In this document: positions 1-64,000 of the stretch, in pieces
Layout: every line of letters starts with the position of its first letter
Numbering within the stretch: position 1 is the stretch's first letter
Assembly (NCBI GenBank): GCA_964291395.2
Contig: OZ219858.1
Span: forward strand, 544,001-608,000
Length of the DNA: 64,000 nt
Direction: 5' to 3'
Source: Alphaproteobacteria bacterium
GTDB taxonomy: Bacteria > Pseudomonadota > Alphaproteobacteria > UBA2966
Program-made: the position numbers and the translations under genes
Notes under the pieces: model-generated
Seen by the model: the letters and a program-made list of their open reading frames with translations, nothing else
Databases searched by the model: none
Told to the model about the DNA's origin: nothing

Positions 1-85
1 CTCATGACTTGATTCTATCGATCCCGTTTCATACTCTTCGCTGTGCCCCACGCGGGCTCGAAAACGACTGCACGCGAGGTGTGCG

Positions 86-994
86 ATGTGCGGAATCGCT
101 GGCGTCCTCTTCAAGAATCCCGGACTCAACGCGAAGCTCGGCGAGACCCTGATCGAAATGCTCGATGGGTGTCAGCACCGCGGACCCGATTCGACGGGAT
201 TCGCGCTGTACGGCGGCGACTCGGACGCCTCGGAGTTCGTCTTGCGGTTCCATGTCGGCACGGGGGACGAAGGTTCCGAGAACGTGGATCGCGTGGTACG
301 GGCGCTGAAGGAGTTCGAAGCCCAAATCATCGCCGGCGAGCACGTCGGCAGCACCTACCGGGTAACGGTGCGCTACGAAGGCGACGTCCAGAAATTCGCC
401 TACGCCATGGAGCATGCGGCGAAGCTGTTCTCCATCGGTAGCACCCTCGACATCGTCAAGGACATCGGCGGCGCCCACGACGTCGACGAGGTTTACGACG
501 TCCAATCGGTGGACGGCAGCCACGGCCTCGGGCACGTGCGTCTCGCCACGGAGTCCGACGTCAAGCCGGAAGCGGCGCACCCGTTCTGGGCCACCGGCTT
601 CTCCGATGTGGCGATCGTCCACAACGGTCAGATCACCAACTACTGGAAGATGCGCCGGTTGTTGGAACAGCGCGACTACGAGTTCCATACAGACAACGAT
701 TCCGAGCTCATCGCGGTCTACCTTGCCGACAAGCTCAAGCACGGAGATACCCTGAAGCAGGCCCTTGAGACCTCGATCGACGACCTCGACGGCACGTTCT
801 CGTTTCTCGTGTCGACCAAGGACGAGATGGGCTACGCCAAAGACCGTCTCGCCGCCAAACCGATGGTGCTCTACGAAAACCACGATCTCATCGCCATCGC
901 CTCGGAAGAGGTCTCTCTCAACCGCCTGTTTCCGGGTCAGGCCCTCGATACGACCGAACCGCCGCCTGGGACCTGCGCGACATGGTCACGGTAG
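86..994 (+). CDS. mgsA: Class II glutamine amidotransferase, N-methylglutamate synthase subunit A-like
   Basis: N-terminal MCGIAG (Ntn nucleophile Cys), HRGPDSTG, GHVRLATES, HNGQITN, TDNDSE; lies upstream of GltB-like and GlnT-type genes. Confidence 0.85.
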   Translation: MCGIAGVLFKNPGLNAKLGETLIEMLDGCQHRGPDSTGFALYGGDSDASEFVLRFHVGTGDEGSENVDRVVRALKEFEAQIIAGEHVGSTYRVTVRYEGDVQKFAYAMEHAAKLFSIGSTLDIVKDIGGAHDVDEVYDVQSVDGSHGLGHVRLATESDVKPEAAHPFWATGFSDVAIVHNGQITNYWKMRRLLEQRDYEFHTDNDSELIAVYLADKLKHGDTLKQALETSIDDLDGTFSFLVSTKDEMGYAKDRLAAKPMVLYENHDLIAIASEEVSLNRLFPGQALDTTEPPPGTCATWSR

Positions 995-2967
995 ACCTGA
1001 GCGAGCTGCCGGTCCGCGAAGCCAATGACCTGATCCGGAAGGCGGGCGCGGACGGCGAGGACGTCGAAGTCCTCAACCCGGATGCGCGGCACCACATCGG
1101 GGTCGGTTTGGCCCATCCCATCACGGTGCGCATTCGAGGATCGGCCGGCTATTTCTGCGCCGGTCTGACCGACGGACCGCGCTTCGAGGTCGAGAGCAAC
1201 GTCGGCTGGGGCCTCGCCGACAACATGTACCAGGGTTCCGTGGTCGTCGGCGGCAATGCCAGCGCCATTCCCGCCGTCGCCATCCGCGGCGCCGAGGTCG
1301 TGGTCAAGGGGAACATGGGTTCGCGCGCCGGCCAGGTCATGAAGGAGGGCACGCTGCTCTGCGGCAAGAACGCAAACTTCATGGCCGGCTACATGATGTA
1401 CGGCGGGCGTATCGTGATTCTCGGCGATTCCGGTGAGCGCGTGGGCGAAGACATGACCGGCGGCGAGATCTTCGTCGGCGGCAAGATCCAGTCGCTGGGT
1501 GCCGCGGCCATGCAGACCGACATGGAGAGCGCCGAGGACGACGAACTGCGCGCGCTTCTCGACAGGTACGAAATCCCTTTCGAGGGGACCTTCAGCAAGA
1601 TCGTCAACGAAGGCGGCAATCTGCGCTATGGCAACCCGGAGCCGCGGCGCCGGGCCATCCCGTTCTTCACCTTCTCGGGTAAGTCGAGCTACTGGAACGA
1701 GAAGGTCCAGGAGGACATCTACATCAAATCCAAGATCGGTCGTTACCGCATCCGGGGTTATGGCGGTGCGCGGGCGTTGCCGCATCTCAACGACATAGCG
1801 TTCAAGAAGGACCTGAGCGCCGCCGGCAGCGAGACAGACGCCGTCAGCAAGGTCAACCTGCACACCGAAGTCGGCGGGCGCCACGGGGCCAAACCGCTGA
1901 GACTTTCCATGCCGGTGATGATCTCGCCGATGAGCTATGGAGCGCTGAGCAAGTCGACCAAGCTTGCCATGGCCAAGGCCGCGGCCATGGTCGGAATCTC
2001 GGAGAATACCGGCGAAGGCGGGATGATGGACGAGCAGCGCGAAGCCGCCGATCAGCTCATCTTCCAGATGCTGTCGGGGCGCTTGGGTTGGAACGTCCAC
2101 GACATGCAGCGGGCCGATGGTCTTGAGATCTATATCAGCCAAGGCGCCAAGCCCGGGTTCGGCGGCCAGCTTATGGCGGCCAAGGTCACCGAGGAGATCG
2201 CGCGGATCCGTGGCATTCCCCACGGCATCGACCTGCGCTCGCCGTCACGCCACCCGGACATTCTCGGTGCCGACGATCTGGTCATCAAGATCGAGGAGAT
2301 GCGCGAAGCCACGGGCTATCGCATCCCGGTCGCCGTCAAGCTCGGTGCCGGACGCGTGCGCGACGACATCAAGATTGCCGTGAAGGACGGCTTCGATTTC
2401 ATCGAGCTCGACGGCATGCAAGGCTCCACCGGAGCGGCCGGCAATGAGGTGCTCGATTATTGCGGCATCCCGACCATCTCCGCCATCCAGGAGGCCGAGG
2501 AGGCGCTCGCGGACATCGGCCGCCGTCAAGACGTCGACATCGTGCTCATGGGCGGCATCAAGGACGGAATCGATACCGTGAAGGCCTTGGCGTTGGGGGC
2601 CGACGCCATCGGCATGGGAACCTCGGCGATCATCGCCGCGGGCTGTATCGCCTGTATGCAGTGCCACGTCGGTTCCTGCGTCGTCGGGATCGCCACGCAG
2701 GACCCCGAACACGAGAAGCGCTACAACGTGGATATCGAGGCACGGAATGCGGCGCGGTTCCTTGAGAGCGTCCGCTGGCAGATCGCGGCGCTGACCCGTG
2801 CGCTCGGTTACGACGATATCCGCCAGCTCAATCGTGAGGACCTGGTGGCGCTGACGCCCGAGGCGGCGGCCATAACCAAGCTTCCCTACGCGCCGGAGTA
2901 CCGCTCCGGCGAACACCAGATTCAGGAGACCGTGGGCATTCAACGCTCCGGGTCACAGCTCCAGTGA
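982..2967 (+). CDS. Fusion of GXGXG (MgsB/GlxC-like) domain and FMN-binding glutamate-synthase (MgsC/GlxD-like) domain
   Basis: N-terminal GXGXG repeats (GSAGYFCAG, MKEGTLLCG, MTGGEIFVGG); C-terminal PMSYGALS, NTGEGG, QGAKPGFGG, DLRSPSRHPD, VKLGA, and Fe-S motif CIACMQCHVGSC. Confidence 0.9.
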   Translation: MVTVDLSELPVREANDLIRKAGADGEDVEVLNPDARHHIGVGLAHPITVRIRGSAGYFCAGLTDGPRFEVESNVGWGLADNMYQGSVVVGGNASAIPAVAIRGAEVVVKGNMGSRAGQVMKEGTLLCGKNANFMAGYMMYGGRIVILGDSGERVGEDMTGGEIFVGGKIQSLGAAAMQTDMESAEDDELRALLDRYEIPFEGTFSKIVNEGGNLRYGNPEPRRRAIPFFTFSGKSSYWNEKVQEDIYIKSKIGRYRIRGYGGARALPHLNDIAFKKDLSAAGSETDAVSKVNLHTEVGGRHGAKPLRLSMPVMISPMSYGALSKSTKLAMAKAAAMVGISENTGEGGMMDEQREAADQLIFQMLSGRLGWNVHDMQRADGLEIYISQGAKPGFGGQLMAAKVTEEIARIRGIPHGIDLRSPSRHPDILGADDLVIKIEEMREATGYRIPVAVKLGAGRVRDDIKIAVKDGFDFIELDGMQGSTGAAGNEVLDYCGIPTISAIQEAEEALADIGRRQDVDIVLMGGIKDGIDTVKALALGADAIGMGTSAIIAAGCIACMQCHVGSCVVGIATQDPEHEKRYNVDIEARNAARFLESVRWQIAALTRALGYDDIRQLNREDLVALTPEAAAITKLPYAPEYRSGEHQIQETVGIQRSGSQLQ

Positions 2968-5498
2968 GTGTTCAAGGAACGCCGACGCGGGTGAACGTCG
3001 AGTACCCGCCCGAACTCCTCGACGACACCGACGACACCGACTTCGTGCCGGCGCCCTGTCAGGTGGCCTGCCCCATCGGCACGGATGCGCCGTCCTACAT
3101 CGCCTACATCTGGGAAGACAAGGTCGAAGAGGCCTTCGAGGCGATCACCGCCACCAATCCGTTCAGTTCCATCTGCGGCCGGGTTTGCGATGCCCCGTGC
3201 GAGCCGGCCTGCCGCCGCGCCGACTCCGACGGCCCCCTGGCGATCCGCAATCTCAAGCGCTTCGTCATGGATCAGCTCGGAAAGGATCACCATCTGCCTC
3301 CCGTCGAGGTCACGAAGGACAAGACGGTGGGCATCGTCGGTTCGGGGCCGGCGGGCATGACCGCCGCGCAGGACCTGGCCGAGGCGGGCTACGAAGTGCA
3401 CCTCTACGAGATGACCGACCGCCTCGGCGGCATGATGGTCTGGGGCATCCCGGCCTTCCGGCTTCCAGTGGGGATCATCCAGGAGGACATGGACCGAATC
3501 CTCAATCACTGCCCGGGCATCAAGGTGCACCTCAACACCGGGCTCGGACATGAGGTAACCCTCGAAGAGCTCAAGGAGCGGCACGAGGCGGTGTTGCTCT
3601 GCATCGGCTCCTGGTGGGGCAAGACCATGGGCGTGCCAGGCGATGAGGACCCGCGCGTCGTCGACGGCGTGTCCTTCCTGCGGCGCGTCAACGGCGGCGA
3701 ACGGCCCGAACTGCCCGAGACCGTCGTGGTCGTCGGTGGCGGTGACGTCGCCATGGATGCCTGCCGCGTGGCCAAGCGCCTGCCCGGCTGCAAGCACGTC
3801 AAGGTCGTCTATCGTCGGGGGCCGGAGCAGATTCCCGCCCGCAAGGACGAACTCCATGGCGCCATCAAGGAGGGCGTCGAGTTCGTCTACAACACGCAGC
3901 AGGTCGCCGTGGTGAAGAGCGGCAACGAGATCGCGCTACGTTGCGTCATCACCAAGATGGGGGAGCCGGAAGAGGACGGCCGCCGAAGGGCCATCCCGGT
4001 TGAAGGGACGGAGCACGACATTCCCTGCGGCATGGTGATCTCCGCGGTCGGCCAGAAGGCGGAGAGCGACCACCTCGATCAGCTCGGTTTCATGGACTGG
4101 GACCGTATCCACGCCGACTTCGACTCGATGCGTACGGCGGACCCCAACGTTTTCGCCGCCGGAGACGGTGCCTTCGGGGGCTCGACCATCGTGATCGCCA
4201 TGAACCATGGCCATCGCGCGGCCTACTACGTGAAGGCCTATCTGGAAGGGAACGAGGTTCCTGCGTCCTACCGTACCCCCTACCGGACGCGCCGCGTGCC
4301 CGTCGCCCAGGACTCCAATTGGGAGCTTTTCCCGCGCCGGGAGCAGGAGTTCCACGGCCTCGGGGCGAACCCGGTGGCGTTTCCGGAGATCGAGTCGCGC
4401 TACGACGCGCAGACGGCGCGCGACGAGGCGGCGCGCTGCTACCGCTGCGATGCGGAGAACGGATCGGCCGACTACACGGTGTGGAACCGGGAGGATATCT
4501 TCGCCATGGCGCGCATGGCGCCGTCCGACGAGGCCAAGCAGCAGGCCATGCTGTTCAAGCGGATGCAGAACCGCGAGAATCCGTTTCCGGAGGATCGCCC
4601 GCCGACGATCGACGATCTGGTTTTCCTGTCGGCCAACCTCTCGCGCCTCGTGATCGATCCCTACCGCGATTCCTGTGTCACGGAAACCGGCATGATGGGC
4701 GGGTCCCTGGTGATGAAGTACCCCATGATGGTAACCGGCTTCGACGATGTGCCCGACGAGGTCCGCGAGGGACTGGCCGCAGGCATAACGGAACCCAATG
4801 TCGCCTACGTGGGCTTCCGCCGCCTGCACCGGAACGTGCCCTGGCTGCAGCTCGTCGTGCCGGGCGAGAGCGAGCCGGACCCGGACGCCATCGGCGTCGT
4901 CTACGTGACCGGAGAAACCTTCCGTCCCGTGCCGCCGGAACGAGCGAACGAGGGACAGGCCTTGGGCCTGGTGGTCCGCGGGTCCAACGTCGACGAGGCG
5001 GTGCCTTTCGCCCTCGACAGCGGTTTCGATCTTCTGGTCGTGGATTCGACGATCGGAATCGAGACCGCATGGCCGGAGCTTGAAGGCGCTCCCGATCTGT
5101 CGGCGGCACGCGACACGGTACGCAAGCTGCGCGCGCTGAAGCGCGAAGGCGACATCGAGATCGCCTACTTCGGCGGCATCCGGTCGGGGACCGACCTCGC
5201 CAAGCTGCTCGGCCTCGGCAGCCACGCCGGCATCGTCGGCGTCTCGATGGGCCTCGCGCTTGGCGGCGAGATCGTGCCGTCGGGCAATCGTCAGGCCATC
5301 GTTTTCCCGCCCGACCTGACGCACGAGGATCTGAGCACTGGCGCCGCCAACTATCTCAAGGCGTCCAACAGCGAGTGCTCGATGATGGCGCGCTGCGCCG
5401 GCAAGACGAACGTCCACAACATCGAGCCTGAAGATCTGCGCTCCATCACTATCGCGACCGCGGAAGCCACCGGCATTCTGCTTGCCGGCACGCAGTAG
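2964..5498 (+). CDS. GltD-like Fe-S/FAD NAD(P)H oxidoreductase fused to a degenerate FMN-glutamate-synthase-type C-terminal domain
   Basis: APCQVACP, ICGRVCDAPCEPAC, GSGPAG, GGGDVAMD, VYRR, FAAGD, EAARCYRC; C-terminal DDLVFLSANLSR, GGIRSGTDLAKLLGLG, GKTNVHNIEPEDL; GTGA overlap with upstream stop. Confidence 0.85.
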   Translation: MSVQGTPTRVNVEYPPELLDDTDDTDFVPAPCQVACPIGTDAPSYIAYIWEDKVEEAFEAITATNPFSSICGRVCDAPCEPACRRADSDGPLAIRNLKRFVMDQLGKDHHLPPVEVTKDKTVGIVGSGPAGMTAAQDLAEAGYEVHLYEMTDRLGGMMVWGIPAFRLPVGIIQEDMDRILNHCPGIKVHLNTGLGHEVTLEELKERHEAVLLCIGSWWGKTMGVPGDEDPRVVDGVSFLRRVNGGERPELPETVVVVGGGDVAMDACRVAKRLPGCKHVKVVYRRGPEQIPARKDELHGAIKEGVEFVYNTQQVAVVKSGNEIALRCVITKMGEPEEDGRRRAIPVEGTEHDIPCGMVISAVGQKAESDHLDQLGFMDWDRIHADFDSMRTADPNVFAAGDGAFGGSTIVIAMNHGHRAAYYVKAYLEGNEVPASYRTPYRTRRVPVAQDSNWELFPRREQEFHGLGANPVAFPEIESRYDAQTARDEAARCYRCDAENGSADYTVWNREDIFAMARMAPSDEAKQQAMLFKRMQNRENPFPEDRPPTIDDLVFLSANLSRLVIDPYRDSCVTETGMMGGSLVMKYPMMVTGFDDVPDEVREGLAAGITEPNVAYVGFRRLHRNVPWLQLVVPGESEPDPDAIGVVYVTGETFRPVPPERANEGQALGLVVRGSNVDEAVPFALDSGFDLLVVDSTIGIETAWPELEGAPDLSAARDTVRKLRALKREGDIEIAYFGGIRSGTDLAKLLGLGSHAGIVGVSMGLALGGEIVPSGNRQAIVFPPDLTHEDLSTGAANYLKASNSECSMMARCAGKTNVHNIEPEDLRSITIATAEATGILLAGTQ

Positions 5499-5610
5499 GC
5501 AGTCGTCGCATTCGAGTCCGATGTAGACCCACCTCTATTTTCCTGCCGTGGCGAAGTTCCTAAACTGCGGCACATCACGAGACAGCGAAAACATCAGGGA
5601 GGGAGTTGAT

Positions 5611-6930
5611 ATGGCTGTCGATCTGGCCAAGGTCGCGAAAGACCGGAAGATCAAATATTTCCTCGTCAGTTTTGTCGATCTGTTTGGCGGCTTGCGGGCG
5701 AAGCTGGTGCCCGCCCGTGCGATCGGGGACATGCAGAAGGAAGGTGCCGGCTTCGCCGGCTTCGCGGCTTGGCTCGACATGACGCCCGCCGATCCGGACA
5801 TGTTCGGCGTGCCCGATCCCGACAGCCTCATTCAGCTTCCCTGGAAGAAGGACGTCGCGTGGGTCGCGGCCGACCTCTGGATGAATGGCAAGGAGGTCGA
5901 GGCCTCGCCCCGCATCATCTTGAAGCGCCAGATCGAGAAGGCCGCCAAGAAAGGCTACCGCCTCAAAACCGGCGTCGAATGCGAATACTTCCTGGTCATG
6001 CCGGATGGTACGGCGATCTCCGATCCCTTCGATACTCAGGAGAAACCTTGTTACGACCAGCAGGCCCTGATGCGGCGCTACGACGTCATCAGCGAGATCT
6101 GCGATGCGATGAACGAACTGGGCTGGGGGCCCTACCAGAACGACCACGAGGACGCGAATGGCCAGTTCGAGATGAACTGGGACTATTCGGACTGCCTGAC
6201 AACGGCGGACCGGCATGCGTTCTTCAAGTTCATGGTCAAATCCGTCGCCGAGAAGCATGGCCTGCGGGCGACGTTCATGCCGAAGCCCTTTGTCAGCCTG
6301 ACGGGCAATGGCTGCCACTGCCACGCATCGCTTTGGGACAAGGCAGGCCGCAAGAACCTTTTCCTCGACAACAAGGACGAGATGGGGCTGTCGAAGCTCG
6401 CCTACAACTTCCTCGGCGGAGTTCTCAATTCGGCGGGTCCCCTGTGTGCCTTTTTCAATCCGACGGTGAACTCCTACAAGCGCATCAACGCACCCGCCAC
6501 GTTGTCGGGCGCCAGCTGGTCGCCGAACTCGGTGACCTACGGCGGGAACAACCGGACCCACATGGTTCGAATTCCGGATGCCGGCCGCTTCGAATTCCGC
6601 CTCATGGATGGGTCGGCCAACCCGTATCTGCTCCAGGCCGGCCTGCTGGCCACGGGTCTCGACGGCATTCAGAACAAGCGGGATCCGGGCAAGCGGCTCG
6701 ACGTCAACATGTACGAGTACAGGCGGGCCTCGGAGCTTCGCCGCCTGCGTATACGGAAGCTGCCGCTGAACCTCCTCGACGCCCTGCGTCTGCTCGACAA
6801 GAGCAAGATCATCCGTGCCGGGATCGGCGACGAGTCGGTCGACAGCTACGTCAAGCTGCGGATGAACGACTGGCTGAGCTACGCCGGCCACCTTACCGAC
6901 TGGGAGCGCGAGCACACGCTCGACTGCTGA
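5611..6930 (+). CDS. gmaS: GlnT-type glutamine-synthetase-family protein, probable gamma-glutamylmethylamide synthetase
   Basis: RAKLVP, GAGFAGFAAW, KPCYDQQALMRRY, YQNDHEDANGQFEMN, TFMPKPF, NNRTHMVR, C-terminal WEREHTLDC; RBS GGGAG before ATG 5611; adjacent to mgs genes. Confidence 0.85.
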   Translation: MAVDLAKVAKDRKIKYFLVSFVDLFGGLRAKLVPARAIGDMQKEGAGFAGFAAWLDMTPADPDMFGVPDPDSLIQLPWKKDVAWVAADLWMNGKEVEASPRIILKRQIEKAAKKGYRLKTGVECEYFLVMPDGTAISDPFDTQEKPCYDQQALMRRYDVISEICDAMNELGWGPYQNDHEDANGQFEMNWDYSDCLTTADRHAFFKFMVKSVAEKHGLRATFMPKPFVSLTGNGCHCHASLWDKAGRKNLFLDNKDEMGLSKLAYNFLGGVLNSAGPLCAFFNPTVNSYKRINAPATLSGASWSPNSVTYGGNNRTHMVRIPDAGRFEFRLMDGSANPYLLQAGLLATGLDGIQNKRDPGKRLDVNMYEYRRASELRRLRIRKLPLNLLDALRLLDKSKIIRAGIGDESVDSYVKLRMNDWLSYAGHLTDWEREHTLDC

Positions 6931-6944
6931 ACCGCCGAGCTCCG

Positions 6945-6974
6945 ACACGGAGAGCGGCCGGCCGTTCTCCGTGT
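6945..6974. terminator. GC-rich hairpin between convergent gmaS and zur
   Basis: ACACGGAGAGCGGCC/GGCCGTTCTCCGTGT inverted repeat with one mismatch; no U-tract. Confidence 0.45.
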
Positions 6975-7077
6975 TCGGCGATTTCGCTCGCCCGCGTCGA
7001 GTGCCGCCTGGCCATTACGCCGGACGCTCCCGCCGTGCACCTCGATCAACCGTTCGGGTGGGGTTTCATGACGCGTG

Positions 7078-7578
7078 TCAGGTCTGCGCCCGTTCACGGC
7101 ACTCGCCGCACAGCCCGGTCACCTCGATGGTCTGCTGGCTGATGCGGAATCCGAGAGCATCCGCCTTCTCGCGTATGAGCTTGCTGATGGCCGGGTCTTC
7201 CATCTCGGCCACCCGGCTGCAGTTCCCGCAGATGAGGAATTGCCCGTTGTGCGCGTGCTCGGGCTCGCCGCATCCGACATAGGCGTTGAGGGACTCGATG
7301 CGATGGACGAAACCGTTTTCGACGAGAAAGTCGAGTGCTCTGTACACCGTCGGCGGATCGGCCCGGCGCCCGTCACCCCGCAGGGCATCCAAGAGATCGT
7401 AGGCGCCGACCGGCATGTGATGCTGCCAGACCAGTTCCAGGACTCTCCGCCGCAGCGGAGTCAGGCGCAATTCCCGCTCCCGGCAAACAGCGGACGCGAT
7501 TTCCAACGCCGCGGCGATACATGCTTCGTGGTTGTGATCGTTTGGCCTGAAATCGCTGAGCACGCTCTTGTCCGTCAC
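7078..7578 (-). CDS. zur: Fur-family regulator, Zur type
   Basis: HNHEAC N-terminus, RLTPLRRRVL, PPTVYRALDFL, HRIESLNAY, QFLICGNC, GLCGEC. Confidence 0.85.
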   Translation of the reverse strand: MTDKSVLSDFRPNDHNHEACIAAALEIASAVCRERELRLTPLRRRVLELVWQHHMPVGAYDLLDALRGDGRRADPPTVYRALDFLVENGFVHRIESLNAYVGCGEPEHAHNGQFLICGNCSRVAEMEDPAISKLIREKADALGFRISQQTIEVTGLCGECRERAQT

Positions 7579-7652
7579 AATCTCTCTCCGGGATGAGTGA
7601 GGGGAGCTGACCGATCCAAGATTTTACACTATATCCTCCACAATTTATATTT

Positions 7653-7672
7653 ATGTTATATCGTATTATTAC
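7653..7672. promoter_or_regulatory. Putative Zur box in AT-rich divergent promoter
   Basis: ATGTTATATCGTATTATTAC contains the TGTTATA half-site; lies between zur and a znuA-like remnant. Confidence 0.55.
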
Positions 7673-7700
7673 TGTGAGCCGCCGACCGGTGGGATGGACC

Positions 7701-7915
7701 ATGTTCATGCACGGCAGCGTCAAAGCATGGACGGTCACGCTCTTGATCTTTGCCTCCTGATTCTGACGTGTGGCACCGGCGAAGCGGATGCGTTTGCTGA
7801 GGCCGCCGAGGGTGGGCCGTCACCCCACGGCTGCTCCCTGCGGCCTTCGGACGCGCGCGAACGCCTCGCCATCACCGCGGCGTGAGTTCTCGCGGAGGTC
7901 CTGATCCGCCTGATT
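7701..7915 (+). pseudogene. Eroded znuA-like zinc-binding protein remnant
   Basis: Broken signal-peptide-like start, then GGPSPHGCSLRPSDAR (7811-7858) resembling the ZnuA GASPHxYSLRPSDA motif; divergent from zur. Confidence 0.6.
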
Positions 7916-8053
7916 TGCCTTGTCGCCTCCTTTGGATCCAAGAGGGTCGGTTGCGAACCCGTGCCGAATTCGTCATAAGTTGAGGCATATCGGCGGCCGC
8001 GCGGGAACGGCGGCGTGGCTGCCTCAGCCATACAATGATCGAGAGGGTACGAG

Positions 8054-8812
8054 ATGGAACTACAGCTCAAAGACCGGCCATGCCTGGTGACTGGCGCGGG
8101 CACGGGCATTGGACGCGGCGTCGCCAAAATGCTCGCAGCCGAAGGCGCCAAGGTCGCCATCAACGGGAGGCGAGAGAACCTGTTGAACGAGCTCGCCGAT
8201 GAGATCGTGGCGGACGGCGGTGAACGGCCCACGATCATCGCCGAGGACGTCACCACGAAAGAGGCTCCCGAAGTCATCAGGAAGGCGGTGTATGACGCCT
8301 ATGGCCGGCTCGACGTTCTGGTCAATAATGTGGGAGCTGCCGCGGCGTCGCCGATGGATGCTCCCGACGAGGTCTGGGACAACCTCTTCAACATGAATTT
8401 CGTCCCGACGCGGCGGCTGACGAGCGCTTTCCTTCCGGGCATGCAGGAACAGAAGTTCGGCCGCATCGTCAATCTGACGGGCACCCAGGAGCCTCCGGCG
8501 GCCAGCGCATCGACTGCCGCAAAGGCTGCCGTTCAGGCTTGGTCCAAAGGGCTCGCCAACCAGGCAGGTGCCGATGGAATCACCTCCAACTGCGTTTGTC
8601 CCGGGCGGATCATGAGCGAGCAGGTCGTGGAACGGCTGTATCCTACCGAGGAAAGCCGTCAGCAGTTCGCGGAAGCGAACATTCCCATGGGATATTTCGG
8701 CGAACCGGAAGACATCGCCTGCATGATCGTGTTCCTGTGCTCGCCCATCGCGCGTTACGTCACGGGAACCGTGATCGAAGTGGATGGCGGAATGAAGCGC
8801 TATTCGCACTAG
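8054..8812 (+). CDS. SDR-family oxidoreductase
   Basis: TGAGTGIG, LVNNVG, SxxxK in place of YxxxK, NCVCPG, VTGTVIEVDGG. Confidence 0.9.
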   Translation: MELQLKDRPCLVTGAGTGIGRGVAKMLAAEGAKVAINGRRENLLNELADEIVADGGERPTIIAEDVTTKEAPEVIRKAVYDAYGRLDVLVNNVGAAAASPMDAPDEVWDNLFNMNFVPTRRLTSAFLPGMQEQKFGRIVNLTGTQEPPAASASTAAKAAVQAWSKGLANQAGADGITSNCVCPGRIMSEQVVERLYPTEESRQQFAEANIPMGYFGEPEDIACMIVFLCSPIARYVTGTVIEVDGGMKRYSH

Positions 8813-8896
8813 TGTGGATGGATCGACGTTCCTGCGTTTTGTGCGGTTGGGCCGTGAATCAGGTATAAGGACGGGTTTCGGAGGGCCGAAAACGTA

Positions 8897-9985
8897 GTGT
8901 CAGACGAGCATCCACAGCCTAGGCGACGGCGGGGACGTGGGTTCGTCCGCCTCGTCCTGTTGCTGATCGTGCCGGTTGCGGCCGCGATCAGCGGTCTCTA
9001 CTGGTATGCCCTCGGCGGCCGTTACGTCACGACCGAGAACGCATACGTCAAGACCAACATGATCGCGATCTCCCCGAATATTTCGGGCCGGGTCATCGAC
9101 GTGAAGGTCGAAGACAATCAATCCGTCGACGCAGGAGACGTCCTCTTCCAGATCGACCCGGAACCGCTGCACATCGCCGTCGACCGCGCGGAAGCCCGAA
9201 TCCTTGCGGTGCGCAACGAGATCGAATCGAAACAGGCCGAATATGCCCAGATCGAGGCGGAGATCGGTGAAGTTCTCGAACGCCAGAAGTTCCTGAAGCG
9301 GCAGTACGAACGCCAACAACAATTGCAGGAGCGAGGCGTGGCGACGGCCGTCAGACTTGACGAGGCGGAGAACCTGCTTGCCACGTCCCGGCAGACCGTG
9401 CGAGTGCTGCGCCAGAAGATCCGCCGGGTGGTCGCGGACCTGGGCGGCGATCTGCTGACGCCCGTGGAACGGCACCCCGACTATCTCGAGGCCGAGTCCG
9501 AACGGGATCAGGCCAGGCTGATGCTCAGCTACTCTACGGTATCGGCACCGGCGAGCGGCATCGTCAGCCGCATGCAGCTGCAAGCCGGCGAGTGGGTTGA
9601 AGACGGTGAACCCATCTTCAGCGTCATCGAAAGCAAGGACCACTGGATCGAAGCGAATCTCAAGGAAACGCAGCTCACGCACGTGGTGGTTGGACAAAAG
9701 GTGACGGTAGAGCTCGATGCCTATCCGGATGTCCTGTGGGAGGGTCGGGTCGACTCGATCAGTGCCGCGACCGGTGCCGAATTCTCGATTCTGCCCCCAC
9801 AAAACGCCACCGGGAACTGGGTCAAGGTCGTTCAGCGGCTGCCCGTCCGGATCGCCGTCACGCGAAGCGACGGCAAACCACCCCTGCGCGCCGGCATGAC
9901 GGTCACCGTCTCCATCGACACGGAACGTGAACGTGAGATGCTGAGCATCGCGCGCGAGACATGGGAATCGATCCGAGGCGGATAG
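8897..9985 (+). CDS. emrA: EmrA/HlyD-family membrane fusion protein
   Basis: N-terminal TM helix, TENAYV, ANLKETQL, FSILPPQNATGNWVKVVQRLPVRI. Confidence 0.9.
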   Translation: MSDEHPQPRRRRGRGFVRLVLLLIVPVAAAISGLYWYALGGRYVTTENAYVKTNMIAISPNISGRVIDVKVEDNQSVDAGDVLFQIDPEPLHIAVDRAEARILAVRNEIESKQAEYAQIEAEIGEVLERQKFLKRQYERQQQLQERGVATAVRLDEAENLLATSRQTVRVLRQKIRRVVADLGGDLLTPVERHPDYLEAESERDQARLMLSYSTVSAPASGIVSRMQLQAGEWVEDGEPIFSVIESKDHWIEANLKETQLTHVVVGQKVTVELDAYPDVLWEGRVDSISAATGAEFSILPPQNATGNWVKVVQRLPVRIAVTRSDGKPPLRAGMTVTVSIDTEREREMLSIARETWESIRGG

Positions 9986-10054
9986 ACTCGTTCGGGAGAG
10001 GTCGGCGGCGCTCGAAACCGATTCAACCTGTTGATATGGGGTTGGATGATACTA

Positions 10055-10086
10055 TTGAGTTGGAAGTATTCATGATTCCAACTCAA
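10055..10086. promoter_or_regulatory. Perfect 11-bp inverted repeat between emrA and emrB
   Basis: TTGAGTTGGAA-N10-TTCCAACTCAA in an AT-rich spacer. Confidence 0.5.
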
Positions 10087-10100
10087 CAGAATGCGCGCCA

Positions 10101-11621
10101 GTGGTCACGCCCGAAGCTGCGGACTCTCATTCTTCCTTTGAACGCGCACTGATCCTGGCGATCGTCGTCTTTGCGGGCGCCGTCTACGCCAGCACGCAGA
10201 CGATCATTCTCGTATCCCTGCCGCAAATGCAGGGCGACCTGTCGGCCAGCATCGACCAGATCTCCTGGGTCGTGACCGGCAACATCGTTGCCTCGGCGAT
10301 CGGGATTCCGCCGACTGCCTGGCTTTCGGCGCGGTTCGGGCGCAAGCGCCTGTTCCTGTTCTGCATCGGATGCTTCATCGCCTCGTGCCTGCTGCTCAGC
10401 GTCTCGACCAGCCTCGAGGAGGTCGTGATCTGGCGCATCATGCAGGGCCTGACCGGCGCGCCCCTGATCGCGATCACGCAAGCCATCTCCATGGACATCT
10501 ACCCCAGGGAAAAGCAGGGCATGGCCATGGCGGTCTGGTCCGTCGGGCTGATCGTGGGACCCGTCGTGGCGCCGACAGTGGGCGGCTATCTGACCGAAGT
10601 GGGCGACTGGCGGCTGGTGTTCCTGGCCGTGGTGCCGCTCGCCGTTTTCTCGTTCTTTGCGAGCCTGGCGGTCGTGCCCGAGTGGACCTCGGAGCGTGAC
10701 CTGCGGTTCGATTGGTTCGGCTTCGTCGCCGTGACCTTCGGCATCGGCGCCGCCCAGCTCACCATAGACCAGGGGCAGCGGCTGGACTGGTTCGAGTCGA
10801 CCGAGATCGTCGTTCTGACCGTGGTCGCAGGGTTCGGGCTCTACGTCTTCATCGCCCACATCCTGACCGCCCGAAATCCCTTCCTCGATCCGGGCATTTT
10901 TCGGGACCGGAACTTCTCCGTCGGGTTGTTCACGATGTTCGTCTACAGCCCGCTGATCTACATCCCCATGGTCCTGCTTCCGAACATGCTGGAGGATCTG
11001 AGGGACTTTCCGGCCGTGACCATCGGCCTGCTCCTGCTGCCGCGCGGACTGGGGCAGATCGTCGGACTGTCGATCGCGGGCCGCTTCGTCGGCAAGGTGG
11101 ATTGCCGGAAACTGCTGGTGGCGAGCCTGCTGCTGCAGGCCTTCACGACCTGGACCATGTCCCGATGGGATCTCGGCATCGGTATCTGGGACATCGTCTG
11201 GCCGAGCTTCCTCCAGGGGATCGCCATGGGGTTCATCTTCATGTCCATCATCACCATCACCTATTCCACCCTCGAGCGGGAACGTCGTACGGAAGGGGCG
11301 GCGCTGTTTTCGCTGGTGCGCAACTTCGGAACCTCCATGGGCATCTCGACCGCCGTGACCCTGTTCGTCCGGTTCGCCACCAAGAGCCAGGCGTCGTTGA
11401 CCGAGCATGCCGAGCCCTTCAACGAGCTCTTCCGCCTGCCGGAAAACCTGAGTCTGTGGGACCTCGAAAGCCTGTCCAGCGTCGCGACGCTGGAATCCCA
11501 GATCGTGCGGCACGCCGAGATGGTGGGCTACGCCAACGACTTCTTCGTCATGACCGTATGGGCGCTGTTGCTGATCCCCATCGCGGTCCTGGCGCGGAAC
11601 ACGGTAAGCGCGCCGCGCTGA
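10101..11621 (+). CDS. emrB: EmrB/DHA2 MFS efflux permease
   Basis: Many TM helices, ISWVVT, LSARFGRKRLF, WRIMQG, GPVVAPTVGG, LDWFES, LVRNFG. Confidence 0.9.
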   Translation: MVTPEAADSHSSFERALILAIVVFAGAVYASTQTIILVSLPQMQGDLSASIDQISWVVTGNIVASAIGIPPTAWLSARFGRKRLFLFCIGCFIASCLLLSVSTSLEEVVIWRIMQGLTGAPLIAITQAISMDIYPREKQGMAMAVWSVGLIVGPVVAPTVGGYLTEVGDWRLVFLAVVPLAVFSFFASLAVVPEWTSERDLRFDWFGFVAVTFGIGAAQLTIDQGQRLDWFESTEIVVLTVVAGFGLYVFIAHILTARNPFLDPGIFRDRNFSVGLFTMFVYSPLIYIPMVLLPNMLEDLRDFPAVTIGLLLLPRGLGQIVGLSIAGRFVGKVDCRKLLVASLLLQAFTTWTMSRWDLGIGIWDIVWPSFLQGIAMGFIFMSIITITYSTLERERRTEGAALFSLVRNFGTSMGISTAVTLFVRFATKSQASLTEHAEPFNELFRLPENLSLWDLESLSSVATLESQIVRHAEMVGYANDFFVMTVWALLLIPIAVLARNTVSAPR

Positions 11622-11706
11622 GCAAGCTGAAGAAATTCGGGCGAACCTCTCCCGAGAAAGAGGTCCGCCCCAAGCATCGACCTGGAAATGCCGTCGTTCG
11701 ACGCAC

Positions 11707-12786
11707 TCAGTTGCCGATGGCCCTCGACCATTGATCGGTCCAGTCGCTGATGTCGATCCGGCTGAAGTCGAACGTGAGGATGCGTTCCATCGCGGCGCTG
11801 TCCAAGATCATCATCTCCTGGAGCAGCGGCTCCTTTTGCATACGGGCGATGGCGTTCTTGTTGACGGGTACGACCCCCGTCTTCTTGGCCAACTGGAATT
11901 GGAACTCCTCGCCGATGTACTCGTTGAGATACGCGGTTGCGGCCTCGGGAACCTTGGTGCCGTTGACCACGATCATCAGCGTGTACGTCGCTGCACCCGT
12001 GTGATCGTCGGTGATCTTCGGATAAGCCATCGACACGTTCAGACCGGCGTTTTTCATGCGGACGCACCAACCCGCGTGCACCATCGCGGCGTAAATGTCC
12101 CCGGTTTCCAGATGCGTCACGTTGGCGCTGCCACGCTTCCAGTAAGTGAACGGATCGATCTGCTTGATCAGATCGAGACCCGGCTTGATGTTGTCGACAC
12201 CGCCGCCCGCTGCGTAGGCCACCATCGCCACGTTGCTCAAACCGGGGCCCGCCGTGATATCGGGCCACGAGAGTTTCCTCTTGAGATTGGGGTGCACGAG
12301 ATCCTGGAAGGTCTGCGGAACCGGGATGCCGTTGTCGGCGAACTTCTGCTTTTCGTAGCAGACACCGTATTGAGACGTCAGCGTCACGAACTTGTCGTCT
12401 TCATAAAGCGACGCCGGCATGTTTGCCTTGTTCGGGACGAGGTCGTGGTCGATCTTCGCGGCATAGCCGCCCTCGGCGATCGACGGCAGCAACGGTTCTC
12501 CCACTTCCATGACGTCGATGGGAACGTCCCGTCCCCGTGCGGCCACAAGCTTGGCCAGGTTGTCGTGCGGGCTGGCGGTCACGAATTCGATCTTCATCCC
12601 CTTGGCGACAAGCTGCGGGACGATGTGGTCCTCCTGGACCTTGCGCCAGGAGCCTCCCCAAGTGCCGACGCGAAGTGTCATACCGTCGAATTCGCCGGCG
12701 GCCACGGCACCCGGGAACAGCACGATCGCCATGGCGCCTGCAGATGCACCGACGATGGCCGCCTTCACGTAGTTCATTATTTGCAT
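11707..12786 (-). CDS. Extracellular solute-binding protein (PotD/PotF-like)
   Basis: RBS AAGGAG before ATG 12786, signal peptide, VGTWGGSW; no permease genes adjacent. Confidence 0.8.
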   Translation of the reverse strand: MQIMNYVKAAIVGASAGAMAIVLFPGAVAAGEFDGMTLRVGTWGGSWRKVQEDHIVPQLVAKGMKIEFVTASPHDNLAKLVAARGRDVPIDVMEVGEPLLPSIAEGGYAAKIDHDLVPNKANMPASLYEDDKFVTLTSQYGVCYEKQKFADNGIPVPQTFQDLVHPNLKRKLSWPDITAGPGLSNVAMVAYAAGGGVDNIKPGLDLIKQIDPFTYWKRGSANVTHLETGDIYAAMVHAGWCVRMKNAGLNVSMAYPKITDDHTGAATYTLMIVVNGTKVPEAATAYLNEYIGEEFQFQLAKKTGVVPVNKNAIARMQKEPLLQEMMILDSAAMERILTFDFSRIDISDWTDQWSRAIGN

Positions 12787-12964
12787 GATGTTGTCTCCTT
12801 GCGAGACGAATGAATTGGAAAGACCGCCGCCCCTTCCGGCCGGCCGGCCAAATCTCACCACGCTGTTAACTGACCAATCGACAATCGATGCGCCGACCTT
12901 CAAATTCCCGGCTGGTAGAGTCGCCGCCTGTGTCCGTTGACGCGCCTTCTTCCGATTACTTCGA

Positions 12965-13816
12965 TTAGAACGGTCGATCTCCCTTAAGGGTGACCCGCTG
13001 GAGGTGCCTGCGACGGGGACTGAAGTCCCGTTCGGAATAAAAATAGTCGGCGCTGACCCGATGCAGGGTGCAGCGGTTATCCCACATGGCGATTGAGTTG
13101 ACGCGCCAGTGAAAGCGGCACGAGAAATCGGGGTTCTCCGCGTGACCATACAGAAAATCGAGGATGGCTGCGCTTTCCTTCGGACTCATGCCCTCGAGGG
13201 AAGCGCAGTTCTTGCGGTGAAGATAGAGCGCCTTTCTGCCTGTGACCGGATGGGTTCGCACCACGGGATGGGCGGCGACGAAGTCGCCGGCATCCTCGAT
13301 CGCGGTCATGCCCTGGAACCGGCTGTAGTTCGCGACCCCCCCCTTGAAGACGCATTTCAGACCGTCCAGCAGGCCCCTCATGGTATCGGAGAGCGTTTCA
13401 TAGGCCAGATACATATTGGCGAAATGCGTATCGCCGCTGAACGGGGGAACGTCACGCGCGTAGAGCACGGAACCCAAGGGCGGTTCTTCGAGAAACGGCA
13501 GGTCGGTATGCCAGCCGTCTCCCCAGTTGTGATGTTCCTCCGACTCCTTGACGACCTCGACGATTTCCGGGTGTCCCGGCATGCTCCGCGTCAGCGGATG
13601 GACGTGCAGGTCGCCGAAACGGCGGGCGAACGCCTTGTGCTGGCCGGGTGTGAGTTCCTGGTTGTGGAAGAACAGGACGAGATGGTCGAGAAACGCGTCG
13701 TAGATCTCTGAGAAGGTTTCGTTGTCGAGCGTTTCGGAGAGATCGATGCCGGCGATTTCTGCGCCCAGCGCGCCGGTCACGGGATGGACTTCGATCCTGT
13801 CATAGTTCTCGCGCAT
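12965..13816 (-). CDS. TauD/TfdA-family 2-oxoglutarate/Fe(II) dioxygenase
   Basis: LGAEIAGIDL, WHTDL (HxD), HPVVRTHPVTGRKALY, WDNRCTLH. Confidence 0.92.
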   Translation of the reverse strand: MRENYDRIEVHPVTGALGAEIAGIDLSETLDNETFSEIYDAFLDHLVLFFHNQELTPGQHKAFARRFGDLHVHPLTRSMPGHPEIVEVVKESEEHHNWGDGWHTDLPFLEEPPLGSVLYARDVPPFSGDTHFANMYLAYETLSDTMRGLLDGLKCVFKGGVANYSRFQGMTAIEDAGDFVAAHPVVRTHPVTGRKALYLHRKNCASLEGMSPKESAAILDFLYGHAENPDFSCRFHWRVNSIAMWDNRCTLHRVSADYFYSERDFSPRRRHLQRVTLKGDRPF

Positions 13817-13959
13817 CGATACCTCGTGCGCGGCGCTCCTGGCCGCAAGCGCCTTTGGACAATCCGGCTCGAACGCCTCTCCCGACACCCGAGTCCGACC
13901 CGCAAGGCATGTTAGACCTGCGCTCCCGGAGCCACAAGTAAGCCCAGGCGCGCGGGGTG

Positions 13960-14065
13960 TCAGGAATACCGCAGAATTTCCGGCAGATCCCGGGCGCCAT
14001 GAAGCACGCGTACGATCAGCGGCGGATCACGGTCCGGCGTGTAAACGACAACACAGGGGTAGCCG
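13960..14065 (-). pseudogene. ParE/RelE toxin C-terminal remnant
   Basis: VRGYPCVVVYTPDRDPPLIVRVLHGARDLPEIL; the IVRVLHGARD terminus is typical of ParE; no N-terminus or antitoxin. Confidence 0.7.
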
Positions 14066-14135
14066 CGGACCGAACGCGCCCGGCGATGCCGGAATCGCCT
14101 CCGACGGATGCCTTTCGTTGGGCTACCCGGACAAC

Positions 14136-15092
14136 CTAGTAGTCGATCGGCGTCGTCCACTCCGGGTCGTCGTGCTTCGCCCAGTACAGGTCGCGGATCT
14201 GCTCGGTCTTGGGACCGGGCCGGCCGCCGTTGAGCGGTTCACCGTCGATCGTCGTGACCGGCATGATCCCGCCCGCCGTCGACGTAATGAACACCTCGTC
14301 CGCGCCTTTGAGGTCCGCCGTCGGCACCGGGGCGACATGGGTCTTGATCTGCAACTCCTCGCAGAGCTTGAAGGTGACCTTTCGGGTGATACCCTCCAGC
14401 ATGCCGCGGTGCGGCGTGACCGCTTCGCCATCCCTGACAACGAAGACGTTGAACCCGGGTCCTTCGGTTATGTTGCCGTCCTCGTCGGGCATGAGCACGT
14501 TGTCGCCGCCCCGGTCGAAGGCCTCGAACAGGCCGGCGACGAAATCGAGCCGGTTGTAGTTCTTGATCTTCGGATCGACCGCATCGGGCGAGATCCGCGG
14601 TGCCGAGGCGACGATCATGTTGAGCCCCCGGTCCTGGACTTCCTTCTTGATGGTGTCGGAATAGGGTTGGGCGTAGGCGAAGAAGTTGGGTGTCGCGTCC
14701 CGGGGGTCTCGCGATCCCGGCACCGCCGCGCCGCGGGTGCAGATCGGCTTCACCAGGGCGCGCCGCAGACCGGAGCGGCGTACGCATTCGTCCTGGATCT
14801 CGATCAGCTCCTTGCGCGTCACCGGCAGATCCAGCCGCAGCGTCTCGCACGAGGTCAGGAACCGGTCCAGGTGGAGATCGCGGCGGAAGTACTTGCCGTC
14901 CCACACCTTGAGGGTATCGAAGGTGCAGTCGGAGCGCGTGAACCCGAAGTCGAGGACGGAGATCTTCGCCTCGCGGAGCGGCCGGTAGTCGCCGTCTATG
15001 AAGGCGATGCCCTCCGCCGGATCGATATCCGGGCGGGGCGCCTCCGGCGCCGGCATGGGGGATTCGTTCAAGGCACTCATCGCGACCTCCAT
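14136..15092 (-). CDS. PLP fold-type IV aminotransferase, (R)-amine-transaminase-like
   Basis: ISVLDFGFTRSD, HLDRF, DPKIKN (catalytic Lys), TEGPGFNVF, LEGITR, ADEVFITSTAGG. Confidence 0.9.
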   Translation of the reverse strand: MEVAMSALNESPMPAPEAPRPDIDPAEGIAFIDGDYRPLREAKISVLDFGFTRSDCTFDTLKVWDGKYFRRDLHLDRFLTSCETLRLDLPVTRKELIEIQDECVRRSGLRRALVKPICTRGAAVPGSRDPRDATPNFFAYAQPYSDTIKKEVQDRGLNMIVASAPRISPDAVDPKIKNYNRLDFVAGLFEAFDRGGDNVLMPDEDGNITEGPGFNVFVVRDGEAVTPHRGMLEGITRKVTFKLCEELQIKTHVAPVPTADLKGADEVFITSTAGGIMPVTTIDGEPLNGGRPGPKTEQIRDLYWAKHDDPEWTTPIDY

Positions 15093-15292
15093 CCGCTGTC
15101 CCGCGTCGCCCGTTCAGCGTATCACGGACAGTACATACCGGCCATGCGGACATCGTGCTCGTATCGGCATTGAGCTTGGCGCGGGCCGACGCTTTTGTGG
15201 CATCCTTCACGTCGACGTCTCCAATAAAACGACGATGCGGGATTCTTCGTCCCGCACCGGACTTCAGGATTGCTTCGGACTAGGGGTAGGGG

Positions 15293-17311
15293 ATGGACCA
15301 ACTCGGTCTTCTGGAACTGATACGCGAGGCCTTGATCGCAGTGGTGCACGAAATGCGCGCCAACGTGATTCACTCGTCGTATTCCTCCGTCATCTACGAG
15401 GGTCACGACTTTTCCTGTGCTCTGCTGACGGCCGATGGTCGCCATGTCGCGCAATCGGATGGCGATACGCCCATCCACATCATCGCCGTGCCCTATTCGA
15501 CTCGGGTGGTGATCGAAACCTTCGAGGACGACATCCACGAAGGCGACGTATTCCTGCACAACGACCCCTATACGGGCGGCACCCACCTCAACGACATCCT
15601 GATGCTGCACCCCGTCTTCAGCGGCGGGAAACTCGTCCTCTTCGCGGCCATTCGCTATCACTGGGCCGACGTCGGCGGCATGACCGCGGGGTCGCTGTCG
15701 GGTCAGGCCAGGGAGATCTATCAGGAGGGGATGCGCATCACGCCGACCCGCATTTGCGATAAGGGCGAGATGAACGAGACGTTCCTGCGTCTGCTGGTCG
15801 AGAACATGCGCCTGCCGGCCGAGCGCATGGGCGATTTCAACGCCATGCACGGCACGGGCCGCAAGGCCGAGGAACACGTCCAGCGCCTCCTCAGGCGCTT
15901 CGGGCCGGACAATCTGCTCGAGGCCGTCGAGGAGATCCTTCAACGCTCCGAAGACGTCATGCGGCGGCGCATCCGGGAACTCGAGGACGGTGACTACTAT
16001 GCGGAAGGATATATCGAATCGGACGGCGTGAGTTCCGCGCCCCTGGTGGGCCGCCTCAAACTGACGATCGAGGGCGAGGAGATGATCGCCGATTTCTCCG
16101 GAACGTCCGCGCAGGCCGCGGGGCCGACCAACGTGGGCCCGTCGATGACGCTGACTTCCCTCGGCGCCATCACGAAGGCGTTTCTCGACCCCCATACGCC
16201 GATCAATCACGGCTCGTTCGAGCCGATCACCATCATCGCGCCGGAAAGGACCATCGTGAATGCCCGGCACCCGGCGCCCTGCGGCGGCATGGTCGAGGTG
16301 AAGGCCCTCATGGACACCCTGGTGGCCACGGTCCTCGGTCAGGCCGTTCCGGAGATGAAGGTCGGCGATCTCAAGGGCGGCGCGAACCATATCTACACGA
16401 CGGGCCGGTATCCGGATCGGGACGGCATCTTCATCCTCTACGAATGGCCGTCCGGCGGTACCGGTGCGTCGGACGGCGTCGACGGCAACAACTGTGTGCG
16501 CCAGTACAACGAGGGCGATTTCAATTCGATCCACGCCATCGAGGTGGTGGAGAGCCAATACCCCTTGCGCGTCGAGCGTTCGGAACTGCGCGTCGGTTCC
16601 TGCGGTGACGGCAAGTTTCGAGGGGGACTGGGGCTGCGAAGGGATCTTCGCCTGCTGAGTCCGTCCGGCGCTCTCTCCGTCCTGACCGACAAGTGCACCA
16701 TCCCGCCGATCGGCGTTCACGGCGCCGCGAACGGGGCCGCCAACAACTTCGTCGTGGTTCGCGGCGACGAAATCGTCCAACCGTCCCCCATTCCGGGGAA
16801 GGTCTCCGGGTTTCCGCTGCGCGAAGGCGATATCGTGCGCTACGAATCGGCGGGCGGCGGAGGCTATGGAGACCCGCTCGAGCGGGACCCGCGGCAGGTC
16901 GCCCGCGACGCTCGTCTGGGCTACATCACGGCGCACATCGCCGATATCCGCTACGGCGTCGTTCTGGACGGCGGCGGCGCGGTGGACGACGGGGCGACAA
17001 ACCGCCGTCGCAAGGAGCTGCGGGACGCCCGCCTCCATCTGACGCTGGAGGCGGCGAACGAGGATCGCTACGCGGAGGACCGGCGCATCTTCCGGGTGCC
17101 TTCCGCGATCGCGAACCGGGCCGGAGCGGCCGAGGGCGATCTCGTGGAGATATTCGCGGGCACGGGCCCGCTGGTGCGCGGCTGGGTCGAGCTCGACGAC
17201 TCGAACGGCGATTCGGCCATGCGTATCGGCCCGGATGCATTTCATCTTCTCGCGGCTGTGCCGGGCGATTCGGTCGAGATTCGTCCCGTACGCCGCGAAC
17301 CGTTGACCTGA
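15293..17311 (+). CDS. Hydantoinase B/oxoprolinase-family protein with C-terminal extension
   Basis: HDFSCAL, HNDPYTGGTHLND, HWADVGG, IYQEG, GGGGYGDPLER. Confidence 0.92.
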   Translation: MDQLGLLELIREALIAVVHEMRANVIHSSYSSVIYEGHDFSCALLTADGRHVAQSDGDTPIHIIAVPYSTRVVIETFEDDIHEGDVFLHNDPYTGGTHLNDILMLHPVFSGGKLVLFAAIRYHWADVGGMTAGSLSGQAREIYQEGMRITPTRICDKGEMNETFLRLLVENMRLPAERMGDFNAMHGTGRKAEEHVQRLLRRFGPDNLLEAVEEILQRSEDVMRRRIRELEDGDYYAEGYIESDGVSSAPLVGRLKLTIEGEEMIADFSGTSAQAAGPTNVGPSMTLTSLGAITKAFLDPHTPINHGSFEPITIIAPERTIVNARHPAPCGGMVEVKALMDTLVATVLGQAVPEMKVGDLKGGANHIYTTGRYPDRDGIFILYEWPSGGTGASDGVDGNNCVRQYNEGDFNSIHAIEVVESQYPLRVERSELRVGSCGDGKFRGGLGLRRDLRLLSPSGALSVLTDKCTIPPIGVHGAANGAANNFVVVRGDEIVQPSPIPGKVSGFPLREGDIVRYESAGGGGYGDPLERDPRQVARDARLGYITAHIADIRYGVVLDGGGAVDDGATNRRRKELRDARLHLTLEAANEDRYAEDRRIFRVPSAIANRAGAAEGDLVEIFAGTGPLVRGWVELDDSNGDSAMRIGPDAFHLLAAVPGDSVEIRPVRREPLT

Positions 17312-17334
17312 GCGTGGTCGGGGAGGAGGATCGT

Positions 17335-19383
17335 GTGACCGTTCAAAACTATCTCGTCGGAATCGACGTCGGTGGAACCTTCACCGACGTTCTTTGCTAT
17401 GACCTCGCGGAAGAGCGGTTTCTGTCCGCCAAGGTGCCTTCACTCCCCGGTGAGCAATGGCGTGGCGTGCTGGATGCGCTCGAAGCGCTCGGCATCAAGC
17501 ACGGAGCCATCGTCGCGTTCGTGCACGGCACCACCATCGCCACGAACGCGCTGCTCGAGCGCAAGGGTGCGAAGACCGGATTGGTCACCACCGAGGGATT
17601 TCGCGACGTGCTCGAGATCGGCAAATGCCGGCGCCTGATCGGCGGGTTGTTCAACATCAAGTTCGTCCGTCCCGCACCACTGGTGAGCCGCGACATTCGC
17701 CTCGAGGTTCCGGAGCGGGTCACGGCCGACGGCGAAATCCTGCGGCCGGTCGCGGGCATCGACTTCTCCGAGGTCGTCGAGAAATTCAACGCGGAAGAGG
17801 TCGAGGCGGTCGCGGTCTGTTTCCTGAATTCCTACGTGAACGAGGAGAACGAACGGGCGGCGGAGGCGGCGTTGTCGAAACTGATGAACGGTACGCACAT
17901 CTGCACGTCTTCGGGAGTGGTGCGCGAGCGTGGAGAGTTCGAGCGTTTCTCCACCGCCGTGCTGAACGCCTATCTGACCCCCAATTTCATCGACTATCTC
18001 GATACCCTCGCCAATGAGCTCGAAGGGCGCGGCGTTTCGGCGCCCGTCAACATCATGGGGTCGAACGGCGGCGCCATGACCCTCGAGAAGGCGCGCGAGT
18101 TCGTGGTCAACACGTTCCTGTCGGGCCCGGTGGGCGGCGTCAGCGGCGCGGTGCGGGTCTCCGAGCTCGCGGACCAGCACAATGTCATCACCTTCGACAT
18201 GGGAGGCACCAGCACCGACGTGGCGCTGGTCTCCGATCTCAGCCCGCGCATCTCGCACGCCAACCAGATCGACGCCTACCCGCTCCAGGTCCCGCAGCTC
18301 GACATGCATTCCATCGGTGCCGGCGGAGGCAGCATCATCTGGGTGCGGCCGGACGGCACTCTCGAAGTCGGCCCCCAAAGCGCCGGCGCGGTCCCCGGCC
18401 CGGCCTGCTATCAGCGGGGCGGCACCGATCCCACGATCTCGGACGCCAATCTGTTGATGGGACGACTGCCGACCGAGCGTAAGCTGTCGGGTGGACTCGT
18501 GCTGTCCTACGATCTGGCGGAAAAGGCCTTCCAGGACGTCGCGGAGAAGCTCGGGGCCGCCGACGCCGATCCGGTCAGGCTCGCCGACTCGGTCCTGCGC
18601 ATCGCCGTCGCGAAGATGGCGGGCGCCGTGCGCGAAGTTTCCGTGCACCGCGGCTACGACCCCCGCGACTTCACCATGGTCGGATTCGGCGGCGCCGGTC
18701 CGATGCATGTCTTCCTCGTCGCCGAGGAACTCGGCATCGCCAATGTGATCGTTCCGCGTTTCCCGGGTCACCTCTCGGCGCTCGGCCAATTGCTGGCCGA
18801 CCAGCGCCGCGACTACGCCGACCCTTTCAAGGGGCGGCTTCGCGAGATCGATCCGGACGAACTGCGGGACCGTTTCGAGGCGCTGCGCAAGGCCGGTGCG
18901 AGCGAGCTCGACGGCAACGGGTTCGGCCCCGACCGTCAGGAGTTCGAATATATCTGCGACATGCGGTATGTCGGCCAGTCGTTCACCCTGCGCATCCCCT
19001 GGCGGCCGGATTGGACGTCGAACGAGCCGCTTCGCGATGCCTTCAACGAACGGCACGAACGGACGTTTGGCTACGCCGACAAGGAGAACGACGCCGAAAT
19101 CAACACCATCCGATTGACGGCGACCGGTATGGTCGACAAGACCGAGCTCAGCTTCGAACCCGAGTCTACCGGCGACCCGCTGCTCGAGAAACGCCGGGCC
19201 TGGTTCAACGGCGAGTGGATCGATTGCCCGATCTACGACCGGGCGTGCATGCGGTCCGGATACGAGTTCGCGGGTCCCGGCATCGTCGAAGAGGCGGGAG
19301 GAACGTCGATCGTGCCGCCCGGTTGGCGCGTACGCCTCCATGACTCGGGCGCCCTGGTCTGTGAATATAGGGACGAGGGCTGA
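17335..19383 (+). CDS. Hydantoinase A/oxoprolinase-family ATP-binding subunit
   Basis: GIDVGGTFTD, HGTTIATNALLER, LSGPVGG, DMGGTSTD, IGAGGGS, GGAGPMH; GTG start after GAGGAGG. Confidence 0.92.
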   Translation: MTVQNYLVGIDVGGTFTDVLCYDLAEERFLSAKVPSLPGEQWRGVLDALEALGIKHGAIVAFVHGTTIATNALLERKGAKTGLVTTEGFRDVLEIGKCRRLIGGLFNIKFVRPAPLVSRDIRLEVPERVTADGEILRPVAGIDFSEVVEKFNAEEVEAVAVCFLNSYVNEENERAAEAALSKLMNGTHICTSSGVVRERGEFERFSTAVLNAYLTPNFIDYLDTLANELEGRGVSAPVNIMGSNGGAMTLEKAREFVVNTFLSGPVGGVSGAVRVSELADQHNVITFDMGGTSTDVALVSDLSPRISHANQIDAYPLQVPQLDMHSIGAGGGSIIWVRPDGTLEVGPQSAGAVPGPACYQRGGTDPTISDANLLMGRLPTERKLSGGLVLSYDLAEKAFQDVAEKLGAADADPVRLADSVLRIAVAKMAGAVREVSVHRGYDPRDFTMVGFGGAGPMHVFLVAEELGIANVIVPRFPGHLSALGQLLADQRRDYADPFKGRLREIDPDELRDRFEALRKAGASELDGNGFGPDRQEFEYICDMRYVGQSFTLRIPWRPDWTSNEPLRDAFNERHERTFGYADKENDAEINTIRLTATGMVDKTELSFEPESTGDPLLEKRRAWFNGEWIDCPIYDRACMRSGYEFAGPGIVEEAGGTSIVPPGWRVRLHDSGALVCEYRDEG

Positions 19384-19430
19384 ACCGCACCTGTTCACCG
19401 TTGCTACCGGCGACGGGAAGGAGTGAACCG

Positions 19431-20792
19431 ATGAGCCAAACCGAAACGACCGCCGGGCAAGCCACGGACCAGCCCGGCCCACGCAGCATGAAGGAGTACT
19501 ACGAGATCGCCGAGCAGGTGCTGCCCGGCGCGGGTCTTGCCATCTACTCCAATCCGGACGACATCCGCTTCGTCGTCCACAAAGGGGAGGGCGCCAGACT
19601 CCAGGACGTCGACGGGAAGTGGTACGTCGACTATTCGATGGCGGCGTCCGTCAACATCCTGGGCCACGCCCACCCGGCGATCGCGAGTGCGATGAGCGAT
19701 CAGCTCACGCGGGGGCACCTCCACTTTGGCAACCTCAATGTCCCGGTGATCGAACTCGCCAAGGAGCTCGTCGATGCCATCCCCTGCGCCGAGATGGTGG
19801 TGTTCGGCTCCACGGGTTCCGAGGCGAACGCCTATGCGCTGCGGCTCGCACGTGCCTTCACGGGTCGCGACAAGGTCATGAAGTTCGAAGGCGCCTACCA
19901 CGGGGCCCACGACTATTCGGCGATCAGCACGTTCGGCGGCGGGGCCACCGGCATGCCCCACATCGCCAACTTCCCCCAGGGCGTCGCCGACGGTGCCGGC
20001 ATCCCGCAGGCCGTGCAGGACACGGTTCTCGTCGCACCCTTCAACGATCTCGAAGCGGTGCGCAGGATCATGGAGGAGCACGCCGGCGAGATCGCGGCCC
20101 TGACCACGGAGCTCGTGCAGCGCAACATTCCGCCGCATCCCGACTTCCACCAAGGTCTGCGCGACCTCTGCGACGAGTTCGACATCCTGCTCATCTACGA
20201 CGAGGTGGTCTCGGGCTTCCGCATGTCCTATGGCGGCGGCCAGCAGTACTACGGGGTGACGCCCGATCTCGCGGCGTACGGCAAGATCATCGGCGGGGGC
20301 GCGGCCCTGGCCGCGGTCGCCGGGCGGGCGGAGATCATCGCTCAGGCGAACCCGCGCCGCCGCGGCGAGGACGACTACGTGTTCGTCAACGGCACCCACT
20401 GCGGCAACCCTCTGGCCGCGGCTGCCGGTCTCGCCTGCCTGCGCGAGCTCAAGAAGCCCGGCACCTACGACTGGTTGAACGGCCAGGCCGAGAAGATGCG
20501 CCAGGAGGCCCAGAAGGTGTTCGACCGGCACGACATGCCGATCCTCTCCTACGGGGTCGCTTCCTACTGGAACATCCTGTTCCGCGATGCCCCGCCCCGG
20601 AATCAGGCGGACATGGACGCCACCGGCGACCTGAAGGCGAGCAAGGAGTTCGATCTCGAGCTCGTTCGCCAGGGCGTCTACGTCCTGCCCATCAACCGGC
20701 GCTATTTCTCGCTCGCCCACGACGACGGGATTCTGGAAGAGAGCCTGCGGCGGCTCGACGCGGCCTGCCGCGTCTGGACGGCCAGGCACTAG
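19431..20792 (+). CDS. Class III aminotransferase (glutamate-1-semialdehyde-aminomutase-like)
   Basis: ILGHAHP, TGSEAN, KFEGAYHG, DEVVSGFR, YGKIIGGG, GTHCGNP. Confidence 0.88.
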   Translation: MSQTETTAGQATDQPGPRSMKEYYEIAEQVLPGAGLAIYSNPDDIRFVVHKGEGARLQDVDGKWYVDYSMAASVNILGHAHPAIASAMSDQLTRGHLHFGNLNVPVIELAKELVDAIPCAEMVVFGSTGSEANAYALRLARAFTGRDKVMKFEGAYHGAHDYSAISTFGGGATGMPHIANFPQGVADGAGIPQAVQDTVLVAPFNDLEAVRRIMEEHAGEIAALTTELVQRNIPPHPDFHQGLRDLCDEFDILLIYDEVVSGFRMSYGGGQQYYGVTPDLAAYGKIIGGGAALAAVAGRAEIIAQANPRRRGEDDYVFVNGTHCGNPLAAAAGLACLRELKKPGTYDWLNGQAEKMRQEAQKVFDRHDMPILSYGVASYWNILFRDAPPRNQADMDATGDLKASKEFDLELVRQGVYVLPINRRYFSLAHDDGILEESLRRLDAACRVWTARH

Positions 20793-20804
20793 AGGACTTC
20801 GCCG

Positions 20805-21542
20805 ATGGCCGGACCGCCGATCGATGCGGCCGGCCGCCTCATCGTCGCGCTCGACGTTCCCACCGTCGCGGAGGCGCGCGAGATCGTGCGCACGCTCGAC
20901 GGCGCCGTCACGTTCTACAAGGTCGGCCTGCACCTCCAGTGGGACGGCGACGTCCAGCCCTTCATCCGGGAACTGCTCGGGGCCGGTCGACGGGTCTTCG
21001 TCGACTACAAGTACGCCGACATCGGAGCGACCATGCGGGGCGGCGTGGCCGGCGCGAGCCGGATTGGGGCGACCTTCCTGACCATCCAGGGCAGCGGCGA
21101 GGCGACCGGCGAGGCGATCGACGCCGCCCTGAAGGGGCGCGGCGACAGGGCGTTCCCGAAGCTCCTGCTCGTGACGGTCCTGACCAGTGTCGACGATGCC
21201 GACGTGGCGGCCCTCGGCCGTCACCGGACGGTGGCCGGACTCGCCGTGGAACGGGCCGAGCGCGCCGCGGACGCCGGTCTGGATGGCGTCATCGCGTCCG
21301 GGCACGAGGCGGCGGCGATCCGGGCGGTGGTGCCCGAAGGCTTCATCATCGTCACCCCGGGCGTGCGGCCGGCGTCAGCGGCCAGTGACGATCAGAAGCG
21401 CATCGTGACCCCTGCCGCGGCCATTGCCGCGGGGGCCGACTACCTCGTGGTCGGTCGGCCGATCATCGCCCACGACGACCGGCGCGCTGCCGCCGAAGCC
21501 ATCATCGCCGAGATGCGGCCGGCCTTCGAAGCGCCCACCTGA
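20805..21542 (+). CDS. pyrF: Orotidine-5'-phosphate decarboxylase
   Basis: LIVALD, YKVG, DYKYADIGAT, VTVLTS, VTPGVRP, DDQKR, LVVGRPI. Confidence 0.95.
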   Translation: MAGPPIDAAGRLIVALDVPTVAEAREIVRTLDGAVTFYKVGLHLQWDGDVQPFIRELLGAGRRVFVDYKYADIGATMRGGVAGASRIGATFLTIQGSGEATGEAIDAALKGRGDRAFPKLLLVTVLTSVDDADVAALGRHRTVAGLAVERAERAADAGLDGVIASGHEAAAIRAVVPEGFIIVTPGVRPASAASDDQKRIVTPAAAIAAGADYLVVGRPIIAHDDRRAAAEAIIAEMRPAFEAPT

Positions 21543-21635
21543 AATCGGTGGAGAACGGTTTTGCTTTGGGCAATCGCGCCACTATGATGCCGCCGCGCTC
21601 TCCGTGTGCGGTGGGCAGGTCACGCCGGCAGTCTC

Positions 21636-22859
21636 ATGAACCGTATTCTCGAAGGCCTCCGCATCGTCGAAGGCTCCGCTTTCGTCGCGGCCCCGCTCGG
21701 CGGCATGACCCTGGCCCAGATGGGCGCCGACGTGATTCGCTTCGACCCCGTCGGCGGCGGCCTCGACTGGAATCGCTGGCCGGTCACCGACGACGGGGTC
21801 TCGCTCTACTGGGTCGGACTGAACAAGGGCAAGCGCTCGGTCGCCATCAACCTGCGGGAGGAGGAAGGGCGAGAGTTGGCGCGCTCGTTGATCACGGCGC
21901 CCGGCGAGAACGGCGGGCTGTTTCTGACGAATTTCCCGCCCTCGGGCTGGCTCGCCTATGACAGGCTCAAAGAGGAGCGCGACGACCTCATCGTCATGAA
22001 CATCCTGGGTCACAACGACGGATCGTCCGCCGTCGACTATACCGTCAACTGCGCCGTCGGATACCCGTATGCCACGGGAAGCGCCCATCGCGACGCGCCG
22101 GTCAATCACGTCTTTCCGGGCTGGGACGCGGTGTGCGGCGTCACCGCGGCCGCCGGCCTCCTCGCCGCCGAGCGGCATCGCCGCCTGACCGGAGAGGGCC
22201 AATACGTCAGTTTGGCGCTCTCCGACGTGGCCTACGGGATGGTCGGAAATTTCGGGCACATCGCGGAAGCCCAGATCAAGAAGGAGGTCCGTCCGCCTTA
22301 CGGCAACGACCTCTACGGCGCCTACGGGCGCGACTTCGGGACGCGCGACGGCAAACGCATCATGATCGTCGCGATCACTCCCCGGCAATGGACCGAGTTG
22401 GTGAAGGTCGTGGGCATCCAGGAGAAGGTGGCGCACATCGAGGCCCTCATGGACCGGGACCTGAGCAGGGAGGGGGACCGGTTCGAGGCGCGCGACGCCA
22501 TCAGCGCCGTGGTCCGGCCATGGGTCGAGGCACGCACCCTGGCAGAGGTCGAGGCGGCCTTCGACGGCACCGGCGTCTGCTGGGGGCTCTATCGGGATTT
22601 CGTCGAGATGGTTGAGAACGATCCGCGATGCTCGCCGGCCAACCCCATGTTCGAGGAGCTCGAGCAGCCGGGAGTCGGGCGTTATCTCGTGCCGGGCTCG
22701 CCGCTGTGTTTCGGGGCATCGCCCCGCGTGCCCGTCAAGCCCGCGCCGCGGCTCGGCGAGAACACCGACGAGGTTCTGGCCTCGATTCTGGGACTCGGCG
22801 ATGGCCACATCGGCGATCTGCACGATCGCGGAATCATCGCCGGCCCAACCAACGAATAG
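21636..22859 (+). CDS. mct: Family III CoA-transferase, mesaconyl-CoA C1-C4 transferase-like
   Basis: LRIVEGSAFVAAPLGGMTLAQMGADVIRFDP-GGGLD, LNKGKRS, VDYTVN, PVNHVFP-WD, GNDLYGAYGRDF, as I recall for Chloroflexus Mct. Confidence 0.85.
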   Translation: MNRILEGLRIVEGSAFVAAPLGGMTLAQMGADVIRFDPVGGGLDWNRWPVTDDGVSLYWVGLNKGKRSVAINLREEEGRELARSLITAPGENGGLFLTNFPPSGWLAYDRLKEERDDLIVMNILGHNDGSSAVDYTVNCAVGYPYATGSAHRDAPVNHVFPGWDAVCGVTAAAGLLAAERHRRLTGEGQYVSLALSDVAYGMVGNFGHIAEAQIKKEVRPPYGNDLYGAYGRDFGTRDGKRIMIVAITPRQWTELVKVVGIQEKVAHIEALMDRDLSREGDRFEARDAISAVVRPWVEARTLAEVEAAFDGTGVCWGLYRDFVEMVENDPRCSPANPMFEELEQPGVGRYLVPGSPLCFGASPRVPVKPAPRLGENTDEVLASILGLGDGHIGDLHDRGIIAGPTNE

Positions 22860-22862
22860 GAC

Positions 22863-23720
22863 ATGACCATGAGCGTCGCGGAGACGCCCTATACCGATTG
22901 GATCGGGAACACCCAGGCGATCGAGGACTACATCTCGCCCACCCCGGTCCGCCTCCTGCAGATGACCCTCGACGATACGGAGGCCACGCTCCGGGACGGG
23001 GATTCGCTGCCGCCGATCTGGCACTGGTGCTATTTCCTCGAGGCCGCGCCCCAATCGACCCTTGGTCCGGACGGCCATGCGCCCCGCGGCGGTTTTCTGC
23101 CGCCCGTGGCGCTGCCCCGCCGTATGTTCGCCGGCGGGCGGTTGAAATTCCCGGCGCCGCTTCGCATCGGCGCATCGGCGCGCCAGACCGCCGAGATCAA
23201 GAGCGTCGTCGAGAAGGAGGGCCGGTCGGGACGGCTCTGCTTCGTCACCGTGCTCTACACCACGGAACAGGATGGCACGGTCTGCATCGAGGAGGAGCGC
23301 GACTTCGTCTACCGCGAGGAGGGCGCGCCGCTGTCCGCACCGGAACCGGTCGAGCTGCCCGGCGTGCCCGAAGGGGCGTGGTCGCGCACCGTGACGCCGG
23401 ATCCGGTGATGCTGTTCCGCTATTCGGCGCTGACCTTCAACGGACATCGCATCCATTACGACCAGCCGTACGTCACGCAGGTCGAGCATTACCCGGGCCT
23501 GATCGTCCACGGTCCCTTGATCGCGACCCTGCTGCTCGAGGTGGTGCGCCTCAATCAGGACCGGCCCGTGGCGGCCTTCTCCTTCCAGGCGCGGGCGCCC
23601 CTCTTCGACCTGGCGCCGTTCCGTGTCGTCGCGACGCCGGGCGGGGGCGACGACGTCGACCTCAAGGCCGAAGGACCGGATGGCACGCTCAGCATGCAGG
23701 CCACCGCGACGCTGGGGTAA
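22863..23720 (+). CDS. meh: Double hot-dog hydratase, mesaconyl-C4-CoA/itaconyl-CoA hydratase-like
   Basis: LPPIWHWCYF, DGH--RGGFLPP, RRMFAG, LFRYSALTFNGHRIHYD, VHGPL; directly follows mct. Confidence 0.8.
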   Translation: MTMSVAETPYTDWIGNTQAIEDYISPTPVRLLQMTLDDTEATLRDGDSLPPIWHWCYFLEAAPQSTLGPDGHAPRGGFLPPVALPRRMFAGGRLKFPAPLRIGASARQTAEIKSVVEKEGRSGRLCFVTVLYTTEQDGTVCIEEERDFVYREEGAPLSAPEPVELPGVPEGAWSRTVTPDPVMLFRYSALTFNGHRIHYDQPYVTQVEHYPGLIVHGPLIATLLLEVVRLNQDRPVAAFSFQARAPLFDLAPFRVVATPGGGDDVDLKAEGPDGTLSMQATATLG

Positions 23721-23723
23721 ACG

Positions 23724-24611
23724 CTACTTCTCCTGGCTCTTCGACACCGGGTCGCCGAGCGGGATCTCCATGAGATCCTCGCCGTAATAGAGATTCCCTT
23801 CGTAGATCGCGCCGATCTCCCGCAGCACCTTCTCACGGACCCCCGGCTTGTCGATCTGCGGCAGCACGTGGGTGACCACGAGGCTCTTGGCCTTCGCCTC
23901 CTTGGCCATGCGGGCGATCTCGAGGTGGCCGGCGGAGCCGCGGGCATATTCCCTCGACCGCTCGGTGCCGCTGTAATACGGGCACATGTAGACCAGCACA
24001 TCGGCATTCCGGGCAAGCTTGACCATCGCTTTGCACGGCCCGCAATCGCCTGAATAGGCGAACACCCCCTCCGCGGTCTCCATCCGGAAACCATAGGAGA
24101 TCAGATAGGGCTGAACGTGCGGCACCGACCGTGCCGTGACCCTCCAGCCATCGCCCGTGATGGTCTGGCCGGAGCGGATTTCCGTGACCACGGGCCTGGG
24201 CTTTTTGCGGACGCCCGTCCCGCCCCGGGACTGGTAGACGTCGATCGAGCCCTGGTGCCTGGTCCGTGCCTCGAGGTCGGGTCCGAAGACGCCGTTCTTG
24301 CCGATGAGCGCCCGGGTCATCCGCTTGGTGTGGGGCGGACCGTAGACCACGAGTTCCGGGATCTTCCCGGCTCCCTGGTCCCAACGCGTGAGCAGCAGGC
24401 GGGCGTAGTCGAGACAATGGTCGTAGTGCAGATGGCTGAAGAAGACGTGGGTGATGTCGACGGCCCGCTTGCCCGCTTCCATCATGCGGTGATAGGTGCC
24501 GGGCCCCTGGTCGAACAGAATGATGTCGTCGCCCACCTCCACCATGTAGCCGGAGCTCGCCCGGTGAAGCTGCGGCTTGGGCACGCCGGTGCCCAGCAGG
24601 GTGATCTTCAT
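23724..24611 (-). CDS. MBL-fold metallohydrolase (RNase Z/AtsA-like), paralog 2
   Basis: LLGTG, SHLHYDH, YSGDCG, VTH. Confidence 0.9.
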   Translation of the reverse strand: MKITLLGTGVPKPQLHRASSGYMVEVGDDIILFDQGPGTYHRMMEAGKRAVDITHVFFSHLHYDHCLDYARLLLTRWDQGAGKIPELVVYGPPHTKRMTRALIGKNGVFGPDLEARTRHQGSIDVYQSRGGTGVRKKPRPVVTEIRSGQTITGDGWRVTARSVPHVQPYLISYGFRMETAEGVFAYSGDCGPCKAMVKLARNADVLVYMCPYYSGTERSREYARGSAGHLEIARMAKEAKAKSLVVTHVLPQIDKPGVREKVLREIGAIYEGNLYYGEDLMEIPLGDPVSKSQEK

Positions 24612-24621
24612 GGGGCGCTTC

Positions 24622-25509
24622 CTAACGTTCCCGGTCCGTTGCCATCGGCGCCTCGAGCGGGATTTCCATGAGGTCCTCGCCGAAGAAGAGATTCCCCTTG
24701 TAGACCTTGCCCATGTCGCGCAGCACCTTCTCGCGCAGGCCGGGCTCGTCCATCTGCTTCAGTACATGGCTGACGACGAGGTTTTTCACGCCGGCGGCCT
24801 GTCCGACCTCCGCGACCTCCATGTGGCCGGCCACGCCCTTGGCGAAGGCCTTGCTGGGCTCCGTACCCGACAGATAATGGGTCATGTAGACCATGACGTC
24901 CGCGCCCTTCGCGAGTTTCTTCATGGCGTTGCAAGGGCCGCAGTCGCCCGAGTACACGAACGAGCCGTCGTCGGTGTCGAGGCGGAAGCCGTAGGAGATC
25001 AGATACGGCTGCACGTGCGGCACCGAGGTCGCGCGCACGGCCCAGCCGTTTCCCCTTATCACCTGACCGCTGCGGATCTCCGTGACCTCCGGATTGGGCT
25101 TCTTGCGCTTTCCCTTGCCGCCGCGCGACTCGTAGACGTCGATCGAGACCTGATGCTTGGTGCGGGCTTCGAGATCGGGGCCGAACACGCCGTTCTTGCC
25201 GATGATCGCCCGGGTCATGCGCTTCGTGTGCGGCGGGCCGTAGACCTTGAGCTCGGGAATCGTTCCCGCGCCCTGATCCCAGTGGGTCATCAGCAGGCGC
25301 ATGTAGTCGAGGCAGTGGTCATAGTGGAGGTGGCTGAAGAACACGTGGGTCACGTCGACCGCGCGTTTGCCCGCCTCCATCATGCGGTGATAGGCCCCGG
25401 GTCCGTGGTCGAAGAGAATGACGTCGTCGCCGACCTCGACCATGTAGCCGGAGCTCATGCGCTTGAGCGATGGCGCGGGCGTCCCCGTGCCGAGCAGTGT
25501 TATCTTCAT
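24622..25509 (-). CDS. MBL-fold metallohydrolase (RNase Z/AtsA-like), paralog 1
   Basis: LLGTG, SHLHYDH, YSGDCG, VSH; collinear with the downstream paralog. Confidence 0.9.
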   Translation of the reverse strand: MKITLLGTGTPAPSLKRMSSGYMVEVGDDVILFDHGPGAYHRMMEAGKRAVDVTHVFFSHLHYDHCLDYMRLLMTHWDQGAGTIPELKVYGPPHTKRMTRAIIGKNGVFGPDLEARTKHQVSIDVYESRGGKGKRKKPNPEVTEIRSGQVIRGNGWAVRATSVPHVQPYLISYGFRLDTDDGSFVYSGDCGPCNAMKKLAKGADVMVYMTHYLSGTEPSKAFAKGVAGHMEVAEVGQAAGVKNLVVSHVLKQMDEPGLREKVLRDMGKVYKGNLFFGEDLMEIPLEAPMATDRER

Positions 25510-25804
25510 CTCCCGTTTCCCTCCCGACGCGAAGCGGTCCGATTTACGTCCACTATCCAAAGCCGGACGCAGGAACGCAAGGTTTCGCCGCCGCGCGTGC
25601 CGCACGGGAGAGGTGCGGGGAAGATCAGGTTCGGACATGGATGAGACGCGGCGCTCGAAGGAGGACTCCAGTTCCCCCCTGTCAAGGGGGAATGAGACCG
25701 TCACGGGCCGACCGGTGCCCGGCTCGAGAGACCCCCGCCTCATACGTCCTGAACCGGGACGCCCGGTTGACCGTCACGGGTGCCGCCGCCACGATGCCGC
25801 ACCC

Positions 25805-26967
25805 ATGACCGGAACCGCCGTTCCCATCCGCCAGACCATCGCCGACATTCCGACCTCGGCCATTCGCCGGATCGCCACCATCGGGATGCAGATGGATGAC
25901 GTCATCCCGCTCTGGTTCGGCGAACCCGATGCGCCGACACCGGACTTCATCGCCGAGGCCGGCGCGAGAGCCCTGCGGGAAGGCAGGACCCGGTACACCC
26001 TCAACCGGGGCATCCCGGAACTGCGCGCCGCCCTCGCCGCGTACATGGAGGCCTCTACGGCAAGACGGTCGATGTCGAGCGCGTCACCGTGACGGCGTCG
26101 GCCATGAACGCCATCGCCTTGATCATGCAGTGCCTCATCGATCCCGGGGACAACGCCGTGATGGTCGGGCCGCTGTGGCCGAACATTCCCGCGTGCGCCC
26201 GCATCATGGGCGGCGAGGTGCGGGAGATCGCCCTGACGCCCGGCGAGGAACGTTGGACCCTCGACCTGGACCGTCTGTTCGACGCCGCCGACGAGCGGAC
26301 CCGGGGCGTGCTGGTGAATTCGCCGAGCAACCCGACGGGGTGGGTCATGTCGCGCGACGAGCAGAAAGCCGTCCTCGACTTCTGCCGCAAGCGGGGGATC
26401 TGGGTCATCGCCGACGAGGTCTACGATCGGATCGTTTACGAAGGGACTTTCGCCCCGTCGTTCCTGGAGATCGCGCAACCGGAGGATCTGGTCCTGCGCG
26501 TCAACTCGTTCTCGAAGTCCTGGGCCATGACGGGCTGGCGGCTCGGCTGGATCACCGCGCCGGCGGCGTTCGGACCCGTCATCGAGAAGATGACGGAATT
26601 CAATGTCGCCAATGCCCCGTCGGTGGCCCAGTACGCGGGCATCGCGGCGCTTGCCGAGGGCGAGCCCTTCATCCGCGACACGGTCGGCCGCTATCGCGCC
26701 GCCCGCGATCTGACCTATCAGCGGCTGGGCTCGATGCCGCGCGTGCGCCTCTCCCTGCCGCGGGGTGCCTTCTATGCCTTCCTCGCGGTGGACGGCGTCA
26801 CCGATTCGCTCGCCTTTGCGGAGGACATGCTGCGCCGGACTCGCGTCGGCCTGGCGCCGGGAATCGCCTTCGGGCCACGAAGTGAAGGGTATCTCAGGCT
26901 ATGTTTCGCGAGTGCTCTCGACACGTTGTCCGCGGGATTCGACAGGATCGAGCCGTTGATGTCGTGA
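25805..26967 (+). pseudogene. Class I/II (aspartate-type) aminotransferase split by a 1-bp frameshift near 26050
   Basis: 5' frame LWFGEPDAPTP...YT-NRGIPELR; 3' frame NSPSNPTG, ADEVY, NSFSKSWAMTGWRLG; adding one G at ATGGAG^GCCTCTAC restores YMEGLYGKTVDVERVTVT. Confidence 0.8.
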
Positions 26968-27076
26968 GGCTTCCCGCCGGTTGTCGGCATCCGCGGTCGT
27001 GAAAGTCGGCAGGGCACGGCCATTCCGTGCCATGATGCAACTCTCGATAGTTTGCCAAGCGGCGGGGAGGACGGTC

Positions 27077-27373
27077 ATGGCTACCTACATCGTGTTGTCG
27101 AAGTTCACGCAACAGGGCGTTCAGAACATCAAGGATTCGCCCAAGCGGCTCGCCGCGGACAAACGGCTCGCCAAGAGCCTCGGCGGCCGGATCCGTTCGT
27201 TCTACATGACGATGGGGTCGTACGACGTGGTCGCCGTGCTCGAGTTGCCGGACGACGACGCGGCGGCGACGTTCGCGCTCCAGATGGGGCGGTCGGGGAA
27301 CGCCAGCACCGAGACGCTCAAAGCGTTTCCCGAGGCCGACTACCGGAAGATCATCGGCAGCCTGCCGGAGTAG
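27077..27373 (+). CDS. GYD-domain protein
   Basis: MATYIVLSKFTQQG, MGSYDVV, TETLKAF; RBS GGAGG. Confidence 0.85.
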   Translation: MATYIVLSKFTQQGVQNIKDSPKRLAADKRLAKSLGGRIRSFYMTMGSYDVVAVLELPDDDAAATFALQMGRSGNASTETLKAFPEADYRKIIGSLPE

Positions 27374-27442
27374 CCGTCCGGATCTTCTCGCTCCTGAGGG
27401 AAATGCGGCGCCGGGGCGGCAAGGCGCCGCGTCCCGGATATC

Positions 27443-28645
27443 CTACCGGTGGGCGGCCAGCGGGAATTCCGCTTGTCCATCCTCTGCCGTGAGCGATGCG
27501 AGCGCGGCGGTGACGCCGCCGCTCCGATGAGGAACGCCGGCGGCGGAGAGGCCCATCTCGACGCCGGCCAGCGTGCCGGACAACATGAGCTCGTTGAGAT
27601 CACCCAGGTGTCCGATCCGGAATACCTTGCGCGCGAGCCGGCCCAGGCCGTTGCCGAGTGACAGGTCATAGCGGTCCAGAACCCGGGCGCGGAACTCGTC
27701 CGCATCGTGGCCGCCCGGCATGACCACCGCGGTCACCGTGCTGCTGGCCCGGCGTTCATCGGCGCACTGAAGCTCGAGACCCCAGTGCGCGACCGCCGCG
27801 CGAGTGGCGGCGGCCAGACGCCGGTGCCGGTCGAACACGTTGTCGAGTCCCTCCTCGTCGAGCATGGCCAACGCCTCCCGCAGGCCGAACAGGAGGTTCG
27901 TCGCCGGGGTATACGGAAACGCGCCCCGCATGTTGTCGGCGATGATCGGCTTCCAATCCCAGTAGGAACGGGGCAACCGGGCTTGCTCGGACGCCGCGAG
28001 GGCTTTCTCGCCGACGGCGTTGAACCCCAGTCCCGGGGGCAGCATCAGGCCCTTCTGGGATGCGCCGACCGTGACGTCGACCCCCCAGTCCTCGTGACGA
28101 TAGTCCATGGAGGCAAGGGACGAGATGGTATCGACCATCAACAGCGCCGGATGGCGGACGTCGTCGATCGCGCGGCGGACGGCGGGGATGTCCGTTGTTG
28201 CGCCGGTGGACGTTTCATTGTGCAGAACCGCGACGGCCTTGATCGTGTGATCGGCGTCCTCGCCCAGACGCGCGCCGATCGCCGCCGGGTCGGCACCGCC
28301 ACGCCAGTCTCCCGGAAGAAACGTCACGTCGAGGCCGAGGCGTTCGGCAAGCGCACGCCAGGCCGATGCGAAATGGCCGGTTTCGAACATGAGCACGCGA
28401 TCTCCGGGCGAAAGCACGTTCACCAGCGCCGCCTCCCAGGCGCCGGTTCCGGAGGACGGATAAACGATGACCGGAGCGGCGGTTCCAAAGATGCGCCTCA
28501 ATCCGTCCAGCACCTCGCCGGCCAGCCGCGAAAATTCCGGTCCCCGGTGGTCGATGGTGGGTTGCGCGATGGCACGGAGGATCCGCTCCGGGACGTTGGT
28601 GGGCCCCGGGATCTGCAGGAAGTGTCGGCCGCCGCCGCGTGACAT
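27443..28645 (-). CDS. sgaA: Serine-glyoxylate aminotransferase family (class V)
   Basis: GRHFLQIPGPTNVP, SSGTGAWEAAL, HNETSTG, VDTISSL, SQKGLMLPPG, FPYTP, FRIGHLG. Confidence 0.85.
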   Translation of the reverse strand: MSRGGGRHFLQIPGPTNVPERILRAIAQPTIDHRGPEFSRLAGEVLDGLRRIFGTAAPVIVYPSSGTGAWEAALVNVLSPGDRVLMFETGHFASAWRALAERLGLDVTFLPGDWRGGADPAAIGARLGEDADHTIKAVAVLHNETSTGATTDIPAVRRAIDDVRHPALLMVDTISSLASMDYRHEDWGVDVTVGASQKGLMLPPGLGFNAVGEKALAASEQARLPRSYWDWKPIIADNMRGAFPYTPATNLLFGLREALAMLDEEGLDNVFDRHRRLAAATRAAVAHWGLELQCADERRASSTVTAVVMPGGHDADEFRARVLDRYDLSLGNGLGRLARKVFRIGHLGDLNELMLSGTLAGVEMGLSAAGVPHRSGGVTAALASLTAEDGQAEFPLAAHR

Positions 28646-28686
28646 GGCGGCCTATTGTGCACCCACCGGGCCGGAGTTGCGAAACA

Positions 28687-28706
28687 TTCCGTGACGTTCC
28701 GTGACG
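28687..28706. repeat. 10-bp tandem repeat upstream of sgaA
   Basis: TTCCGTGACG x2. Confidence 0.7.
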
Positions 28707-28785
28707 GTTCGACCCCGGCTTGCCCGCGCTTGCGCGAGCCCTGCGGCCGGCGGACTCCGACCGGCAAGTGATTTTTTTGGAGTTC

Positions 28786-28827
28786 GGGGGTGCCAGAAGC
28801 GAAATTTGGGGGTGCCAGAAGCGAAAT
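28786..28827. repeat. 20-bp perfect direct repeat with 22-bp period in the sgaA/TRAP divergent region
   Basis: GGGGGTGCCAGAAGCGAAAT at 28786-28805 and 28808-28827. Confidence 0.85.
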
Positions 28828-28969
28828 AAGGACATAGAGTCGGCGGCTCAGCCAGAGTAGTCCGTCATCCGCCCGAATGGCGGTCCGGATGACGGCGTTC
28901 AACACGGCGCAATGTGCGTTCATCAGCCCCGGGGTCATCGCAGCCGGGTGCATGAGGGGAGGAGCAGAA

Positions 28970-30148
28970 ATGCTGAAGTTCAAAGGTCTCCGGAAAGAGA
29001 AGAAAACGGCCCCGCCCGAAAGCGCGGGTCGGGATCGTCGTCGCTTTCTGAAGGGCGGCGCCACGGCCGCCGCCGCCGCGGCGACCGCGGCCGTGGCGTT
29101 CCCGCAAGTCTCCAGGGCCCAGACGGTGACCCTGAAGATGCAGTCCTCGTGGGGCGCGACCAGCCCGTTCCAGGAAATGGCCAAGCAGTACGTCGACCGC
29201 GTCGAGGCGATGGCCGGCGGGCGGCTTAAGATCGACCTGTTGCCGGCGGGCGCCGTCGTCAAGGCGTTCCAGGTGCAGGACGCCTGTCACAGCGGCGTGC
29301 TCGACGCCGCCCATACGGTGACGGCCTATTGGTACTCGAAGAACAAGGCCGCCTCGCTGTTCGGCACGGGCCCCGTGTTCGGCGCCAACGCCTCGCAGAT
29401 AATGGCCTGGATTCACTTCGGCGGGGGCAAGGAGCTCCTGACCGAGCTGCAGCAGGACATCCTCAAGCTCGACATCCTCAGCTTCTTCGCCATGCCCATG
29501 CCGACGCAACCGCTGGGCTGGTTCAAGGAGCACATCAAGAGCGTCGATCAGCTCAAGGGCCTCAAGTACCGCACGGTGGGCCTCGCGACCGACATCATGC
29601 AGGGCATGGGCCTCAAGGTGACCCAGCTTCCGGGCGGCGAGATCATGCCGGCCCTGGAGAAGGGCGTGATCGAGGCGTTCGAGTTCAACAACCCGACGGC
29701 CGACAGCCGGTTCGGGGCGCAGGACGTCTCCAAGCACTACCACATGGGCAGCTACCACCAGGCGGCGGAGTTCTTCGAGATCATCTTCAGCAAGACGAAG
29801 TTCAACTCGCTGCCGAAGGAGCACCAGGCGATCCTCGAGTACGGCGCCGAGGCCGCGAACACGGCCAACTACGGCTGGGCCATGGACCAGTACTCCAAGG
29901 ACCTCCAGTGGCTCATGGCCGATCCGCAGAACGTGAACGTCTACCGCACCGACCAGTCGATCATGGACGCCCAGCTCAAGTCCTGGGACAAGGTGCTCGA
30001 GAAGCTCATGGAGACGGATCCCTTCTTCAAGAAGGTGGTCGAGAGCCAGAGGGCGTGGTCGGAGCGAGTGGCGTTCTACGATCTCGTGAACTCGGCCGAT
30101 TACAAGCTGGCCTACGAGCACTACTTCCCGGGCAAGCTGCCCTTCTAG
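28970..30148 (+). CDS. dctP: TRAP substrate-binding protein (DctP/TakP type, Tat signal)
   Basis: RRRFLK Tat motif, KMQSSW, GLKYRTVG, GEIMPALEKGVIEAFEF. Confidence 0.92.
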   Translation: MLKFKGLRKEKKTAPPESAGRDRRRFLKGGATAAAAAATAAVAFPQVSRAQTVTLKMQSSWGATSPFQEMAKQYVDRVEAMAGGRLKIDLLPAGAVVKAFQVQDACHSGVLDAAHTVTAYWYSKNKAASLFGTGPVFGANASQIMAWIHFGGGKELLTELQQDILKLDILSFFAMPMPTQPLGWFKEHIKSVDQLKGLKYRTVGLATDIMQGMGLKVTQLPGGEIMPALEKGVIEAFEFNNPTADSRFGAQDVSKHYHMGSYHQAAEFFEIIFSKTKFNSLPKEHQAILEYGAEAANTANYGWAMDQYSKDLQWLMADPQNVNVYRTDQSIMDAQLKSWDKVLEKLMETDPFFKKVVESQRAWSERVAFYDLVNSADYKLAYEHYFPGKLPF

Positions 30149-30179
30149 CGCGGCGGCCGGGAAAGATTTGCGATAGGCG

Positions 30180-30208
30180 CGGGGCGGCGTCCGTACGGCG
30201 CCGCCCCG
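30180..30208 (+). terminator. Stem-loop after dctP (terminator or mRNA stabiliser)
   Basis: CGGGGCGGCG-N9-CGCCGCCCCG. Confidence 0.5.
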
Positions 30209-30307
30209 TTCGCGTCCGGCCGTGATCCGCGGCAGGCGCGCGCGCTCCGGATCTCGCGGCGACTCGGAGCAAGAGAGCACGGGAGCAGGCGTCTCCAGTA
30301 CTTCGGC

Positions 30308-30916
30308 ATGGACCGGTTCATCTTCTTCGTAGACAGCTTCACCGCCTGGGTCGGCAAGGCCTTCGCCTGGTGCATCCTCATCCTGACGTTCGGCGTCGCC
30401 TACGAAGTCTTCGTGCGTTACGCGCTGCGCGACCCGACGTCATGGGCCTTCGACCTCAGCTACATGATGTACGGGACCCTGTTCATGATCGGCGGCGCCT
30501 ACACCCTGGCGCGTGACGGTCACGTGCGGGGCGACGTTCTGTTCCGGCTGTGGAAACCGAAGGTGCAGGCAACCATCGAGCTCTCCCTTTATTTCCTGTT
30601 CTTCTTCCCGGGAATCCTCGCGTTCATCATCGCCGGCGCCGATTACGCGGGCGAGTCCTGGTCCTACAACTACGGACGGGGCGAGGTCAGCATCAACAGC
30701 CCGGCCAACGTGCCGATCTCGCAGTTCAAGACCATCATTCCCGTCGCCGGCTCGCTGCTGCTCCTGCAGGGCGTCGCGCAGGTGTTCCGCTGCATCATCT
30801 GCCTGCGCACGGGGGCGTGGCCGGCCCACCTCGAGGACGTCGAGGAACTGGAGAAGGTGCTCCAGGAGCAGCACGAAGAGGGGCTGCTGGACGCGTCCGA
30901 GGGAGCCGCCCGATGA
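30308..30916 (+). CDS. dctQ: TRAP small permease
   Basis: YEVFVRY, PTSWAFD, GHVRGD, about four TM segments. Confidence 0.9.
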   Translation: MDRFIFFVDSFTAWVGKAFAWCILILTFGVAYEVFVRYALRDPTSWAFDLSYMMYGTLFMIGGAYTLARDGHVRGDVLFRLWKPKVQATIELSLYFLFFFPGILAFIIAGADYAGESWSYNYGRGEVSINSPANVPISQFKTIIPVAGSLLLLQGVAQVFRCIICLRTGAWPAHLEDVEELEKVLQEQHEEGLLDASEGAAR

Positions 30917-32754
30917 GCAATCCGGAAGTCGCGGTGCTCATGCTGGGCATCTTCATCCTGACCATCATGTTGGGATTCCCGATCTGCTTCACCCTGATGG
31001 CGATGGGCATCTTCTTCGGCTACTACGCCTATTACGAGCCGGAGCGGATGCAGACCATCTTCGACAACCGGGTCTTCGATCTGCTCGTCAATCAGACCTA
31101 CTCGGTCATGGCCAACGACGTGCTCGTGGCCGTGCCCCTGTTCCTGTTCATGGGCTACATCGTCGAGCGGGCGAACCTCGTCGACCGATTGTTCTTCACC
31201 CTGCAGATCGCCGCCCGGCACATGCCGGGCTCCATGGCGATCGCGGCGCTCATCACCTGCACGCTGTTCGCGACGGCTTCGGGCATCATCGGCGCGGTCG
31301 TGACGCTGATGGGTCTGCTGGCCTTCCCCGCCATGCTGAAGGCCCGGTACGACACCGGCTTCTCCTCCGGGGTGATCTGCGCGGGCGGCTGCCTCGGCAT
31401 CCTCATCCCGCCGTCGATCATGCTGATCGTCTACGCGGCAGCCGCCAGCATGTCGGTGGTGCGGCTCTATGCGGGCGCCATCCTGCCGGGCCTGCTGCTG
31501 GCCGGGCTCTACATCCTCTACGTCTCGGGCCGGGCCATGCTGAACCCGAAGATCGCCCCCCCGCCGCGCCAGGAAGACGTCGAAGCCATGCGGACCGGAA
31601 ACGTCGTCATCATGATGATGACGTCGTTCTTTCCGCTGGCCTTTCTCATCCTCTCGGTGCTCGGCGCCATCCTGTTCGGATTGGCGACGCCGACCGAGGC
31701 CGCCTCCATGGGGGCGGCCGGCGGGATCGTTCTGGCGGCCGGGTATCGCATCGGCGAGATTCGCACGGGAAAGACCAAGCCGGAATGGGTGAACGAGGAC
31801 GACAGCCTGCGGCCCTACAACCCGTGGCACTACGCCCTCGGGGCCGGCGGGGTTCTGACCGTCATCCTGTACGTCGCCTATTTCCTGATCCGGATCCTGG
31901 CCAATTGGATCGCCGATGTGCCGCTGCCCACCGAGCGGACGCTGCCCTTCGCTCCCGGTGTCGCCGTCGGTATCGCGCTTGCAGTCGCCGCGGCCGTTCA
32001 CTACGGCGGCGAGCGTTGGCCCGTGGTCTCGCACCTGCAACCCCGAAGCCCGGCGCTGAAGCCCCTCTACGCCTATGGCGGGCAGGGCGCCCTGTTCGGG
32101 CTCGCGCTCGGCGCGGTCTACCTGTTGATGTTCCCGGTCCTGGGGCTGGGCGAGACTTTCGCCGAGCACGAGTACAGCAACTGGGCCTTCGACGTCGGCT
32201 TCTTCACGGCTCTGCTCGGCTACATGGGCTGGCACGGTATCGACAAGGGGGCACTCAAGGAATCCGTCTATCTGACGGTCCGCACGTCGGCCATGGTGTG
32301 CTGGCTGTTCGTGGGTTCCTGGACCTTCTCCTCGGTGTTCTCGTACCTCGGCGGACACGCCCTGATCGAGGAATTCGTGCTCGGGATGAACCTCTCCCCG
32401 ATTACCTTCCTGATCCTCGCCCAGATCATCATTTTCCTGCTCGGCTGGCCGCTCGAGTGGTCGGAGATCATCATCATCTTCGTTCCGATCTTCCTGCCCT
32501 TGCTGCCTCACTTCGGCATTGATCCGCTGTTCTTCGGCATCCTGGTGGCGCTCAACCTGCAGACGTCGTTCCTGACGCCGCCCATGGCGATGGCGGCGTA
32601 CTACCTCAAGGGGGTGGCGCCACCGCATGTTCAGCTGATCCAGATCTTCAAGGGCTGCATGCCGTTCCTGTCGATGGTCTTCCTGGCGATGATCATTCTC
32701 TACGTGTTCCCGGAGATCGCCCTGTGGCTGCCCAAGATCGTCTATGGAAGGTAA
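30913..32754 (+). CDS. dctM: TRAP large permease with internal insertion
   Basis: AVPLFLFMG, GILIPPS, TPTEAA, QTSFLTPP; ATGA overlap with dctQ. Confidence 0.92.
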   Translation: MSNPEVAVLMLGIFILTIMLGFPICFTLMAMGIFFGYYAYYEPERMQTIFDNRVFDLLVNQTYSVMANDVLVAVPLFLFMGYIVERANLVDRLFFTLQIAARHMPGSMAIAALITCTLFATASGIIGAVVTLMGLLAFPAMLKARYDTGFSSGVICAGGCLGILIPPSIMLIVYAAAASMSVVRLYAGAILPGLLLAGLYILYVSGRAMLNPKIAPPPRQEDVEAMRTGNVVIMMMTSFFPLAFLILSVLGAILFGLATPTEAASMGAAGGIVLAAGYRIGEIRTGKTKPEWVNEDDSLRPYNPWHYALGAGGVLTVILYVAYFLIRILANWIADVPLPTERTLPFAPGVAVGIALAVAAAVHYGGERWPVVSHLQPRSPALKPLYAYGGQGALFGLALGAVYLLMFPVLGLGETFAEHEYSNWAFDVGFFTALLGYMGWHGIDKGALKESVYLTVRTSAMVCWLFVGSWTFSSVFSYLGGHALIEEFVLGMNLSPITFLILAQIIIFLLGWPLEWSEIIIIFVPIFLPLLPHFGIDPLFFGILVALNLQTSFLTPPMAMAAYYLKGVAPPHVQLIQIFKGCMPFLSMVFLAMIILYVFPEIALWLPKIVYGR

Positions 32755-32781
32755 TCGGCGGACCTCGGGATCTATGCTGAC

Positions 32782-34119
32782 ATGAGCTTGGCGGACCTGG
32801 ATGCCGATGAAGCCGTCGCGGGTGTCGCGAGCGGCGAATTCAGTGCCGTCGATCTCGTCGAGGCCTGTCTCGGACGCATAGCGGAGCGCGACGGCGACAT
32901 CGAAGCCTGGGCCCACCTCGATCCCGACTTTGCCATCGAGCAGGCTCGCGAGCGCGACGCCTCTCGGGCCACCGGCCAGGCACTGGGACCGCTCCACGGC
33001 GTTCCCGTCGGCGTCAAGGACATCATCGACACCCGCGACGCGCCAACGGAGAACGGCACCGTCCTGGACTCCGGGCGGCGGCCATCGGCCGATGCACGCG
33101 TCGTAACCCTGCTCAAGGAAGCCGGCGCCGTGATCATGGGCAAGACCGTGACCACGGAACTCGCCGTTTACGCGCCGGGCAGGACCCGCAACCCGCATGA
33201 CCGGGATCACACGCCGGGCGGCTCGTCCAGCGGCTCCGCGGCAGCGGTGTCCGCCGGCATGGTCCCGCTCGCCGTCGGCACGCAGACGAACGGTTCCGTC
33301 ATCCGTCCGGCCGCGTATTGCGGCGTCGTCGGTCTGAAACCTACCCACGGGAGGATATCCCGTCGCGGCGTGCTCGCCCAGTCACGCCCGCTCGACACCG
33401 TCGGCGTCATGGCTCGCACGGTGAAGGACGCGGCGCTCATCGCCGACGTGCTCGCGGTCTACGACGACGGCGACCCCGACATGATCATCCGGGCGCGACC
33501 GCGACTGGCCGAGACGGTTGCCGCGGGTCCTCCCCTCCCGTCGGCCTTCGCCTTCGTCCGGACGCCCGTTTGGGACGAGGCCGACGAGGAAACCCATGAG
33601 GCCTTCGGGGAGCTTGCCGAGTTTCTGGGAGAGGCTTGCGACGAAGTTCCCCTCCCCGAACCGTTCGATCACGCCGTCGGCTGGCACCGCACGGTCATGT
33701 GCGCGGACCAGGCGAAGAGCTTCGCGGGCTACTACGAACGCGGCAAGGAGGACTTGAGCGAGATCCTGCGCGACATGATCGAAGAGGGGCAGAAGACGTC
33801 GGCGGTCGACTACAACCGTGCCGTCGAATGGCGCGACGTGTTGAGCTCGGGCCTGGACAAGATCTTCGATCGCTATGATGCGATCATCACGCCGGCCGCG
33901 ACCGGCGTCGCACCCGCCGGCCTCGACTCGACGGGGAGCCCCGTCTTCTGCACACTCTGGACCTACTGCGGCGTCCCCGCGGTCTCTCTGCCGCTCCTCG
34001 AGGGAAGCAAGGGGCTCCCTCTCGGCGTGCAACTGGTGGGGCGCCGCGGCGACGACGCCAGGCTGTTGCGGACCGCCCGATGGCTGGTCGATCGCATCGC
34101 CGAGGAGGCGGACGGATGA
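32782..34119 (+). CDS. Amidase signature enzyme
   Basis: GVPVGVKD, PGGSSSGS, GTQTNGSVIRPAAYCG. Confidence 0.92.
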   Translation: MSLADLDADEAVAGVASGEFSAVDLVEACLGRIAERDGDIEAWAHLDPDFAIEQARERDASRATGQALGPLHGVPVGVKDIIDTRDAPTENGTVLDSGRRPSADARVVTLLKEAGAVIMGKTVTTELAVYAPGRTRNPHDRDHTPGGSSSGSAAAVSAGMVPLAVGTQTNGSVIRPAAYCGVVGLKPTHGRISRRGVLAQSRPLDTVGVMARTVKDAALIADVLAVYDDGDPDMIIRARPRLAETVAAGPPLPSAFAFVRTPVWDEADEETHEAFGELAEFLGEACDEVPLPEPFDHAVGWHRTVMCADQAKSFAGYYERGKEDLSEILRDMIEEGQKTSAVDYNRAVEWRDVLSSGLDKIFDRYDAIITPAATGVAPAGLDSTGSPVFCTLWTYCGVPAVSLPLLEGSKGLPLGVQLVGRRGDDARLLRTARWLVDRIAEEADG

Positions 34120-34134
34120 GGACCGTCATGGACG

Positions 34135-34383
34135 GTGGGGACTGATATGCTGGACAGGATCTTCGCCGCGATCGGCATGCTGGGCTTGATCGCCTTCATG
34201 GGCATCGTCGCCGTTTACGTGATGGAGCCCGACCTCTGGCTCGTCGCTTCCGTCGGCGTGTTCATCGCCGTCTTCTTCGTTTGGCGCGAGGCCGTGGCGG
34301 CCGCGGGGATCCCCCTTCGTCCGGCCGACGCGTGGACTGATACGTCACCCGGCGGGCCGCAAGAGGAGGGAAAAGGCAGGTGA
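34135..34383 (+). CDS. Small two-TM membrane protein
   Basis: Two hydrophobic helices; stop overlaps the next start (GTGA). Confidence 0.55.
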   Translation: MGTDMLDRIFAAIGMLGLIAFMGIVAVYVMEPDLWLVASVGVFIAVFFVWREAVAAAGIPLRPADAWTDTSPGGPQEEGKGR

Positions 34384-35318
34384 GCGTCGGTGTCGGCATC
34401 GGCATAAGCGAGCTTCCCTTCGAGAGGGCGCGCGGATTCTGGCGCTGGATCGAGATGTGCGAGGAGTCGGCCGTCGATTCGATCTGGCAGACCGACCGGC
34501 TGATCACCGACAATCCGATGCTGGAAAGCCTGACCACGATGGCCGCCATCGCCGGTGCGACCGAGCGCCTCAAGTTCGGCGTGAACGTCGTCGCGCTCGG
34601 CTGGCGCGACCCGCTGGTCGTCGCCAAGCAGTGCGCCTCGATCGATTTTCTCAGCGGGGGCCGCCTGTTGCCCGCCTTCGGGATCGGCACCCCCCGCGGC
34701 GAGGAGTGGCGGGCGACGGGCCGCGACACCCGGGGCCGCGGCGCGCGTACCGACGAAGCCCTCGACATTATCTCCCGCCTCTGGGCCGGAGAGACCGTGG
34801 ATTACGACGGTGAGCACTACCGGTACCGCGGGGCCCGGATCTCGCCGCTGCCCGTTCAGAAGCGCCTGCCGCTCTGGATCGGCGGCGACAGCAAAGCCGC
34901 GATCCGTCGCACCGCCCGCATCGGCACGGGCTGGCTCGCCGGCTTTCAGTCGCCGGACGAGGTGACGCCGGTGGTGGCCGCCATCAAGGTCGCCGCCGAG
35001 GAGGCGGGACGTCGTATCCCCGACGATCATTACGGGGCCGGCTTCCACTACCGTTTTGGCTCCTGGAACGATGCTCCCGTGACGCCCCGGGCCGAGACCA
35101 TCGTCAAACGGAACGCGCGGAGACCCGAGGACTGCATGGTCATCGGCGATGCCGCCGACATGGTGGAGAGACTCGAACAATTCGTCGCCGGCGGGGTCTC
35201 GAAATTCGTGCTGCAGCCGGTCGCGGCCGGCGACGACGATACCCTCGAACAGACCCGTCACCTGATCGACGAGGTGCTGCCCGACGTGCCCGCCCTCAAC
35301 GAGTCCGCGCCGGGTTAG
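34380..35318 (+). CDS. LLM-class flavin-dependent oxidoreductase
   Basis: SIWQTD, AIAGATERLKFG, IDFLSGGRL, PLWIGG. Confidence 0.9.
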   Translation: MSVGVGIGISELPFERARGFWRWIEMCEESAVDSIWQTDRLITDNPMLESLTTMAAIAGATERLKFGVNVVALGWRDPLVVAKQCASIDFLSGGRLLPAFGIGTPRGEEWRATGRDTRGRGARTDEALDIISRLWAGETVDYDGEHYRYRGARISPLPVQKRLPLWIGGDSKAAIRRTARIGTGWLAGFQSPDEVTPVVAAIKVAAEEAGRRIPDDHYGAGFHYRFGSWNDAPVTPRAETIVKRNARRPEDCMVIGDAADMVERLEQFVAGGVSKFVLQPVAAGDDDTLEQTRHLIDEVLPDVPALNESAPG

Positions 35319-35531
35319 CGGCCTTGATCGCGTGAGTGCTTGCCTGACCGCTGAGGCTGTCGGGCAATGAAGGCCGTTGTGTATCCGGCATTTGGCCCGA
35401 GCGGCGCTTGAGCGGCGGCGCCCGCCGCGCCGGACAGGATCCCGTTGGTAGCTTCCGAGCTTGTGATCGCGGAGGCGGGAGCCGGACGCCGCCCGTGCCC
35501 GACAGGAAAACTCCGAACGCGTTTACGTCCG

Positions 35532-36497
35532 CTATCCCGCGCGCCACGTGGAGGCGGGTTCGGACTCCGGCGCCACCACCCCCGTCTGTTCGGCGATGAT
35601 GCCGTAGTGCTCGATGCGCCGGTGGGCGGCGAAGTTCAGGAGCGCGTCCTTGCTGCGCACGCTGAGATCGAGGTCGCACCTGGCCACGATCAGCTCGTCC
35701 TCCTTGGTGGCGCATTGGGCGACGATCTCGCCCGACGGCGCGATGATGGCGCTGCCGCCGATCAGGTCGCAGCCCTCCTCCTCGCCGGCCTTCGCCACGC
35801 CCACCACCCAACAGCCGTTCTGATAGGCGCCGGCCTGCATGCACAGGTGATTGTGAAACGCGGCCAGATTGTCGTAGGTCGGATCCCAGGGCAGATGCGC
35901 CGGCGTGTTGTAGCCCAGCAGGATGATCTCCGCGCCACGCAACGCCAGGGCGCGGTAGGTCTCGGGCCAGCGCCGGTCGTTGCAGAGGCACATGCCCATC
36001 ACGCCGCCCATGGTCCGCCAGGTCCGGAATCCGAGGTCGCCGACGTCGAAATACCGCTTCTCGAGGTGCTGGAAGGGATAATCGGGCCGGTTGTCGGCAT
36101 GGCCCGGAAGGTGCACCTTGCGGTACTTGCCGGCGATGTCCCCTTCGGCGTCGACCAGGATGGCCGTGTTGTAGCGGCGCCGTTCGCCGTCTTCGATCGC
36201 CAGCTCGCCGTACCCGAGATAGAACCCGATACCGAGCTTCCTGGCCGTGTCGAACAGCGGATAGGTGGCCGCCGACGGCATCTCCCGCTCGAACCAGGAA
36301 TCGACCTCGATGTCGTCCTCCATCCACCAGCGGGGAAAGAACGAGGTCAGCGCCAGTTCCGGAAAGACCACGAGCTTGCAGCCCAACCCGTGCGCCTCGC
36401 GCATCAACTCGACCAGGCGGCCGACCACCGATTGACGGCTTTCGCTGCGGGCGACGGGGCCGGTTTGCGCCCCGCCCACCAGGATGGTCCTGCTCAT
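35532..36497 (-). CDS. N-carbamoyl-D-amino-acid amidohydrolase (nitrilase superfamily)
   Basis: FPELALTSFFPRW, YRKVHLPGH, FQHLEKRYF, CNDRRWPETYR, QAGAYQNG (Glu-Lys-Cys triad). Confidence 0.9.
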   Translation of the reverse strand: MSRTILVGGAQTGPVARSESRQSVVGRLVELMREAHGLGCKLVVFPELALTSFFPRWWMEDDIEVDSWFEREMPSAATYPLFDTARKLGIGFYLGYGELAIEDGERRRYNTAILVDAEGDIAGKYRKVHLPGHADNRPDYPFQHLEKRYFDVGDLGFRTWRTMGGVMGMCLCNDRRWPETYRALALRGAEIILLGYNTPAHLPWDPTYDNLAAFHNHLCMQAGAYQNGCWVVGVAKAGEEEGCDLIGGSAIIAPSGEIVAQCATKEDELIVARCDLDLSVRSKDALLNFAAHRRIEHYGIIAEQTGVVAPESEPASTWRAG

Positions 36498-36717
36498 GCC
36501 TCCCTCCCGAAACGTGGGTCCGTCCGGCCATAGTATCGAAATGCGTCGATCCGTTCCCTCCGCACACGTCGCCTTCGTGTTCCTGCGGCCCCGATGGATT
36601 GGCCGTGGGATATCCCTGATCGGCGGAACTATTGCGGCGCCGGCTCCGCAAAGCCCTGTATCATCGTCGCCGAGGGCGTCGGGACGCCCGCGGGCGCAAT
36701 CTTTTCGGGACCGGTTC

Positions 36718-39700
36718 GTGTATCTGGACGGTCGACTGTGGGCATTCACCAGGGGCGTGCGGCTTCGCATCGCCTGGGCCGTATGCATCGGCCTGCTGGC
36801 GGTCGCGGTGGGCATTGTCCGACTCGGCCTGTTGGGCTGGCTTCTGGGCAAGGTATTCGGCGGCCAGTCGGTCGAGAACCTGATCCTGCCCATCGCGCTG
36901 GTGGCCGGAACGATGCTGCTGCGCGGCTGGCTCGACTACCACCGGGACATGGTCGCACACCGCACGGCCGCCGTCGTTCAAACCCGTCTGCGGCTGATGA
37001 TCTACGATCACGTCACGGAGCTCGGACCGGCACCCTTCACCGGAGCCCGAACCGGCGACGTGATGCTCTCCATGGTCGAGGGAGTCGAACAGCTCGAGGT
37101 CTATTTCGGTCAGTATCTGCCGCAACTCTTCGTCGCAGGGCTGACGCCGGTACTGATTTTCGCCTTCGTCGCGTTCGTCGACATGCCGATCGCCCTGGTG
37201 CTCCTGATCGCGGCGCTCGTCACGCTCGTCGCGCCGGCCGTCTGGCACGGCCTGGACGGCAGGAACAGCGCGGCACGGCAAGAGACGTACGGTGCGTTCG
37301 GCGCGGAATTCCTGGACGCCATCCAGGGACTCGCGACGATCAAGGCGTTCGGACAGACGCGGGAGCGCGCGGAGATGCTGCGGACCAAGGCGCATGCGCT
37401 GTTCAAAAGCACGATGTGGGTCATGGCGACGAGCACGCTGTCCCGCGGCATCACGGACACCGGGATCGGGATCGGCGCCGCCGTGGCACTGGGCTGGGGC
37501 GCGTACCGGGTCGAGGCCGGACACATGGACATCACCGCCCTGCTCATCATCCTGATGCTGGGCGTCGAGGTGTTCCGGCCGCTGCGGGACCTCCGGGTCA
37601 TCCTGCATCGGGGCATGGTCGGCCTTGCCGCGGCGAAGGGCGTCTTTCATCTGCTCGACATGCGGCCGACGGTGCACGACGCACCGGCAACCGGGGACGG
37701 GGAGATTCCTCTCGACCCCACGGTGACTTTCGAGGGCGTCACGTTCTCCTATCCCGGCGGCCGGCAGCCGGCGCACGCCGGCCTGAGTTTCGATGCGAAG
37801 GCCGGCGAGCGGGTGGGCATCGTCGGTCCCAGCGGATCGGGGAAAACCTCGGTCGCGCGATTGCTGTTGCGATTCTACGACCCGCAGGGCGGGCGCATCC
37901 TCATCGGCGGCCGGGATCTGCGCGAACTCGCATTCGATCGGATCCGCAGCCGGATCGCGGTGGTGAACCAGGACACCTACATGTTCCACGGCACGGTCGA
38001 GGACAACCTGCGGATGGGCAAGGCCGACGCCACCGGGGCGGAGTTGGAAGCCGCGGCCCGGGCGGCCAATGCCCATCGATTCATAACCCGGTTGCCGCAG
38101 GGTTACCGCACCGTGGTCGGGGAGCGCGGCGTCCGTCTGTCGGGGGGACAGCGGCAGCGAATCGCGATCGCCCGCGCGCTTCTCCGGGACGCGCCGATCC
38201 TCATCCTGGATGAAGCGCTGTCCGCGGTCGATGCGGAGAACGAAGCCGTCATCCAGGAAGCTCTTGAACGCCTGATGGAGGGCCGTACCACGCTGATTTT
38301 CGCGCACAGGCTTTCCAGCGTCATAACCGCGGACCGCATTCTGGCGCTGGAAAGCGGACGGGTCGCCGAGAGCGGGACTCATGCGGAACTGATGGCGCGG
38401 CGCGGGACCTACTACCGGCTGATGGCCGCGCAGGCCCTGGACGGCGCCGGCGGTGTCGATGTCGACGACCGGACCATCGGGCAGGCCCGGGACGACGCAC
38501 TGCCGGTCGGCGAACCCGAGGCGGCGGTCGCGCCTTCCGAGCCCACCGACGCCATCATACGGGCAGAGGGCCTGGGGTGGTCCTCGCTGATCGGAATCCT
38601 GATGGGGATGATCCGCGGATATGTGGCGCAGCTCGTCGTCACCTTCATGCTGGGCGTTGCCCGGGTGGCGGCCTTCATCGGCGTCGGCGTGGTCGGCGCG
38701 CTCGTCGTGCTCGCGGTCAAGAACGGCGAGTCCTTCGAAGGCCTTCTCATCATCCTGGGCATCACCGCGCCGCTCGCCGGCATCTTCCACTGGATCGAAT
38801 CGTGGTTCGCTCACGACATGGCGTACAGGCTGTTGGCGGACATGCGAATCGACATGTTCCGGAGGCTCGATGCGCTCGCTCCGGCCTACCTGATGCGACG
38901 GCGTAGCGGCGATCTGGTGGGTGTCGCAACCCACGACGTCGAGCTCATCGAATATTTCTTCGCCCACTCCGTCACGCCGGCGTTCGTCGCCGTGCTCGTC
39001 CCCGCCGTCGTGCTTGCGACCCTCGTCTCGTTCGGGTGGCAGATCGCCTTGGCCCTGCTGCCCTTCCTCGTCTACGCCGGCCTCAGTCCGGTGCTCGGCC
39101 GGGGCCGGATCGATCGCCTGGGCTCGCGCGCCCGCGAGGCCTCCGGCGACCTGAGCGCCTTCGCGGTCGATTCCGTGCAGGGCCTCGGCGAGATCGTCGC
39201 GTTTCAGCAGATCCGGCGCCGCGGCGAGGAGTTCGCGGCGAAGGCGCGGGCGTTCGTGGAGATTCGGACGCCGTTCCTGAGCGATCTGGCCATGCAGACC
39301 GCGCTGCAGGACGTCGCGACCGGGTTGGGCGGCCTCGCGGTGATCGTGGTCGGCGGCGTCCTCACGGTGGAGGGGCGTCTCGAAAGCGGCGTCCTGCCGT
39401 TGCTCACGCTGCTCGCCATGTCGGCCTTCCTGCCGATTTCCGAGATTGCCCAGGTGGGCCGCCAGCTCGCGGACACCCTCGGCGCCACCCGCCGGGTCCA
39501 CGCGGTGAACACGGAGCCGATCACGGTCACCGACGGCCCCGGTGTCGCCGCGCAGGACCGCCGGGACGGGGTCGCCCTGGAGATGTCGGATGTCGACTTC
39601 ACCTACCCCGGCCGGACCCGCCCCGCGCTCTCCGGGGTGTCGTTCGCGGTTCCGGCCGGCACCACGGTGGCGCTCGTGGGTCCGTCCGGTGCGGGGAAGA

Positions 39701-40317
39701 CGACCGTCGCCGGCCTTTTCCTGCGTTTCTGGGATCCCACGCGCGGCGTGGTCACGATGGCGGGGCACGATCTCAGGGACTACGGGCTCGACGATTTGCG
39801 CCGACAGATCGCGCTGGTCGCGCAGGACGGCTATCTGTTCAACGACACGCTTCGGAACAACATCCTGATCGCGCGACCGTCGGCCGGCGCGCCGGAACTC
39901 GCGGAGGCCGTCGAAATGGCCTCGCTCTCGGAGTTCGTCGCGACCCTGCCGGAGGGTCTCGAGACGGTCGTCGGCGAGCGCGGCGCCCAGCTTTCGGGCG
40001 GTCAGCGCCAGCGCGTTGCGATCGCGCGCGCCTTTCTCAAGGATGCGCCGATCCTGATCCTGGATGAAGCGACCTCGCACCTCGACGCGGTCAACGAACA
40101 GGCGGTTCGCGGCGCGCTGCGGTTGCTCATGCGCGACCGGACGACGGTGGTCATCGCGCATCGGCTCTCGACCATCCGCGACGCCGCACGGATCGTCGTG
40201 CTCGACGAGGGACGGGTGATCGAGGCCGGAGACCATGAGGCGCTGCTCGAGCGCGGCGGACCGTACGCCCGCCTCGTTTCCGGGCAGCTCCGTGCGGGGG
40301 CCGTTTCCGCGGCGTAA
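36718..40317 (+). CDS. Single-chain ABC exporter (TMD-NBD-TMD-NBD), CydDC/IrtAB-like
   Basis: Two Walker A (GPSGSGKT, GPSGAGKT), two LSGGQ signatures, two ILILDE, two TM regions; probable GTG start. Confidence 0.9.
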   Translation: MYLDGRLWAFTRGVRLRIAWAVCIGLLAVAVGIVRLGLLGWLLGKVFGGQSVENLILPIALVAGTMLLRGWLDYHRDMVAHRTAAVVQTRLRLMIYDHVTELGPAPFTGARTGDVMLSMVEGVEQLEVYFGQYLPQLFVAGLTPVLIFAFVAFVDMPIALVLLIAALVTLVAPAVWHGLDGRNSAARQETYGAFGAEFLDAIQGLATIKAFGQTRERAEMLRTKAHALFKSTMWVMATSTLSRGITDTGIGIGAAVALGWGAYRVEAGHMDITALLIILMLGVEVFRPLRDLRVILHRGMVGLAAAKGVFHLLDMRPTVHDAPATGDGEIPLDPTVTFEGVTFSYPGGRQPAHAGLSFDAKAGERVGIVGPSGSGKTSVARLLLRFYDPQGGRILIGGRDLRELAFDRIRSRIAVVNQDTYMFHGTVEDNLRMGKADATGAELEAAARAANAHRFITRLPQGYRTVVGERGVRLSGGQRQRIAIARALLRDAPILILDEALSAVDAENEAVIQEALERLMEGRTTLIFAHRLSSVITADRILALESGRVAESGTHAELMARRGTYYRLMAAQALDGAGGVDVDDRTIGQARDDALPVGEPEAAVAPSEPTDAIIRAEGLGWSSLIGILMGMIRGYVAQLVVTFMLGVARVAAFIGVGVVGALVVLAVKNGESFEGLLIILGITAPLAGIFHWIESWFAHDMAYRLLADMRIDMFRRLDALAPAYLMRRRSGDLVGVATHDVELIEYFFAHSVTPAFVAVLVPAVVLATLVSFGWQIALALLPFLVYAGLSPVLGRGRIDRLGSRAREASGDLSAFAVDSVQGLGEIVAFQQIRRRGEEFAAKARAFVEIRTPFLSDLAMQTALQDVATGLGGLAVIVVGGVLTVEGRLESGVLPLLTLLAMSAFLPISEIAQVGRQLADTLGATRRVHAVNTEPITVTDGPGVAAQDRRDGVALEMSDVDFTYPGRTRPALSGVSFAVPAGTTVALVGPSGAGKTTVAGLFLRFWDPTRGVVTMAGHDLRDYGLDDLRRQIALVAQDGYLFNDTLRNNILIARPSAGAPELAEAVEMASLSEFVATLPEGLETVVGERGAQLSGGQRQRVAIARAFLKDAPILILDEATSHLDAVNEQAVRGALRLLMRDRTTVVIAHRLSTIRDAARIVVLDEGRVIEAGDHEALLERGGPYARLVSGQLRAGAVSAA

Positions 40318-40337
40318 CGTCCGGACCCCGGAGGGAC

Positions 40338-40412
40338 TGGAGCGGGCGAAGGGATTCGAACCCTCGACTTCGACCTTGGCAAGGTCGCGCTCTACCCCTG
40401 AGCTACGCCCGC
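40338..40412 (-). tRNA. tRNA-Gly(GCC)
   Basis: GCGGGCGTAGCTCAGGGGTAGAGCGCGACCTTGCCAAGGTCGAAGTCGAGGGTTCGAATCCCTTCGCCCGCTCCA; cloverleaf with encoded CCA. Confidence 0.97.
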
Positions 40413-40586
40413 GTTCCCGAAACGACGACCGCCGCAGCGTTTGCGGCGCGTGATCATAACCATAGCCGCGCGGGACGCAATCGCAAAGGCCGTGATCCGT
40501 CCGGCCCCCGCGCCCCGACCGCTTGGCTTGCCGCTCTCTCTTGGCTATCGTCGCCCCCGCGCGAGCCACCTCCCGGCGATTGGATC

Positions 40587-41111
40587 ATGCCCGCTACCGA
40601 GCAAGAACTGTTTGACCGCCTCGCGGAACTCGACATCGAGTGCACGACCTGCCGCCATCCCGCGGTGTGGACGGTCGAAGAGAGCAGGCGTTTGCGCGGC
40701 GACATGCCCGGCGGCCATTGCAAGAGCCTGTTCCTGAAGGACAAGAAGGGCATGGTGTACCTGGTGGTCGCCCTGGAAGACCGCGAGATCGACATGAAGG
40801 GGTTGCGCCGCTCGATCGGGGCGGCGCCGCTTTCGTTCGCGCGGCCCGAGCTGCTGATGGAGATGCTGGGCGTGACCCCGGGAGCCGTTACGCCGTTCGG
40901 GCTGATCAACGACGTGAACGCCGCGGCACGCGTGGTGCTGGACAAGGAGATGCTGGAACGGGACCCGCTCAACTACCACCCGTTGACCAACGAGGCGACG
41001 ACGGCCATTGCACCGGGCGATCTGCTGAAATTCATTTGCGCCTGCGGCCATGAGCCGCGGATATTGGATTTCGAGGCGCTGAACGAACCGGCCGGCGGAT
41101 CGGGCGACTAA
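40587..41111 (+). CDS. YbaK/ProX-family aminoacyl-tRNA deacylase
   Basis: HPAVWTVEE, CKSLFLKDKK, LGVTPGAVTPF, HPLTNEAT. Confidence 0.9.
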   Translation: MPATEQELFDRLAELDIECTTCRHPAVWTVEESRRLRGDMPGGHCKSLFLKDKKGMVYLVVALEDREIDMKGLRRSIGAAPLSFARPELLMEMLGVTPGAVTPFGLINDVNAAARVVLDKEMLERDPLNYHPLTNEATTAIAPGDLLKFICACGHEPRILDFEALNEPAGGSGD

Positions 41112-41200
41112 GACCCCGCTTGGCTTGCGCCAGGCGTGCTATCATGTTTCGTGAACCGCAGCTTCGAGGCTGCGCAGGGCAGACGAGCCGAAGAGGCATT

Positions 41201-42160
41201 ATGGAACCGATCATCGGAGGCGAGGGACCGCCCGGTTCGGGCGGCAACGGATCATTGGTCAAGGACGGGGACACGGCGTCCTTCGGCGATGACGTCATCC
41301 GGGCCTCGATGGAGGTGCCCGTCATCGTCGACTTCTGGGCGCCCTGGTGCGGCCCGTGCAAACAGCTTGGGCCGGCGATCGAAAAGGTGGTCGCGGCCGC
41401 CGCGGGTGCCGTGAAACTCGTCAAGATCAACGTCGACGAGAATCAGCAGCTCGCCGCGCAATTGCGGGTGCAGTCGATTCCGGCGGTGTTCGCCTTCAAG
41501 AACGGTCAACCGGTTGACGGCTTCGTCGGCGCCCTGCCCGAAAGTCAGATCAAGGCGTTCGTCGAACGCCTTGCCGGCGAGATCGGTCCATCCCCCGTGG
41601 AAGAGGCGACCGCCCAGGCGCGGGCGTTTCTCGAGGCGGGCGATCTCGCGTCCGCGGCGGGACTGTTCGGCGAGGCGTTGAAGGCCGAGCCCGGAAATCC
41701 CGGCGCGGCGGCCGGACTGGCCAAGTGCTACATGGAGAACGGCGATCTGGAACAGGCGCGCCAGACCCTGTCGGTGGTGCCGCCGGAACACCGCGATGCC
41801 CGAAAGTCAGATTCAAGGCGTTCGTCGAATGCCGGCGAGATCGCCGAGGTGCGCAGCGTCGAGGCCGCGCTGACGTTGGCGGAAAACGCCGGCGATACGG
41901 GCGACGTTCAGGAACTGCGCGGCAAGCTCGATAGCGACCCGACCGATCATCAGGCGCGCTTCGAGTTGTCGGAAGCGTTGATGGCCGCGGGCCGGCGCGA
42001 GGAGGCGGTGAGCGAGCTTCTCGAGCTCGTTCGCCGGGACCGCAACTGGAATGACGAGGCCGCCAGAAAGCAGCTCATCACGCTCTTCGAGGCGTTCGGG
42101 CCGACGGACGAGCTCACCGTCAGCGGACGCCGCCAACTGTCGTCCCTCCTGTTCTCGTGA
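41201..42160 (+). CDS. cnoX: Thioredoxin-TPR chaperedoxin (YbbN/CnoX)
   Basis: WAPWCGPC, TPR-like C-terminus ending [11 protein letters not shown]; contains a short internal insertion. Confidence 0.9.
   Translation: MEPIIGGEGPPGSGGNGSLVKDGDTASFGDDVIRASMEVPVIVDFWAPWCGPCKQLGPAIEKVVAAAAGAVKLVKINVDENQQLAAQLRVQSIPAVFAFKNGQPVDGFVGALPESQIKAFVERLAGEIGPSPVEEATAQARAFLEAGDLASAAGLFGEALKAEPGNPGAAAGLAKCYMENGDLEQARQTLSVVPPEHRDARKSDSRRSSNAGEIAEVRSVEAALTLAENAGDTGDVQELRGKLDSDPTDHQARFELSEALMAAGRREEAVSELLELVRRDRNWNDEAARKQLITLFEAFGPTDELTVSGRRQLSSLLFS
41535..41843 (+). repeat. Imperfect ~50-bp intragenic duplication in cnoX (41535-41585 copied at 41797-41843)
   Basis: TGCCCGAAAGTCAGATCAAGGCGTTCGTCGAACGCCTTGCCGGCGAGATCG vs TGCCCGAAAGTCAGATTCAAGGCGTTCGTCGAATGCCGGCGAGATCG. 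Confidence 0.9.
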
Positions 42161-42819
42161 ACACGTCACCGACCGCCGCGCTGGACACGCTGTCGCCCAC
42201 CATTCCGGTGTTTCCGCTGTCGGGCGCGTTGCTGCTGCCGCGCGGCGAGCTTCCCCTCCATGTCTTCGAGCGGCGCTACCGCGACATGGTGCGCGACAGC
42301 GCCGCCGGCCACGGCCTCATCGGCATGGTCCAACCGACGCAACCCGAATCGACGGCGGACCATCCCGACCTCTACGGAACCGGCTGCGTGGGACGCATGT
42401 CCGCCCTGCGTCAAACGGACGACGGCCGGTACTACATGACGCTGATCGGACTGTGCCGGTACGACATCGTGGAAGAGCTCCCGATGACGCATGCCTATCG
42501 CGAGGTCGTCGCGGACTACCGGCGGTATCTCTCCGATATCGACCCGGCCGAATCGGCCGCGACGGATCGCGAAAAACTCCTGTCCGCGTTGCAGGGCTAT
42601 CTCGATGCGCAGGACCTGGAAACGGATTGGGGCCAGATGGATCGGGTCGACGAGGAAACGCTCGTCAACGCGCTGGCCATGGCGTGCCCGTTCGACCCCC
42701 GTGAAAAACAGGCGCTCCTGGAGGCGGGGAACGTCCGCGAGCGTTCGGAAATCCTGACGTCCTTGTTCACCATGAGCGGCCACGCCGCGCGCGGCGCGAC
42801 GCCGTCTTCCATGCAGTGA
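42157..42819 (+). CDS. LON peptidase substrate-binding domain protein
   Basis: [32 protein letters not shown]. Confidence 0.9.
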
Positions 42820-42871
42820 CCTTCGTCGGGACGCGTGGCCAAGCCGTACCTGCACGATACCGGAGCGCGCG

Positions 42872-43096
42872 ATGAGCGATAAGGAAAGCACGGTCGATCC
42901 CAAGCTTCTGGAGATCCTGGTCTGCCCGTTGACCAAAGGGCCCTTGCGTTACGATCACGCGGCGCAGGAGCTCGTCAGCGAACAGGCCGGACTGGCCTAT
43001 CCCATACGCGACAGCATTCCCATCATGCTCGTCGACGAGGCCCGGCAGCTCGATGACGGCGGGACGTCCGAAGCCCGTTCCCCGGACGATGACTGA
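42872..43096 (+). CDS. Trm112/YcaR-family protein
   Basis: [30 protein letters not shown]. Confidence 0.9.
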
Positions 43097-43463
43097 GCGG
43101 CCGGGGCCGGTTCCGCGGCCCACCGAGGTTCGGCTCAAGAAGGAGGAGAAGGCGCTCGAGATCGATTTCGACGACGGGAGCTCGTTCCGGTACCCCGCGG
43201 AATTCCTCCGGGTCGAAAGTCCGTCCGCGGAAGTCCAGGGTCACGGTCCCGACCGGAAGGTCACCGTCGCCGGCCGCCGGCACGTGGGAATCCTCGGGCT
43301 GGAGTCGATCGGTCACTACGCGCTGAGAATAAGGTTCGACGATCTGCACGATACGGGCATCTATTCGTGGGACTACCTTTACGGCCTGGGGCGCGACCGG
43401 GACGAGGTCTGGCGGCGTTATCTGGACGCCCTGGAATCTCAGGGTCTCAGCCGCGACCCCTGA
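43089..43463 (+). CDS. DUF971 (GBBH-like N-terminal domain) protein
   Basis: [32 protein letters not shown]. Confidence 0.9.
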
Positions 43464-43474
43464 GCCGCGGGGCC

Positions 43475-44710
43475 TCACAAGGCGGTCCCGCGAAGCATCC
43501 GCGGCAGCTTGCCGACGGTGCCCTGCGCGTGGCGCACGAAGAACCTTTTCAGCGGAGGCAATCGGTTTACGGCGGCCAGGCCCGCGCCCCGCGCCATCTT
43601 CACGGCGCCGATGTCGTAGGAGAACAGGCGGTTGAGTCCGTCGGTCACGGCGAGAAGCGTCATGGAATCGAACCGCCGCCACGTTTCGTAGCGGGAGAGG
43701 ACGTCGGGGCCTCCGATATCGAGTCCGAGACGGGCGACGTCAACGACGGCTTCCGCCAGCGCCGCGACGTCGCGGAACCCCAGGTTGAGGCCCTGCCCGG
43801 CAATGGGATGCATCCCGTGCGCGGCGTCCCCGACGAGCGCCAGCCGCCGGGCGCGATAGGTATCCGCATTGTGCAGCGCCAGCGGATAGCTCCAGCGGGG
43901 GCCGACGCTCGCCACGTGTCCGAGAAAGTCCCCGAACCTGTCTCTCATCTCGTCGTCGAAGGCGGTGTCGTCCAGTTCGATCAGCCTGTCGGCCACGGCC
44001 GAGGGCTCGGTCCACACGAGGGACGAACGGTTGCCGGTCAAGGGCAGAATGGCGAACGGCCCGGCGGGGAGGAACCGTTCGTGCGCGACGCCGCGGTGAG
44101 GGCGTTCGTGAACCGCCGTGCAGACGATCCCGGACTGCGCGTAGGACCAGCCGCGGACGCGGATGCCCGCCGCTTCGCGTAGCGGCGAGGCGCGGCCGTC
44201 GGCCGCGGCCACCAGACGGCCGCGAAGAACTTCGCCGTCGGCCAGGCGGGCGACCGCGGCATTCCCGGACCGCTCCAGGCCGCTCAATTCGGCGGGCGCG
44301 AACAGCTCGATGTTCGCGATTTCCGAGATTGCCGCGAACAGTCCTCGCCGCAGGTGACGGTTCTCCAGCATGAACCCCAGCGGACCGTCGCCCAGCTCGC
44401 GGTGATCGTAGTGCAGGAACAGGAGGGAGTCGCCCTCGCTGATCCGGATGTCGAGAATGGGTTGCGCGCCGGCCGTCAGATGCTTCCAGGCTCCGATCGC
44501 TTCCAGGGCGCGGCAGCTCGCGTGGGAAATGGCGGACGCCCGTCCGTCGAACGGAACGTCGACCATCGTGGCCGGATCCAGCCGGTCCACCAGCGCCACG
44601 CGCAGCCCGGCCCCGCCCAGCGCCACGGCGAGAGCGGATCCGATCAGGCCGCCCCCGACGATGATGACGTCGAAATCGGGTCCGGTCGGGTTGCGCCTGC
44701 TTGGGGCCAT
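43475..44710 (-). CDS. UbiH/UbiL-family FAD-dependent ubiquinone hydroxylase
   Basis: GGGLIG, DGRASA, AADG, GPFAILP, GDAAHGMHPIAGQGLNLG. Confidence 0.92.
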   Translation of the reverse strand: MAPSRRNPTGPDFDVIIVGGGLIGSALAVALGGAGLRVALVDRLDPATMVDVPFDGRASAISHASCRALEAIGAWKHLTAGAQPILDIRISEGDSLLFLHYDHRELGDGPLGFMLENRHLRRGLFAAISEIANIELFAPAELSGLERSGNAAVARLADGEVLRGRLVAAADGRASPLREAAGIRVRGWSYAQSGIVCTAVHERPHRGVAHERFLPAGPFAILPLTGNRSSLVWTEPSAVADRLIELDDTAFDDEMRDRFGDFLGHVASVGPRWSYPLALHNADTYRARRLALVGDAAHGMHPIAGQGLNLGFRDVAALAEAVVDVARLGLDIGGPDVLSRYETWRRFDSMTLLAVTDGLNRLFSYDIGAVKMARGAGLAAVNRLPPLKRFFVRHAQGTVGKLPRMLRGTAL

Positions 44711-44965
44711 GAACCCGACATTGGGGGATTACATGCCCGAGTCGCAACCCTCGTGGCGGGATGCCGGCCATCGCCGGGCACGAGGATGGCCGCGCGGGCG
44801 GGCCATCGGGGCGAAGATTCCCGTCGGCCTTCGACATGGTCGCGGTCCGGTTGATGGCATCCAGGGCGTTGCCTCTTTCCGCGTGAGGGGGCGGGGCGTC
44901 CCGCGCTCTACTGCCGCGCCGCCGCCCATCACCGACGACCTCTTTACGCTTGGCTATTTGGTGTT

Positions 44966-45253
44966 GTGCGCGGCGGGCGGCACGCCGAGCGCTTCCTCGA
45001 CGGCTTCGAAGGCATCCTGCAGGTCGACGGCTATGCCGGCTACACCCGGCTCGCCCGGACGCGCGATGGGGTGAGGCTCGCCCACTGCTGGGCTCACGCC
45101 AGGCGCAGGCTGCGCGAGGTGTTCGACAGCACCGGCTCGAGGGTCGCGGCCGAGGGGCTGCGCCGGATTGCCGGGTTCTACGCCATCGAGGACGACATCC
45201 GTGGCGCTTCGCCCGAACGGCGCCGGGTCGAGCTGGACACCGATGCCGTGGAA
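44966..45253 (+). mobile_element. IS66 TnpC transposase internal remnant
   Basis: GILQVDGYAGY, CWAHARR, joined directly to VELDTDAVE (internal deletion); no ends or accessory ORFs. Confidence 0.85.
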
Positions 45254-45357
45254 ACCGCACCATCGATTACCGTGCCCACGCTCAGCGCCGATAGCGAGCG
45301 GCATGCAAGTCCCGAGTCGCAGGGCTGTCATGGGGGACACGCAGCGTTATTGCTGCC

Positions 45358-45377
45358 TTGTATCGTGTGGGATACAA
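45358..45377. promoter_or_regulatory. TA operator-like palindrome
   Basis: TTGTATC-N6-GATACAA just upstream of the toxin start. Confidence 0.6.
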
Positions 45378-45384
45378 TTGGCCG

Positions 45385-45570
45385 GTGATCGGAATCCGTC
45401 AGACCGATGAGTACGAGAACTGGTTCCGGAAGCTTCGCGACAGGGAAGCGAAGGGACGGATCCTCATCCGCGTCAGGCGGTTGCCGCTTGGGAATCCGGG
45501 AGACGTGCGGCCTGTGGGCGGAGGCATCTCGGAACTTCGGATCGACTATGGGCCGGGCTATCGCGTGTAA
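45385..45570 (+). pseudogene. Addiction-module killer (RelE/HigB-like) toxin, 3'-truncated
   Basis: W--KLRD, LGNPGDVRPVGGGISELRIDYGPGYRV then TAA; C-terminal third missing. Confidence 0.85.
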
Positions 45571-45572
45571 CG

Positions 45573-45929
45573 ATGACTGGATCTGCAGAAGGTGCTGCGC
45601 CTGCGTTGGCCGGGACGCGGCCGTGGGACCCCGTGGAGTATCTGGAGACCCCGGATGATGTTATCGCCTATCTCGAAGCGGCCTTCGAGGACGGCGATCC
45701 GCGTGTGATTGCCGCGGCAGTGGGCGACGTCGCCCGCCGCCGGGGCATGACCTCCGTGGCGGCCAAGACCGGGCTCGGCAGGGAAAGCCTGTACAAGGCG
45801 CTTTCGCGAGACGGCAATCCGGGCTTTGCCACCATGCTCAACGTCCTGGAGGCCCTGGGACTGCGGCTTTGCCCACTGATAAAGGATCGGGAAGCGATTG
45901 GGCCGGGCAAAGTTGGCGAGGCCGGGTGA
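45573..45929 (+). CDS. Addiction-module antidote (HTH, HigA-like)
   Basis: WDPVEYL, AYLEAA, GMTSVAAKTGLGRESLYKALS-DGNP-FAT. Confidence 0.88.
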   Translation: MTGSAEGAAPALAGTRPWDPVEYLETPDDVIAYLEAAFEDGDPRVIAAAVGDVARRRGMTSVAAKTGLGRESLYKALSRDGNPGFATMLNVLEALGLRLCPLIKDREAIGPGKVGEAG

Positions 45930-46049
45930 CCCGCTTCGACGCGACCGGCCGCAGGCCCGACGACCACAACGGAAGCGGTCAACTCGTTTGGTACATGAAC
46001 CGGTCGACTCGGAATGTTCGTGGCAGACTTTGCCGTCCTGCGTGACGTA

Positions 46050-46061
46050 TCTCAATTGAGA
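46050..46061. promoter_or_regulatory. Perfect 12-bp palindrome upstream of the RelB/ParE remnant
   Basis: TCTCAATTGAGA. Confidence 0.55.
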
Positions 46062-46093
46062 GCCATACCGTTGGCAACTGCGGAGGGCGTCCC

Positions 46094-46216
46094 ATGCCGG
46101 CTCGGACTTCGATGCTCCATGTCCGCGTGGACGATCCGCGGCCCGCGGTCCCGCATGAACGGGTAATGACCGACGCGCAGGCGCTGATCGACGGGAAGGG
46201 TCGTGCGCGATCTTGA
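46094..46216 (+). pseudogene. RelB/DinJ-type antitoxin with in-frame internal deletion (40 aa)
   Basis: MPARTSMLHVRVDD joined to PRPAVPHERVMTDAQALIDGKGRARS; RBS GGAGG; too short for the ORF track. Confidence 0.7.
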
Positions 46217-46352
46217 ATGGAGGGCCACGGCGGTCGCCAATCTCATGGCGATCGTCGACTACATTTCGGACGACAATCCCGACGCCGCTCAAGCCCTGAA
46301 GGAAGACATCGAGGCCAAGGCATCGCGCTTGCGGGAGAACCCCCGACTTTAG
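46203..46352 (+). pseudogene. ParE-family toxin, N-terminal half only
   Basis: VRDLEWRATAVANLMAIVDYISDDNPDAAQALKEDIEAKASRLRENPRL-stop; overlaps the antitoxin 3' end. Confidence 0.8.
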
Positions 46353-46514
46353 ACGGACAGGAAGCAACCGAACGCCCTGCCCTCGCTGTCGCCCGGAATG
46401 CCGTCACCGGAGGCGAGCCCGTTTCCCCGACATCGCGCTCTCCCCGCGCGGGGTGTCCAGCCGCATCGACGAGCCGTTGCCGGTGTCGGGCCGGGTGGGT
46501 ACTCTCGCGGCATA

Positions 46515-47873
46515 ATGAGCGCATGGCACGAGATGACCGCCCTGGAACTGGGGGCCGGGATCGCGGACGGCGGGATCGACGCGGTCGAACTCACCGAGCA
46601 TTTCCTCGACAGGATCGATCGGGAGGATCCGGATCACCACATCTTCCTCCGGGCGACTCCCGAGCGGGCGGTCGCGGAGGCGGCCGCGGCCCGGGACCGT
46701 GCGGAGGCCCGGCTGCGCCGCAGTCCGCTCGACGGGGTCCCCATGTCGTGGAAGGACCTGGTCGCCATGGCGGGCGAACCCACGACCGGCGGTTCTCCCC
46801 TGTTTGCGCAGCAGCCGCCGGCGATCCGGGACGCGCTTCTGCTGTCGCGCGCGACCCGAGCGGGGATGGTCTGCCTGGGAAGAACCAACCTGCCGGAATT
46901 CGCGTTCTCCGCCATGGGGATCAACCCCCATTTCGGGACGCCCCCGAATCCCTTCGATCCGGAAACCGCCCGCGTGCCCGGCGGCTCGTCCTCCGGCGCC
47001 GCCGTCTCGGTTTCGCGCGGGTTGGCGCCGGCCGCGATCGGGTCGGATACCGGCGGTTCGGTGCGCGTTCCCGCGGCCTGGAACGGCTTGGTCGGCCTCA
47101 AGACGACAGCGGGCGTTCTGTCGAACGACGGCGTGTTGCCGCTGGTCCGCGACCTCGACACCGTCGGCCCGCTGACCAGGGACGTCGCGGACGCCGCGGC
47201 GGTCTTCGCGATCCTCGCGGCGCAGGAGCCGATCGATCTTCAGGGCGCCTCCATCCGGAACGCGCGCTTCCTGCTCCCGGAGATGCTGTGGCGCGACGTC
47301 GACGGCGACATCGCCGACGTCATGGACAGGGCGATCGGGCGCCTCGAGACCGCGGGCGCCCGAATCACCCGCGAAGAGGTCCCGGAGCTCGACGAGGTGA
47401 CGGAGATCTTTCTCTCATTCGGCGACCTGTTCAGTGCGACCGCGTACGCCGAGCTCCGCGAGAAGGTCGATGCCCAGCCCAACCTGGTGTACGAGCAGAT
47501 TCTCCGGCGCCTCCATCTGTCCGTCGGCGCGACGGCCGTCGACGTCATTCATGCCTGGCTGGAGATCGATCGCTGCGCTGCGGCGTATCATGCCCGGGTG
47601 GCGCCCTTCACCGCGGTGCTGTGCCCGACCAGCACGATCTCGCCGCCGGTCATCGCCGAAGTGGAAAACGACGCCGAGGCCTATGCCGACGCGCAGCGGC
47701 GAATTCCGGTCAACACCAGAACCGGAAACCTCCTGCGGCTGTGCGCCGTGACGGTGCCGGCCGGCCTCGCGAACGGTCTCCCCGCGGGCCTGATGGTCTA
47801 TGGCCCGCCCGACCGGGACCGCTACATTCTCAGGGTGGCCAAAGGGGTGGAAGACGCGCTACGCGTCACGTAA
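46515..47873 (+). CDS. Amidase signature enzyme
   Basis: GVPMSWKD, PGGSSSG, GSDTGGSVRVPAAWNG. Confidence 0.92.
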   Translation: MSAWHEMTALELGAGIADGGIDAVELTEHFLDRIDREDPDHHIFLRATPERAVAEAAAARDRAEARLRRSPLDGVPMSWKDLVAMAGEPTTGGSPLFAQQPPAIRDALLLSRATRAGMVCLGRTNLPEFAFSAMGINPHFGTPPNPFDPETARVPGGSSSGAAVSVSRGLAPAAIGSDTGGSVRVPAAWNGLVGLKTTAGVLSNDGVLPLVRDLDTVGPLTRDVADAAAVFAILAAQEPIDLQGASIRNARFLLPEMLWRDVDGDIADVMDRAIGRLETAGARITREEVPELDEVTEIFLSFGDLFSATAYAELREKVDAQPNLVYEQILRRLHLSVGATAVDVIHAWLEIDRCAAAYHARVAPFTAVLCPTSTISPPVIAEVENDAEAYADAQRRIPVNTRTGNLLRLCAVTVPAGLANGLPAGLMVYGPPDRDRYILRVAKGVEDALRVT

Positions 47874-47880
47874 CCACGCC

Positions 47881-47926
47881 TGATTAAATTTTAGACAGTC
47901 AGAAGTCTGTGCCTAATTTCTGGGCG
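47881..47926. promoter_or_regulatory. Possible tandem NtrC-type enhancer sites
   Basis: Two 17-bp AT-cored motifs (TGATTAAATTTTAGACA, TGCCTAATTTCTGGGCG) about 100-140 bp upstream of the sigma54 site. Confidence 0.35.
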
Positions 47927-48024
47927 GACTCCTTGCGCCCCGGACACCGGGACGGCTTTGGAAGCGAGTCTCCTCGGACATATCGTCCAGCCATATCAGA
48001 CGTTTAGGCCTCCCTTTCGAGAAC

Positions 48025-48039
48025 TGGCACGCAGTTTGA
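48025..48039 (+). promoter_or_regulatory. Sigma-54 -24/-12 promoter for glnK-amtB
   Basis: TGGCAC-GCAGT-TTGA (consensus TGGCAC-N5-TTGC). Confidence 0.7.
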
Positions 48040-48101
48040 ATTGTATGCCGGCAGCGGCGGCGAGACCCGCGCCCCTCGTCGCTCGTCATCGGGAGAAGTC
48101 C

Positions 48102-48440
48102 ATGAAATTCGTAACGGCCGTCATCAAACCCTCCAAGCTCGACGAGGTGCGTGAAGCGCTGACCGAGCTCGGCATTCAGGGCTTGACCGTCACCGAGGTG
48201 CAGGGTTTCGGACGCCGGAGGGGGCACACGGAGTTCTACCGGGGCGCCGAATACGCCGTGAACTTCGTGCCCAAGGTCAAGGTCGAAGTCGCCATGACCG
48301 ACGACATGGAGGAGCGGGTGGTCGAATGCATTCGGCAGGCCGCCCGGACCGGCAGGATCGAGGACGGCAAGATCTTCGGCTGCGACCTCGATACCGCTGT
48401 CCGGATACGGACCGGCGAGACCGACGAACAGGCGCTATAG
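48102..48440 (+). CDS. glnK: PII nitrogen regulator (112 aa) with atypical ligand-site residues
   Basis: YRGAEY (Tyr51), PKVK, DGKIF, RIRTGE; upstream of amtB. Confidence 0.95.
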   Translation: MKFVTAVIKPSKLDEVREALTELGIQGLTVTEVQGFGRRRGHTEFYRGAEYAVNFVPKVKVEVAMTDDMEERVVECIRQAARTGRIEDGKIFGCDLDTAVRIRTGETDEQAL

Positions 48441-48449
48441 GAGCCGGAC

Positions 48450-49739
48450 ATGACGAGACTCGAGAAAAGCACCCTGACCTTGACGGCCGTCGTCGGCGCG
48501 GCGGCGGCCGCCGATCCGGCATTCGCCCGGGACGACGCGCTCAGCTCGGGCGATACGGCCTGGATGCTGACATCGACGGTCATCGTCCTGATGATGACCG
48601 TCCCAGGCGTTGCCCTCTTCTACGGCGGCATGGTGCGCAAGAAGAACGTGCTGAGCACCGTGATGCACAGCTTTGCGGCGACCTGCCTGATCACGGTGAT
48701 CTGGATGGTCGTCGGATACAGCCTCGCGTTCGCGGAAGGGTCCGGCTATGTCGGGGGTCTGGGCAAGCTGTTCCTTCGCGGCATGGCCGTGGATGCGATG
48801 AACGGGTCGATCCCGGAATCGGTTTTCATGACCTTCCAGATGACTTTCGCCATCATCACGGCGGCGTTGATCACGGGCGCGGTCGCGGAGCGGATGAAGT
48901 TCTCGGCCCTGCTCCTGTTCCTCGGGCTGTGGTCGATTCTCGTCTACTCGCCCGTCTGCTACTGGGTGTGGGGCGGCGGGTTCCTCGGCGGTGCGGGCGT
49001 CCTGGATTTCGCGGGCGGCACCGTCGTGCACATCAACTCCGGAGTCGCGGCGCTGGTCGCCGCCGTCGTGCTGGGCAAACGGGTCGGATACGGCCGCGAG
49101 AACCTGGCCCCGCACAACGTCGTGCTGACGGTGGTCGGCGCGTCGTTCCTTTGGGTCGGCTGGTTCGGGTTCAACGGCGGTTCGGCGGTCGCCGCGGACG
49201 GCGCCGCCGGCATGGCGATGGCGGTCACGCAAATTGCGGCCGCCGCCGCGGCGCTCGCCTGGATGCTTGCCGAATGGCTGACCCACCGGAAGCCGAGCGT
49301 CCTCGGCATCGCGTCCGGCGCCGTTGCCGGTCTCGTCGCGATCACCCCGGCCTCGGGCTTCGTCGGACCCGGCGGTGCCCTGGCGACCGGCCTGATCGCG
49401 GGCGTGATCTGCTTCTGGGGAGCGACCTGGCTGAAACACAGGATCGGCTACGACGACTCCCTCGACGTCTTCGCGGTTCACGGTCTCGGCGGCATCGCCG
49501 GCGCGCTCCTGACGGGCGTCTTCGCCGTCGAAGCGATCGGCGGCACGCCGGGAGCCCTCGAAGGCAACGTCGCGCAGATCGGCACCCAGTTTTACGGGAT
49601 CGTCGCGACCGTCGTCTATTGCGCCGTGGCGTCCCTGATCCTGCTCAAGATCATCGACGCCGTGGTCGGTCTCCGCGTCGACGAGGAGCAGGAGCGAGAG
49701 GGCCTGGACATCGCCCTCCACGGCGAAAGCGTCTCATAG
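48450..49739 (+). CDS. amtB: Ammonium transporter
   Basis: GDTAW, FQMTFAIIT, DFAGGTVVH, WFGFN, DDSLDVFAVHG. Confidence 0.96.
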   Translation: MTRLEKSTLTLTAVVGAAAAADPAFARDDALSSGDTAWMLTSTVIVLMMTVPGVALFYGGMVRKKNVLSTVMHSFAATCLITVIWMVVGYSLAFAEGSGYVGGLGKLFLRGMAVDAMNGSIPESVFMTFQMTFAIITAALITGAVAERMKFSALLLFLGLWSILVYSPVCYWVWGGGFLGGAGVLDFAGGTVVHINSGVAALVAAVVLGKRVGYGRENLAPHNVVLTVVGASFLWVGWFGFNGGSAVAADGAAGMAMAVTQIAAAAAALAWMLAEWLTHRKPSVLGIASGAVAGLVAITPASGFVGPGGALATGLIAGVICFWGATWLKHRIGYDDSLDVFAVHGLGGIAGALLTGVFAVEAIGGTPGALEGNVAQIGTQFYGIVATVVYCAVASLILLKIIDAVVGLRVDEEQEREGLDIALHGESVS

Positions 49740-49873
49740 GACCGGGCCTTTCCCTGGCGCCCGGCGCGGCCCCGTGCCGTCCGGGCGCGTCGCTGCGGAA
49801 ATGTTCCCGGGGGAAGGGGCCGGACCGGTAAGGGGTGTGACGGCTACCCCAGGATCGGAGTGGACGAATTGTA

Positions 49874-49914
49874 ATCTTCACGCTACATATCTCTTGGAAC
49901 TGTAGTGCGAAGAT
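49874..49914. promoter_or_regulatory. Operator-like inverted repeat upstream of the hipBA-like pair
   Basis: ATCTTCACGCTACA-N13-TGTAGTGCGAAGAT (12/14 match). Confidence 0.65.
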
Positions 49915-49919
49915 GCCAT

Positions 49920-50255
49920 ATGCCGACTCCTCACAATCCTCCCGCCGCCGTCCGGCGGGCACTGCGCAAACTCGGAGCGGACATCCGTGATGCCCGTCGC
50001 CGCCGGCGGCTGCCCATGGCGGTCGTGGCGGAGCGCGCCTTCACGTCCCGCTCCACCCTTCAAAAGGTCGAAGCCGGCGACACCAATGTCGGCATCGGCA
50101 TCTACGCCGGTGTCCTGCAGGCGCTCGGCCTGCTCGACGGCCTGAGCCGGATTGCCGACATCGGCAATGACAGCGTCGGACAGGCCCTCGCCAGCGCCGC
50201 GCTGCCCAGGCACGTCCATCTCAGGCGGCCGACCGGATCGTCCCGCGATGGCTGA
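49920..50255 (+). CDS. HTH antitoxin (HipB-like)
   Basis: LGADIRDARRRRRL--VAERA-TSRSTLQKVEAGD; overlaps the kinase start. Confidence 0.85.
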   Translation: MPTPHNPPAAVRRALRKLGADIRDARRRRRLPMAVVAERAFTSRSTLQKVEAGDTNVGIGIYAGVLQALGLLDGLSRIADIGNDSVGQALASAALPRHVHLRRPTGSSRDG

Positions 50256-51495
50256 CTTCGAGGTCCATATCGACCTCGACGGCCGCACCCGGCAGATCGG
50301 GCTGGCGCGAAGCAACCGCGTTCGCGGCAGGGAGACCATCGTCTTCGGGTACGACGGCGCCTGGCTGGAAGACCCTGACAGGTTCTCGCTGGAGCCTGCG
50401 CTTGCGCTGGGACCAGGCGACTTCGCACCGCCCGCCGGCCTCGCGACCTTCGGATCCATCGGCGATTCGGCGCCCGACAGCTGGGGCCGCCGGCTGATGC
50501 AGCGCGCCGAGCGCCGCCTCGCGGAACGCGAAGGCCGCGCCGTTCGCACGCTCCTGGAGAGCGATTATCTCCTTGGCGTGATGGACGAGACCCGGCTGGG
50601 CGCGCTGCGCTTCCGTCGGGCTGGGGACAACGCGTTCCAGGCTCCGCCTCGCGCGGGCGTGCCGGCCCTGATCGAGCTTGGCCGCCTGCTCCGGATCACG
50701 GAGCGGATTCTCCGCGGCGAGGAAACCGACGAAGATCTCCGGCTCATCTTCGCGCCCGGCTCCTCCCTGGGCGGCGCGCGCCCGAAGGCGTCGGTGGTGG
50801 ACCGGCACGGCCGCCTCTCGATCGCCAAGTTTCCGAAGGAGACCGACGACTACTGCATGGAAACCTGGGAGGAGATTGCGTTGCGCCTGGCCGGCCAGGC
50901 CGGGATCGCCACGCCCACGCACGAGCTGATCGACGTCGCCGGCAAGAAGGTCATGCTGTCACGGCGCTTCGATCGCCGGGGCGCGATCCGCATTCCGTTC
51001 CTGTCGGCGATGGCGATGATGGGCGCGAAAGACGGCGAGCGCGGGAGCTACCCCGAGATCGTCGATGCTCTCGCGGAACATGGCGCCCGGGGAAAGACGG
51101 ACGCCCATGCCCTTTATCGGCGCGTCGTCTTCAGCGTGCTGATCTCCAATGTCGACGATCACCTGCGCAACCACGGCTTCCTGTGGCTCGGCAGGACGGG
51201 ATGGTCGCTCTCTCCCGCCTACGACCTCAATCCCGTACCCGCGGACCTCGAGCCGCGGGTCCTGACGACCAACATCGATCTCGACGAAGGCACCTGTTCG
51301 CTCGATCTGCTGGAGGCCGCCTCCGGGTTCTTCGCGCTGACGCTGGCGCAGGCCCGCTCGGTCATCGAGGAAGTCGCGACCGTGACCGCGACCTGGCGCG
51401 ACACCGCGAAAGCGGTCGGCGCGCGCGCTGCCGAGATCGACCGCATGGCCAGTGCCTTCGAGCACGACGACCTGAAGCGGGCACTGGCCCTGTGA
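50248..51495 (+). CDS. hipA: HipA-family Ser/Thr kinase toxin
   Basis: DSAPDSWGR, GSSLGGARPK, IAKF, RRFDR, NVDDHLRNHG, LSPAYD. Confidence 0.92.
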   Translation: MADFEVHIDLDGRTRQIGLARSNRVRGRETIVFGYDGAWLEDPDRFSLEPALALGPGDFAPPAGLATFGSIGDSAPDSWGRRLMQRAERRLAEREGRAVRTLLESDYLLGVMDETRLGALRFRRAGDNAFQAPPRAGVPALIELGRLLRITERILRGEETDEDLRLIFAPGSSLGGARPKASVVDRHGRLSIAKFPKETDDYCMETWEEIALRLAGQAGIATPTHELIDVAGKKVMLSRRFDRRGAIRIPFLSAMAMMGAKDGERGSYPEIVDALAEHGARGKTDAHALYRRVVFSVLISNVDDHLRNHGFLWLGRTGWSLSPAYDLNPVPADLEPRVLTTNIDLDEGTCSLDLLEAASGFFALTLAQARSVIEEVATVTATWRDTAKAVGARAAEIDRMASAFEHDDLKRALAL

Positions 51496-51785
51496 CGAGG
51501 TGCTGCCTTCGGGCTTGGACCCGCCAGCGGACGGCGCCGTTGCCGCCGGCCGGGCCGGCGGCCGGACGCCGTCCGATCCGACTTCCGCCGACGTTCGGTT
51601 CGAACGATTTTCCTTATAATTCGATATCAATATCCTGTAGGTTTCAAGACACTTGGAACCAGTATTTGTGCTTTGCACTCCGGATCGCCACGGCGCGCTG
51701 ATGTGCACGCTTGTATGCGGAGTCGCTTCGACATAGATATGTTTGCGTTTTGTACTCGTCCGGCAAGAGGCCTCAAAGCCACGGC

Positions 51786-52967
51786 ATGCTCAACGACAGG
51801 CTCGATATCCTGGGCGACGGGCCCTTCCGGAAGCTGGCGATGCTCATCGGGCAGGTGGCGCCGGCCGCCAACCTGCCGCCCATCAACCTGTCCATCGGCG
51901 AGCCGCAATGGGGCTGCCCGGAATTCGTGGGCGACGTGATCGAAGCGCACCGCCACCTCTACGGAAGGTACCCGCCTCCCCGGGGCACCCGCGATTACCG
52001 GGAAGCGGCCACGGCGTGGTTGAACCGGAGATACGGCCTGCGACCGGGCCTGCTCGATCCCGACCGGCACATCGTCCCGGTGTCGGGAACCAAGGAAGGG
52101 ATGTTCACCCTGGCGCAGGTCGCGATCCCGCATTCCGCGGGCCCGGCTCCCGTCGCTTTGCTGCCCAATCCGTACTACCACACCTATGCGGGCGCGGTGG
52201 TGTCGGCGGGCGCCGAACCCGCATTCGTCCCCGCGACGCGGAAGACCGGCTTTCTTCCCGACTTTGCGGCGCTCGACGAGGAGACGCTCGAGCGGGCGGC
52301 GCTGTGCATCGTCTGCTCTCCGGCAAACCCGCAGGGCGCCGTGGCGGATGCGGAATACCTTCGCCGTCTCATCGCCCTCGCGCGCGAGCACGACTTCATC
52401 CTCCTGGCCGACGAATGTTACGCCGAGATCTACACGGATGTCCCTCCGACGGGCGCGCTCGAGGTGTGCGCGACCGACGGCGCGCTCGACAACGTCGTCG
52501 TGTTCCACTCGCTCTCGAAACGGTCCAGCGCACCGGGTCTGCGGGCCGGCTTCGCCGCCGGAGACCCCGACGTGCTGGACCGCTATATGAGATTGCGATC
52601 CTACGGCGCCGCCGTCGTTCCCCTTCCCCTGGACGCGGCCGCGGCCGCGCTGTGGCGGGACGAAGCCCACGTGAAGGAGATTCGGGAAGGCTATCGCAAA
52701 CAGTTCGATGCCGCGGAGACGATCGTCGGCGGGAGACTGGGCTTCTATCGGCCGGCCGGCGGTTTCTTCCTTTGGCTGGAAGTCGACGACAGCGTCTCGG
52801 CCGCGGAGGCGTTGTGGCGCGACGCCGCCGTGAAGCTCCTGCCCGGAGAGTTTCTGGCGCGAGCGGTCGACGGCGAGAACCCGGGCGCGAACTATATCCG
52901 GGTCCCTCTCGTTCACGAATTGGGAACCACGACCGAAGCGCTCGAGCGCATCGTCGGTACCCTGTAG
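51786..52967 (+). CDS. Class I/II aminotransferase (DapC-like)
   Basis: LSIGEP, GTKEG, PNPYY, CSPANPQG, DECYAEIY, HSLSKRSSAPGLR. Confidence 0.88.
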   Translation: MLNDRLDILGDGPFRKLAMLIGQVAPAANLPPINLSIGEPQWGCPEFVGDVIEAHRHLYGRYPPPRGTRDYREAATAWLNRRYGLRPGLLDPDRHIVPVSGTKEGMFTLAQVAIPHSAGPAPVALLPNPYYHTYAGAVVSAGAEPAFVPATRKTGFLPDFAALDEETLERAALCIVCSPANPQGAVADAEYLRRLIALAREHDFILLADECYAEIYTDVPPTGALEVCATDGALDNVVVFHSLSKRSSAPGLRAGFAAGDPDVLDRYMRLRSYGAAVVPLPLDAAAAALWRDEAHVKEIREGYRKQFDAAETIVGGRLGFYRPAGGFFLWLEVDDSVSAAEALWRDAAVKLLPGEFLARAVDGENPGANYIRVPLVHELGTTTEALERIVGTL

Positions 52968-52983
52968 CCGCCGGAATTCGATC

Positions 52984-55386
52984 ATGACGCAAACTTCCAA
53001 CGCGCACGGCAAAGCCCCGATCCTCCCTCGGGGACTGAGCGGTTTTGTCAGGCGTCGCGCCGTGGAAACCCTCGGCCTGGGTGTGTTGATCGTCGCGGTC
53101 GGCTTCGCGTTGTCGTTGCTCAGCTACGCGCCCGGAGATCCGAATTTCAACCACGCGACGGGAAGAGCCCCCGGGAACCTTCTCGGTCTTCCCGGCGCCT
53201 ACGTGGCTGAATTCTCGCTGCAGACGTTCGGCGCCACGGCCGGTTTGCTGACGCTGGTCCTGCTCTCCTGGTCGTGGCGGCTGGTCTCCGATCGCCACGT
53301 TCCCCGGTTCTGGCTTCGTCTGACCCTGCTGCCCGTCGTCCTGATCTCCGCCGCGGTCGCGGCCGCCAACGTCGAGCCGCCGGGAATTTGGCCGCTCTCG
53401 ACGGGTCTGGGCGGGCTGGTCGGAGACCTCCTCGGCGATCGGATCGCGGCGGTCAGCCACGCGCATCTTCCCGCCCTGCCCCTGGTTCTCTACGGGATCG
53501 CCTTCGGACTTCTGGCGCTGCTCTCGCTCGCCTTCACCATGGCCTTGACCATCGGCGAGTGGGGCGCCATGTCACGCCGGGGTGCTCTGATGGCGATGAG
53601 CACGCTGCGCGCGATCAACACCCTCGCACACGCCGGAGAACGGCTCGACGCCCGGCGCCGGTCACGGGAGGCGCGGAACGACCCCCTCAACCGGCGGGAG
53701 CCGGTTCTGGAGCGCGGGGCCGCGAACGTCGCGGGAAACCGGCGGTCCGGAGACGACGATCCGGACGGTCGAGCCGCCGGGCAATCCGTCAAGCCGCCAC
53801 GCCGTGTCCGGAAGCGGATGGCCAAACCCAAATCGGGCAAGCGTGCCGACGTCGAACGCCAGCCGGCGCTGGAACTGATCCCGACGAACGAATACCAGCT
53901 GCCCGCGCTGTCGCTGCTGTCCTCGCCACCCGCGAACAGGTCTTCCCGCACCGTGAGCGACGAAGCGCTCGAACAGAACGCGCGCTTGCTCGAATCCGTT
54001 CTGGAGGAATTCGGAGTCAAAGGGCAGATCAGCGAGGTCCGGCCGGGGCCGGTCGTGACGCTCTATGAGCTCCAACCCGCTCCCGGCACGAAGACCTCGC
54101 GCGTCATCGCCCTTGCCGGCGATATCGCGCGATCGATGAGCGCCGTCTCCGCCCGGATTGCCGTGGTTCAGGGCAAGAACGCGATCGGGATCGAGCTTCC
54201 GAACAGCGATCGGGAGGTCGTTCACCTTCGCGAGCTTCTTTCTTCGGCGGCCTATGAGAGCACTGCGGCGAATTTGACCCTCGCCTTGGGAAAGGACATC
54301 GCCGGCGCCCCGGTGATCGTCGATCTGGCGCGCATGCCGCATCTGCTGGTTGCGGGCACGACCGGCTCCGGCAAATCGGTCGGGATCAACTCGATGATCC
54401 TGTCGTTGCTGTATCGCCTCCCTCCGGACCGGTGCAAGCTGATCCTGATCGATCCGAAGATGCTCGAACTCTCCGTTTACGACGACATTCCGCACCTGCT
54501 GACGCCCGTCGTCACGGAACCGGGAAAGGCCGTCATCGCCCTGAAATGGGCCGTGCGCGAGATGGAGAACCGTTATCAGGCCATGTCCCAACTCGGGGTT
54601 CGGAATGTCACGGGTTACAACCAGCGCCTGGCGGAGGCCGCCGCCAAGGGCGATCGGATCAAACGCACCGTGCAAACCGGCTTCGATGCCGAAAGCGGCG
54701 AGCCCGTGTTCGAGGATCAGGAGTTCGACCTCCGGCCGTTCCCGTACGTCGTCATCGTGGTCGACGAGATGGCCGATCTCATGCTGGTGGCGGGGAAGGA
54801 GATCGAAGGGGCCATCCGCCGTTTGGCGCAGATGGCGCGGGCCGCCGGAATCCACCTGATCATGGCCACCCAGCGGCCCTCGGTGGACGTCATCACCGGA
54901 ACGATCAAGGCGAACTTCCCCTCGCGGATCAGCTTCCAGGTCACCTCGAGGATCGACAGCCGGACGATCCTCGACGAACAGGGCGCGGAGCAACTGCTGG
55001 GCGCCGGCGACATGCTCTACCAGGCGAGCGGCGGCCGCGTGCAGCGGGTGCACGGTCCCTATGTCTCCGACCGGGAGGTCGAGAAAGTTGCCGCGGCGTT
55101 GAAGAAGCAGGGCAGTCCCGAGTACCTCGACGCGGTGACGGAGGACGTGGAAGCGGACTTCGGGTCCGTGGAGAGCGCGAGCGGTGACGAGCTCTACGAC
55201 CAGGCGGTGGCGCTGGTGATGCGGGAACGCCGCGCTTCCACCAGCTTCATCCAGCGCCATTTGCAAATCGGCTACAACCGGGCGGCGCGCATCGTCGAGC
55301 AGATGGAGGCGCAAGGCATCGTGTCGCCGGCGGATCGGGTGGGCAAACGTGAAGTTTTGCTGCCCGACGGCGGCGGTTTCGAATAG
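52984..55386 (+). CDS. ftsK: DNA translocase FtsK
   Basis: N-terminal TM domain, GPVVT, GTTGSGKS, DEMADLM, ATQRPS, gamma domain IGYNRAA. Confidence 0.97.
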   Translation: MTQTSNAHGKAPILPRGLSGFVRRRAVETLGLGVLIVAVGFALSLLSYAPGDPNFNHATGRAPGNLLGLPGAYVAEFSLQTFGATAGLLTLVLLSWSWRLVSDRHVPRFWLRLTLLPVVLISAAVAAANVEPPGIWPLSTGLGGLVGDLLGDRIAAVSHAHLPALPLVLYGIAFGLLALLSLAFTMALTIGEWGAMSRRGALMAMSTLRAINTLAHAGERLDARRRSREARNDPLNRREPVLERGAANVAGNRRSGDDDPDGRAAGQSVKPPRRVRKRMAKPKSGKRADVERQPALELIPTNEYQLPALSLLSSPPANRSSRTVSDEALEQNARLLESVLEEFGVKGQISEVRPGPVVTLYELQPAPGTKTSRVIALAGDIARSMSAVSARIAVVQGKNAIGIELPNSDREVVHLRELLSSAAYESTAANLTLALGKDIAGAPVIVDLARMPHLLVAGTTGSGKSVGINSMILSLLYRLPPDRCKLILIDPKMLELSVYDDIPHLLTPVVTEPGKAVIALKWAVREMENRYQAMSQLGVRNVTGYNQRLAEAAAKGDRIKRTVQTGFDAESGEPVFEDQEFDLRPFPYVVIVVDEMADLMLVAGKEIEGAIRRLAQMARAAGIHLIMATQRPSVDVITGTIKANFPSRISFQVTSRIDSRTILDEQGAEQLLGAGDMLYQASGGRVQRVHGPYVSDREVEKVAAALKKQGSPEYLDAVTEDVEADFGSVESASGDELYDQAVALVMRERRASTSFIQRHLQIGYNRAARIVEQMEAQGIVSPADRVGKREVLLPDGGGFE

Positions 55387-55433
55387 TCTTGGCTCTCACG
55401 ACGAACTTCTCTCTGCCGCTCGGAACCCGGTCG

Positions 55434-56069
55434 ATGGCCGCGAGACTCTGCCTGTCCCTTGCCTTTGCCGTGCTGGCCGCCGCCTTTTTATTGCGCGACG
55501 CCGCGGCTGCGGAGCTCTCGTCCCGGGACCGGCAGGACATCCGCCGGATCGAAGCGTATCTCAACGGCATTCGTACGCTCTCCGCGGACTTCATCCAGGT
55601 CGCTCCGGACGGTTCCATCAGTCGCGGGCGCTTCTATCTCAAACGCCCCGGCCGCCTGCGCTTCGAGTACGAGCCGCCCGCACCCGTCCTGGTCGTCGCT
55701 GACGGCACCTACGTGAACTACTTCGACGTCGAACTGGGTCAGCTCAGCCAGATCGGGGTTTATTCCACCCCGCTCGGCGCGGTCGTCGCCAGGGAAGTCA
55801 CGCTGAGCGGCAGGATCGAGGTCACGTCCGTCGAGCGCGGTTCCGCGGTCATCTCGCTCGAGACCGTCGACACCGAGGAACCGGGCCGCGGAACGCTGAC
55901 ACTGATATTCAGCGAGCGTCCTCTCGAGATCAGGAAATGGGAGGTAAACGACGCCCGGGGACTGACGACCACGATCGCCCTGGACAACGTGTCGATCAAT
56001 CCTGACCTCGATCCGGAGCTGTTCGTCTTTCGACAACCTGGTGCCGAGGACGTTTCGGGCGGCGGTTGA
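55434..56069 (+). CDS. lolA: Outer-membrane lipoprotein carrier LolA
   Basis: Signal peptide, ADFIQ, KRPGRLRFEY, VVADG, TPL; follows ftsK. Confidence 0.9.
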   Translation: MAARLCLSLAFAVLAAAFLLRDAAAAELSSRDRQDIRRIEAYLNGIRTLSADFIQVAPDGSISRGRFYLKRPGRLRFEYEPPAPVLVVADGTYVNYFDVELGQLSQIGVYSTPLGAVVAREVTLSGRIEVTSVERGSAVISLETVDTEEPGRGTLTLIFSERPLEIRKWEVNDARGLTTTIALDNVSINPDLDPELFVFRQPGAEDVSGGG

Positions 56070-56130
56070 CGGCGAAGGGACAGCGCTTCGAAAAGGGGTT
56101 CCCGCGTTTCTTCACCATCCCCCCAGGGCG

Positions 56131-56201
56131 CAATGCATGGGTATCCAGCAGCACCGGCAACGCTACCGCCCCTCCCACGCCTCCAGTTCCTCCTCGGGCA
56201 G
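56131..56201 (-). pseudogene. Junction fragment of a Phd-antitoxin/VapC-toxin operon
   Basis: LPEEELEAWEGR-stop (56201-56163), then 2 nt later TTG LPVLLDTHAL (PIN N-terminal LLDTH motif). Confidence 0.65.
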
Positions 56202-56204
56202 ACG

Positions 56205-56306
56205 GTCGCGCTGGAAGGGCTGCAGGAGGCGCTCCGACAGCGAAGGGCGAGCCCGGCCGGGATCGCCCGGCACGCGGAGCGCGGCGGCGTCGCCACGGTG
56301 TTCTGA
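56205..56306 (+). pseudogene. AbiEi-like antitoxin C-terminal remnant
   Basis: VALEGLQEALRQRRASPAGIARHAERGGVATV resembles AbiEi C-termini (from recall). Confidence 0.6.
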
Positions 56307-56312
56307 TTTCGG

Positions 56313-56375
56313 TTATCTGAGCATGGCGTAGTCGTGTTCGAGGGCGCCGACTATTGAGCCAGTCGGCGTGATTGC
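56313..56375 (-). pseudogene. Possible AbiEii toxin C-terminal remnant
   Basis: AITPTGSIVGALEHDYAM resembles the ..P....ALxxDY..M end of AbiEii proteins (from recall). Confidence 0.4.
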
Positions 56376-56384
56376 AGGTGAGCG

Positions 56385-56924
56385 TTATCGGCCGGGTTCA
56401 TCCGGCTGGAAATGCCGGACCCTGGGGAGCAGGTCCGGGCTCGGACGGCCGTCGACGGTCGCGGCCCAGCCGATGACGTCCGGGCGCCGGCCGAATAACG
56501 CGAAGACCTCCCCGTCCCTGTCGGGGCCGGGCTGGAGGCCGCCGTCGACGCGCCATCCGTGGGCCGCGCCGAGTTTCAGCGCCGCCGAAGGCGCGGCGAT
56601 GCCGTCGGCATGCTCCCGATGCCGCCGGGCGGCTTGCCGGCATGCCGGCCAGGTGTCCGGTCCACCGGTCAGTGTTTCGCGGGGCAGGTCCGGCCGATGC
56701 GACGGGGTTTCGCCGATGTCGACCGCCCAGAGGGCGCGGCGGACGGTGGAAAGATCCTGCGGGTCGCGGATCTCCTCGTGTCGAAGAAACTCCGCCCACG
56801 CGCCGTCCGGCGTGTCGCAGAAGTAGTGGGTCAGCTCGCCCGGCGCGTTCCACCGGCCGGCGGATTGCGACGAATCCTCCCGCAGAAAGGGAAAGCGGGG
56901 ATCGGCGTGCCGATAGGCGATCAC
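56385..56924 (-). CDS. RES-domain toxin
   Basis: AYRH, QSAGRWN, HYF, AWAEFLRH, APSAA (R-E-S residues); GTGA coupling to the upstream gene. Confidence 0.8.
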   Translation of the reverse strand: MIAYRHADPRFPFLREDSSQSAGRWNAPGELTHYFCDTPDGAWAEFLRHEEIRDPQDLSTVRRALWAVDIGETPSHRPDLPRETLTGGPDTWPACRQAARRHREHADGIAAPSAALKLGAAHGWRVDGGLQPGPDRDGEVFALFGRRPDVIGWAATVDGRPSPDLLPRVRHFQPDEPGR

Positions 56925-57541
56925 GTCGCCGGCGACGACGCCAATGCCCGGGCGAGATCGCGGACCCTTCGGGGGCCGTCGTCTCCCGGCGACCACTCGT
57001 GGCCGAGCGCCTGCGCGGGCGTGTCGCCGTCGAGCCGCTCGCGGGGCCGGTCGAACCAGCGCCGGACCCCGATGTCGTTGTACGCCCCGCCAAGGTCCCC
57101 GACGACGAAGGCGAGAAAGTGGAGCCGGGCGGCGATCGCGTCCGGGGTGGAGCGGTTGCCGGAAATGTAGCGCCGCGCACTGGACTGGGAGATGCCGAGG
57201 AGGCGGGTCAGCAGTTCCACTCCCAGGACGCCCTGCAGGGCGCGCCATTCGTGCGCGGGGGCCGGGGATTGGTCGAGGGCCTCGTTGATCTTCTCCAGGA
57301 GCGCGGAAAGCCGGGCGGCATCGGAGCAGGGCAACCGGTGAAGTTCCGCAAGGAAGCTGCGGCCGATACCGGCTTCGGCCATGCCCGCTTCGAGCCCCTG
57401 AATCGCGGAATCGTCCAGGCAGGTGATAGGACGCAAGAGCAGGCCCATCGCGTCGGCGCGCGTCAGCGCCCCGATCGCCGCGGAGGCGAGCCTCGGGTCG
57501 TCGAACGGACTGCGAACGGACTGGATATGGAGATTCGTCAT
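56921..57541 (-). CDS. Xre/MbcA/ParS-type antitoxin with N-terminal extension
   Basis: HTH LTRLLGISQSSARRY; C-terminal VRRWFDRPRERLDGDTPAQAL. Confidence 0.78.
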   Translation of the reverse strand: MTNLHIQSVRSPFDDPRLASAAIGALTRADAMGLLLRPITCLDDSAIQGLEAGMAEAGIGRSFLAELHRLPCSDAARLSALLEKINEALDQSPAPAHEWRALQGVLGVELLTRLLGISQSSARRYISGNRSTPDAIAARLHFLAFVVGDLGGAYNDIGVRRWFDRPRERLDGDTPAQALGHEWSPGDDGPRRVRDLARALASSPAT

Positions 57542-57580
57542 GATCCAAATGTGTGCCACGTCTGCGGCCGCGTCAATGCT

Positions 57581-57673
57581 GACTGGACCGGGCCGGTGCG
57601 GATTCCCGACAGAGCGGCCCGCGTTCTGCTGACCGTCATGGATCGAAACCCTGACGCCGTGGTCGAGGCGCTC
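57581..57673 (+). pseudogene. HigA/Xre antitoxin C-terminal remnant
   Basis: RIPDRAARVLLTVMDRNPDAVVEAL matches the PDxAARxLLxVIxxxPEAV tail of Xre antitoxins. Confidence 0.65.
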
Positions 57674-57969
57674 GAATACGAGGCTCGGTCCGCACGGGCG
57701 GACAGGCGATCCGATGTCATGACGTGGATCGCGAACGTGTTTCAGCCCGCGGATTCGAGGTTCACGTCGGAATACGACTGCCGCTTCCGGGCGGGGAGGA
57801 GCGGAGAGCGCGCTCAGGTGATCGTAGTTGGGTGTGAGGCGCTGTTTCACTGAATTGTTCCAGATCGTGGACGCTCGGTGGGCAGGCTTCTTGGCGGGCA
57901 TTGTCGGACCGAGGAAACACCGGGACGTACTAAGGATGGGGTCGGAGGCGGCGAGCGGGCTAGGTCCTT

Positions 57970-58646
57970 CTACGTCAGTCGATACACGGCGCGGAGAAGA
58001 TCAGCCGCCTCATCCCGGGTGAAGGGAACTCCAAAAGCCCTGGGATCGAGAGTTTGGTCGGCGTGAGCCAGGTCGACGAAAGCACGAAGATCCCTGCGGA
58101 CGGGTTCCGGCAGTGCGACCCGAGCATCCTCAGGCAGGAGCTGCGCCAGCCGGAAGACGATGTCCGTCCTTTCGGTTTACGTTTCCATCGGACCGAGCTT
58201 CGAGAACCGCGCGGGCCTTGAACGGAATGAGCAGGGTCTCGTCGATCGTGACGCCGTTCTTTGGTTGGAGCGCCTCGAAATAGGCGTCGTCCAGCAGGAT
58301 CGCCGAGAGGCTGACATGTCTGGCCGGTCGTAGATCGCGTCTTCGGGCAGGTCGAGGTCCAGCAAAGAGCTCGATCATGAAGGGGAAACGGTGGAAGCGA
58401 GAATTCCCTGCGCCCGTCGCTCCGTTCGCGGGCCTGATATCCGCCTGCGTCCAGGAATGCGTGGAAGGCCCGTCCGAACTCGGCGTCCACCACCTCGACG
58501 CAGAGCACCATGTCGATGTCTCTGGTCGCCCTGAAATCGAGGCCGGCTGCGTCGAACAGCAGATCGCAAGCGGTGCCGCCGATGATGGCGTACTGGCCCT
58601 CGTGGGCCGCGAAGTGTTCGCGAAACTTGTCGATTCCGGTTACCAC
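57970..58646 (-). pseudogene. AbiEii-like nucleotidyltransferase, multiply frameshifted
   Basis: Intact 5' IIGGTAC...RATRDID; blocks FPFMIELF, DLPEDA, VSLSAILLDDAY, LIPFKARA, VFRLAQLL lie in alternating frames. Confidence 0.8.
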
Positions 58647-59626
58647 GGCATTCCGTCCAACAGTCGTTCCGCCGCCATGGAAACGCGCTCATCGCGGTGA
58701 TCGTGGAACTGCGCGTAGAGCGACAGCGGATCCACGGTCCGCGCGGTGGACAAGGCAGCCGGGTCATATGACCAGGTTTCCACGATATGGGAAGCCCGAT
58801 CCCGGTCGGTTTCGACGAACTCGCCGGCCTGGGCGACCCTCTTCCAATCGGCGGCCGCGACCGCGAGAGCCGGCAGCGGCGGCGGGGAGAGGTCGGTCAG
58901 CTCGGCGAGCGCGCTCTCGCCGGCACGTTTCAGCGGCGGCGCGGCGTGAACGTCCCGGATGAATTTCTCGGTGCGCACGGGGCTGTGCAGCAGGTCGTGG
59001 GCGGCATCGAACAGTTGCCTCCCTTCGGCCTCGAACCGGATGCGCCGCTCTCTGCCGTGTCGTTCGGTCTGGGCCAGCCCGGCACCGACCAGATCGTCGA
59101 ACGCGCGGCCGATCGACATCGCCGAGTAGCGCAACTGAGTCGCTACGAGGGATGGGGTTGTGGCGGTCTCGTCGAGCCGCAGAAGGCGATGGAACAGTAC
59201 CGCTTGAGCCGCCGGCGAGAGGCCGACTGCGCGGCGCGGCTTCGGCGTGCGGAAGCGTTCGCGCAAGTCCATCGCGAGGTCGGGAATGTAGAGCTGTTTG
59301 CCTGGCACGACGAAAGGAACCCGGTGTCCGATGAGGCGCGAGCGGTTGTGCGCGCTCAGCCACGGAGCGACGAAGACGACGATCGCGTCATCGGCGGGGC
59401 GGACCAAGGCGACATGCTTTGCGATGTCGGACGGCGTGGCGGTGTTGTCTGTGGTCGCGAGGAAGATACATCGTCTTCCGACTATGTAGCCTTCGTGGAG
59501 GCTGTACATCCGAGAAAGAAAGGAGGGAAGGCTGGGCGCGCCGTCGAGCGTAGCGACCCTTGCAGGTTCGTGAAGCGTATCTTCGAGATAGCGTTGGAGC
59601 GCGGCGGTGATGGGCATTGCCAGCAT
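58640..59626 (-). CDS. Winged-helix regulator, AbiEi-like partner of the nucleotidyltransferase
   Basis: R--LI--RVPFVVPGKQLYIP, LSPAAQ, YSAMSIGRAFDDL, AGESAL, W-YDP, VDPLSLY, DERV; overlaps the toxin start. Confidence 0.75.
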   Translation of the reverse strand: MLAMPITAALQRYLEDTLHEPARVATLDGAPSLPSFLSRMYSLHEGYIVGRRCIFLATTDNTATPSDIAKHVALVRPADDAIVVFVAPWLSAHNRSRLIGHRVPFVVPGKQLYIPDLAMDLRERFRTPKPRRAVGLSPAAQAVLFHRLLRLDETATTPSLVATQLRYSAMSIGRAFDDLVGAGLAQTERHGRERRIRFEAEGRQLFDAAHDLLHSPVRTEKFIRDVHAAPPLKRAGESALAELTDLSPPPLPALAVAAADWKRVAQAGEFVETDRDRASHIVETWSYDPAALSTARTVDPLSLYAQFHDHRDERVSMAAERLLDGMPW

Positions 59627-59657
59627 CTCGCGGTATCTTGCTAACGTCACGACGAAT

Positions 59658-59678
59658 ACTAACACTATCAATGTTAGT
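59658..59678. promoter_or_regulatory. Operator-like palindrome upstream of the AbiEi-like gene
   Basis: ACTAACA-N7-TGTTAGT in an AT-rich patch. Confidence 0.6.
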
Positions 59679-59705
59679 GTGCAAGAATATCGTTATGGAT
59701 GTATC

Positions 59706-59885
59706 CGCTCAGGGCGCGATGCCATGCCGGAACTGATGAAGCACGACAACATCCGGCACGACTGGGTGATCCGAAAGCGACGCTTCGTTTCCTTCTTCGA
59801 TCCAAGAGACTACGGCACGACCGCCATCGTGGATCATGACCAAATCGAGGCGATCGAACTGGACGGCAACGAACGGCGCGTCTAA
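59706..59885 (+). pseudogene. Internal fragment resembling the DUF4365(DREN)-APAZ partner of short prokaryotic Argonautes
   Basis: RHDWVIRKRRFVSFFDPR...IVDHDQIEAIE resembles the recalled RFDW-I----F-SF-DPR----IVD-DQVEA segment. Confidence 0.5.
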
Positions 59886-59956
59886 ATAATGTGTCGTCGA
59901 CCGTCGGCGCTCGGACGGCTCGAGATCCGGCGTAGTGGTTTGAGGCATAACGGCAA

Positions 59957-60721
59957 ATGGCGAGAAAGAACCGGCCCGCGGTCGTGGGTGTTCCCGCGAG
60001 TATCCGGCGAATAAACGAGAACGAATTTCACGCGGTGGCGACCCGCTACCTCGAGGCGGTTGCCCGCCACACGGGAGCGGAGCCCGTCATCATTCCCGCC
60101 ATCGGCGGCCATCTCGACTTCGAAGACCTGATGCGGCGGGTCGATGGTTTTTTCTTCACCGGCTGTCCGTCCAATGTCGAGCCTCATCATTACGACGAAC
60201 CCGTCAACCTGACACCCGACAGGCGTGATCCCGACCGCGACGCCACGACGCTGCCGTTGATCCGGTTTGCGCTCGCCAATGCGGTTCCCATGTTCGCCAT
60301 CTGCCGGGGCTTCCAGGAGCTGAACGTCGCCCTCGGCGGCAGTCTCCACCAGTTGCTGCACGAGGTTCCCGGAAAATGGGATCACCGGGGCGGCGGTGAC
60401 AAACCCCACGAGGAACGGTTCGCTCCCAGGCATCACGTTTCCCTGACTCCAAGGGGTCAACTCGCCGACCTGACGGAGTCGGCGCGGATCGTGGTGAACT
60501 CGCTTCATGGTCAAGGCGTCGATCGCCTGGGACGCGACCTGCACGTCGAGGCCATTGCCGATGACGGCACCGTCGAAGGGTTTCGGGTGGACGGTGCGGG
60601 AGCGTTCGCGCTGGGCGTCCAGTGGCACCCGGAGTGGCGCACGGAAGAGACACCTCACTATGGCGCTCTGTTCGGCGCGTTCGGCGCCGCCGTCAAGGAA
60701 CGGGCCCTCACCCGTCGATGA
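59957..60721 (+). CDS. puuD: Gamma-glutamyl-gamma-aminobutyrate hydrolase family (peptidase C26)
   Basis: TG-PSNV-P, ICRGFQELNVALGG, VNSLHGQG, GVQWHPE. Confidence 0.85.
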   Translation: MARKNRPAVVGVPASIRRINENEFHAVATRYLEAVARHTGAEPVIIPAIGGHLDFEDLMRRVDGFFFTGCPSNVEPHHYDEPVNLTPDRRDPDRDATTLPLIRFALANAVPMFAICRGFQELNVALGGSLHQLLHEVPGKWDHRGGGDKPHEERFAPRHHVSLTPRGQLADLTESARIVVNSLHGQGVDRLGRDLHVEAIADDGTVEGFRVDGAGAFALGVQWHPEWRTEETPHYGALFGAFGAAVKERALTRR

Positions 60722-61317
60722 GGTTCGCCACCGAAGACCCGGACGACCCTGAGTCGTTGGATCTTGAAGACTTTCCCACGCTTCAGGCGGTGGCGCGTTT
60801 CGCGCAAGCGGTGCCGCACGTTCCGTGGTTCCTGCACCTCGGCGAGCCGTTGACGGAGGAGGTCCGCCGGATCGCCGAGTCCTATGTTCACGCGCTGGGA
60901 TTTCCCGATTGTGCGATCGCCGTGATCGGCGACTGGGAGGAGGCCGGAGACGCGGCGGAGAATCCCGGATTCGACGACGCCTCCTGGGAGGTCGAGGAGC
61001 AGCTTACCGCGGGACTCATGGATGACGCCCTCGCCGTTGTCGAAGAGCAGGAGCTGGCGACCGCGTTGACGCACGCTTCGGCCGCCGGGGGTGACGCCGC
61101 GAAGCTGGCGATAGAGGAAGCGGCCGCACTCGCCGGCCACTCCGACCCCGCGTTTCTCGACGCGGCCGTGGGCGCCGCGACGAAAGCCTGTTATCAGGCG
61201 GCCCTGTTACTGGCGGGCGGCGGAGACGAGGATCATGCCGTGGTCTTCAAGTACAAGCTGTTCGAAAGCGGCCGCTGGCCCGTCGGCATCGTCGGAAGCA
61301 CCTTCAACATATTCTGA
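60718..61317 (+). CDS. Acidic hypothetical protein
   Basis: ATGA-coupled to puuD; coherent composition; C-terminal KYKLFESGRWPVGI. Confidence 0.75.
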   Translation: MRFATEDPDDPESLDLEDFPTLQAVARFAQAVPHVPWFLHLGEPLTEEVRRIAESYVHALGFPDCAIAVIGDWEEAGDAAENPGFDDASWEVEEQLTAGLMDDALAVVEEQELATALTHASAAGGDAAKLAIEEAAALAGHSDPAFLDAAVGAATKACYQAALLLAGGGDEDHAVVFKYKLFESGRWPVGIVGSTFNIF

Positions 61318-61414
61318 TATCGGGCCGGGTCCTCGATATCCATGATCGACCCGACCGCCGGCTCGAGAGGCTCGCGTCGGGCGGTGAGACGGTGGATGAA
61401 GAGATCCGAGAGGT

Positions 61415-61861
61415 TCAGGAGTTGAGCGCCCGGGTCAGCTGGCCGGTCGTCTTCTCGAGACGGGTCGCGAGCTCGCGCATGATTTCGACGGCCATCTGCG
61501 GAAATTCTCCCATCATGCGGAAGAACAGTTCCTTGGAAATCTTCAGGACTTCGACGTCCTGGTCCGCGATCACCGTGGCCGTTCGCGGGACGTCACAGAG
61601 AATGGCGATCTCACCCACGATATCGTTCTCGTGCACTTCGGCGACCTTCACGTCACCGTTGGGTGTCGAGACCACGATCCCGACCGAACCTTTGATGATG
61701 ATGTAGGCGGAATCGCCTATCTCGCCCTGGCGGCAGAGCTCGGTGCCCTCCCGGAACTTCAGGCGCTCGCTCGTGAAAGCCAGGAGCTTGAGTTTCGACG
61801 GCTCGATATTCGAGAACAGCGGGATCCGCCGTAGAAGATCGACTTCCTCGTTCAAGCTCAT
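61415..61861 (-). CDS. Stand-alone cyclic-nucleotide-binding domain protein
   Basis: LRRIPLF, QGEIGDSAYIII-G, phosphate-binding cassette GEIAILCDVPRTATV. Confidence 0.92.
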   Translation of the reverse strand: MSLNEEVDLLRRIPLFSNIEPSKLKLLAFTSERLKFREGTELCRQGEIGDSAYIIIKGSVGIVVSTPNGDVKVAEVHENDIVGEIAILCDVPRTATVIADQDVEVLKISKELFFRMMGEFPQMAVEIMRELATRLEKTTGQLTRALNS

Positions 61862-61881
61862 TGTTTCCGTCCCACCGGCTG

Positions 61882-64000
61882 TCAAGCGCCGTCGATCAAC
61901 CGCCTGAAATATGACCCGTCCCGGTTGAGCTCTTCGAAAGTGCCTTGTTCCACGATCTTTCCCGATCGCATGACGAGCACATGGTCGAACTCTCTCGCGA
62001 GATCCGCCTTGTGCAGTACCCAGACCAGCCCGCGACCGGCGAACTCCTCGAGCAGATTGCTCATTATCAGCCCCTGGCTCGCGGTGTCCAGCGCGGCCGT
62101 CGCCTCGGCGAGAAACAGTATGTCGGGCCGCTTTAGAACGCCGCGCGCGATCGCAAGCTTCTGACGCTGTCCCGACGACAGTCGCGAACCGGACACGCCG
62201 ACGTCATACCTCAATCCGACTTCGACGACCGTGTCCCTGAGGCCGAGCTCCGAGACGACTTCCGTGATCAGCGCGCTGACGCGGTCCGCGGCTTCAGGCC
62301 GTCCGTAGACGACTCTCCCGAAAATGATGTTGTCCTGAATGTTCGCCGTGCTCGCGTAGGTGTCGAGATCGAGGAATTCCACGGAGTCGCTCGCGTCCTC
62401 GGGAAGATCCCTGGCGAACACTTCGCGGGCATCCAGCAGCTTGGCTTGAATATCGTCATCGATCATGCCCAGGCGGTGCCGCGCGGGAACCAGTTTGAAG
62501 GGCAGCGACATGATACGGGAGCGCTCCTCGGCCGACAGATCCGCCAACCTCTCGCGGTCGACGCGCGTGAGCCAATGCTGGAGCTCGCCCAGCTCTTCCG
62601 CCGACACGAAGCTGTACTGCTGGAACAATTCGTGATCGGGCGGCACGTCGGCAAAAATCTCGACCATGGTGGCGGCCGTGTCATATCCGATCTGAAGAAT
62701 GCTCTCTGTCAGACCGACCTTCTCCAGGACCTCCAGGACATATGGATTTTCGCCGAGCCGTTCCATGTCGAAGGCTTCGCCGACGACATTGCCGAATAGA
62801 AGGTTTTCTCCGACGGTCGCATTGGCGTTGTAGGCGGACCGATCGAACACCTCGATCAGGTCCGCCATGCCTTCGTCATCGGCCAGGCGCTCGCGGAACG
62901 CCGAGCGGGCTCGAAGAATCGCCTCGGCCATGTCGCCGCGTGCCTCGGGATCGACCGTTCCCCTGAGTCCCCATCGGTACACCTCGTCGTCGAGACCTAC
63001 CATTTCCAGGGCGCGAAGTCCCTGTGCCTGAAGGGCCTCGGGAGTGGCCGCGCCGGCGGACTCCATGTCCACCCAATCGGCCTTGATGTCGAGGGTGGTA
63101 TTGCCGGAAGCCTTCGCTTCATTCTCGTGCCAGCTGCGCTGGCTCTTGGCATCGTCGCCGTATTCGAACTCCCGCATGGGGCGATGCTTCAAGCCGTAGA
63201 ACAGATTGAAGCCCAGGGAGCCGGCGAAGACGTATCCCTGCTGACCCACGTAGGCGAGCCGGCGTCCCGTGATCGCCTCCGGCAGACCCGCCAATTCGAG
63301 TCCGCCGACCGAGACGCCTCCTCGTGTCGGATACAGAAGTCGACTCAGCAGCTGTACCAATTCGGTCGCGCCGCTTCCCGATTCGCCGACGATGGCAACC
63401 CGCGACGGCATCGGCATCTCCAGCGAGACACCGTCGACGACGTTGTCCCCGACCTCGTCGGTCAGCGTCAGGTTGGCCGCCGTCAGGTCGCCGGTCAGCG
63501 GGTCGATGGACTCCGGTTCCTCCGTCTGCAGGCTTTCGTCGGGCATGCCGACCGGCTCGAACTGGCTGATGACCTGATCGTATTTGATCTTCGCGTCCTC
63601 CCGCCGCTGGTAGAACGCGAGAAGTTCCTTCCAGGGGGCACCCAAATCCTTGTGCGCCGCGATTGCGGCGACCAGCGTCCCCATTTCCAGCGACCCGGAA
63701 ATGACGAGGTAGCCGCCCAGCGAATAGAAGAAGAACGGACCCAGTTGTTGGATGAAGTTGTTGATGAACTTGATGACGAACTTCTGGCGGTAGATGCGGT
63801 ACCGCACGTGGAAGATGCTCCCCAGCCGATCGGAAAAATCGGCCAGCACGAACTGCGACGTGTCGTGAACGTGGACTTCGGGAACCCCTTGGACCGCCTC
63901 GCCGATGCGGTCCGACAGGCGACGCACCAGACGCACCCTTTCCTTGCCCAAGGCGTTCACGCGCATCTGCAAGCGCGGAATCAGGTATAGCTGAATGGGA
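61882..64000 (-). CDS. ABC exporter-like protein (TMD plus expanded, degenerate NBD); 5' end outside window
   Basis: TMD tail, Walker A GESGSGAT, Q-loop YVGQ, LSSGQRQK, Walker B LFLAEAT, WVLH. Confidence 0.88.
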   Translation of the reverse strand, partial: PIQLYLIPRLQMRVNALGKERVRLVRRLSDRIGEAVQGVPEVHVHDTSQFVLADFSDRLGSIFHVRYRIYRQKFVIKFINNFIQQLGPFFFYSLGGYLVISGSLEMGTLVAAIAAHKDLGAPWKELLAFYQRREDAKIKYDQVISQFEPVGMPDESLQTEEPESIDPLTGDLTAANLTLTDEVGDNVVDGVSLEMPMPSRVAIVGESGSGATELVQLLSRLLYPTRGGVSVGGLELAGLPEAITGRRLAYVGQQGYVFAGSLGFNLFYGLKHRPMREFEYGDDAKSQRSWHENEAKASGNTTLDIKADWVDMESAGAATPEALQAQGLRALEMVGLDDEVYRWGLRGTVDPEARGDMAEAILRARSAFRERLADDEGMADLIEVFDRSAYNANATVGENLLFGNVVGEAFDMERLGENPYVLEVLEKVGLTESILQIGYDTAATMVEIFADVPPDHELFQQYSFVSAEELGELQHWLTRVDRERLADLSAEERSRIMSLPFKLVPARHRLGMIDDDIQAKLLDAREVFARDLPEDASDSVEFLDLDTYASTANIQDNIIFGRVVYGRPEAADRVSALITEVVSELGLRDTVVEVGLRYDVGVSGSRLSSGQRQKLAIARGVLKRPDILFLAEATAALDTASQGLIMSNLLEEFAGRGLVWVLHKADLAREFDHVLVMRSGKIVEQGTFEELNRDGSYFRRLIDGA

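Follow-up and report, generated by a model that had tools for sequence, protein, structure and literature searches.

Canonical MgsABC (GlxBCD), known from Methylobacterium extorquens, Methyloversatilis universalis, and R. etli p42e, has been likened to the GS/GOGAT cycle: the available portion of PMC6237917 (citing Gruffaz 2014) sets out a "methyl-GOGAT" reaction for this N-methylglutamate (NMG) synthase (NMGS), in which gamma-glutamylmethylamide (GMA) and 2-oxoglutarate (2-OG) yield NMG and glutamate, the reductant being unknown. The accessible part of a second paper describes the topology of the pathway as still awaiting enzymology (PMC5023235). A sequence-only reading of the locus analyzed here had put forward such a cycle as one with no known characterized example, allowing that one might exist; the idea is already in print for canonical NMGS. 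In our literature searches, we found no publication describing an N-methylglutamate synthase linked to GltD. Two further enzymes are close in architecture, namely the GltB-GltD NADPH-glutamate synthase (Azospirillum, 2VDC/6S6S; B. subtilis, 7MFM) and dihydropyrimidine dehydrogenase (pig DPD, 1H7W).

In a 64,000-nucleotide stretch of an alphaproteobacterial genome (the window), we confirmed four plus-strand open reading frames where the sequence-only reading had placed them: an mgsA-like gene, a fused mgsB-mgsC, a gene for an 844-aa protein, and gmaS. The first three (86-5498), hereafter the triad, are joined by stop-start overlaps of 13 nt (982 to 994) and 4 nt (2964 to 2967). The analysis bears out the earlier view of the locus as an mgsABC-gmaS variant with an added reductase-type subunit. 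Like canonical MgsABC, the triad has an amidotransferase, a GXGXG domain, and an FMN barrel in that order, the same Ntn catalytic residues, gmaS after it (in genomes, both forms take the same place beside it), and an orthologous HTH-cupin regulator before it (63% identity to the counterpart in the R. etli canonical cluster). It differs in the fusion of B and C, in the extra reductase/pseudo-barrel subunit, in sequence (35-41% identity), and in its separate FMN-domain clade. With GltB-GltD it has in common a Cys1 amidotransferase, GXGXG, an FMN barrel that carries QGAKPGxGGQL and a loop of the form C-x5-C-x4-C, and a Fer4_20 plus FAD/NAD(P)H partner; however, these domains are spread over three chains with GXGXG ahead of the FMN barrel, and a Pfam search gave no match in the triad to the GltB central domain (PF04898).

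Triad subunits and the adjoining gmaS

The MgsA-like protein (86-994; 302 aa), a class II (Ntn) amidotransferase subunit, starts M-C-G and matches GATase_6/7. Its identity to MgsA of R. etli and Methylobacterium is 36%, and key residues are conserved as in canonical MgsA: Cys1, Arg in HVRLATES, Asn-Gly in HNGQ, and Asp in NDSE; an x-C-G start was present in all 62 orthologues whose N-terminus was covered. The fused MgsB-C (982-2967; 661 aa) carries Pfam GXGXG (aa 35-171), a beta-helix domain, and Glu_synthase (aa 303-610) in a single chain, the FMN glutamate-synthase barrel spanning aa ~230-640. Its identity is 38-41% to canonical MgsC and 35-38% to MgsB, and it scores ~290 bits to MgsC vs. 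132-147 bits to GltB.

The FMN domain could be aligned to the GltS large chains 7mfm and 2vdc and carries QGAKPGFGGQL and the motif GCIACMQCHVGSC; within QGAKPGxGGQL...R, the residues K, Q, and R are retained. In a quick tree rooted on GltB, triad FMN domains formed their own clade, sister to the other Mgs types. The Cys motif was found in 77 of 78 orthologues, in a four-Cys loop that is that of GltB and lacks the 17-residue insert of canonical MgsC, whereas rhizobial/Methylobacterium-type MgsC (n = 20) has 0-1 Cys in the corresponding loop. Twelve canonical-type MgsC and a paralogous set in the same genome, neither with a GltD gene, likewise have a four-Cys loop; therefore, the cluster alone does not imply a dedicated reductase. 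At the GG(Q/M)L position the triad has Gln, as in GOGAT, while canonical MgsC has Met (31/31). From GltS work, this position may be one that reads the amine, and if it does, the triad has more the look of an ammonia enzyme.

The gmaS frame is open from GTG 5548, and the frame 5548-6930 scored 661.7 bits against TIGR03105 (cut-off 469.6). The true start is most likely ATG 5611, which is preceded by the ribosome-binding site GGAGGGAG; relatives align from residue 22 onward of the longer reading. The resulting protein (5611-6930; 439 aa) matches RhGmaS (7CQL) at 638 bits with no notable difference. Counted by hand on the 7CQL alignment, all 10 methylamine-site and catalytic residues named for RhGmaS in the available part of PMC7948447 are retained (Y147, Q175, D177, E179, E186, N188, K30', R312, W300, and A48'). 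It is 64% identical to glnT/gmaS of two canonical clusters (L093 and L094). Judged by its sequence, the fourth gene is a true GmaS. Triad-linked GmaS copies are 67-78% identical to it, and canonical-mgsC-linked copies 62-72%, barring one partial match at 79%.

The 844-aa protein and its predicted complex

The sequence-only reading had called the 844-aa protein GltD-like, a description that holds for residues ~30-500 but overlooked a second domain at ~500-844. The N-terminal part (~500 aa; 2964-4463) is a GltD/NfnB-type Fe-S, FAD, and NAD(P)H module with Fer4_20 at 30-105 and Pyr_redox_2 at 122-416, and a match to NCBIfam PRK12771 at 407 bits, under the cut-off of 516. This module is closer to NfnB-type modules than to GltD, as seen in PDB sequence matches (9bov, 308 bits; 9n5u, 286; NfnB 4ylf_B, 254; GltD 2vdc_G, 201), and the best Foldseek matches were NfnABC, NfnI, and GltD. 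C32, C36, C71, C75, C79, C83, and the GxGxxG motifs were invariant in 20 sequences; these six Cys fall short of the full GltD set, and model confidence in this N-terminal Fe-S region is low.

The C-terminal part (~345 aa; 4464-5498), which has no equivalent in GltB-GltD, is a degenerate Glu_synthase/MgsC-type (beta/alpha)8 barrel with 31-32% identity to MgsC over ~200 aa (BLASTP, E 1e-17 to 1e-22) and weak Pfam matches to FMN_dh/Glu_synthase. It has neither a Cys loop nor a QGAKPGxGGxL segment, though GGxRxGTDxxK is retained. Its AF2 model (pLDDT 89.9) resembled FMN alpha-hydroxy-acid oxidase barrels in Foldseek (TM 0.53-0.56). Like the 844-aa protein, DPD combines in a single chain an FMN-type TIM barrel and a GltD-like Fe-S/FAD/NADPH module (~900 columns aligned to 1H7W by Foldseek, TMq 0.40); however, the barrel of DPD is its catalytic site, whereas the barrel here lacks the substrate and Cys loops and the catalytic barrel lies on a separate chain.

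This pseudo-barrel is likely a docking pseudo-subunit. The structure prediction that the sequence-only reading had proposed as a check placed it on the FMN domain of the MgsBC chain, at loops 385-393 and 551-557, with a score of 0.84 against 0.31 for the best control; 58 of 80 solved complexes attained that mark, compared with 2 of 110 mismatched pairs. Runs had at least 87% of contacts in common, with partner pLDDT of at least 88. Among library proteins, one of 1486 aa fuses MgsBC to the entire 844-aa architecture and one of 1031 aa fuses it to the pseudo-barrel only. On the best reading of these predictions and sequences, the three triad proteins would form one enzyme complex.

Distribution and genomic context

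Relatives were encoded at 337 loci in one-genome-per-species contigs, the best 80 of which were compared. Both halves of the 844-aa protein lay within a single frame in all 80, an MgsBC-type match preceded it in 79 (the remaining locus has no upstream flank), and gene order was constant; the triad arrangement is not due to chance. Linkage to gmaS, whose absence would have counted against the earlier interpretation, was partial at the level of neighbors: gmaS lay at most 2.5 kb downstream in the same orientation in 26 of 75 sufficiently flanked loci (within 235 nt in 20 of these) and was not adjacent in the other 49, about two thirds. A methylamine-pathway gene was absent within ~10 kb in 19 of 37 fully flanked loci, and Amt and the HTH-cupin regulator were recurrent. 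Sox/Mgd-type genes, for which a survey had also been suggested, flanked 10 of the 80 loci. SoxD-family genes were present in all 19 triad genomes tested. Two loci from Burkholderiales, L021 and L055, have the triad within a soxBDAG/mgd-type operon that runs soxB - triad - soxD - soxA - x - GS-like - HTH-cupin.

We cross-tabulated by hand 301 genomes of the same class (GmaS at least 60% identity; canonical MgsC at least 70% identity to R. etli), with thresholds chosen after the data had been seen and related genomes that are not independent: the 844-aa protein occurred in exactly the 15 genomes with the fused MgsBC type, and GmaS in 14 of these vs. 29 of 286 others. Among the 43 genomes with GmaS, 28 had canonical MgsC, 14 the triad (one of these both), and 2 neither; canonical MgsC was therefore absent from 13 of the 14, and the triad thus stands in for canonical mgsABC beside gmaS. 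Among 50 additional triad genomes, GmaS reached at least 60% identity in 42 and 43-51% in 5, and no match at E 1e-90 was found in 3. Since Aestuariivirga (a complete canonical HTH-mgsABC-gmaS-glxA-mgd cluster) and one other genome (G102) hold both forms, triad and canonical enzyme are not strictly equivalent. Together, synteny and this nearly either/or distribution support a tie of the triad to the N-methylglutamate pathway. As to a separate gltBD, the survey that had been called for found full-length GltB in the source genome, with gltD alongside, and in all five of the other triad genomes that were tested. The triad is not the housekeeping GOGAT.

Proposed reaction and alternatives

On balance, we favor the triad as an N-methylglutamate synthase of the GOGAT type, driven by NAD(P)H, that would have kept or regained the electron supply of GOGAT, with substrate, product, and cofactor all inferred. 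GmaS would convert glutamate, methylamine, and ATP to GMA; the Cys1 subunit would hydrolyze GMA and hand methylamine on to the MgsB-C fusion, in whose FMN barrel 2-OG and methylamine would form an N-methylimine that FMNH2 reduces to NMG. Electrons would leave NAD(P)H, cross the 844-aa subunit by way of its FAD and Fe-S centre(s), and reach FMN through the Cys-ligated cluster in the FMN domain, a path whose components, as sequence comparison supports, are all present in the triad. The pseudo-barrel would perform no chemistry and act as a clamp holding the reductase on the FMN domain. Summed up, these steps would give GMA + 2-OG + NAD(P)H -> NMG + Glu, and a SoxBDAG-type NMG dehydrogenase would then yield glutamate and methylene-tetrahydrofolate.

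Alternatively, the triad could be a second glutamine-dependent NAD(P)H-GOGAT assembled from split and re-fused domains, assimilating ammonium, perhaps methylamine-derived, with gmaS linkage reflecting shared nitrogen regulation rather than substrates in common. Every GOGAT element but the central domain is present, the GGQL Gln and the un-inserted Cys-loop spacing are those of GltB, the triad clade lies next to the GltB outgroup, and half of the fully flanked loci are solitary or in unrelated contexts. However, a full GltB already accompanies the triad in 6 of 6 genomes, its sequence affiliation is with the Mgs/Glx family, and its co-occurrence with GmaS, its near-exclusion of canonical MgsC, and its position inside sox/mgd-type operons all speak against this reading, which we consider unlikely.

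Somewhat less likely again is a classical redox-neutral NMGS whose FMN cycles internally (glutamate + methylamine or GMA -> NMG + NH3), in which the GltD-type subunit would only prime the flavin or rescue O2-oxidised FMN and would not be a stoichiometric electron source. The triad takes the place of canonical NMGS in gmaS genomes, and the Cys ligands are lost in the 20 rhizobial/Methylobacterium-type MgsC; since, in addition, the M. extorquens enzyme yields NMG in P. putida with no dedicated reductase (PMC6237917, available portion), NMG synthesis needs no external donor in principle. Nevertheless, for a repair function alone it would be costly to maintain an 844-aa subunit whose start overlaps the preceding stop and which is invariant across all 80 loci, and the 2-OG-site residues of GOGAT are kept. 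Action on another gamma-glutamyl amide or amine (e.g., ethylamine, small alkylamines, or amino alcohols), giving another N-alkyl-glutamate with methylamine as one substrate among several, appears improbable. The paralogous set lies 8 kb upstream and consists of a GS-like ligase, MgsA, MgsB, and MgsC, in that order; its ligase is only 29% identical to GmaS, which indicates that the family has diversified. Some triad loci also adjoin other genes of amine metabolism (at L083, MttB-family and OYE/FAD oxidoreductase; at L042 and L070, LarA-like and M20 peptidase), but the partner ligase keeps all ten methylamine-site residues of RhGmaS and co-occurrence is specific to GmaS.

If the NAD(P)H-driven mechanism is true, methylamine nitrogen would enter new glutamate while bypassing free ammonia. 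The triad would then be a widespread, undescribed form of a methylamine-processing enzyme, and could reveal the workings of a poorly understood step.

Layout of the locus and identity of its ligase

Four ORFs lie on the plus strand at 86-6930. The first (mgsA-like, 86-994) encodes a 302-aa class II (Ntn) amidotransferase with a Met-Cys-Gly start; the second (982-2967), a 661-aa protein, MgsBC, in which a GXGXG domain is joined to a glutamate-synthase FMN barrel; the third (2964-5498), an 844-aa protein with a Fer4_20 domain followed by a pyridine-nucleotide-disulphide oxidoreductase domain; and the fourth (5548-6930), a type III GS-like ligase scoring above the TIGR03105 cut-off. Genes 1 and 2 overlap by 13 nt and genes 2 and 3 by 4 nt, and these three are referred to here as the triad. 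The ORFs, domains and overlaps bear out the four-gene arrangement noticed in the sequence-only reading, with two corrections. The 844-aa protein had been described as GltD-like, which holds for residues ~30-500, but its last ~345 residues, which had been overlooked, form a further MgsC/Glu_synthase-type barrel (the pseudo-barrel, residues ~500-844). For the ligase, ATG 5611, after a GGAGGGAG ribosome site, is the most probable start, rather than GTG 5548.

The methylamine-pocket, catalytic and GS-distinguishing residues of RhGmaS are named in PMC7948447. The ligase matched RhGmaS (7CQL) with 638 bits, and 10 of 10 such residues (Y147, Q175, D177, E179, E186, N188, K30', R312, Trp for the GS Glu-flap Glu, and Ala for GS Asp50') were identical in the alignment to 7cql_A, as counted by hand with a hand-derived numbering offset of 20. 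The protein was also 64% identical to the glnT/gmaS product encoded after mgsA-mgsB-mgsC on Methylobacterium sp. DM1 pLVM1 and R. etli p42e. Judged by its sequence, gene 4 is a genuine gmaS.

Just upstream of the triad are an Amt-family transporter gene and a gene for an HTH-cupin regulator, 63% identical to the regulator of the R. etli cluster, that ends 118 nt before gene 1. Since gmaS and the regulator resemble those of canonical mgsA-mgsB-mgsC clusters, the locus follows the canonical order regulator-mgsA-mgsB-mgsC-gmaS, the differences being the fusion of B to C and the insertion of one extra gene. A promoter and terminator scan of positions 1-9000 found sites no commoner than in shuffled sequence and nothing useful near the operon. 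Short fragments nearly identical to parts of each of the four genes occurred in sponge, coral and marine metatranscriptome contigs, with DNA carry-over possible; one contig spanned the mgsA/mgsBC junction (633-1157) and one the mgsBC/844-aa junction (2895-3113). These contigs, which carry neither expression levels nor transcript ends, hint that the four genes occur in such samples. Farther downstream, an EmrA/HlyD-type efflux adaptor (8897-9985, plus strand) and a TauD-family dioxygenase with an extracellular solute-binding protein (11707-13888, minus strand) are unrelated to the triad.

Reductase module, FMN domain and pseudo-barrel

The reductase module of the 844-aa protein, comprising Fer4_20 and Pyr_redox_2 domains with both dinucleotide motifs invariant, is closest to the NfnB-type modules of NfnABC/StnABC, followed by NfnB and GltD, and NCBIfam GltD-family models score the protein below their cut-offs. 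GltD has two [4Fe-4S] clusters together with FAD and NADPH sites. The N-terminal region here contains only six cysteines, all invariant, to which a conserved C-x2-C at residues 492-495 is added. This invariant pair (RCYRCD; nt ~4437-4448), located in the stretch between reductase module and pseudo-barrel, matches the first cysteines of the Fe-S domain that comes next in NfnABC/StnABC-type proteins; with the N-terminal cysteines, it may complete a cluster.

The FMN domain of MgsBC aligned to GltS (2vdc_A, 7mfm_G) through QGAKPGFGGQL, the downstream Arg and the loop GCIACMQCHVGSC, which has the C-x5-C-x4-C spacing of GOGAT plus one extra Cys and no insertion. In the FMN domain of GltS, the cysteines so spaced bind its [3Fe-4S] cluster. 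The triad keeps both this motif and the synthase-site K/Q/R of QGAKPGxGGQL...R seen in GltB, with the Gln invariant in 36 sequences. Canonical-type MgsC, by comparison, has a 17-residue insert in the Cys loop. A generalization drawn from two sequences, that canonical MgsC is without Fe-S cysteines, proved true in a wider alignment only for the rhizobial/Methylobacterium subgroup (n = 20), in which the loop cysteines are gone; a second gmaS-linked subgroup (n = 12) has four, as does a paralogous set of genes found near the locus. Among the canonical mgsC genes of the class sample, the same split, between zero and four loop cysteines, separates loci L116-L127 from L099-L115. Since these twelve gmaS-linked MgsC proteins keep four cysteines, the loop is not a feature of the triad alone, and many ordinary N-methylglutamate (NMG) synthases may therefore hold an Fe-S cluster without a known electron donor.

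The GGQL position is occupied by Gln in the triad and in GltB, by Met in canonical MgsC (31/31) and by His or Ile in the paralogous type. The FMN domain of MgsBC is 38-41% identical to canonical MgsC. In a quick ML tree rooted on GltB, triad FMN domains formed one clade (SH-aLRT 95), sister to all other Mgs types, canonical and paralogous (99), and the cysteine-less MgsC group was nested among cysteine-bearing groups. Read most simply, these features make the triad an early-branching Mgs lineage and the one that most resembles GOGAT.

The pseudo-barrel, 31-32% identical to MgsC, has neither the cysteine loop nor the QGAKPGxGGxL substrate loop, yet the GGxRxGTDxxK phosphate-binding motif is kept. 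A profile of it retrieved 118 representatives at E <= 1e-30. Folded alone, it gave a confident (beta/alpha)8 model (pLDDT 89.9), to which the closest solved folds were FMN alpha-hydroxy-acid oxidases. The AF2 model of the full-length 844-aa protein reached a pLDDT of 70.9, with the Fe-S region and linkers below 50, and its inter-domain geometry was not used. When MgsBC (residues 1-650) was modeled with residues 500-844 of the 844-aa protein, the complex scored 0.84 (median of three runs), compared with at most 0.31 in the three controls. Among 80 solved complexes 58 attained this mark, as did 2 of 110 mismatched pairs, a calibration that is only rough because our own alignments served as input. 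The score expresses the confidence of the model and is not a measured value. At least 87% of contacts agreed between runs, and the partner pLDDT was at least 88. The predicted interface lies on the FMN barrel and includes loops 385-393 (QGAKPG) and 551-557 (the Cys loop), a packing that, in the model, may echo the barrel-barrel contacts inside GltB. We know of no solved complex for this pair. Two of the 118 representatives join the partners in one chain: P0127 (1486 aa) contains MgsBC and the whole reductase protein, and P0131 (1031 aa) contains MgsBC and the pseudo-barrel alone. Each may be a fusion that exists in nature or may stem from read-through at the 4-nt overlap, and since this overlap lets a single sequencing error create a fusion, they lend weak support to one complex.

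Canonical MgsABC, the NMG synthase of Methylobacterium and R. etli, consists of separate A (amidotransferase), B (GXGXG) and C (FMN barrel) subunits and has no reductase subunit, whereas here B and C form one chain and the 844-aa module is inserted before gmaS. GltB, in turn, is a single subunit with the order amidotransferase, central, FMN and GXGXG domains, which in the triad are split and permuted, and none of the three triad proteins gave a match to Glu_syn_central. The triad is neither canonical MgsABC, by subunits and clade, nor GltBD, by its domain set and order; as a variant form, it would work like both. In the literature searched, all of it outside subscription journals, we found no description of a GltD-type subunit in an NMG-pathway cluster.

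Distribution of the triad and its tie to the methylamine pathway

Among the matches listed, the 844-aa protein has at least 120 full-length relatives (~830-860 aa, 63-90% identity), and those that bear a name go by "FAD-dependent oxidoreductase" or "glutamate synthase beta subunit-like" and nothing more specific. When one genome per species was scanned by pattern, 337 loci encoding a relative emerged, hosted mostly by uncultured Alpha- and Gammaproteobacteria and Burkholderiales, with some in Planctomycetota, Latescibacterota and Acidimicrobiia; Aestuariivirga litoralis KCTC 52945 was the one cultured strain. No relative was found on 72,556 plasmid records, save an Enterococcus gltA matching the GltD part only. 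In the best 80 of the 337 loci, the order amidotransferase, MgsBC, 844-aa protein was invariant, a single ORF held both halves of the 844-aa protein (80/80), an x-C-G start was present in all 62 amidotransferases whose N-terminus was covered, and the Cys motif of the FMN domain was present in 77 of 78 orthologues. Both MgsBC domains fell in one HSP in 65 of 79 orthologues, the others being cut by contig ends.

By gene neighborhood, gmaS was on the same strand and at most 2.5 kb downstream of the triad in 26 of the 75 loci with enough flank. The 37 fully flanked loci had GmaS of at least 60% identity in 13 cases, the regulator in 14, Amt in 11, Sox/Mgd-type genes in 6 and none of these in 19. 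At two Burkholderiales loci, a soxB...soxD-soxA operon encloses the triad, and genes for a GS-like ligase (44-45% identical) and the regulator come next; other triad loci have unrelated neighbors or other amine genes, e.g., an MttB-family methyltransferase in Aestuariivirga. At that Aestuariivirga sp. locus (L083:4143-7720 and 13278-14513), the triad is preceded by the methyltransferase gene and that of an OYE-FMN/FAD oxidoreductase of trimethylamine-dehydrogenase-like architecture, and is followed by a homocysteine S-methyltransferase. The same genome has a full canonical mgsABC-gmaS-mgd cluster elsewhere (L097), and the presence of both speaks against strict equivalence of the two forms.

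The tie to the pathway is much stronger at the genome level. In a hand-made cross-tabulation of 301 same-class genomes, which describes a pattern rather than a test because the sample contains related genomes, and for which identity thresholds were picked after the tables were seen, the 844-aa protein occurred in 15 genomes, the same 15 that carry the fused MgsBC type. GmaS of at least 60% identity was encoded by 14 of these (the exception being 79% complete) and by 29 of the 286 genomes without the 844-aa protein. Among all 43 GmaS genomes, canonical MgsC (at least 70% identity to R. etli) was found in 28, the triad in 14, both in 1 and neither in 2, both of the latter being incomplete assemblies with GmaS near contig ends. 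In 50 further triad genomes, hand-picked from the 80 loci, 42 encoded GmaS of at least 60% identity, 5 had only a 43-51% match and 3 had none at E 1e-90; GS-like partners of 43-51% identity came from Planctomycetota, Latescibacterota and Burkholderiales. SoxD-family genes were present in 19 of 19 triad genomes tested. Like canonical MgsABC, the triad is therefore partnered in genomes by gmaS and by NMG dehydrogenase genes. Three soxBDAG-type clusters, two complete and one partial, occur in the source genome, with 46-55% identity to R. etli MgdA and away from the triad locus; the complete ones could be its NMG dehydrogenase.

The window spans G000:C3:544001-608000. The paralogous set lies 4-9 kb upstream of it (L006:8818-13932, i.e., G000:C3:534818-539932) and encodes a ligase, an amidotransferase, a GXGXG protein, an FMN barrel and a 136-aa ORF. 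Its GS-like ligase (493 aa) is 29% identical to GmaS and falls under the TIGR03105 cut-off, and its barrel is 52% identical to canonical MgsC, with an insert in the four-Cys loop. The 136-aa ORF, without a Pfam match, is conserved beside the set in L051 and L059, two of several genomes' loci (also L028 and L045) where the set adjoins the triad. This barrel type also occurs in GmaS-less genomes (e.g., G258, G263, G006, G266). The set is a system distinct from triad-gmaS and probably serves a separate gamma-glutamyl-amine pathway for some amine. A divergent GntR regulator, a CN-hydrolase (deaminated-glutathione-amidase-like) and a DAO-family FAD oxidoreductase, encoded upstream of it on the minus strand (L006:5575-8542), may belong to the same pathway.

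Function of the triad and its significance

A GmaS/NMG synthase pair mirroring GS/GOGAT, in which gamma-glutamylmethylamide (GMA) and 2-oxoglutarate yield NMG and glutamate with an unidentified reductant, has already been published for the canonical enzyme (PMC6237917, crediting Gruffaz et al. 2014). The pathway topology is described as awaiting enzymology (PMC5023235), and the step after GmaS is presented as unsettled with regard to the substrate taken by the synthase, its use of 2-oxoglutarate or of glutamate, and the electron source (PMC6237917, PMC5023235). The sequence-only reading had assigned the locus to this pathway and proposed that the co-encoded module feeds electrons to the FMN barrel; our comparative evidence gives good support both to NMG-pathway membership and to an NAD(P)H-to-FMN path built into the locus.

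We consider it somewhat probable that the triad is an NAD(P)H-driven NMG synthase. It might instead be an extra glutamine-dependent GOGAT, which we regard as unlikely. The source genome has ordinary gltB and gltD away from the triad. Near-duplicate gltB/gltD pairs occur on its contigs C1 and C2, one of them split at a contig start; since the assembly is rated 9% contaminated, gene copy numbers there need caution. A redox-neutral NMG synthase in which the reductase serves for priming seems to us a little less likely still, and action on another amine substrate is improbable. Only a very small share of our expectation falls outside these four readings.

Beyond an NAD(P)H-driven NMG synthase, a more specific proposal is plausible, although we would not yet bet on it: the triad would be a true "methyl-GOGAT", an early-branching and still reductase-coupled synthase converting GMA, 2-oxoglutarate and NAD(P)H to NMG and glutamate, in which a pseudo-enzyme version of the catalytic barrel holds the reductase in place, and the rhizobial enzyme without the cysteines would have derived later as a redox-neutral form. 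The triad suggests an evolutionary series from GOGAT to NMG synthase, and the pseudo-barrel would be a tidy case of a dead enzyme domain reused for docking. Because this version of the synthase encodes its own NAD(P)H module, the open step after GmaS becomes simple to assay. Surveys scoring canonical mgsABC only would miss the pathway in triad-using genomes, as in 13 of the 43 gmaS genomes sampled. Methylamine turnover by way of gmaS is a major marine route of nitrogen and C1. According to PMC7948447, gmaS is present in ~23% of surface-ocean microbial genomes. If the methyl-GOGAT proposal is true, about one third of gmaS-carrying Alphaproteobacteria (14/43 in our sample), together with members of other phyla, would build the nitrogen of methylamine directly into new glutamate, with no passage through free ammonia.
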